32,000 nucleotides of DNA, from positions 2,850,001 through 2,882,000 of the forward strand of contig NZ_LN831024.1 in the NCBI RefSeq assembly GCF_001457615.1, written 5' to 3'. Position numbers and translations under genes: made by a program. Position 1 is the first letter of the stretch, and each line of letters opens with the position of its first letter. Shown in pieces: positions 1 through 32,000 of the stretch. The stretch is from Pseudomonas aeruginosa. Lineage in GTDB: Bacteria > Pseudomonadota > Gammaproteobacteria > Pseudomonadales > Pseudomonadaceae. The notes under the pieces were generated by a model. It saw nothing but the letters and a program-made list of their open reading frames with translations. It had not been told where the DNA came from and did no database searches.

Positions 1-279
1 GCCACCGGTTATGAGCGGCAGTTGCATCGTCAACTGCTGGAGCCGATGGCCGACTACCTCGGGGACTTCGAGGTCGACCGCAACTATCGTCTGATCACCG
101 ACCAGCGTTGCCAGGCGTCGATCTACATGCAGGGCTTCTGCCAGGCCAGCCATGGCCTCAGCGACACCCTGCTGTCGGTGCTGCCGGTGCGTGCCGAGGA
201 AATCTCCGGCTCCCTGTACCAGCACCTGAAGCCCGGCACTGCGGCCCGCGCCCTGCACGAGCACGCCCTGGCCAGCTGA
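1..279 (+). CDS. pvdA: L-ornithine N5-oxygenase PvdA, C-terminal fragment (5' end lies outside the window)
   Basis: Frame 1 is open from nt 1 to the TGA at 277-279. The tail ...SHGLSDTLLSVLPVRAEEI... fits N-hydroxylating flavin monooxygenases (PvdA/IucD/SidA family). It lies immediately upstream of pvdQ, as in the P. aeruginosa pyoverdine locus. Confidence 0.8.
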   Translation, partial: ATGYERQLHRQLLEPMADYLGDFEVDRNYRLITDQRCQASIYMQGFCQASHGLSDTLLSVLPVRAEEISGSLYQHLKPGTAARALHEHALAS

Positions 280-296
280 TCGGCGCCACGCCGCCA

Positions 297-354
297 CGCC
301 CTGTGTTGCCCGTTTCCCCGCCAGGGGATGCCCGGCACGCAGGGCGTTTTCGTT
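297..354 (+). terminator. Possible hairpin plus T-tract between pvdA and pvdQ (terminator or attenuator)
   Basis: CGCCCTG (297-303) pairs with CAGGGCG (340-346) and is followed directly by TTTTCGTT (347-354). The loop is long and contains an inner CCCC-GCCA-GGGG hairpin, so this is not a canonical terminator. Confidence 0.3.
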
Positions 355-401
355 GCATGTCCCGGCCGTTCCGGCCACCACTTTGCAGAGAAACGACATC
401 G

Positions 402-2690
402 ATGGGGATGCGTACCGTACTGACCGGCCTGGCCGGCATGCTGTTGGGTTCGATGATGCCGGTCCAGGCCGATATGCCGCGGCCGACCGGGCTGGCCGCG
501 GACATCCGCTGGACCGCCTATGGCGTGCCGCACATCCGGGCCAAGGATGAGCGCGGCCTGGGCTATGGCATCGGCTACGCCTACGCGCGCGACAACGCCT
601 GCCTGCTGGCCGAGGAGATCGTCACCGCGCGCGGCGAGCGGGCGCGCTATTTCGGCAGCGAGGGCAAGTCGTCGGCCGAGCTGGACAACCTGCCGTCCGA
701 CATCTTCTACGCCTGGCTCAACCAACCCGAGGCGCTGCAAGCCTTCTGGCAGGCGCAGACGCCCGCGGTACGCCAGTTGCTCGAAGGCTACGCCGCCGGT
801 TTCAACCGCTTCCTCCGCGAGGCCGACGGCAAGACCACCAGTTGCCTTGGCCAGCCCTGGCTGCGGGCCATCGCGACCGATGACCTGCTGCGCCTGACCC
901 GGCGCCTGCTGGTCGAAGGCGGGGTCGGCCAGTTCGCCGACGCGCTGGTAGCCGCCGCGCCGCCCGGAGCGGAGAAGGTCGCCTTGAGCGGCGAGCAGGC
1001 GTTCCAGGTCGCCGAGCAGCGGCGCCAGCGCTTCCGCCTGGAGCGCGGCAGCAACGCCATTGCCGTTGGCAGCGAACGTTCGGCGGACGGCAAGGGCATG
1101 CTCCTGGCCAACCCGCACTTCCCCTGGAACGGCGCGATGCGTTTCTACCAGATGCACCTGACCATTCCCGGCCGGCTCGACGTGATGGGGGCCTCGCTGC
1201 CCGGCCTGCCGGTGGTCAACATCGGCTTCAGCCGCCACCTGGCCTGGACCCACACGGTGGATACCTCCAGCCACTTCACCCTGTATCGCCTGGCGCTGGA
1301 CCCGAAGGACCCGCGGCGCTACCTGGTCGACGGTCGTTCGCTGCCGCTGGAGGAGAAGTCCGTCGCGATCGAGGTACGCGGCGCCGACGGCAAGCTGTCG
1401 CGCGTCGAGCACAAGGTCTACCAGTCGATCTACGGCCCGCTGGTGGTCTGGCCCGGCAAGCTGGACTGGAACCGCAGCGAGGCCTATGCGCTGCGTGACG
1501 CCAACCTGGAGAACACCCGGGTACTGCAACAGTGGTACTCGATCAACCAGGCCAGCGACGTCGCCGACCTGCGCCGGCGCGTCGAGGCGCTACAGGGGAT
1601 CCCCTGGGTCAACACCCTGGCCGCGGACGAGCAGGGCAACGCCCTGTACATGAACCAGTCGGTGGTGCCCTACCTGAAGCCGGAACTGATTCCCGCCTGC
1701 GCCATTCCGCAACTGGTCGCCGAAGGCCTGCCGGCCCTCCAGGGGCAGGACAGCCGCTGTGCCTGGAGCCGCGACCCGGCCGCGGCCCAGGCTGGCATCA
1801 CCCCGGCGGCGCAACTGCCGGTGCTGTTGCGCAGGGACTTCGTGCAGAACTCCAACGACAGCGCCTGGCTGACCAACCCGGCGAGCCCGCTGCAGGGCTT
1901 CTCGCCCCTGGTCAGCCAGGAGAAGCCCATCGGTCCGCGGGCGCGCTACGCCCTGAGCCGGCTACAGGGCAAGCAGCCGCTGGAGGCGAAGACGCTCGAG
2001 GAAATGGTCACCGCCAACCATGTCTTCAGCGCCGACCAGGTGCTGCCGGACCTGCTCCGCCTGTGCCGCGACAACCAGGGCGAGAATTCCCTTGCCCGTG
2101 CCTGCGCGGCCCTGGCGCAGTGGGACCGTGGCGCCAACCTCGACAGCGGCAGCGGCTTCGTCTACTTCCAGCGCTTCATGCAACGCTTCGCCGAACTCGA
2201 CGGCGCGTGGAAGGAACCGTTCGATGCGCAACGTCCCCTGGATACGCCGCAAGGCATCGCCCTCGACCGGCCGCAGGTGGCGACCCAGGTGCGCCAGGCG
2301 CTGGCGGACGCGGCGGCGGAGGTGGAGAAGAGCGGGATTCCCGACGGCGCGCGCTGGGGCGACCTGCAAGTGAGCACCCGTGGCCAGGAACGCATCGCGA
2401 TTCCCGGCGGCGATGGCCATTTCGGGGTCTACAACGCGATCCAGAGCGTCCGCAAGGGCGACCACCTGGAGGTGGTCGGCGGCACCAGCTACATCCAGCT
2501 GGTGACCTTCCCCGAGGAAGGGCCCAAGGCTCGCGGGTTGCTGGCTTTCTCCCAGTCCAGCGATCCGCGCTCGCCGCACTACCGCGACCAGACCGAGCTG
2601 TTTTCCCGCCAGCAATGGCAGACCTTGCCGTTCAGCGACAGGCAGATCGACGCCGACCCGCAACTGCAACGGCTAAGCATTCGCGAATGA
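402..2690 (+). CDS. pvdQ: Pyoverdine-maturation / acyl-homoserine-lactone acylase PvdQ (Ntn-hydrolase, 762 aa)
   Basis: ATG at 402 gives MGMRTVLTGLAGMLLGSMMPVQA, a signal peptide. The ...RGSNAIAVGS... motif is an Ntn-hydrolase self-processing site (Gly-Ser-Asn). The penicillin/aculeacin-acylase-like sequence continues throughout. The 5' extension back to 108 in the ORF track is Arg/Pro-rich and implausible. Confidence 0.95.
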   Translation: MGMRTVLTGLAGMLLGSMMPVQADMPRPTGLAADIRWTAYGVPHIRAKDERGLGYGIGYAYARDNACLLAEEIVTARGERARYFGSEGKSSAELDNLPSDIFYAWLNQPEALQAFWQAQTPAVRQLLEGYAAGFNRFLREADGKTTSCLGQPWLRAIATDDLLRLTRRLLVEGGVGQFADALVAAAPPGAEKVALSGEQAFQVAEQRRQRFRLERGSNAIAVGSERSADGKGMLLANPHFPWNGAMRFYQMHLTIPGRLDVMGASLPGLPVVNIGFSRHLAWTHTVDTSSHFTLYRLALDPKDPRRYLVDGRSLPLEEKSVAIEVRGADGKLSRVEHKVYQSIYGPLVVWPGKLDWNRSEAYALRDANLENTRVLQQWYSINQASDVADLRRRVEALQGIPWVNTLAADEQGNALYMNQSVVPYLKPELIPACAIPQLVAEGLPALQGQDSRCAWSRDPAAAQAGITPAAQLPVLLRRDFVQNSNDSAWLTNPASPLQGFSPLVSQEKPIGPRARYALSRLQGKQPLEAKTLEEMVTANHVFSADQVLPDLLRLCRDNQGENSLARACAALAQWDRGANLDSGSGFVYFQRFMQRFAELDGAWKEPFDAQRPLDTPQGIALDRPQVATQVRQALADAAAEVEKSGIPDGARWGDLQVSTRGQERIAIPGGDGHFGVYNAIQSVRKGDHLEVVGGTSYIQLVTFPEEGPKARGLLAFSQSSDPRSPHYRDQTELFSRQQWQTLPFSDRQIDADPQLQRLSIRE

Positions 2691-2870
2691 TAAGCAATGC
2701 CTATCAGATCTGATGGGAAAAAAACTGACGGTTTTTCCGCGCTCGTTCGTCTTTAACCATAGAGGCGGCCCACAGCCGCCCGGTTCCAGGGAACACGTGC
2801 AGGCAGCGAGCAGGGATGCTCGGCTTCGGCGGGGACCCGCTACCCACTCGTCCACGAAAGGAGCGTCACG

Positions 2871-3194
2871 ATGACCCATTCGCCCGTCAAACAGATGTTG
2901 AAGGAGGCCGGCCTGAAGATGAGCCTGGCCCGGCTGAAAGTGATCGATGCGCTCTGGGAAGCCTCGGGGGAGCAGGGCCGGGTGCCGATCCGCACCCTGC
3001 ACCGGCGTCTCTCCGAAACCGGTACGCCGCTGTCCCTGGTGAGCATCCGCCAGGTCCTCGGGCGCCTGGTGGAAAGCGGCCTGGTGACCCTCGACGAACA
3101 GGATGTCTACAGCCCCGGCAAGGCTTCCTGGGGCGGTGCCGCCGGTTCCGCGGCGCCCGAGCGCCGCGCCGCGGCCAACGAGCAGCGGCTCTGA
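2871..3194 (+). CDS. Small Fur-family-like winged-helix regulator lacking a metal-binding domain (PA2384-like, 107 aa)
   Basis: AAAGGAG Shine-Dalgarno at 2857-2863. MSLARLKVIDALWE...IRTLHRRLSETGTPLSLVSIRQVLGRLVESGLV resembles the Fur N-terminal DNA-binding domain. The C-terminus is an Ala/Gly-rich tail. Confidence 0.8.
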   Translation: MTHSPVKQMLKEAGLKMSLARLKVIDALWEASGEQGRVPIRTLHRRLSETGTPLSLVSIRQVLGRLVESGLVTLDEQDVYSPGKASWGGAAGSAAPERRAAANEQRL

Positions 3195-3235
3195 CGCGGT
3201 ATCCCTGATCTCGGGCAGCGGGTAAAGTCTGCCCC

Positions 3236-4156
3236 ATGCTCAATCCCGACGATTTCCGTTTTCCTTCCATCGAAGCGTTGCAGGCGTTCGAAGCGGCTGC
3301 CCGGCTGGGTACCTTCGAGCGCGCCGCCGAACTCCTGTCGATCACCGGCAGCGCCGCCAGCAAGCGGGTTTCCGGTCTCGAGGGGATGCTCGGGGTGAGC
3401 CTGTTGCAGCGCGACGGCCGCTCGCTGGCGCTGACCTCCCACGGCCGCGAGTACCTCGAACAGATCGCGCCGATCCTCGCCCAGCTCGCGGCGGTTCCGC
3501 TGCATCGTCGCCAGGTCCAGCGCCAGCAGCGGCTGACCCTGCGCACGCCGCCGACCTTCGCCCGGCAGATCCTGATTCCGCGCCTGGCGTCCTTCGCCGA
3601 GGCCTGTCCGGAAATCGAGCTGGAGATTCTCCTGTCAAGTCCTTCGGACGGCCAGGACCTGCCGCTGGCCGATGTCGAGGTGCGCGGCGACAGCCATGGC
3701 GTGGCGGCCGGCGAGCGGCTGCTGGAGGAGCGCGTGCTACCGATGGCCGCGCCGGGGCTGCTGCTCGGCCTGCCGCGGCCCTGGACGCCAGCCATGCTCG
3801 CCGGCCTGCCGTTGCTGCGCTCGCCGCTGGAGCCCTGGCAGCCGTGGTTCCGCGTGGCCGGGCTGGACTGGCCGGAGCCCTGCGCCGGGCCGCGCCTGCT
3901 CGATTTGGGCATGACCCTGGAAGCCGCCGCCAACGGCCAGGGCGTGGCCCTCGCGCGACCCTCGCTGGCGCGCGCCTGGCTTGCCGAGGGGCGGCTGGTG
4001 GTGCTGTTCCCGCTGCGTTCGGCGCCCACCCACCATTACCACCTGCGCAGCCACCAGGCCTCGCCGGCCAGCCAGCGTTTCGCCGCCTGGCTGGCGGCGA
4101 TCTGCCGCGAGGCGGTGGTCCAGGGCAGGGAATTCCTTCCGGCGGCGGACGACTGA
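3236..4156 (+). CDS. LysR-family transcriptional regulator (306 aa)
   Basis: N-terminal HTH: ALQAFEAAARLGTFERAAELLSITGSAASKRVSGLEGMLGVSLLQR. A LysR substrate-binding-type C-terminal domain follows. Confidence 0.9.
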   Translation: MLNPDDFRFPSIEALQAFEAAARLGTFERAAELLSITGSAASKRVSGLEGMLGVSLLQRDGRSLALTSHGREYLEQIAPILAQLAAVPLHRRQVQRQQRLTLRTPPTFARQILIPRLASFAEACPEIELEILLSSPSDGQDLPLADVEVRGDSHGVAAGERLLEERVLPMAAPGLLLGLPRPWTPAMLAGLPLLRSPLEPWQPWFRVAGLDWPEPCAGPRLLDLGMTLEAAANGQGVALARPSLARAWLAEGRLVVLFPLRSAPTHHYHLRSHQASPASQRFAAWLAAICREAVVQGREFLPAADD

Positions 4157-4252
4157 AACGGCGGAATTTCCTTCCGCCGATGCCGACAATTATTCCGCCT
4201 GCGGCGGTACGTCGCGCTCTACCATCCAGCCACCCCCGAAGGAGTGGACTGC

Positions 4253-5404
4253 ATGAGCGTCATCACCGATATCGAAGACCTGCGCCGCCTGGCGCGCAAG
4301 CGCGTGCCGCGGATGTTCTACGACTACGCCGACTCCGGTTCCTGGAGCGAAGGCACCTACCGCGCCAACCAGGACGACTTCGCCGCGATCAAGCTGCGCC
4401 AGCGGGTCGCGCGGAATATCGAGAACCGCTCGCTGCGCACCCGCATGCTCGGCCAGGAGATGGCCATGCCGGTGGCCATCGCGCCCACCGGGCTGGCCGG
4501 CATGCAGCATGCCGACGGCGAGATCCTCGCCGCCCGCGCCGCCGCCGAGTTCGGCGTGCGCTACACCCTCTCGACCATGAGCATCTGTTCCCTGGAGGAC
4601 ATCGCCACGGAAGTCGGCCAGCCGTTCTGGTTCCAGCTCTACGTGATGCGCGACCGCGATTTCATCGAACGCCTGATCGACCGTGCCAAGGCCGCCGGCT
4701 GCGACGCGCTGGTGCTGACCCTCGACCTGCAGATCATCGGCCAGCGCCACAAGGACCTGAAGAACGGTCTCTCGGCGCCGCCGCGGCCGACCCTGGCCAA
4801 CCTGCTGAACATCGCCACCAAGCCGCGCTGGGCGCTGGGCATGCTCGGCACCCGGCGTCGCGGTTTCGGCAACATCGTCGGGCACGTCAAGGGCGTCGAC
4901 GACATGGGCTCACTGTCCGAGTGGACCGCCCGCCAGTTCGACCCGCGGCTGAACTGGGGCGACGTCGAATGGATCAAGCGGCGCTGGGGCGGCAAGCTGG
5001 TACTCAAGGGCATTCTCGATGCCGAGGATGCGCGGCTGGCCGCCGACTCCGGCGCCGATGCGCTGGTCGTCAGCAACCATGGCGGACGCCAACTGGACGG
5101 CGCGCCCTCGACCATCAGCGCGCTGCCGGCGATCGTCGAGGCGGTGGGCGAGTGCATCGAGGTCTGGCTCGACAGCGGCATCCGTTCCGGGCAGGACGTG
5201 CTCAAGGCCATCGCCCTCGGTGCGCGCGGGACCATGATCGGCCGTCCCTATCTCTACGGGCTGGGCGCGCTGGGGCAGGCCGGAGTGACGCGGGCGCTGG
5301 AGATCATAGCCCGCGAGCTGGACCTGACCATGGCCTTCTGCGGCCATACCGACATCCGCGAGGTCGGCCGGGACATCCTGTTGCCGGGAAGCTATCCGCG
5401 ATAG
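4253..5404 (+). CDS. lldA: FMN-dependent L-lactate dehydrogenase / alpha-hydroxyacid dehydrogenase (383 aa)
   Basis: Typical FMN-dependent alpha-hydroxyacid dehydrogenase sequence (VSNHGGRQLDG..., GIRSGQDV...). The ATG at 4253 lies 8 nt after GGAG (4241-4244). The track's GTG at 4244 overlaps the SD and was not chosen. Confidence 0.9.
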   Translation: MSVITDIEDLRRLARKRVPRMFYDYADSGSWSEGTYRANQDDFAAIKLRQRVARNIENRSLRTRMLGQEMAMPVAIAPTGLAGMQHADGEILAARAAAEFGVRYTLSTMSICSLEDIATEVGQPFWFQLYVMRDRDFIERLIDRAKAAGCDALVLTLDLQIIGQRHKDLKNGLSAPPRPTLANLLNIATKPRWALGMLGTRRRGFGNIVGHVKGVDDMGSLSEWTARQFDPRLNWGDVEWIKRRWGGKLVLKGILDAEDARLAADSGADALVVSNHGGRQLDGAPSTISALPAIVEAVGECIEVWLDSGIRSGQDVLKAIALGARGTMIGRPYLYGLGALGQAGVTRALEIIARELDLTMAFCGHTDIREVGRDILLPGSYPR

Positions 5405-5436
5405 CTGCGAACGGCGAATGGAAGGGAAGAGCGCAA

Positions 5437-5462
5437 GCCGCGCGGCTCGACGGCCGCGCGGC
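5437..5462. terminator. GC-rich hairpin between convergent lldA and the 80-aa gene (possible bidirectional terminator)
   Basis: GCCGCGCGGC (5437-5446), loop TCGACG, GCCGCGCGGC (5453-5462). Each arm is self-complementary, giving a 10-bp stem. There is no strong U-tract on either side. Confidence 0.35.
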
Positions 5463-5470
5463 AAACAGGA

Positions 5471-5713
5471 TCAGGCGGCGGAACTCCAGCGCAGGACGAT
5501 GCTGCCGTCGCGCTGCGGGTCGAGCAGCCACTGGTTGGAACGGTCGAAGCTTTCCAGCAGGTGGGCCCAGTCGCCCTCGTCTTCGCCGGGCAATCGGGAA
5601 ATGCAGGCCTGGCAGGCCTGTTGCGCGGCCGGGGCGTGGATGATGCGCTGGATGCGGGTGTTCAGCAGGTCATAGGCCGTGGGCAGGGCGGGGATCGATG
5701 CAGTGTGGTTCAT
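5471..5713 (-). CDS. Hypothetical small protein (80 aa, PA2381-like)
   Basis: ORF with a GGAGG Shine-Dalgarno 5 nt upstream of the ATG (reverse complement of 5714-5725 is gcGGAGGcaccc). I recognise no domain. Confidence 0.6.
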   Translation of the reverse strand: MNHTASIPALPTAYDLLNTRIQRIIHAPAAQQACQACISRLPGEDEGDWAHLLESFDRSNQWLLDPQRDGSIVLRWSSAA

Positions 5714-6007
5714 GGGTGCCTCCGCTTGCTTTCTCGGTTATGGGTGGGTGGATAAAGGAACCCTCGGTTCCGGCGAGATACCTTTGTAGCGGAACTCGTG
5801 TGAAGAAAGTATTGCAACGTTGTCGCAGGGGCACGCCGCAGGGATGTACGGCTCTTGGCAACGGCTCTGGCGGTAGGCGACACTGCGTCGCGAGGAAAAT
5901 CGTTGCGCATTGTTTCAATGCGCGGAAAGGCGTTTTTCCAGGGATGGGCTTTGACCGGCACCCAGTGCAAGGCAAGGTGACCGGTACTTCTCGACGGATA
6001 CGACTGC

Positions 6008-6244
6008 ATGGCGTTAGAACCTTCCGATGTTTTGCTCGAATCGGTGTTTTGTCAGCTGGATGCCGACACCCCGCGTTCCCTCCATGATCTCAAGGGCGAC
6101 CCCAGGGCCAACCTGCTGGCGATCCGCCTGCTGTTCCGCCAGGGCCGCATCACCGGCGTGCTGCTGGACGACCCCAGCGGTGCCGAGGACCAGCATGGGC
6201 CGTTGATCTACCACGCCGAGCGCCTGCGCGTGCGGCGCGGCTAA
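6008..6244 (+). CDS. Hypothetical small protein (78 aa, PA2380-like)
   Basis: ORF with GC3-rich codon usage consistent with the host genome. The SD is weak. I recognise no domain. Confidence 0.45.
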   Translation: MALEPSDVLLESVFCQLDADTPRSLHDLKGDPRANLLAIRLLFRQGRITGVLLDDPSGAEDQHGPLIYHAERLRVRRG

Positions 6245-6342
6245 CGCCGTTTCCCCTGGCCGAGCCGCTCGCTTTCCGGCGAGCGGCGAGGAGCGGGCCA
6301 CCGGGAAGGCTGCCTCGCCCGGGCGATTCCCGCCCGGCTTGG

Positions 6343-6369
6343 GTATCGTTGAATTCCATTCAACGATAC
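6343..6369. promoter_or_regulatory. Perfect 12-bp inverted repeat with 3-bp spacer (candidate operator, or PA2380 terminator)
   Basis: GTATCGTTGAAT-TCC-ATTCAACGATAC. I verified it base by base. It lies about 140 bp upstream of the 2Fe-2S subunit start and about 100 bp downstream of the 78-aa ORF stop. Confidence 0.5.
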
Positions 6370-6508
6370 GTTCAGTTCTGCCAGGTTATCCGCCGCAGTC
6401 CTCTCGCCAATAATCTCCCTTTAGTCCGATGAGAGACTCGCCGCGCCCATGGGGGCGGCGCAGTCGCCGTGCGACTCCATAACCAGAAACCAGAAAAGGC
6501 GTGCACCG

Positions 6509-6979
6509 ATGATTACCCTGAACCTCAATGGCAAGGATCATCAGCTCGATGTCACCGAGGATATGCCCTTGCTCTGGGCTATTCGCGACGTCGTCGGCTA
6601 TACCGGGACCAAGTTCGGCTGCGGCATGGGCCTGTGCGGCTCCTGCACCATCCATATCGACGGCCAGGCCACCCGTTCCTGCATCACGCCGGTGAGCCTG
6701 GCGCAGGGCAGGAAGGTCACCACCATCGACCACCTGCACACCGACAAGGTCGGCGAAGTCGTCCAGCAGGCCTGGCTGGACATCGGCGTGGCGCAGTGCG
6801 GCTACTGCCAGGGCGGGCAGATCATGTCGGCCACGGCGTTGCTGAAGAGCAACCCCGCGCCCAGCGACGAGCAGATCGAGGCGGCCATGGCCGGCAACAT
6901 CTGCCGCTGCGGCACCTACAACCGGATCAAGACGGCGATCCACAACGCCTCCGCCAAGTTGCAGGAGGCCAAGGCATGA
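6509..6979 (+). CDS. (2Fe-2S)-binding small subunit of a molybdopterin oxidoreductase (IorA / aldehyde-oxidase small-subunit type, 156 aa)
   Basis: MITLNLNGK... carries two [2Fe-2S] cysteine clusters: CGMGLCGSCT, then QCGYCQGGQ and CRCGTY. The ATG at 6509 is preceded by AAAAGG. The stop overlaps the next start (ATGA). Confidence 0.9.
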   Translation: MITLNLNGKDHQLDVTEDMPLLWAIRDVVGYTGTKFGCGMGLCGSCTIHIDGQATRSCITPVSLAQGRKVTTIDHLHTDKVGEVVQQAWLDIGVAQCGYCQGGQIMSATALLKSNPAPSDEQIEAAMAGNICRCGTYNRIKTAIHNASAKLQEAKA

Positions 6980-9291
6980 AGCGCTCGTACCCCGACGATC
7001 TGGTCATCGGCAATCTCAGCCGCCGCGGTTTCCTCAAGGGCGTCGGCGCCACCGGCGTGCTGCTGGTGGCTGCCAACTGGGGCTGGCGCGACGCCCTGGC
7101 CGCCGAGAAGAAGGCCTTTGGCGCCGACGCCATGCCCCACGGCTGGGTGGACAACCCGAAGATCTACGTGAGCATCGACCGGGACGGCACGGTCGGCATC
7201 GTCTGCAACCGCTCGGAAATGGGCCAGGGCGTGCGCACCAGCCTGGCGATGGTGGTGGCCGACGAGCTGGAGGCCGACTGGAGCCGGGTCAAGGTGATCC
7301 AGGCGCCCGGCGACGAAGCGCGCTACGGCAACCAGGACACCGATGGCTCGCGCAGCATGCGCCATTGGTTCGAACCCATGCGCCGCTGCGGTGCGGCGGC
7401 GCGACAGATGCTCGAACAGGCCGCGGCCAACCAGTGGAAGGTCCCGCTGGGCGAGTGCCGCGCCGAACAGAACAAGGTGCTGCATGCGCCCAGCGGCCGT
7501 TCGCTGTCCTTCGGCGAACTGGCCGAGGCCGCCGCGGGTCTCGAAGTGCCGGCGCGCGACAAGCTGCTGCTGAAGAAGCCCGAGCAGTTCCGCTACATCG
7601 GCAAGGACGTGGCGCGCGCCATCGACGGCGCCGATATCGTCAATGGCCGCGCCGGCTTCGGCTTCGACGCGCGCTTCGACGACATGCTCTACGCCGTGGT
7701 CGCCCGGCCGCCGGTCTACGGCGGCAAGCTCAAGCGCTACGACGCCGCCGCGGCGCTGAAGGTGCCGGGGGTGGTCAAGGTGATCGAGATCGAGGGCCGG
7801 CCGATCCCGTCCGAGTTCCAGCCGCTGGGCGGGGTCGCCGTGGTGGCGCAGAACACCTGGGCGGCGATCAAGGGGCGCGAGGCGCTGGTGGTCGAGTGGG
7901 ACGCCGGGGTCAACGGCGGCTACGACTCGGTGGCCTACCGCAAGCAACTGGAAGAGGCCGCGCGCAAACCGGGCAAGGTGGTGCGCGACAGCGGCGATGC
8001 CGCGGCGCTGTTCGCCAAGGGTGGGGATATCGTCGAGGCCGAGTACTACCTGCCGCACCTGGCCCAGGCGCCGATGGAACCGCCGGTCTCCACCGCCTGG
8101 TACAAAGACGGCGCCTGCGAGGTCTGGGCCCCGACCCAGGCGCCGCAAGTGACCCGCGAGCGCATCGCCGAGCGCCTGAAACTGCCGTTCGACAAGGTCA
8201 CGGTCAACGTGACCCTGCTCGGCGGCGGTTTCGGCCGCAAGTCCAAGCCCGACTTCGTGCTGGAAGCGGCGATCCTGGCCAAGGCGTTCCCCGGTCGCCA
8301 CCTGCGCGTGCAGTGGACCCGCGAGGACGACCTGCATTTCTCCTATTTCCACACGGTCTCGGTGGAGCGCCTGCAGGCCGTGCTCGGCGCCGACGGGCTG
8401 CCGCAGGCTTGGCTGCATCGCTCGGTGGCGCCGAGCATCACCGCACTGTTCGGCCCGGACAGCAAGCACCAGGGCGCCTTCGAACTGGGCATGGGCCTGA
8501 CCAACCTGCCGTTCGCCATCCCCAACGTGCGCCTGGAGAACCCCGAGGCCCCGGCGCACACCCGGGTCGGCTGGTTCCGCTCGGTCTCCAACATTCCCCA
8601 CGCCTTCGCCATCCAGAGCTTCGTCGGCGAACTGGCGGCGAAGGCCGGCCAGGACCCGAAGGACTACCTGCTCAAGCTGCTCGGCCCGGCGCGGCGAATC
8701 GACACCGCCGAACTCGGCGACAGCTGGAACTACGGCGAGTCGCCGGAGCGCTACCCGCTCGATGTCGGCCGCCTGCGCGGGGTGATCGAGGAGGCGGCGC
8801 GCCAGTCCGGCTGGGGCGGCGAGCTGCCCAGGGGCAGGGCGCGGGGAATCGCCGCGCACTACAGCTTCGTCACCTACGTGGCGGTGGTGATCGAGGTGGA
8901 GGTGAAGGACGACGGCGCGCTGCTGGTGCACAAGGCCACCATCGCCGCCGACTGCGGTCCGCAGATCAACCCCGAGCGCATCCGCTCGCAGCTCGAAGGC
9001 GCCTGCGTGATGGGCCTGGGCCTGGCGGCGCTGGGCGAGATCAGCTTCAAGGATGGCAAGGTCCAGCAGGACAACTTCCACCAGTACGAGCTGGCGCGCA
9101 TGCCGCTGGCGCCCAAGGCGGTGTCGGTGCATCTGCTCAAGCCGGATGGCGACCTGCCGTTGGGCGGGGTCGGCGAGCCCGGCGTGCCGCCGATAGCGCC
9201 GGCGCTGTGCAACGCGATCTTCGCCGCCACCGGCAAGCGCATTCGCGAGTTGCCGATCCGCAATCAGTTGCAGGGGTGGCGGAAGGCCTAG
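6976..9291 (+). CDS. Molybdopterin-binding large subunit (IorB / aldehyde dehydrogenase type, 771 aa) with twin-arginine signal
   Basis: The ATG at 6976 overlaps the upstream TGA. The N-terminus is [29 protein letters not shown], a Tat motif (RRxFLK). Xanthine-dehydrogenase-family a/b hammerhead and MoCo-binding-like sequence continues to the end. Confidence 0.9.
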
Positions 9292-9514
9292 GTCCTTCGT
9301 CCTGGTCGTCGCCTGCGTGAGTTCGCGCGAGCGCAGGCGATGGATCAGGTTCTACGCGGAAGTCGTTGTCGAAGAAGAGTTTTCCGTGCCGTCGTCCTTC
9401 CCTGGCAGAGGCCTGTCGGCGGATAACGCGGGTGGCCTCGTTCGCCCTGCGCAGCGAAGGCGGCAAGCGGACGCCAGGGCGGACAACGGGTAGCGTTATG
9501 CGCCGCCTTGTCGT

Positions 9515-9597
9515 CTCAACTTAAAGTGAATTCTAGTATTTTATTTATCTTATTAATCAATAAGATAAATCGTTTATTAAAAGTATTTTATAAGAAG
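9515..9597. other. Extremely AT-rich patch containing a perfect 12-bp A/T hairpin (9543-9554 / 9559-9570, loop AATC)
   Basis: My hand count for 9541-9600 is 10 G+C out of 60. ATTTATCTTATT-AATC-AATAAGATAAAT was verified base by base. It lies in the 416-bp gap between two convergent 3' ends. Confidence 0.6.
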
Positions 9598-9707
9598 TGG
9601 GGGTCTTCCCAGCCGCTCCAGGGCGCCTGCTTGCCGTCGAAACCGGATTGGCAATTCTCCAGGATCGACGACCCCGCGTCGTCCGTGCGCGAGGCCGTCA
9701 TGGCGGT

Positions 9708-10913
9708 TCAGTAGATCGGCAGGTCCGGTTCGGGCAGGGCGACGATGTCGTTCGCCGTCAGCCCCAGCAGGCTCATCAGCGCCGGGTCGCGCAACGGCGA
9801 CTCGCCGCGTACCGGGCCGAAGATTTGCGCCATGTGCCTGCGCAGGCTGGCCACCCGTTGGCGATCGGCCATCCAGCGGGTGAAATCGTGCACGTCGACG
9901 TTCTTCAGCGACTCCAGTGGCGGCAGCCCAGGCGCTTCGCCGACGTCGGCGCGGGCGCGCCAGCCGCCGTAGCTGGACTGGAACTCGGCCGAGCCCAGGT
10001 AGGACAGCAGCAGCTTGGCCGTGGCCGGATGACGGGCGGCCTTGAAGATCGCCGCGCGCTGGTTCCAGACGATGAACGGCTCGTCGGTCGGGATGAAGTA
10101 GCCGGCCGGCGTATCGCTGTCGGTCGCATAGCCGGTCAGGTTGCCCAGCGAACCGATGGAGTCGGTGCCCACCGAGGCCGCCGGCGCCGCCGTGCCGCGC
10201 AGGAAGTTCGGCTTCTGCGCCGCCAGGGCGCGCAGGAAACCGCTGCCGTAGCGCCGTTCCAGCTTGTCGTAGACGTACAGCACCGCATCGTCGTCATGGG
10301 GATAGGTCAGCACCAGCTTGCCCTTGAAGGCCGGCTTCAGGTAATCGGCGAAGCGCGTCGGATAGCGCTCCGCTGGCAGCCGGACGGAAGCGTAGGTCGG
10401 CACGAAGGCGTTGTTGTAGGCCGTGACATAGGCGCCGTCGGGATCGGCGTAGCCTTTCTTCTGCCGGGCGAAGCCGACCGGCTTGTAGCGCAGCAGCACG
10501 TCGCGGGCCTTCCATCTGTCGAAATCGAAGGTGGTTTGCAGCATCGCCACGTCCGGCGTCAGGGTGCCGGCGGCGAGTTCCTGGTCGATGCGCAGGTCGT
10601 GGAACTTGGAGAGGTCCACCGTGACGTCCAGGGTCACGCCGGGAAAGCGGCTCTCGAAGGCCGTCTTCAACCAGTCCATCTGGTTCGGCGCGTCGCCGCC
10701 GGCCCAGAGCACCACCTTGCCGCCTTCGCCCCGTGCGCGGGCGTAGAGCGAAGCGAGCCTGTCGGTCTCGCCGGGAATGACCAGGGTCGCCCCCACGGTT
10801 TCCGGCCCTAGAGCTGGCTTTCGTGGCAATTTTCCCGCCGTTTCGCTGGCGAACGAAGAAGATGCGAAGACCAGAACCCATGCCGCCATCAGCGGCTTCA
10901 CCCTGTCGATCAT
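9708..10913 (-). CDS. Periplasmic solute-binding protein, family 1 (AfuA/FbpA-like Fe3+-type fold suspected), 401 aa
   Basis: The ATG at 10913 gives MIDRVKPLMAAWVLVFASSSFASE, a signal peptide, and is preceded by AGAGGA. The body resembles ABC-type periplasmic binding proteins. No permease or ATPase gene is adjacent. Confidence 0.75.
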   Translation of the reverse strand: MIDRVKPLMAAWVLVFASSSFASETAGKLPRKPALGPETVGATLVIPGETDRLASLYARARGEGGKVVLWAGGDAPNQMDWLKTAFESRFPGVTLDVTVDLSKFHDLRIDQELAAGTLTPDVAMLQTTFDFDRWKARDVLLRYKPVGFARQKKGYADPDGAYVTAYNNAFVPTYASVRLPAERYPTRFADYLKPAFKGKLVLTYPHDDDAVLYVYDKLERRYGSGFLRALAAQKPNFLRGTAAPAASVGTDSIGSLGNLTGYATDSDTPAGYFIPTDEPFIVWNQRAAIFKAARHPATAKLLLSYLGSAEFQSSYGGWRARADVGEAPGLPPLESLKNVDVHDFTRWMADRQRVASLRRHMAQIFGPVRGESPLRDPALMSLLGLTANDIVALPEPDLPIY

Positions 10914-11113
10914 GTGCCGTTCCTCTGCTGAAAACGAGCGTCGCCGCTCCCGGTGAGGCCGGCGCGCAGGCGCGCCCCTCATGGATGGGACTGGTCCGCC
11001 GCGACGGGCTTCAGCGCCGCGAGGAGACTTCGCGGAAAATCGCGGCAGACTTCTCGTTTCGGCATTCTCGGATGCTTGCGCGGGAACTCCGGGTACGGCC
11101 GCGTGGAACCTGC

Positions 11114-11755
11114 CTAGAAGCCGGCCTTCACCGCCAGCGCCGCGGCGGCCGTCCGCGTGTTCACTTCCAGGGCGCGCAGTAGCGAGGAAACGTGCACGCG
11201 CACGGTGAACGGAGAGATCGACAGCGCGCGGCCGATTTCCTTGTTCGACAGGCCATCGGCGATCAGCCGCAGTACCGCTTGCTGCCGTGGGGTCAGGGCG
11301 TCCAGGAGGGCGCGTTGCCGACTGCCGGCGCTCGACCCGCCGCGCAGGCGCACCACCGGTTCGCCGCTGCCGAGCGTCTGCAACGCCGTGCCGATCTCCC
11401 CGGCCTCCAGGGATTTGCCGAGGTAGCCGTCGGCGCCGGCGGCCAGCACCTCGTCCACCAGACGCGGGTCGTCGAGCATCGAGACGATGACGATTGCGCT
11501 GTGCCGATAGGCGCGACGCAAGCGCTCGATGGACTGGGAGGCGGCGAAGCCGGGAAGCAGCAGGTCGAGGACGAAGAGGGCGGGAGGTTCCGGCGAGACG
11601 CTCGAGGCCAGGCGCAGCACCTCGTCGAAGCTGCCCGCTTCGCTTACGGCGGCTTGCGGGAGGTAGCGGCGGACGACCCGTCTCAGGCCATCGCGGAACA
11701 GGGGATAGTCATCGGCGACGATGACCCGTGCGGGGAGGCTTCTTGTGCTAGGCAT
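11114..11755 (-). CDS. Two-component response regulator, NarL/FixJ (LuxR C-terminal HTH) family, 213 aa
   Basis: The receiver domain has the acidic pair (VADD), an acceptor Asp (FVLDLLLPG), a conserved Ser (VIVSM) and a conserved Lys (YLGKS). The C-terminal LuxR HTH reads [40 protein letters not shown]. Confidence 0.9.
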
Positions 11756-12031
11756 TGTCGTCCCGTCCTTGGGGGCGGCCAGGGTACGGCAACCCCTGCA
11801 TCGACCGGCCGCGGGCCGGCCGGCGAGGGCGCTGCGGGCACCGTTCGATCCGCCGAAAATCCTTTTTCGTCGATCCCTGTCGCGGGGCTCCGCCCCGCAT
11901 CACAGCGGAATTCTAGCGCCGCTGGCGACACGCATGTCGGGCATTCGTCAGAAAAACAGCAAGCCAGCCCCACGGCGAGCGCGATGGGCTGGTCTATCCT
12001 GCTACAACGCCATCGCGCTCGGGAGGACGGC

Positions 12032-12427
12032 ATGGGCTGCCCGCAGGTCTGCGCCGGCGCCACCCTGCAATGCAGCTTCGGGGCGGCGCCGACGGTGCTC
12101 AACGTGTTGCCGCAGAACCGCACCCTGACCAGCGGGATGCCGGCGGCGAACATCATGGACCACATCCCGCTGCTGAACATTCCCACCTTCGGTCTCTGCC
12201 AGAGTCCGGCCAACCCCGTGGTGGCCGCCGCCACCGCCGCCGCCCTCGGCGTACTGACGCCGATGCCGTGCATTCCCGCCACCGCCAGCCCGTGGATCCC
12301 CGGCGGCCCGCCGACCCTGCTGCTGGGCGGGATGCCCGCGCTGGACGCCAATGGCACGCTGATCTGCACCTGGGGCGGGGTGATCAAGATCAGCGTGCCG
12401 GGACAGGTGCAGATGCTGATTCCCTGA
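12032..12427 (+). CDS. DUF4280-type PAAR-like protein (131 aa)
   Basis: The ATG at 12032 follows GGAGG (12022-12026). The sequence CAGATLQCSFGAAP...NIPTFGLCQSP...PCIP...W...LICTWGGVIKI matches my memory of the DUF4280 Cys/Gly pattern. The upstream 280 aa of track ORF 11192..12427 is antisense to the response regulator and implausible. Confidence 0.85.
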   Translation: MGCPQVCAGATLQCSFGAAPTVLNVLPQNRTLTSGMPAANIMDHIPLLNIPTFGLCQSPANPVVAAATAAALGVLTPMPCIPATASPWIPGGPPTLLLGGMPALDANGTLICTWGGVIKISVPGQVQMLIP

Positions 12428-12449
12428 GCGCCGCCTGGCCGATGCGCGC

Positions 12450-12986
12450 CTAGGGCTCCGCCAGCCTGGTCCACCACCAGCGCCAGCGCGCCATGGGCCT
12501 GCCCTCGCTGTCCAGCGGCCGGCCGTCATCGGCGAACGGCTGGGCGCCGTCCAGTAGCTGGCCGTTCAGGTAGCGTCCGTCGAAGGCCAGTTGGCCATTG
12601 CCATGGAAGCGCTGGTAGACCCCGTCGCGCACGCCGTCGCGGTAATGCTCGCGCTCGGCCACCTGGCCGTTGGCGAAATAGTTGAACGCTTCGCCGTGGA
12701 GCAGCCCGTTGCGGTAGTGCGCCTTGCGCTGCAACCAGCCTTCCGCGGCATGGAAACTCGCCGGCCCGTGCAGCTTGCCGTCGACGAAGGCGAGTTGCGC
12801 GGAGACCTTGCCGTTGGGATGGAACAGGGTGCTGGCGCCGTGCAACTGGCCCTGCCGGTAGCCGAGGCTGGCCTGCGGCCTGTCGTGCTCGTCGATGCGC
12901 AACGGGCCTTCCAGGCTGCCGTCGAGCAGGTTGCCGGCGAGATGGCTGTCGCCACGAACCAGGTCGAGCTTGCCGGATGCCGCCAT
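12450..12986 (-). CDS. tseF: MORN-repeat T6SS effector TseF-like protein (178 aa)
   Basis: There are 4-5 tandem repeats of about 23 aa of the form YxxGxxHGxxxxxxxNG (MORN-type). GAGGAG SD lies upstream. It sits 10 nt downstream of vgrG3 on the same strand, matching the position of PA2374/TseF in the H3-T6SS locus. Confidence 0.85.
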   Translation of the reverse strand: MAASGKLDLVRGDSHLAGNLLDGSLEGPLRIDEHDRPQASLGYRQGQLHGASTLFHPNGKVSAQLAFVDGKLHGPASFHAAEGWLQRKAHYRNGLLHGEAFNYFANGQVAEREHYRDGVRDGVYQRFHGNGQLAFDGRYLNGQLLDGAQPFADDGRPLDSEGRPMARWRWWWTRLAEP

Positions 12987-12996
12987 GCGCTTCTCC

Positions 12997-15003
12997 TCAG
13001 TTGACCTTTACCAGGCCGCCCTTGATGGTCAGCATGCCGCCGCCGTCCACCGTCTGTTCGGCGCCGGCCTTGTTGGTCAGGCTGACGCCGGCATCGTTGG
13101 TCAGGCTGGTGCCGGCCTTGTTGGTGAGGGAGGTGCCGGCCTGGTTGGTCAGCGACGTCCCGGCCTTGCTGGTCAGCGAGGTGCCAGCCTGGGCGGCGAG
13201 GTCGGCGTCGCTCTTCAGGGTCAGGCTGCCGCCGCTCTGCAGGGCGAGGGTGCCGCTGACCTTGATGGTCAGGTTGCCGTCCACCGTCAGCTCGAAGTTG
13301 CCGCTGACCTTGTGGCTGTAGTTGCCGCCGGTGCTGTGGGTCTGGTCGGCGCCCACCGTCACCGTGCGCGTGTCCTTCACATCCAGGCTGTCGCTGCCGG
13401 TCTGGATGGTCACCGTGCGCTTGCCTTTCTCCAGGGTGACGGTCTCGTCGCCTTCCTTCACCGTGCGGGTGCGTGCGTTCTGCACCGTCAGGGTCTCGTC
13501 GTGGCCGATGCTGGCGGTGCTGTCGTTGAGCACGTTGACGTTGAGGTCCTTCTGCGCCTGGAGGAAGACCTCCTCGGCGTCCTTCTTGTCCTCGAAGCGC
13601 AGCTCGTTGAAACCGCCGCCGCCCTTCGACGAGTTGGTCTTGATCCCGGACTGCGTCTGGTTGTCCGGCAGCGCGTAGGGCAGGGCGTTGTCGCCGTTGT
13701 AGACGCAGCCGGTGACCAGCGGGCGGTCCGGGTCGCCGTCGATGAAGGTGACGATCACTTCCTGGCCGATGCGCGGCACGAACTGCATGCCGAAGCCCTT
13801 GCCGCTCCAGGGCAGCACCACGCGCACCCAGCACGACGAGGTCTCGTCGTTCTTGCCGTCGCGGTCCCAGGGGAACTGGAGCTTGATCCGGCCGTACTGG
13901 TCGGTCCAGATCTCCTCGCCGGCCTTGCCCACCACCAGGGCGGTCTGGGTGTGCATGCGCGGCTTGGGCGTGACCCGCGCGGGGCGGTAGGCGGTGGCCT
14001 TGGGGATCGCCTCGAAGCGGTTGCGGTAGTGCGCGTGACTGGCGTCATGGGTGACCGAGGTCAGCACCCAGTCGATATTCAGCGAATCGTCGTCATGCCC
14101 GCTGAGGGTGAACCAGTGGCCGGGCACCAGCCAGCGGCAGTCGCTCTCGCCGATCAGGCGCGTCTCCTGGCTGCGCAGGCCGTCGATGCGTTGCTTGGTC
14201 AGGCTGTCGCCCTGGGCCTTGGCGGTGTAGCCGCCGGGGTGCTGGTAGACGCCGGCGGCGCCGGAAACCGCCTCGGCCTGGGAGTACAGCGAGGTGCCCG
14301 GGGTGGTGAACTCGTAGTCGGTGGCGCTGTAGGTCCCGGATACCGCCTGGAGGCTGTACTGCGCCGAACGCACGCCCTGCAACTCGCGCACGCCGATTCC
14401 TTGGCCCAGGTAGGCCACTTGCGGGCCGTTGGGAATCGGCGGGAAGGCGTCGTTGCTGTCGGCCAGCACCAGGGTGTGCTTGCCGGCGGCATGGGTGAAG
14501 AACCAGAAGATGCCGTCTTCCTCCAGCAGCCGCGAGACGAAGGCGAGGTCGCTCTCGCCGTACTGCACGCAGTATTCGCGGGGCTGGTAGCTGCCGCTGA
14601 GCTGCAACTGGTAGTCGCTGAAGCCGTGCTGGTCGAAGACCTGGGTGACGATGTCGCTGGTGGCCAGGTTCTGGAACACCCGGTTGTTGCTGGCCAGCGT
14701 CAGCCACCAGAGCCAGGGGCGCAACAGCACCTGGTAGCGCTCGGCGCTGGCATCGCCGGGGAGTTGGCGGATCTCCGCGACCAGGCCGTCGAGCGGACGC
14801 TGGTCGGCGTCGTTGTGCAGGGTGGCGGTGAGATGGGTGGCCACCGCATTGCTCAACGTCAGCGCGGTGGCGCTGTAGCCGCCGAGCGTCAGGCTGCCCA
14901 GCTCGTTCAACGCCTCGCCCCCGGAAAGCGTCTGGGGGTAAAGATCACCCAGGGTGGAGGCGCTGAGGGAGAGGGTGGTATTGGTGTCGGTGGGACGGGG
15001 CAT
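12997..15003 (-). CDS. vgrG3: VgrG spike protein, non-evolved (no C-terminal effector domain), 668 aa
   Basis: gp27-like and gp5-like regions are present (...VRVVLPWSGKGFGMQFVPRIGQEVIVTFIDGDPDRPLVTGCVYNG...). The C-terminal beta-helix repeat region ends ...MLTIKGGLVKVN. Confidence 0.95.
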   Translation of the reverse strand: MPRPTDTNTTLSLSASTLGDLYPQTLSGGEALNELGSLTLGGYSATALTLSNAVATHLTATLHNDADQRPLDGLVAEIRQLPGDASAERYQVLLRPWLWWLTLASNNRVFQNLATSDIVTQVFDQHGFSDYQLQLSGSYQPREYCVQYGESDLAFVSRLLEEDGIFWFFTHAAGKHTLVLADSNDAFPPIPNGPQVAYLGQGIGVRELQGVRSAQYSLQAVSGTYSATDYEFTTPGTSLYSQAEAVSGAAGVYQHPGGYTAKAQGDSLTKQRIDGLRSQETRLIGESDCRWLVPGHWFTLSGHDDDSLNIDWVLTSVTHDASHAHYRNRFEAIPKATAYRPARVTPKPRMHTQTALVVGKAGEEIWTDQYGRIKLQFPWDRDGKNDETSSCWVRVVLPWSGKGFGMQFVPRIGQEVIVTFIDGDPDRPLVTGCVYNGDNALPYALPDNQTQSGIKTNSSKGGGGFNELRFEDKKDAEEVFLQAQKDLNVNVLNDSTASIGHDETLTVQNARTRTVKEGDETVTLEKGKRTVTIQTGSDSLDVKDTRTVTVGADQTHSTGGNYSHKVSGNFELTVDGNLTIKVSGTLALQSGGSLTLKSDADLAAQAGTSLTSKAGTSLTNQAGTSLTNKAGTSLTNDAGVSLTNKAGAEQTVDGGGMLTIKGGLVKVN
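13069..13188 (-). repeat. Five tandem 24-bp repeats encoding the octapeptide AGTSLT(N/S)x within the VgrG3 C-terminal beta-helix
   Basis: Protein residues 606-645 read AGTSLTSK AGTSLTNQ AGTSLTNK AGTSLTND AGVSLTNK. The DNA shows the corresponding periodic GGTCAG...GCCGGC units. Confidence 0.85.
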
Positions 15004-15191
15004 TAGTGTGCCTTGTCATGCCAGCCCGAAGGAATGATGAATAACCTCAAGACGACCTTCATCCCGATTTTTCCATCCACGTATAGATCACCGGAAAATG
15101 ATCGCTCCTCATCGGTTGGCCAAGTATTGTCGAGGAACTCCAGCTTTTCCCAAAAGGCCATCGAATGAGTGGATGTGGATTGGTTGTCCAT
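15003..15191 (-). CDS. Candidate small ORF (62 aa) stop/start-coupled to vgrG3; possibly the distal part of a frameshifted gene
   Basis: Its TAA stop overlaps the vgrG3 ATG (TAATG, 15001-15005). It has the low GC of the island. The SD is weak. A second ORF (15059..15250, another frame) overlaps it. Confidence 0.3.
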   Translation of the reverse strand: MDNQSTSTHSMAFWEKLEFLDNTWPTDEERSFSGDLYVDGKIGMKVVLRLFIIPSGWHDKAH

Positions 15192-15350
15192 GTGCTGTAC
15201 GTTCCAGACCAGAATTTCAGCGCCATAATGGTGACTTGGTCAGAGTTCATAAAGGGGGATGGAGGAGGCTTATTTTGTGGTTATGAAGTGTCAAAAAATA
15301 GATATCCCATTACTCGTTTCCTTTTTATTTGAGATGGCGCTAAATTATTC

Positions 15351-15923
15351 TTAAGGTACTCTCTGTCTTGCTTCCGAAGCTCGAAATCTTGGCGTTAGCA
15401 CTACATTGCCTTGCGCATCAAAGAGTACCCCGTCTTTATGGTAATTGCCGTCGGCAAATTCTTTCGGTACCGACACCGATGAATTATAGTAATATACATC
15501 TATATTGGGGTAGCCCATGCTGTCTCGCATTTTGCTTTTGAATGAAGTAGCAAATTCCGAAAACTCACCCCCTGAGTTACATACGTAGAGCTTGACTCTT
15601 CTATGGTTTGCATTTAATCCTGCTACTTTCAGTCTTACTGACAGTTCCCCTGCCGTTAACGCCGGTATGAGCCCGTTCGCAGGAGGGGTGCTCAGGCTGA
15701 ATATGTAGTCTGAGATGCCTTCGTAACCATGAGCAATCACGTACAGCGTATCGTCATTGTTTATGATATTTAATGGCTTCATGTGCTTAGTGTTGTAAAA
15801 TAATAGCTTCGGTGGTTCTCTGCCGCGAGGATCCTTTGCCACTTGGGATGCCCAAAGCGTACCCATGGATAGTAGTTCGTTATTGCTTTCTTCGCTTGTG
15901 AATGGCACGAATAAATAGTTCAT
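15351..15923 (-). CDS. Low-GC orphan protein (190 aa, PA2372-like) with an ordered His/Cys motif pair; candidate clan-CD-like cysteine peptidase domain
   Basis: GAGGAG SD lies 7 nt upstream, and the start is 21 nt downstream of the clpV3 stop. There is no signal peptide. Motifs are LYVIAHGYEG (His65, codon 15729-15731) and VKLYVCNSGG (Cys115, codon 15579-15581). Codon usage is AT-rich, unlike the neighbours. Confidence 0.75.
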   Translation of the reverse strand: MNYLFVPFTSEESNNELLSMGTLWASQVAKDPRGREPPKLLFYNTKHMKPLNIINNDDTLYVIAHGYEGISDYIFSLSTPPANGLIPALTAGELSVRLKVAGLNANHRRVKLYVCNSGGEFSEFATSFKSKMRDSMGYPNIDVYYYNSSVSVPKEFADGNYHKDGVLFDAQGNVVLTPRFRASEARQRVP

Positions 15924-15944
15924 ATAGACTCCTCAAATAGGGTC

Positions 15945-18494
15945 CTACTCCAACACCCACTCCGCCAACTTCCCCGTCACCTGCGCCATCAGCACGTTCT
16001 CGATATCCCGCGCGCCCGCCGCGCTGCACTTGGCGAGCACGGCCTTGACGATGGCCGGGTCGAAGTCGAACTGTTTGCCGGTAGCGGCCTTGTAGCGTTC
16101 CCGCAGTTTTTCCAGCTTGGCCACGACGATGCCTTCCAGGGTGGCTTCCTCCAGCGGCCGGTAAGGCACCACGGTCATGCGCGCGAGGAACGCCGGGCGG
16201 AAGGTTTGCAGCAGGACTTTGCGCAGGCGCTCGTCGAAGGCCGGGGTGGCGACCTGTTCGGCCGGGCTGTCCAGCAGCAGTTCGGCGCCGACGTTGCTGG
16301 TGGCGAGGATCACGGTGTTCCTGAAGTCCACCACCAGGCCGGTGCCGTCTTCCATCACGCCCTTGTCGAACACGTTGTAGAAGGCTTCCAGCACGTCCGG
16401 ATGGGCTTTCTCGATCTCGTCCAGCAGCACCACCGAATAGGGCTTGCGGCGCACCGCTTCGGTGAGCACGCCACCGCTGCCGTAGCCGACGTAGCCGGGC
16501 GGGGCGCCCTTGAGCTGGCTGACGGTGTGGGCCTCCTGGTACTCGGAGAGGTTGATGCTGATCAGGTTGCGTTCGCCGCCGTAAAGGGCGTCGGCCAGGG
16601 CGTAGGCGGTCTCGGTCTTGCCCACGCCGGTGGGGCCGGGCAGGAGGAATACGCCGACCGGCTTGGCCGGGTCGCTGAGTCCGGCGCGATAGGCCTGGAT
16701 GCGCTGGGCGATGGCGCCCAGGGCGGCCTCCTGGCCCATCACCCGCTGGCCCATTCGTTGCGCCAGGGAACGGATGGCGTGGGCTTCGTCGGCGAGCATC
16801 TTGCCCACCGGGATGCCGGTCCAGCCGGCGATCACCGCGGCCACGGTACGCGAGTCCACCTGCTCGGGAACCAGCGGGTCGTCCTGGCGGATGGCTTCGA
16901 GGCCGGCCGCCAGGCGCGCCAGTTCGGCGGCCAGGTGGTCGATGCGACCGTCCAGTTCCTCGTCGGGCTTGGCCGCGTCGGCGCTTTCGCTGAGGGCCAG
17001 CAGTTCGCGGCGGATGTCGAGCAGTTCGCGCACCGCTTCGCGTTCCTCGTCCCAGCGGGTCTCCAGCTCGCGGATGGTCCGGCGGTTATCGCCCGACTCG
17101 CTTTCCAGGGCGGTGATACGCGCGCTGTGGTCGAGGCCGGTGGCCTGTTCCCGGCGCAGCCGCTGCAATTCCTCTTCCAGCGCCTGCTCGCGATGGCGCA
17201 GGCTTTCCAGCGGCGGCGGCACGTCGTGCTGGCCGAGGGCGACCCGCGCGCAGGCGGTGTCGAGCACGCTGATCGCCTTGTCCGGCAACTGGCGGCCGGA
17301 GATGTAGCGATGCGACAGCTTCACCGCATCGACGATGGCCGCGTCCATGATCTGCACGCCGTGATGCAGTTCCAGCTTGCCGGCGACGCCGCGCAGCATC
17401 TCCACGGCGGTGGCCTCGTCCGGCTCCTCGACCTGGACCAGCTGGAAGCGCCGGGTCAGCGCCGGGTCCTTCTCGAAGTATTTCTTGTATTCCAGCCAGG
17501 TGGTGGCCGCCAGGGTGCGCAACTCGCCGCGCGCCAGGGCCGGCTTGAGCAGGTTGGCGGCGTCGCTGCCGCCTTCCGCGCCGCCGGCGCCGATCAGCGT
17601 GTGCGCCTCGTCGATGAACAGGATGATCGGCTGCGCGCTGTTGCGCACGGCGTCGATCACGCCCTTGAGGCGCTGCTCGAACTCGCCCTTCATGCTGGCG
17701 CCGGCCTGCAACAGGCCGAGGTCGAGCACCCGCAGGATCACCTCCTGCAACGACGGCGGCACCTCGCCGGCGGCGATGCGCAGGGCCAGGCCCTCGACCA
17801 CCGCGGTCTTGCCGACGCCCGGCGCGCCGACCAGGATCGGGTTGTTCTGCCGCCGGCGCAGGAGGATGTCGACGCACTGGCGGATCTCCCCGTCGCGCCC
17901 GACTATGGGGTCGATGCGCCCGGCGCGGGCTTCGGCGGTGAGGTCCTGGGTGTACTGGTCGAGCAGCGGGTCCGGGGCGCTTTCCGGCTTGTCGCCGCCT
18001 GCCGCCGGGCGGTTCGGCGCGGGCGGCTGTTCGCGGGAGGCCTGGATCCACTCCAGCAGGTTGGCCTGCAAGGCCTCGTGGGGAATCCGCAGCAGCGACG
18101 ACGCGCTGTTCAGCAACAGGGCGCGGCGCTCCTCGCGGTCGAGCAGGGCGAGCAGCAGCAGGCCGGAACGGATCTGCGCCTGGCCGAGCACGCTGGCGTG
18201 GACCACGGCGTCCTCGAGCAGGCCGATGGTGTGCGCGGACAGCGCCGGAGTGCGGGTATTGCCGGCCTTGAACAGCTCCAGCGACAGGTTGATCTCGGCG
18301 ACCAGGGCGTCGCGCTCCAGGCCGAAGCGCGGCAGCAGGCAGGCGAAGTCGCCGCCGTCGATGTCCAGCAGCTCCAGCAGCAGGTGCTCGATCTCTACGT
18401 AATGATGGGTGCGTTGCAGGCAGCGTTGCGCGGCGCGCTCCAGGGAGCGGCGACAGTCCGGGTTGAGGCGGCCGATCAGGGCGGCGAGTTCCAT
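15945..18494 (-). CDS. clpV3: ClpV AAA+ ATPase (TssH), 849 aa
   Basis: There are two AAA+ modules with Walker A motifs GAPGVGKTAVVEGLA and GPTGVGKTETAYALA. The N-domain and overall ClpB-like architecture are present. It starts 1 nt after the tssG3 stop. Confidence 0.97.
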   Translation of the reverse strand: MELAALIGRLNPDCRRSLERAAQRCLQRTHHYVEIEHLLLELLDIDGGDFACLLPRFGLERDALVAEINLSLELFKAGNTRTPALSAHTIGLLEDAVVHASVLGQAQIRSGLLLLALLDREERRALLLNSASSLLRIPHEALQANLLEWIQASREQPPAPNRPAAGGDKPESAPDPLLDQYTQDLTAEARAGRIDPIVGRDGEIRQCVDILLRRRQNNPILVGAPGVGKTAVVEGLALRIAAGEVPPSLQEVILRVLDLGLLQAGASMKGEFEQRLKGVIDAVRNSAQPIILFIDEAHTLIGAGGAEGGSDAANLLKPALARGELRTLAATTWLEYKKYFEKDPALTRRFQLVQVEEPDEATAVEMLRGVAGKLELHHGVQIMDAAIVDAVKLSHRYISGRQLPDKAISVLDTACARVALGQHDVPPPLESLRHREQALEEELQRLRREQATGLDHSARITALESESGDNRRTIRELETRWDEEREAVRELLDIRRELLALSESADAAKPDEELDGRIDHLAAELARLAAGLEAIRQDDPLVPEQVDSRTVAAVIAGWTGIPVGKMLADEAHAIRSLAQRMGQRVMGQEAALGAIAQRIQAYRAGLSDPAKPVGVFLLPGPTGVGKTETAYALADALYGGERNLISINLSEYQEAHTVSQLKGAPPGYVGYGSGGVLTEAVRRKPYSVVLLDEIEKAHPDVLEAFYNVFDKGVMEDGTGLVVDFRNTVILATSNVGAELLLDSPAEQVATPAFDERLRKVLLQTFRPAFLARMTVVPYRPLEEATLEGIVVAKLEKLRERYKAATGKQFDFDPAIVKAVLAKCSAAGARDIENVLMAQVTGKLAEWVLE

Positions 18495-18495
18495 T

Positions 18496-19512
18496 TCAGG
18501 CTACCTCCGGCTGCCGCAGGTCAAGATCGATGCGCTGCCGCTGGCCGTCTTCGACGCGCCGCAGGCCGGTGTTCCAGCTCAGCCTGGGCGGTGCACCGCG
18601 CTCCAGGCGCAGCGGCGCGCCGCCGCTCACCAGCAGGCTCAGGCGACAATCCAGGTCGGGGCCGAAGTACAGCGCGGCGAGGCTGGCCAACTGGCCATGG
18701 GCGTCGCCGTCGGGGAAGAAGCGGGCGGCTTCGCGGGCATCCAGCGGACCGAGACTGAGGGCGATGCCGGCGTGCTCGTCCCAGGTGCGCGTGCCGGCTA
18801 TGGCGTCGCGACCCAGGCGCAGGTTGCGTCCGCCGCGTTGCAGCCGGCTGCGGCTGGCCGCGGGGATTTCCTTCCAGGCGCCCTGGTAGGCGTCCAGCCG
18901 TGCCTCCACGCCGAAGTGCTGGCGCACCAGGCCGGCGAAGCCGGCCAGGGAGCGACGCCCGCCGGCGAACAGCGCGGTGCGTGCCAGCACCGCGCTGTCC
19001 GGCAGCGCCAGGCGCTCTTGCAGGGCTTTCGGCAACAGGCCGCTGAGGGCGCGTAGCTGCGCCTGCACCGGGGTCGCCGCCGGCACCGCGAAACCGAGCG
19101 CCACGCGATGCTTGCGCAGTACCCGGTAGAGCAGGCTGAGCAGGCGGTGCTGGAACAGGTCGAGGAACTCGGCGGGGGCATGGTCCTTCTGCCGGGCACG
19201 CTGTTGCAGCCATTCCTGGTAGGCATAGGGCAACGGGCCGTCGGGGCCGCCGAGGCCGAACACCGGGGTGGACAGCACCGGTTGCTGCGGGTCGTCGAGC
19301 AGGCTTTCCACCTCGCTCGAGGCGAACAGCGGCAACAGCGGCCCGCGCAGGCGCAGGGCCTCCGCCCGCGGCGCGTTGCCGGTGCCCAGCGGCAACGCCT
19401 GGGGACGCTCGCGTTCGAGCAGCAGCAGCGCCTGCAACAGTTCGAAGCGCTGCGGCGTGCGGCGCAGCCGCTGACTCAGAGGGAGAGCGGCGAGCCGGCC
19501 TGGGGTTGCCAT
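18496..19512 (-). CDS. tssG3: T6SS baseplate protein TssG (338 aa)
   Basis: The ATG at 19512 is preceded by AAGGAGG at 6-nt spacing. The N-terminus MATPGRLAALPLSQRLRRTPQRFELLQALLLLE fits TssG. The longer 504-aa track ORF would overlap tssF3 by about 500 nt and is Arg/Pro-rich. Confidence 0.85.
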   Translation of the reverse strand: MATPGRLAALPLSQRLRRTPQRFELLQALLLLERERPQALPLGTGNAPRAEALRLRGPLLPLFASSEVESLLDDPQQPVLSTPVFGLGGPDGPLPYAYQEWLQQRARQKDHAPAEFLDLFQHRLLSLLYRVLRKHRVALGFAVPAATPVQAQLRALSGLLPKALQERLALPDSAVLARTALFAGGRRSLAGFAGLVRQHFGVEARLDAYQGAWKEIPAASRSRLQRGGRNLRLGRDAIAGTRTWDEHAGIALSLGPLDAREAARFFPDGDAHGQLASLAALYFGPDLDCRLSLLVSGGAPLRLERGAPPRLSWNTGLRRVEDGQRQRIDLDLRQPEVA

Positions 19513-21269
19513 GTCTTCACCTCCTTGTCGGCTTCCACCAGGACCGTGCGCACGAAGCGGTTGGCGGTGGCATACAGCGAGAAGAACTGCGCCAGCACGG
19601 CGGAGAACAGCACGCCGCTGGCGCCGACGAAGTGCTGCGGATCGAGTCGCAGGCGGATTTCCAGGCCATTGCGCCAGCCGCGCCAGGCATCCTCGCCGAC
19701 GTGCGCCACCACCCGCTGGCAGTCGAGTTGCCTCAGCCCTTCTATCTGCCGGCGGGCGCTGGCGTCGTCGCGCAGGTTGTGCAGGGCGAGGATTTCCCGC
19801 AGGGCTTCGAGGGCGCGCGGGCCTTCCACCAGCGAGAGGTGGTTGAGGGTCAGCTGCGAGACCAGTCTCCAGCGCGACTGGCCGTCCAGGCGCGGCTGGC
19901 TCTGCGCGCTGGGCGCGTTGCGCAGGCGTGCGGCGGCGACCGGCCCGGGCCGTTCGAAGCCCAGCGCGGTGCCGGCACCCAGGCGCTCGGCCAGATAGCG
20001 ATTGGTGCATAGCAGCTCGGCGGTCAGGCTGAAGGCCGGGGCTTCGCGTAACGGGTCGAAGCCGGTATCCACCAGGCTCAGCAGCAGGTCGCTGCCCAGC
20101 CGGTTCGGGGTCAGCCCGGCGATGCGCCGGGCGTGCCAGTAGAGCGTGCCGAGGTGGCTGTCGTGGCGGCAGCCATAGTAGGCCGGGACTGGCTGCACGG
20201 TGCTCCCGGCAACCGAGCGCACGGCGCGGATGCTATGGATTTCCACGCTGTTCTCGCGGTGACTGTCGGCGACCAGGCGGTACTCGCTGCGGGTGCCGTC
20301 CGGGCGCAGCGGCTCCGAGGTCCGCGGAAAGAGGTTGATCGCCGGCGCGCAGCCGAGCTGGAAGTCTTCCGCCTGCAAATGCAGGCGTGCCGTCGGTGCG
20401 CGATCGAAGACCAGGTACAGGTAGAGCGTCTGTCCGTCGGCGAGCGCGCCGGACAGTGGCAGGTCGAAGAAGTGGAACTTGTCGGGGAAGGCGAAGTACT
20501 CGGCGAGCAGGCGCAGGCCCGGATGTCCGCCGTCTTCCTCCGGCAGCAGCGCCTCGTCGGCGGCGAAGCCGACGATCTCCGGCAGTCCGCGGAGCGCCGC
20601 CGGCGGCGTGCCGGGCGCCCCCGCCATGACCTGCACGGTATGCGCGGCGAGCAGGTCGTAGAGGATCGCGCAGCCCATCGGCGAAGCCGCCAGGTGGATG
20701 CGCAGGCGCTCGATCGACAGTTCGTCCCAGCGGTACTCGCCCAGGCAGCGCAGGCTCAGGCGCAACGCCGAGCGGGCGGCGACGACTCCGGTCAGGGCTT
20801 GCGCCTCCTCGCCGCCGAGGAGGTTCGCCTCGTCGATCGCCAGCGGCCACAGGGTCGCCTCGGCGCTGCTGCGGAAATGCACGCTGTCGCCGCCACGGGT
20901 GGTGACGAACAGCGCGGTGTCGCGCGGCAGCCGGTAGCCCTCGGCGAGGCTGCCCTGGGTCGGGTCCGGTTCGAACTGGACGATCGCGCAGGACGGCAGC
21001 GGGCGCAGCGCCAGGGGGTAGAGCTGTTCGAGGAGGGCGTCGCTGAACTCTGCGTAGTCGTCGTCGAGGCGCCGTTGCAGGCGCGCGGTGAGCAGCGAGA
21101 AGCCTTCCAGCAGACGCTCGACGTGCGGGTCGGGGCATTCGCCGGGGGCCAGTTGCAGGCGCCGGGCGACCTTCGGATAGCGCTCGGCGAAGGCGCCGCC
21201 GGCATGCCGCAGCCAGGTCAGCTCGCGCTGGTAGTAGTCGAGCAGGTCGGCATCAATCGAATCGCTCAT
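19476..21269 (-). CDS. tssF3: T6SS baseplate protein TssF (about 597 aa)
   Basis: The sequence MSDSIDADLLDYYQRELTWLRHAGGAFAERYPKVARRL is a typical TssF N-terminus. The ATG at 21269 has GAGG 6 nt upstream. An alternative ATG at 21287 would add 6 aa. Confidence 0.9.
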   Translation of the reverse strand: MSDSIDADLLDYYQRELTWLRHAGGAFAERYPKVARRLQLAPGECPDPHVERLLEGFSLLTARLQRRLDDDYAEFSDALLEQLYPLALRPLPSCAIVQFEPDPTQGSLAEGYRLPRDTALFVTTRGGDSVHFRSSAEATLWPLAIDEANLLGGEEAQALTGVVAARSALRLSLRCLGEYRWDELSIERLRIHLAASPMGCAILYDLLAAHTVQVMAGAPGTPPAALRGLPEIVGFAADEALLPEEDGGHPGLRLLAEYFAFPDKFHFFDLPLSGALADGQTLYLYLVFDRAPTARLHLQAEDFQLGCAPAINLFPRTSEPLRPDGTRSEYRLVADSHRENSVEIHSIRAVRSVAGSTVQPVPAYYGCRHDSHLGTLYWHARRIAGLTPNRLGSDLLLSLVDTGFDPLREAPAFSLTAELLCTNRYLAERLGAGTALGFERPGPVAAARLRNAPSAQSQPRLDGQSRWRLVSQLTLNHLSLVEGPRALEALREILALHNLRDDASARRQIEGLRQLDCQRVVAHVGEDAWRGWRNGLEIRLRLDPQHFVGASGVLFSAVLAQFFSLYATANRFVRTVLVEADKEVKTWQPQAGSPLSL

Positions 21270-21678
21270 GGCGCACCTCGAGGCCATCGCTGCCCTGTTC
21301 GATGACGAATAGCGCAGGCATCAGGCGCGACCCGCTGCGCAGGCGGCCACCGAGCTGGATACGCAGGCGCTGCGGATTGCCCGGGTCAGGTTCGACCTCG
21401 ACCTCGGCCAGTTGCAGGCGCGGCTCGAAATGCTCGACCGCCGCCCGCACCTCGCGCGCCAGCTGGCGCCGGTCCTCGGCGCGCAGGCGTTGCACGGCGG
21501 TCCAGTCGGCGAGCCCGTAGGCGAGGATGCCGCTGCGCGCATTCGCCGGGCGCCGTGTGTTGAGCAGGCGCAGCAGCTCGCCGCGGACCGACTCGGCCAG
21601 CGCCCGGTCGTCGAACGCGGGACGTTCGTCGGCCTCGGCGCTGAGGCGCTCGAACAGCGGCGGCAGGGCTCCGGACAT
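21253..21678 (-). CDS. tssE3: T6SS baseplate protein TssE (gp25-like lysozyme-fold protein), 141 aa
   Basis: PLFERLS...ESVRGELLRLLNTRRP...YGLADW... is a gp25/GPW family pattern. It sits between hcp and tssF. Confidence 0.9.
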   Translation of the reverse strand: MSGALPPLFERLSAEADERPAFDDRALAESVRGELLRLLNTRRPANARSGILAYGLADWTAVQRLRAEDRRQLAREVRAAVEHFEPRLQLAEVEVEPDPGNPQRLRIQLGGRLRSGSRLMPALFVIEQGSDGLEVRHERFD

Positions 21679-21690
21679 GTCGGCGCCCGG

Positions 21691-22188
21691 TCACTTGACC
21701 AGCTGGTTGGCGGCCAGGTCCCAGGTCGAGGCGGCCGTGCCTTCCTTGGTGCCGTCGTCCTTCTGCGCGGTCAGCTCCCACTTGATCTTGGTGAAGTTCA
21801 GCGACAGGGTCTCCACCGGCTTGCCGCCGGCGCCGCCGCTGACGCTGACGTTGGAGAGCACCACGTTGTTCAGGGTGTAGACGATGAAGGGCATGATCTG
21901 CCCGTTGCCCTCGGCGGCGTTGCGGCCGATGGTGATGGTCGCCTCGGCGATCGGCTTGCCGGCGCAGCAATACTCGTTGAGGGTCGGGGTCGAGGTGTCG
22001 ATGAACTTGGTGAGGGTGAATTCGCCGACGTGGGGTTTGCCGGAGGTGCGCTCCGAGTTGCTGACGTCGTTGGTGACCTGCATCGCCACGTTGTGGCTGT
22101 AGGACATGATTTCGATCTTGTTTTCGTAGCCGACGAGCAGGCTGTCGCCTTTGATGTCGCTGCCGAAATCGAGAATGATCGCATCCAT
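21691..22188 (-). CDS. hcp3: Hcp tube protein, 165 aa
   Basis: MDAIILDFGSDIKGDS...IEIMSYSHNV...GEFTLTKFIDTSTPTL...LNFTKIKWEL is Hcp-family sequence. Confidence 0.95.
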   Translation of the reverse strand: MDAIILDFGSDIKGDSLLVGYENKIEIMSYSHNVAMQVTNDVSNSERTSGKPHVGEFTLTKFIDTSTPTLNEYCCAGKPIAEATITIGRNAAEGNGQIMPFIVYTLNNVVLSNVSVSGGAGGKPVETLSLNFTKIKWELTAQKDDGTKEGTAASTWDLAANQLVK

Positions 22189-22230
22189 CGCATCTGACTC
22201 CTGGAGAGGGGCTGTCTGGAACGGGAAGGG

Positions 22231-22258
22231 CGCCCCGCCGGCGCTGCCGGCGGGGGCG
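22231..22258 (-). other. GC-rich intra-operon hairpin between tssC3 and hcp3
   Basis: CCCCGCCGGC (22233-22242), loop GCT, GCCGGCGGGG (22246-22255). Two more pairs form after a 1-nt bulge. No U-tract follows in the direction of transcription. Confidence 0.4.
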
Positions 22259-22261
22259 GAC

Positions 22262-23746
22262 TCACGCCGCTACCGGCGGCGGCAGGTTGGCGACCAGGCG
22301 GATCGACGCGCTGAGTTCCTCGAGCTGGAAGTGCGGCCGGAGGAACACCGTGGCGCGGTAGGCCCCCGGTTTGCCGGCCACCTCGCTGACATCCACCCGC
22401 GCCTCGCGCAGCGGGTACTGCGCCTTGATTTCCTGCGGTGCGTTGTCGTTGATCAGCACGTAGTCGGCGATCCAGTTGTTCAGGTAGGTCTGCACGTTGT
22501 CGCGGGTCATGAAGCTGCCGACCTTGTCGCGCATGATCACCTTCAGGTAGTGGGCGAAGCGCGATGCCGCCAGCACGTACGGCAGCATCGCCGACAGGCG
22601 CGCGTTGGCGTTGGCCTCGTTGGTGTTGTAGAGCCTGGCCTTGTTGGTGGTCTGGCCGCCGAAGAACACCGCCACGTCGCTGTTCTTCTTGTGGCACAGG
22701 GAAATGAAGCCGAGATCGTTGAGTTCCTTCTCGCGGCGGTCGGTGATCGCCACCTCGGTCGGGCACTTCAGCGACAGGTCGCCGGAGCTGGTGCGGAACG
22801 TGTGCGCCGGTAGGCCCTCGACCGCGCCGCCGCCTTCCGCGCCGCGGATCGCCGCGCACCAGCCGTACTTGGCGAAGGCCTCGGTGATGCGCTGCGCCAG
22901 GACCCAGGCGGCGTTGCCCCAGAGGTACTTGGAGTGGTCGGTGCCGTTGACGTCCTCGACATAGTTCATGCCTTCCACCGGTCGCGTCTCCGGGCCGTAG
23001 GGCAGGCGCAAGAGGAAGTTCGGCAGCACCAGCGACACGTAGCGCGAGTCCTCGCTCTCGCGGAAGGCGCGCCACTTGATCAGCTCCAGGCTCTCGAAGA
23101 TCTTGGTCAGGTCGCGTGGCACGGCCAGTTCGGTGAAGCTGTTCATGTCGAACAGGCGTGGGCTGGCGGCGGCGATGAACGGCGCGTGGGCAGCCGCGGC
23201 GACGTTCGACAGCTTCTCCAGCAGGCCGATGTCCTGCGGATGGCGACCGAAGGTGAAGTCGCCGATCAGCAGGCTGAAGGGGTGTCCGCCGAAGGTGCCG
23301 TATTCCTCTTCGTAGATCTTCTTGAACAGTGCGCTCTGGTCGAATTCGACCGCCTTCTCCAGGTCGTTCTGCAGTTCGTTCTTGCCGACGTTCAGCAGGC
23401 GCAGCTTGAGCCGCGCGCTGGTCTCGGTGTTGCTCACCAGTTGGTGCAGGCCGCGCCAGGAGGCTTCCAGCTTCTGCAACTCGGGGTGGTGGATGATCTG
23501 GTTGAGCTGGTCGCTGATCAGCGCATCGATCTGGCTGATGCGGTCGTTGATCATCGCCACGGTGTCCTTGTCGACGGCCATGCCCTCGTCGAGGACCTGG
23601 GTGGCGAATTCCGCGAGCATGTCGCGGGCATAGTCCTGCTGGCTGTCGTCGTGGGCCATGCGGCCCTTGGCGATGATCTCGTCGAGCAGGGACAGGGTCT
23701 GGGTCGAACTCTCGCCGGATTGTTCGGCGGCGGATGACTTGGGCAT
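22262..23746 (-). CDS. tssC3: T6SS contractile sheath large subunit TssC (494 aa)
   Basis: Full-length VipB/TssC-like sequence (...FGGHPFSLLIGDFTFG..., ...RLPYGPETRPVEG..., ...LSAMLPYVLAASRFAHYLKVI...). Confidence 0.97.
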   Translation of the reverse strand: MPKSSAAEQSGESSTQTLSLLDEIIAKGRMAHDDSQQDYARDMLAEFATQVLDEGMAVDKDTVAMINDRISQIDALISDQLNQIIHHPELQKLEASWRGLHQLVSNTETSARLKLRLLNVGKNELQNDLEKAVEFDQSALFKKIYEEEYGTFGGHPFSLLIGDFTFGRHPQDIGLLEKLSNVAAAAHAPFIAAASPRLFDMNSFTELAVPRDLTKIFESLELIKWRAFRESEDSRYVSLVLPNFLLRLPYGPETRPVEGMNYVEDVNGTDHSKYLWGNAAWVLAQRITEAFAKYGWCAAIRGAEGGGAVEGLPAHTFRTSSGDLSLKCPTEVAITDRREKELNDLGFISLCHKKNSDVAVFFGGQTTNKARLYNTNEANANARLSAMLPYVLAASRFAHYLKVIMRDKVGSFMTRDNVQTYLNNWIADYVLINDNAPQEIKAQYPLREARVDVSEVAGKPGAYRATVFLRPHFQLEELSASIRLVANLPPPVAA

Positions 23747-23768
23747 GGCGGCTTCTCCGGGAAGAGGG

Positions 23769-24314
23769 TCAGGCCGGCTGGTCGGCCGGGGGTTCGCTGT
23801 CGCCGGCCGGGGCCGCTTCGGCTTCCGGGCGGGCCGCTTTGATTTCCTGCAGGCCTTCGGTGTTGGCCACCACGTCCTGCAGCAACTGGTCGAGGTCGTC
23901 GTTGCCGTCGAGCTTGGTCAGCAGGTCGCGCAGGCGCTGGCGCGCTTCGAACAGGCGACGCAACGGGACCACCTGCTTCACCAGGTTGACCGGGTCGAAG
24001 TCCTCGATGTGGTTGAAGCGCAGCTCGACGTTCAGCTTGCTGTCGTCGCCGCTGATGGTGTTGTCGACCTGCAGGGTGGCGCGGGGAGAGATGGAGGAGA
24101 GGATCTCGTTGAAGTTGTCGCGGTCGATGTCGACGAAACGCCGTTCGACCAGCTTCGCCGGCGGGGTATCCGGCTTGCCGGAGAGGTCGGCGAGGATGCC
24201 GACCACCAGGGGCAGCTCCTTCTTCTCGATGGCGTTGCCGATCTCGACGTCGTAGGTGATCTGCACGCGCGGCGGGCGCACCCGGTCCAGCTTGTGCTGC
24301 GTACTCTCGGCCAT
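23769..24314 (-). CDS. tssB3: T6SS contractile sheath small subunit TssB (181 aa)
   Basis: The ATG at 24314 gives MAESTQHKLDRVRPPRVQITYDVEIGNAIEKKELPLVVGILADLSG, a canonical VipA/TssB N-terminus. The 46-aa upstream extension in the track is not conserved-looking. Confidence 0.92.
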   Translation of the reverse strand: MAESTQHKLDRVRPPRVQITYDVEIGNAIEKKELPLVVGILADLSGKPDTPPAKLVERRFVDIDRDNFNEILSSISPRATLQVDNTISGDDSKLNVELRFNHIEDFDPVNLVKQVVPLRRLFEARQRLRDLLTKLDGNDDLDQLLQDVVANTEGLQEIKAARPEAEAAPAGDSEPPADQPA

Positions 24315-24522
24315 GGCGGCTGACTCCGATGCAATGGTGGGGGAGCAATGCATCGGGCGGATGCCCTGATCATCGCAGTCCCTTGCTGGATCACAGGCAT
24401 GACAGGGAAAACGGCGCAGAACCTGTCCTTGGCGATCCCTCTGGTCCGTCACTGGCGACGAACTACAAAAGACGCTAGAACAGGTCTATGGATTTGCAAA
24501 ATAAAATTTTCGTTGGACTCCC
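24315..24522. promoter_or_regulatory. Divergent promoter region between the two T6SS operons
   Basis: This 208-bp non-coding gap separates oppositely oriented tssB3 and tssJ3. The proximal part next to tssJ3 (24490-24515) is AT-rich. Confidence 0.8.
24442..24457 (+). promoter_or_regulatory. Weak candidate sigma-54 (-24/-12) promoter for the rightward operon
   Basis: TGGTCC-GTCAC-TGGC compared with the consensus TGGCAC-N5-TTGC. The GG and GC dinucleotides have the correct spacing, and 7 of 10 consensus positions match. It lies about 66 nt upstream of the tssJ3 ATG. Confidence 0.25.
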
Positions 24523-24999
24523 ATGAAGCACGGATGTTTCACCATATGTCGGAAATTCTCCCTGGCGCTGGCGATCCTGGCGCTGGCCGGCTGCTCGTAT
24601 TTCTTCGCGCCGCGGGTCGAGTTGCAGCGGCTGACCCTGGATGTCGCCGCGCGCGCCAACGACGACTCGCCGATCGCCGTGGATTTCGTCGCGGTGAAGG
24701 ATGCGGAGCTGTTCAAGGAACTGGCCGGACTGCCGGCCAGCCAGTGGTTCGCCAATCGCGAGCAGTACCGCCGCGACTACCGGCAGCAGTTCGCGGTATG
24801 GAGCCTGGAGCTGGTCCCGGGGCAGTTCATCGAGTCGGAGTCCTTCCCCTTGCGCGGCGACCGCGCAACTGGACTTTTGGTCTTCGCCGGCTATAACACA
24901 CCCGGCGCGCACCGCTTGCGCCTCGACCAGCAGCAGCGCGTCTGGCTGCGTCTGGATACCCGGGAAATGCGACTGGTCAACGATCCCGCCACGCGTTAG
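24523..24999 (+). CDS. tssJ3: T6SS outer-membrane lipoprotein TssJ (158 aa)
   Basis: Lipoprotein signal with lipobox LALAGC-S (MKHGCFTICRKFSLALAILALAGCSYF). It has the size and position of TssJ/Lip. Confidence 0.85.
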   Translation: MKHGCFTICRKFSLALAILALAGCSYFFAPRVELQRLTLDVAARANDDSPIAVDFVAVKDAELFKELAGLPASQWFANREQYRRDYRQQFAVWSLELVPGQFIESESFPLRGDRATGLLVFAGYNTPGAHRLRLDQQQRVWLRLDTREMRLVNDPATR

Positions 25000-25058
25000 C
25001 GGAGGGGCAGGCGAGCGACCGTCGTGCACGACAACGTAGGACGTCGAAGGGGAGTCGT

Positions 25059-26390
25059 ATGAGTGTTCTGCCTGACGCGGTGTGCTGGCACGAAGGGATG
25101 CAACTGCTTCCCCAGCATTTCCAGTTGCAGGGATTGCGTGCCGAGGCGCTGGCGGCGCGCATAGGACAGGCCTGCAACCCTTGGTTCTGGGGAGTGACCG
25201 CCCTGGAACTGGACCCCTCGGCGTTGTGCGCCGGCCAAGTGCGGGTCCTGCACCTCGAAGCGATCCTGCCCGACGGCCTGCCGGTGAGCGTGCAGGCTGG
25301 TGTCGACGCGCCGCTGGAGTTCGATCTGGAGACAGCGCTGGCGGCCGCCGAAGGGCCGCTGCTGAACGTCCACCTGGCGGTCAGTCCGCTGTGGCGGGCG
25401 GGTCAGTTGCTGCCGCTGAAGGGCCGTCTGCAATCGCGGGTCGGCGCGCCGCTGCCGGACCTGGCCAGCGGCGAGCACCCCGAGCCGATCACCGTCTGGC
25501 GAGCGTCGCTGCGGCTGGTCGGCGACGACGGCAAGGCCGACTCCGTGTGCCTGCCGTTGCTGCGCGTGGCGAAGGAGGGCGGCGCCTATGTCAGCCTGCC
25601 CTACGTCCCGCCGACGCCACTGATCCTGCCGGAGTCGCCCCTGGGCAGACGCGTGCAGTCGCTTTGCGCGCGGGCCCGGGAGAAGGCGCTGTTCCTCGGC
25701 GGGCGCCTGCGCCTGGCGCAGCAGGCGGGCAACCAGGACGACGCGGTGGAAATCCGTCGCCAGCTTGCCGCGCTCTGGACCCGCCTGCCGGAGGTCGAAG
25801 GCCTGCTGGCAAGCCGTACGGCCTCGCCGCTGGCCCTGCACGGCAGCCTGCTGGGCCTGGCCGGTGCCTGGGCGGCGCTCGATCCGCTGGCCGGCGTGCC
25901 GGCCTTCGAAGCGCTCGACTTCCTCGACCTGCGGCGTGGCTACGAGCCGCTGCTGGACTGGCTGGAGCGGGCCATCGAGTCGATCCGCGCGGGCTACCGC
26001 TGCCTGCCGTTCGAGCAGGAGGAACAGGTATTTTCCGTGCGCCTGCCCGATCCGGCGCCGCGTCAGCGCCTGGTGGTCGGCCTGCGGATGCCCGCCGGCG
26101 CCGGCGAACAGGCGGCGGCTGACTGGCTGGAGCGCGCCATCGTCGCCTCCGACCCGCACCTGCCGTTGCTCGCCCGGCAACGCATGAGCGGGCTGCCGCG
26201 GCAGCCGATGAATCGCCAGGAACAGGTGGCCTACAGCGTTGGCGACGACACCCGTTTGTTCGTCGTGCAGGGTGCCGGCGACTGGTTCGATGCCGGCCAG
26301 CCGCTGCGCATCGTCGCGCCGGTCAGCGGGGTCGCCAGCAGTCCCTGGCAGATCGTGCTGTTCGTCGCCGACGGCAGCGACAACACCTAG
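25059..26390 (+). CDS. tssK3: T6SS baseplate protein TssK (443 aa)
   Basis: The N-terminus VCWHEGMQLLPQHFQLQGLRAEAL is the characteristic TssK signature. AAGGGGAG SD lies upstream. Confidence 0.9.
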   Translation: MSVLPDAVCWHEGMQLLPQHFQLQGLRAEALAARIGQACNPWFWGVTALELDPSALCAGQVRVLHLEAILPDGLPVSVQAGVDAPLEFDLETALAAAEGPLLNVHLAVSPLWRAGQLLPLKGRLQSRVGAPLPDLASGEHPEPITVWRASLRLVGDDGKADSVCLPLLRVAKEGGAYVSLPYVPPTPLILPESPLGRRVQSLCARAREKALFLGGRLRLAQQAGNQDDAVEIRRQLAALWTRLPEVEGLLASRTASPLALHGSLLGLAGAWAALDPLAGVPAFEALDFLDLRRGYEPLLDWLERAIESIRAGYRCLPFEQEEQVFSVRLPDPAPRQRLVVGLRMPAGAGEQAAADWLERAIVASDPHLPLLARQRMSGLPRQPMNRQEQVAYSVGDDTRLFVVQGAGDWFDAGQPLRIVAPVSGVASSPWQIVLFVADGSDNT

Positions 26391-26407
26391 ACAGGAAGGA
26401 GCCGCCA

Positions 26408-27166
26408 ATGCCCGAAGGGAGTGCAGGGCCTTTTTCCCAGGCGTACCAGGAGCAGCCGCTCAGCACGGCATTCCGCCAGGCCTGGCAGGAATGGCTGGAG
26501 GCCTGGGGCGCCCTCGACCGGGACGCCCAGGATGTGCCACGGATGGTCGAGCGCGCCCTCGAACTGTCCACCCGCATCACCCGGCGTCTGTGGCGCAGCG
26601 CCTTCGCCAGCGTCGGCGACGCGGCGGGCGTGCAGGTCAAGGCGATGGTCTATGCCTTCGTCGCCCTGGTCGACGAGACCCTGGTCTTCAGCGCCTGGCC
26701 GGGGCAGGGCGCCTGGCAGGACAAACCGCTGGAGTCGCATCTCTACGGCAGTCGCCAGGCGGGCGAATACCTGCCGCTGGCGATCAAGCGCCTGCTCGAC
26801 GAACGCGCCCCGGCCAGTCGCGACCTGGCCAACGTCTACCTGCAATGCCTGATCCTCGGCTTCCGCGGTCGCCTGCGCGGGCCGCGCGGCGAGGCGCTGC
26901 ACGAGAAGTGGCGGCAGGCGTTGTTCGCCTTCGCCTGGCAGCGCGAGGCGGACGCCGCCGACCTCGGCCGTCGCCTTGAGCAGCCCGCCGCTGCGCCGCC
27001 ACGGCGTCTGCCGGTGCGCGCAGCGCTGCCGGACGGCTTCCGCCTGGGCCTGGCGGTGCTCGGGCTGGTGCTGTTGATGAGCGGTATCGGACACCTGTTC
27101 TGGCGCGACATCCAGCACGAAATGGCGGCGGTGACCCACCTGGCCGATGCGGAGCAGGCGCCATGA
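26408..27166 (+). CDS. tssL3: T6SS membrane-complex protein TssL (DotU family, 252 aa), no peptidoglycan-binding extension
   Basis: The DotU core reads YAFVALVDETLVF...DLANVYLQCLILGFRGRL. A single C-terminal TM (LGLAVLGLVLLMSGIGHLFW) is present. AAGGAG SD lies upstream. Confidence 0.88.
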   Translation: MPEGSAGPFSQAYQEQPLSTAFRQAWQEWLEAWGALDRDAQDVPRMVERALELSTRITRRLWRSAFASVGDAAGVQVKAMVYAFVALVDETLVFSAWPGQGAWQDKPLESHLYGSRQAGEYLPLAIKRLLDERAPASRDLANVYLQCLILGFRGRLRGPRGEALHEKWRQALFAFAWQREADAADLGRRLEQPAAAPPRRLPVRAALPDGFRLGLAVLGLVLLMSGIGHLFWRDIQHEMAAVTHLADAEQAP

Positions 27167-30100
27167 GCGGCGCGACCCTGTTCATGCTGGTTCTCCTCCT
27201 GGTGCTGCTGGCGCTGCTGCTGGGGGCGCTGGGCTGGTGGTGGCGAACCCGCGGTGGTACGGAGATCCGCAGCTTCTACGCGGCGGTCCGGCAGATGGAG
27301 CGCGAGCAGGGCTGGCAGGGCCGCTACGAAGCGCCGTGGCTGCTGATGCTCGGCAACGAGACCGAGGGCGAGCAGTTGTGCGCCACCTGGCGCCTGCTGC
27401 CGGTGGCGCGCCCGGCCTGGTTCGGCCGCTGGTGGTCGGACGGCGAGGGGGCGATCCTGCTGGTGCCCGAGTCGGTGTTCCTGCCCGACGAGGGCCTGCG
27501 CCGGCAAAGCGGCGCCTGGCTGCGCCTGTTGCGTCTGTTCCTGCGCCTGCGCGGCAGGCGCGCGCTGGACGGAGTGGTCTGGAACATTCCGCTGGCGCGG
27601 CTGCAGGATGGCGAGCAGGCGGCCAACCTCGGCCTCGCCGCGCGCCGTCGCTACGTGGAACTGACCCAGCGCCTTGGCCTGAGCCTGCCGGTTTACGTGG
27701 TGATCACTGGCATGGAAGACCTGCCTGGCTTCCAGGAACTTCTCGCGGCGCTGCCCGAGGAGGCGCGCGAGCGCGCCCTCGGCTGGTCCTCGCCGTTCGC
27801 CGCCGAAGCGGCCTGGCAGTCGCGCTGGTGCGAGCAGGCGCTGGAGGAAATCACCGCCACCCTGACCGAGTCGATCGTCGAACTCGGTACCTTGCGCGGC
27901 CAGGTGGACAATGAGCTGTATTGCCTGCCGCCACGCCTGGAAAGCCTCCGCGGTTCGTTGCAGGCGCTGCTCGAACCGGTCTTCCAGGGCAACGCCAGGG
28001 GCGAGGCGCCGCGCTTTCGCGGTCTCTACCTGAGCGGCAGCGAGGCGGCGGGCGCGGCAGCCGACGAAGTCCTGCCGGCGGTCGACGCGCCGCGTCGGCG
28101 CAGCAGCTTCGCCAGCCAACTGTGGGCACGGCGGATCCTTGCCGAGGAAGGCCTGGCCCAGGCGGTGCCGCGCATCCTCCAGCTGCGTCAGCGCTGGCAG
28201 CGCGGCATCGGCCTCGCCGCGTTGTGCCTGTGCCTGCTCTGGGGCGGCCTGATGACCTGGGTCTGGCGCGACGCGCTGCGCGACGCCGGTGAACTGTCGC
28301 AACTGCTGCATGGCGCCAGTGAGCGCTACCAGCCGCTCGACGACGACACTCGGCGCGCCGCCCAGGTCCGGCAGAACGTCCAGGCCTGGTGGCAACTGGT
28401 GTCACAGGCGCCGCGCTGGCGCTTCACTTCGCTGGCGTTTCCCAGTTCCTGGTTTTCCTCCCTGGATGCACGTATCGACAACGCGTATCGCCGCGTTTCC
28501 GAGCGCCTGCTGGTGCGACCGCTGCGCAGCCTGCTGGAAGGCGAGGCGAGCGACCTGCGGGCGATCCGCAGCGATGGCCAACCCGGCCTGAAGGAGGGCG
28601 ACGACCCCAGCCAGTGGAAGGACTACCTGGCGGCGAAGGACCTGGTCGCCCGCGCCACTACGCTGGAGCGCCACAATCGCTTGTTCGCCCAGGCCATCGA
28701 CAACCGCAGGACGCCGCTCGACGACCTTCTGCAACTGAGTAACGATGCCCTGGGCAGCAGCTACAACGCCGGCAGCCTGGCGCGCCTGGCCTATTACAAC
28801 CGCACGCTGTTCGCCGAGCGTCCGGCCGATCTCGCCGCCCTCGACCTGGGCCGGGTCGCCGCCACGGCGGCGGATAACTTCCATGACCTGATGGCACGCT
28901 GGCTGAACGCCTACTTCCTCACCGACAGCCTGGAACGCACCGGCAATGCCCTGACCCAGGAACTCGCGCAGCTCGGCCAGGAACGAGACGCCACGGCGGC
29001 CCAGTTGCTGGGGATCGGCGAATTGATCAACCACCTGCAGCAACAGGTCAACCGCATCAACCTGATCTGGGGCAATGGCGTCGGCCAGGATCTCGTCCCT
29101 GGCTACCAGAACCTGCTCAAGAGCGCCCAGCAAAGCAGCTTGCTGGGAAACCGCGTGGAGGAACTGCAGAACCTCACCGTGCAGTTGCAGCAGCAGTTTC
29201 GCAGCGAATGGATCGCGCCTCCGGAGGCTGCCGGCGACGGCCTGCTGGTGAAACAGGGGGCGACGCTCAAGCTGGCCGATGACCTGCTCGGTCTGAAACG
29301 CGCCATCGATGACCTGAAGACCAAGGACTTCGTCTCCGTGGCCCTGGCGGACAAGACACTGGCGGACCACTCCTTGCTGAGCATCGACGATATCGGCGTG
29401 ACTCAGGCGTTGAGCTTCTTCAACGACTTCACCGGCTACTACGAGAGCACCCTGCCATCGCTCAACCCGCGCTATCGCTATTCGGTCCTGCACGCCGCCG
29501 CCAGCGCGGCGACCGAGGCCATGTGGCAAAGCCTCGGGCCGCGCAGTCGTAGCCTGGCCAGTCGCAATGCCTCGCGTTTCGACGTGCAGGTCAAGCAGGT
29601 CCAGGTGTTGCAGGCGGCGCTGCTGGAGTTGCAGGACCTGCAGGCCGGCGCGCGCCTGCTGCTCAGCCTCAACGCGCTGGCCGTGGCCGATATCGGCCAG
29701 GCCCTGCGCGACATCGACGAGCAGGCGGTGCTGCGCGAGCCGGTCGATTTCAGCCGCTGGTCGGGCGCGCCGAATTTCGGCCTGCAGATGTTCCGCGCCC
29801 AGGACAGTGCCGAGCTGAAGCAAAGCCTGAACAGCCAGTTCAATGCCATGGCGGCCGTCGCCGAACGCCACGCCCCGGCGCTGGAGTGGTTGCAGGCGCA
29901 GCAATCCAGCCTGGCCACCGCCGACTACAACGCGTTCGTGCGCTTCAGCGCGCTCAACGCCGAACTGCGGAAATTCAAGGCCGACAACCCGGCGAGCACC
30001 GCGGCGCAGTTGGCGAAGCTGGTGGGTAACGATTTCAACCAGATGGACATCGGCAGTTGCGCCGACATTCTCAACGGCGTGCTCCTGCCGTCCAGCCGCA

Positions 30101-30978
30101 GCGACCTGGCGACGCGCCTGGTGGACCTGCGCCAGGGCGCGCTCGGGCGCTGCCAGTCGTTGCAACAGCAGCAGGCGGCGCAGGCCTGGAAGGACCTCGC
30201 CGACTACTTCAACCAGTACCTCGCCGGACGCTTCCCGTTCGCCTACAGCCTGGAAGCGGCCGATGCCGAGCCGGGGCGGGTGCGGCACCTGCTGAAACTG
30301 ATGGAGACGCGCTTGCCGCAGGTGCGCGAAGGGCTGGCCCAGGTTCGCTCGCCGGACCTGCCGGCCGCCGAGGACTTCGTCCGCCGCCTGGAGCAGGCGC
30401 AGCGCTGGCTCGGCCCGCTGTTCGAGCGCGACAAGTCGGGCCTGCTCGGCGTCGCCCTGGACATCGACTGGCGCAGCGACCGCAGCCTGGAACGCGGCGC
30501 CGACCAGGTGATCGCCTGGAGCCTGTACTCGGGCGACCAGGAAAGCCGTTTCCCCGGCGCGCAGGACAAGGGCCTGACCTGGAATGTCGGCGATCCGCTG
30601 AAAATCATGCTGCGCTGGGCGAAGAACGGCTCGCAGCGTCCGGCAGACGACCCGCGCCAGGCCAGCCTGGCGGTGGCCGACCTCGAGGCCGGCTGGAGCT
30701 ACCAGGGCTCCTGGGCGCTGTTGCGCATGATGCGCGCGCACTTCTCCCGGCAGCGCCCGCCGAACGTCGACTACACGGAGTTTCCGCTGGTCCTGCAACT
30801 GCCGGTGTATGCGCCCTACAGCCCGGAAAACGAGGCGCGGATGTTCCTCCGCCTGTCGTTGATGAGCCTGGGCGGCAAGACCCCGCTGTCCATCCAACCG
30901 CTTCCGGTGCGCGCGCCGCAATCGCCGTTCGCGACGCTGTTGCCGGCCACCGTCGCCAGCACCGGAGGTACCCCATGA
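27163..30978 (+). CDS. tssM3: T6SS membrane-complex protein TssM (IcmF family, 1271 aa)
   Basis: The start ATG overlaps the tssL3 stop (ATGA). An N-terminal TM is followed by a cytoplasmic NTPase-like domain, a second TM (GIGLAALCLCLLWGGLMTWVW) and a long periplasmic IcmF-type domain. Confidence 0.92.
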   Translation: MSGATLFMLVLLLVLLALLLGALGWWWRTRGGTEIRSFYAAVRQMEREQGWQGRYEAPWLLMLGNETEGEQLCATWRLLPVARPAWFGRWWSDGEGAILLVPESVFLPDEGLRRQSGAWLRLLRLFLRLRGRRALDGVVWNIPLARLQDGEQAANLGLAARRRYVELTQRLGLSLPVYVVITGMEDLPGFQELLAALPEEARERALGWSSPFAAEAAWQSRWCEQALEEITATLTESIVELGTLRGQVDNELYCLPPRLESLRGSLQALLEPVFQGNARGEAPRFRGLYLSGSEAAGAAADEVLPAVDAPRRRSSFASQLWARRILAEEGLAQAVPRILQLRQRWQRGIGLAALCLCLLWGGLMTWVWRDALRDAGELSQLLHGASERYQPLDDDTRRAAQVRQNVQAWWQLVSQAPRWRFTSLAFPSSWFSSLDARIDNAYRRVSERLLVRPLRSLLEGEASDLRAIRSDGQPGLKEGDDPSQWKDYLAAKDLVARATTLERHNRLFAQAIDNRRTPLDDLLQLSNDALGSSYNAGSLARLAYYNRTLFAERPADLAALDLGRVAATAADNFHDLMARWLNAYFLTDSLERTGNALTQELAQLGQERDATAAQLLGIGELINHLQQQVNRINLIWGNGVGQDLVPGYQNLLKSAQQSSLLGNRVEELQNLTVQLQQQFRSEWIAPPEAAGDGLLVKQGATLKLADDLLGLKRAIDDLKTKDFVSVALADKTLADHSLLSIDDIGVTQALSFFNDFTGYYESTLPSLNPRYRYSVLHAAASAATEAMWQSLGPRSRSLASRNASRFDVQVKQVQVLQAALLELQDLQAGARLLLSLNALAVADIGQALRDIDEQAVLREPVDFSRWSGAPNFGLQMFRAQDSAELKQSLNSQFNAMAAVAERHAPALEWLQAQQSSLATADYNAFVRFSALNAELRKFKADNPASTAAQLAKLVGNDFNQMDIGSCADILNGVLLPSSRSDLATRLVDLRQGALGRCQSLQQQQAAQAWKDLADYFNQYLAGRFPFAYSLEAADAEPGRVRHLLKLMETRLPQVREGLAQVRSPDLPAAEDFVRRLEQAQRWLGPLFERDKSGLLGVALDIDWRSDRSLERGADQVIAWSLYSGDQESRFPGAQDKGLTWNVGDPLKIMLRWAKNGSQRPADDPRQASLAVADLEAGWSYQGSWALLRMMRAHFSRQRPPNVDYTEFPLVLQLPVYAPYSPENEARMFLRLSLMSLGGKTPLSIQPLPVRAPQSPFATLLPATVASTGGTP

Positions 30979-32000
30979 CCCTGCCTCTTTCCGGCAACGC
31001 CCTGTCCCTGGAAGTGCTGCTCGAACCGATCGACCCCGGACAGCCGTGCGGCCCCAGCCTGCGCTACGACCCGGACTACGACCGCCTGCGCGAGTTGCGC
31101 CGGGAGGACGACAGCAGCCTGCCGACCGGCGTCTGGCAGGCGGAGGCCAAGCGCGCCGACTGGGCCGCGGTGGAGCAGTTGGCCAGCGAACTGTTGCAGC
31201 GGCGCAGCAAGGACCTGATGCTCGCCGCCTGGCTCGGCGAGGCCTGGCTGCAACGCGGCGGGCTGGGGGGATTGCAGCGCGCGCTGGTGCTGCTGGCGGA
31301 ACTCTGCGAGCGCTACCCCGAGGAGGTGCATCCGCAAGCCCAGGACGGCGACCAGTCGTGGCGGGTGCCGCCCATCGACTGGCTGTTGCGCCGCTATGCC
31401 GAGCTGCTGCACACGCGCCTGCCGCTGATGGGGCAGGGCGCGTTCGCCGAGATCACCCTCTATGCCTGGCAGAGGTTGCAGCGCCAGCAGGTCGCCAGCG
31501 GCGACAGCAAGAGCGCCAAGGCGGCGCTGGAAGCGGCGCAACTTCAGCAGAAGAAGCTAGACGAAGCGTTGCGCGCGGAGCCCCTGGTGCAATGGCAGCG
31601 CAAGCAGGCCAGCCTGCTCGCCTGCCAGCAGCAACTACAGCGCCTGGAACAGTGGTGCGACCGCTGCCTGGGCGAACTCGCCCCCAGTTGCCAGCCATTG
31701 CGCGAGGTCATCGCGCAATGGCTGGCCTTGCTCAAGGAGTTCATCGCCATGCACCCGCAAGCGCCGCTGTCCGAAGAACAGCCCCCGGTCGCGGAGGCGG
31801 ACGCCGCCGAAGGCGACGCGGACGGCGAGGAAAGCGTCCCGGCGAGCGCGCCGAGCGGGCCGGCTGGCGCGCCGACCAGTCGCGAGGACGCCTACCGGCA
31901 ATTGCTGCTGATCGCTGACTACCTGGCGCGCACCGAGCCGCACAGCCCGGTTCCCTACCTGATCAAGCGCGCGGTGGAGTGGGGCAACAAGCCGCTGAGC
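30975..32000 (+). CDS. tssA3: T6SS protein TssA (ImpA_N family), partial; 3' end lies outside the window
   Basis: This ORF is not in the ORF track because no stop falls within the window. I translated it by hand from the ATG at 30975, which overlaps the tssM3 TGA. It gives MTLPLSGNALSLEVLLEPIDPGQPCGPSLRYDPDYDRLRELRREDDSSLPTGVWQAEAKRADWAAVEQLASELLQRRSKDLMLAAWLGEAW..., a classical ImpA_N signature. The frame stays open through 32000 (...PHSPVPYLIKRAVEWGNKPLS). Confidence 0.88.
   Translation, partial: MTLPLSGNALSLEVLLEPIDPGQPCGPSLRYDPDYDRLRELRREDDSSLPTGVWQAEAKRADWAAVEQLASELLQRRSKDLMLAAWLGEAWLQRGGLGGLQRALVLLAELCERYPEEVHPQAQDGDQSWRVPPIDWLLRRYAELLHTRLPLMGQGAFAEITLYAWQRLQRQQVASGDSKSAKAALEAAQLQQKKLDEALRAEPLVQWQRKQASLLACQQQLQRLEQWCDRCLGELAPSCQPLREVIAQWLALLKEFIAMHPQAPLSEEQPPVAEADAAEGDADGEESVPASAPSGPAGAPTSREDAYRQLLLIADYLARTEPHSPVPYLIKRAVEWGNKPLS

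Follow-up and report, generated by a model that had tools for sequence, protein, structure and literature searches.

Tce2 (PA2372) of the Pseudomonas aeruginosa H3-T6SS: a C80/OspB-like cysteine protease fold encoded in a swappable clpV3-vgrG3 cassette, with a putative InsP6 pocket

The clpV3-vgrG3 Locus

The window analyzed here, a stretch of 32,000 nucleotides of Pseudomonas aeruginosa DNA, carries on its minus strand an H3-type T6SS run composed, in this order, of hcp3, an ORF at the tssE position, tssF, tssG, clpV3, tce2, vgrG3 and a MORN_2 gene at the tseF position (Table 1). The names tssE, tssF and tssG derive from gene order and from the Pfam annotation of syntenic loci, in which a 165-aa T6SS_HCP gene occupies the place equivalent to hcp3. 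The initial annotation, made from the sequence of the window, had pointed to a low-GC gene flanked by clpV3 and vgrG3, and the Pfam scan does give ClpV upstream and VgrG downstream of it. Read on the sequence, this ORF encodes 190 aa from an ATG start at 15921-15923; its strand, absent from that annotation, is the minus one.

Other features of the gene that had been described at the outset were also found. The clpV3 stop codon lies at 15945-15947, leaving the 21-nt gap (15924-15944) in which the Shine-Dalgarno sequence GAGGAG is present. The overall GC content is indeed low (0.447, or ~0.45, vs 0.678, or 0.68, in the whole window), as is GC3 (0.46 vs 0.92 in clpV3), and the close homologues of the gene follow the same trend, with GC contents of 0.39-0.47 vs 0.50-0.67 in their hosts, lower in every case. 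The proposal that the protein has no signal peptide, appraised by eye alone, agrees with the structural model presented below, where the N-terminal MNYLFVPF constitutes the core strand beta-1 (pLDDT 97 in the alignment-based model). Furthermore, no sigma-70-like promoter was found when positions 14800-16200 were scanned, which is consistent with the co-transcription of tce2 with clpV3; the same scan returned three terminator-like sites, about the number expected by chance.

Table 1. Features of the tce2 locus and its surroundings, in window coordinates.
Feature	Position	Strand	Description
MORN_2 protein, tseF position	12450-12986	-	Pfam
vgrG3 (668 aa)	12997..15003	-	Directly downstream of tce2; Pfam Phage_GPD, Phage_base_V, Gp5_trimer_C
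tce2-vgrG3 spacer	15004..15350	-	347 bp, low GC; remains of an EEP-like (endonuclease/exonuclease/phosphatase) gene lost by deletion
EEP relic, C-terminal piece	15080-15136	-	Last ~19 codons, different frame; tblastn E 2e-3
EEP relic, N-terminal piece	15129-15215	-	First ~28 codons; tblastn E 4e-4
Swappable cassette with tce2	15017..15954	-	GC ~0.44; one breakpoint at the clpV3 stop, the other immediately ahead of vgrG3
tce2 (PA2372) CDS	15351..15923	-	ORF; 190 aa, 21.3 kDa; C80/OspB-like cysteine protease fold
Cys115 codon (TGT)	15579..15581	-	Catalytic nucleophile, just after strand 109-114; context VKLYVCNSGG
His65 codon (CAT)	15729..15731	-	Catalytic histidine, end of strand 59-67; context LYVIAHGYEG
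clpV3-tce2 spacer	15924..15944	-	21 nt; Shine-Dalgarno GAGGAG = complement of 15929-15934, 5 nt before the ATG
clpV3 (849 aa)	15945..18494	-	Directly upstream of tce2; Pfam Clp_N, AAA, AAA_lid_9, AAA_2, ClpB_D2-small
tssF	19476-21287	-	Name from position and Pfam labels of syntenic loci
141-aa ORF, tssE position	21253-21678	-	Position and syntenic Pfam labels
hcp3 (165 aa)	21691..22188	-	ORF; tube protein reported to hold Tce2 in its lumen

Identity of the Gene and Published Evidence

The ORF is PA2372, or Tce2, of P. aeruginosa PAO1. The qPCR primers published for PA2372 (PMC13015528) match the window exactly at 15825-15844 and 15655-15674, and the paper describing Tce2 gives the length (190 aa), gene position and His65/Cys115 residue numbers found in the ORF, with no difference in the gene itself. 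No fewer than 1000 P. aeruginosa contigs encode the exact protein, and all of them label it as hypothetical. The gene can no longer be called undescribed, as it was at first, since it had been published in 2021 and 2026. In the first of these works (mBio 2021), PA2372 was one of the nine significant Hcp3-specific interactors in an in vivo pulldown, with a 5.8-fold enrichment (PMC8262886). In the second (Nature Microbiology, May 2026), it was named Tce2 and presented as an Hcp3-carried antifungal effector (PMC13323088).

In the latter, the catalytic dyad is given as His65/Cys115, its two residues are spatially close, and His65 superposes on the catalytic His of TcdB; the C115S substitution abolishes toxicity in yeast, expression in E. 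coli is non-toxic, and deletion of tce2 leaves the assembly of the H3 sheath intact (PMC13323088). The binding of Tce2 to Hcp3 has been reported twice (PMC8262886, PMC13323088), and its location inside the Hcp3 ring is an AlphaFold3 prediction (PMC13323088). Two proposals of the initial annotation are affected in opposite ways by these data. An association with VgrG3 had been suggested, and the evidence ties Tce2 to Hcp3 instead, both through co-purification and through the model within the Hcp3 ring. On the other hand, the view of the protein as an effector and not a structural component agrees with the loss of yeast toxicity in C115S and with the intact sheath of the deletion mutant. Altogether, the central idea of that first reading coincides with what has been published, residue numbers included, and is correct, but not new.

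Tce2 gives the H3-T6SS a Cys115-dependent toxin acting on the eukaryotic cell, a result that is already published. Few effectors of the H3-T6SS are known, and the role of the system in infection is debated.

Fold and Peptidase Family

The model generated by AF2 from an alignment of 32 sequences reached a pLDDT of 91.2 and a pTM of 0.88, vs a pLDDT of 41 for the unusable model obtained from the single sequence. When the former was compared with the PDB by Foldseek, C80 CPD chains accounted for nine of the ten matches at E<=1e-3. The top six are the CPDs of TcdB and MARTX (E 3.8e-5 to 1.4e-4, TM <=0.54), among them TcdB 9bja at E 3.8e-5 and the V. cholerae RTX CPD entries 3gcd, 3fzy and 3eeb with a TM of ~0.5; further C80 matches correspond to V. 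vulnificus MARTX (8yjc) and TcdA (3ho6). Other members of clan CD come thereafter, namely SAVED-CHAT, CED-3, GPI8, caspase-8 and a C11 peptidase and, large multi-domain entries aside, all matches at E below ~0.02 belong to this clan. The AlphaFold and Foldseek comparison that had been advised in advance has, then, ranked the C80 CPDs first among the PDB matches of the Tce2 model.

At the sequence level, the direct searches with Tce2 in Pfam, NCBIfam and the PDB gave nothing useful, and a DUF4625 match (E 0.038) was taken as a chance event. In particular, Tce2 has no match to Pfam PF11713 (Peptidase_C80) at E<=1, and the curated C80 threshold is not reached. The same family is matched by two of the 32 close relatives (best E 0.0039) and by 13 of the 137 distant ones (best E 8.3e-7). 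Profile searches of the PDB with the 32- and 137-sequence alignments found no CPD; the matches that they returned, Pizza6 (E 1.8) and DsrE (E 0.14), were rejected. The profile of the 137 relatives aligned by hhalign with OspB, whose sequence was taken from the Shigella plasmid pCP301, with a probability of 96.6% and E 5e-10. In this alignment H65 corresponds to H144 and C115 to C184, the two residues experimentally required in OspB, a protein that also needs InsP6 (PMC9239218).

The nearest characterized family is, by sequence, OspB/VPA1380 and, by structure, C80. The assignment of the protein to clan CD as a C80/CPD-like protease, advanced in the initial annotation, is upheld by the top Foldseek matches, by the OspB alignment and by residue conservation, and PMC13323088 agrees with it. 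One trait of the C80 peptidases, the autoprocessing of a larger toxin, is not found in Tce2, which is free-standing and has no attached toxin domains. In turn, its small size (21.3 kDa) and its gene, located in the same minus-strand T6SS run as hcp3, fit a cargo of the Hcp lumen.

Catalytic Dyad and Distribution of the Family

Both His65 and Cys115 are present, 50 residues apart, as had been noticed from the letters of the gene. Moreover, the secondary structure envisaged around them is recovered in the high-confidence model: strands 59-67 and 109-114 lead into the two residues, and helix 91-100 (ELSVRLKVAG) lies in between. Tce2 has, in consequence, the clan CD arrangement, in which His comes before Cys, each follows a beta-strand, and both are conserved. 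Indeed, the two residues are invariant in the 32 relatives, with identities down to 20%, and among the 137 aligned relatives obtained by the exhaustive profile search (19-58% identity to Tce2), 136 retain Cys115 and 127 retain His65, so the motif that had called for a conservation check does not occur by chance. The family is larger than a word-indexed search alone had suggested (15 members), since iteration and the exhaustive profile search brought the number of relatives at E<=1e-3 to 711.

Eight longer relatives (330-436 aa; P0066, P0078, P0086, P0112, P0143, P0151, P0154 and P0164 in the 137-sequence alignment) bear an Asp in place of the catalytic His, within an ADG motif, and keep the Cys; this subgroup may represent a variant active site.

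Some relatives are fused to Ank, DrrA_P4M or DnaJ domains, according to Pfam, and several come from Legionella, features that point to eukaryotic targets. The homologues of Microbulbifer (L003:8001-8558) and of an alphaproteobacterial MAG (L020:8001-8558), at 52-58% identity, have no T6SS gene within 8 kb, and the Tce2 family is therefore not strictly linked to the T6SS. A distant relative with 25% identity (L021:8001-9227) has another T6SS cluster at a distance of ~2 kb, and adjoins a 185-aa Peptidase_C58 (YopT-like) gene (E 1.8e-6). Within P. aeruginosa, a Tce2 shortened to 140 aa (P0009) occurs on 26 contigs (L005-L007:6001-6423); one of these, L005, has fragmentary gene calls for clpV3 and vgrG3 as well, hinting that the H3 cluster is decaying in some lineages.

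A Putative InsP6 Pocket

InsP6 is required by OspB, by VPA1380 and by the toxin CPDs (PMC9239218, PMC4123922). In VPA1380, six residues of the putative InsP6 pocket were mutated (K148, Y150, R191, Y253, R271 and R283), and the changes at Y150, R191, Y253, R271 and R283 were reported to reduce or abolish yeast toxicity (PMC4123922). Counted at constant distances from the catalytic residues, the six positions fall on K138, Y140, R180, Y242, R260 and K273/R274 of OspB, and the profile alignment carries the latter to T59, Y61, K111, Y146, K163 and R181 of Tce2, with the mappings of K163 and R181 lying in a low-confidence region of the alignment. With the exception of T59, the positions of the VPA1380 pocket (five of six) turn out to be among the best-conserved non-catalytic residues of the family: among the 137 relatives, Y61 is kept in 132, K/R111 in 121, Y146 in 136, K/R163 in 119 and K/R181 in 107.

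This correspondence between sequences leads us to favor slightly the view that Tce2 would be gated by InsP6, a cofactor whose involvement the initial annotation had already raised. Such gating would account for a missing immunity gene and for the absence of toxic effects in E. coli, and in its present form the prediction is specific and can be tested cheaply. Inositol is not mentioned, nor InsP6 discussed, in the Tce2 paper, and its consulted passages are equally silent on how large the family is, on the allelic cassette and on the EEP relic described below (PMC13323088). As judged from these passages, the InsP6-pocket correspondence, as well as the swappable cassette with its relic, may go beyond the published work on Tce2.

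A Swappable Cassette and the Relic of an EEP-Like Gene

In P. aeruginosa, at least three different sets of genes occur in the clpV3-vgrG3 slot, that of the window being one of them. A PA14-type contig (L024), found by means of a published tepB primer, is 99.8% identical to the window in blastn down to 15955, and the alignment resumes at 15016 with 85% identity. Its slot (L024:464-2103) holds PA14_33980 (177 aa), with a deaminase-like CxE...PCxxC motif, and TepB (355 aa), a Peptidase_M91 protein (NleD-like zinc protease, E 2.6e-9); they had been noted earlier as tsd2 (PMC9846239) and Tpe2 (PMC10442045), respectively. The third slot type (L017:3250-4980) contains a 291-aa gene and a 261-aa EEP-like gene. 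Being one allele of a cassette, tce2 matters when the H3-T6SS phenotypes of PAO1 and PA14 are compared.

As for the nomenclature of the PA14 genes, PMC10442045 gives the name VgrG3 to PA14_33990, and its deletion primers, mapped with a match at window 14180-14199, put tepB upstream of vgrG3, ~40 nt from its start. From this mapping of the tepB primers, the order is clpV3 (33990), 33980, tepB (33970) and vgrG3 (33960). The first ~440 nt of vgrG3 (14577-15016) are 85% identical between the tce2 and tepB types, compared with 99.8% for clpV3, and the N-terminus of VgrG3 may co-vary with the cassette.

The placement of tce2 between clpV3 and vgrG3 is common to P. aeruginosa, P. kribbensis, M. otitidis and one metagenome contig. 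In P. kribbensis, the slot comprises a Tce2 homologue, a 176-aa ORF and a 304-aa EEP-like gene, and in M. otitidis the Tce2 homologue is followed by a 209-aa protein (L008:6685-7314). The 176-aa ORF (L001:8662-9189, L002:1341-1871), uncalled as a gene in the complete genome, has the precomputed label PF27349 IcsB_M and no match at E<=1 in the Pfam scan. The 209-aa protein presents the CAEP...PCLVC motif typical of deaminase toxins, and has no Pfam match.

The intact 304-aa protein of P. kribbensis (L001:9409-10323), which has a weak Exo_endo_phos match (E 0.015), was used as tblastn query and revealed both ends of a related gene in the tce2-vgrG3 spacer. The N-terminal alignment pairs IMIWNTQHFDN of P. 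kribbensis with ILVWNVQHMDN of the window, and the C-terminal one IRSDHFPVLFT with MRSDHFPVIYT. The 62-aa ORF at 15003-15191, which numerous P. aeruginosa assemblies annotate as a gene and which is devoid of any Pfam or NCBIfam match, overlaps these two fragments; judging from the alignments, it is probably part of the relic left by the deletion. It had been considered as an immunity gene and was rejected as such, given that the spacer holds the two ends of an EEP-like gene in different frames.

TepB was also considered as the intact form of the relic and discarded, given that primers and sequence reveal a different, M91 protein. Between the 261-aa EEP-like protein of the third slot type and the 304-aa one of P. 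kribbensis no pairwise similarity was found, and they are thus not simple orthologues.

Proposed Mechanism and Alternative Readings

Taken jointly, these observations make it quite probable, in our opinion, that tce2 encodes an accessory effector of the H3-T6SS, carried by Hcp3, which would be a clan CD protease activated by InsP6 in the eukaryotic target. The gene would have been horizontally acquired by the H3-T6SS of P. aeruginosa and would be translated from the transcript of the clpV3 operon. Its product binds Hcp3 and would be packed inside Hcp3 rings, in their lumen, and, presumably, be fired by the H3-T6SS into the eukaryotic cell. Once inside, it would act as a C80/OspB-like protease with Cys115 as the nucleophile and His65 as the general base, the most plausible chemistry being the hydrolysis of peptide bonds. 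InsP6, a cofactor found only in the host, would switch it on, through a candidate pocket formed by Tyr61, Lys111, Tyr146, Lys163 and Arg181. The established elements of this scheme are the binding to Hcp3, the yeast toxicity that requires Cys115, the fold, its relationship with OspB and the conservation of the dyad.

The same fold and dyad could nevertheless serve another chemistry, making Tce2 a transpeptidase or “peptide-bond recombinase”, or some other acyl-transfer enzyme that rewires a host protein. OspB is now proposed to be such a transpeptidase or “peptide-bond recombinase”, the transamidase GPI8 (7wld) and the peptide asparaginyl ligase VyPAL2 (7f5p) are among the clan CD fold matches, and no cleavage product of Tce2 appears in the available parts of PMC13323088. 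However, the structures that match best are those of CPDs, which are hydrolytic and autoprocessing, and OspB itself cleaves Tco89p (PMC9239218). The sequence of Tce2 holds nothing that separates hydrolysis from transpeptidation. We regard an acyl-transfer activity as rather unlikely.

A second option concerns not the chemistry but the place of action. The initial annotation had left room for a processing or accessory enzyme, one that, for example, would mature or release VgrG3, TseF or another cargo instead of being injected as a toxin. Tce2 is co-encoded with clpV3 and vgrG3 at tight spacing, the C80 domains of large toxins are autoprocessing modules (PMC4123922) and, in the work consulted, secretion of Tce2 has never been observed. 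Against this stand the strains of the PA14 and third types, which carry unrelated genes amid the same clpV3, vgrG3 and tseF, the shortened 140-aa copy present in some strains, and the homologues that are found away from any T6SS gene. Moreover, PMC13323088 reports that sheath assembly is unchanged by the deletion of tce2 and that Tce2 by itself has a toxicity in yeast that depends on Cys115, and its binding to Hcp3 is like that of known lumen cargo (PMC8262886, PMC13323088). An accessory role of this kind appears, in sum, very improbable.

Least credible of all is that Tce2 would be an antibacterial toxin neutralized by the product of ORF 15003-15191: though antibacterial activity and a downstream immunity gene are the norm among T6SS effectors, and though this 62-aa ORF does lie downstream of tce2 and is called in many assemblies, expression of Tce2 is non-toxic in E. 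coli (PMC13323088), the ORF covers two out-of-frame EEP-like fragments with no family match and is absent after the homologues of P. kribbensis, M. otitidis, Microbulbifer and the MAG, and the relatives of Tce2 carry eukaryote-directed domains.

Returning to the Hcp3-carried, eukaryote-directed protease, a broader picture could be drawn, for which we see the chances as evenly balanced. It would combine an InsP6-gated Tce2, an OspB-like superfamily of more than 700 stand-alone proteases distributed across the T3SS (OspB and VPA1380), the T6SS and, probably, the Dot/Icm system of Legionella (through members with Ank and DrrA_P4M fusions), and a slot with at least three interchangeable payloads that are plausibly directed against eukaryotes. 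If this were true, the H3-T6SS would serve to inject eukaryotes with payloads that vary from strain to strain. Further value lies in how large and widespread the OspB-like family is, and in the observations on the cassette and its relic.

Comparison With Known Systems

The stand-alone small effectors OspB and VPA1380 resemble Tce2 in that none of them is an autoprocessing module and in that their toxicity in yeast depends on the catalytic Cys, as does that of Tce2 (PMC9239218, PMC4123922, PMC13323088). Unlike Tce2, which is a T6SS cargo within Hcp, they are T3SS effectors. OspB is, furthermore, longer (288 aa vs 190 aa), with an N-terminal extension of ~75 residues that Tce2 does not have, and the identity between both proteins is ~20% over the aligned columns.

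The C80 CPDs of the V. cholerae and V. vulnificus MARTX toxins and of TcdA/TcdB (MEROPS clan CD) are the best structural matches to Tce2, with which they share the order His-then-Cys, the location of both catalytic residues at strand ends, and the helix between them. The likeness has its bounds, as the TM is only ~0.4-0.5 and Tce2 is free-standing, so that there is no larger toxin for it to autoprocess.

The other cargo of Hcp3, Tce1 (PA0256), is reported to have the same fold and dyad (His186/Cys240) and to be enclosed by two Hcp3 rings in a cryo-EM structure at 3.8 A (PMC13323088). Compared by description, it differs from Tce2 in its length of 310 aa, in its N-terminal extension, in being encoded far from the H3 cluster and in being non-toxic in yeast.

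Lastly, TepB/Tpe2 (PA14_33970) and PA14_33980 (“tsd2”) of strain PA14 occupy the identical clpV3-vgrG3 slot and, like Tce2, are thought to be eukaryote-directed and have no immunity gene (PMC10442045, PMC9846239); TepB has been reported to bind VgrG3 (PMC10442045). Nevertheless, these proteins are unrelated to Tce2, and the GC content of their genes is 0.61-0.63, vs 0.45 in tce2.
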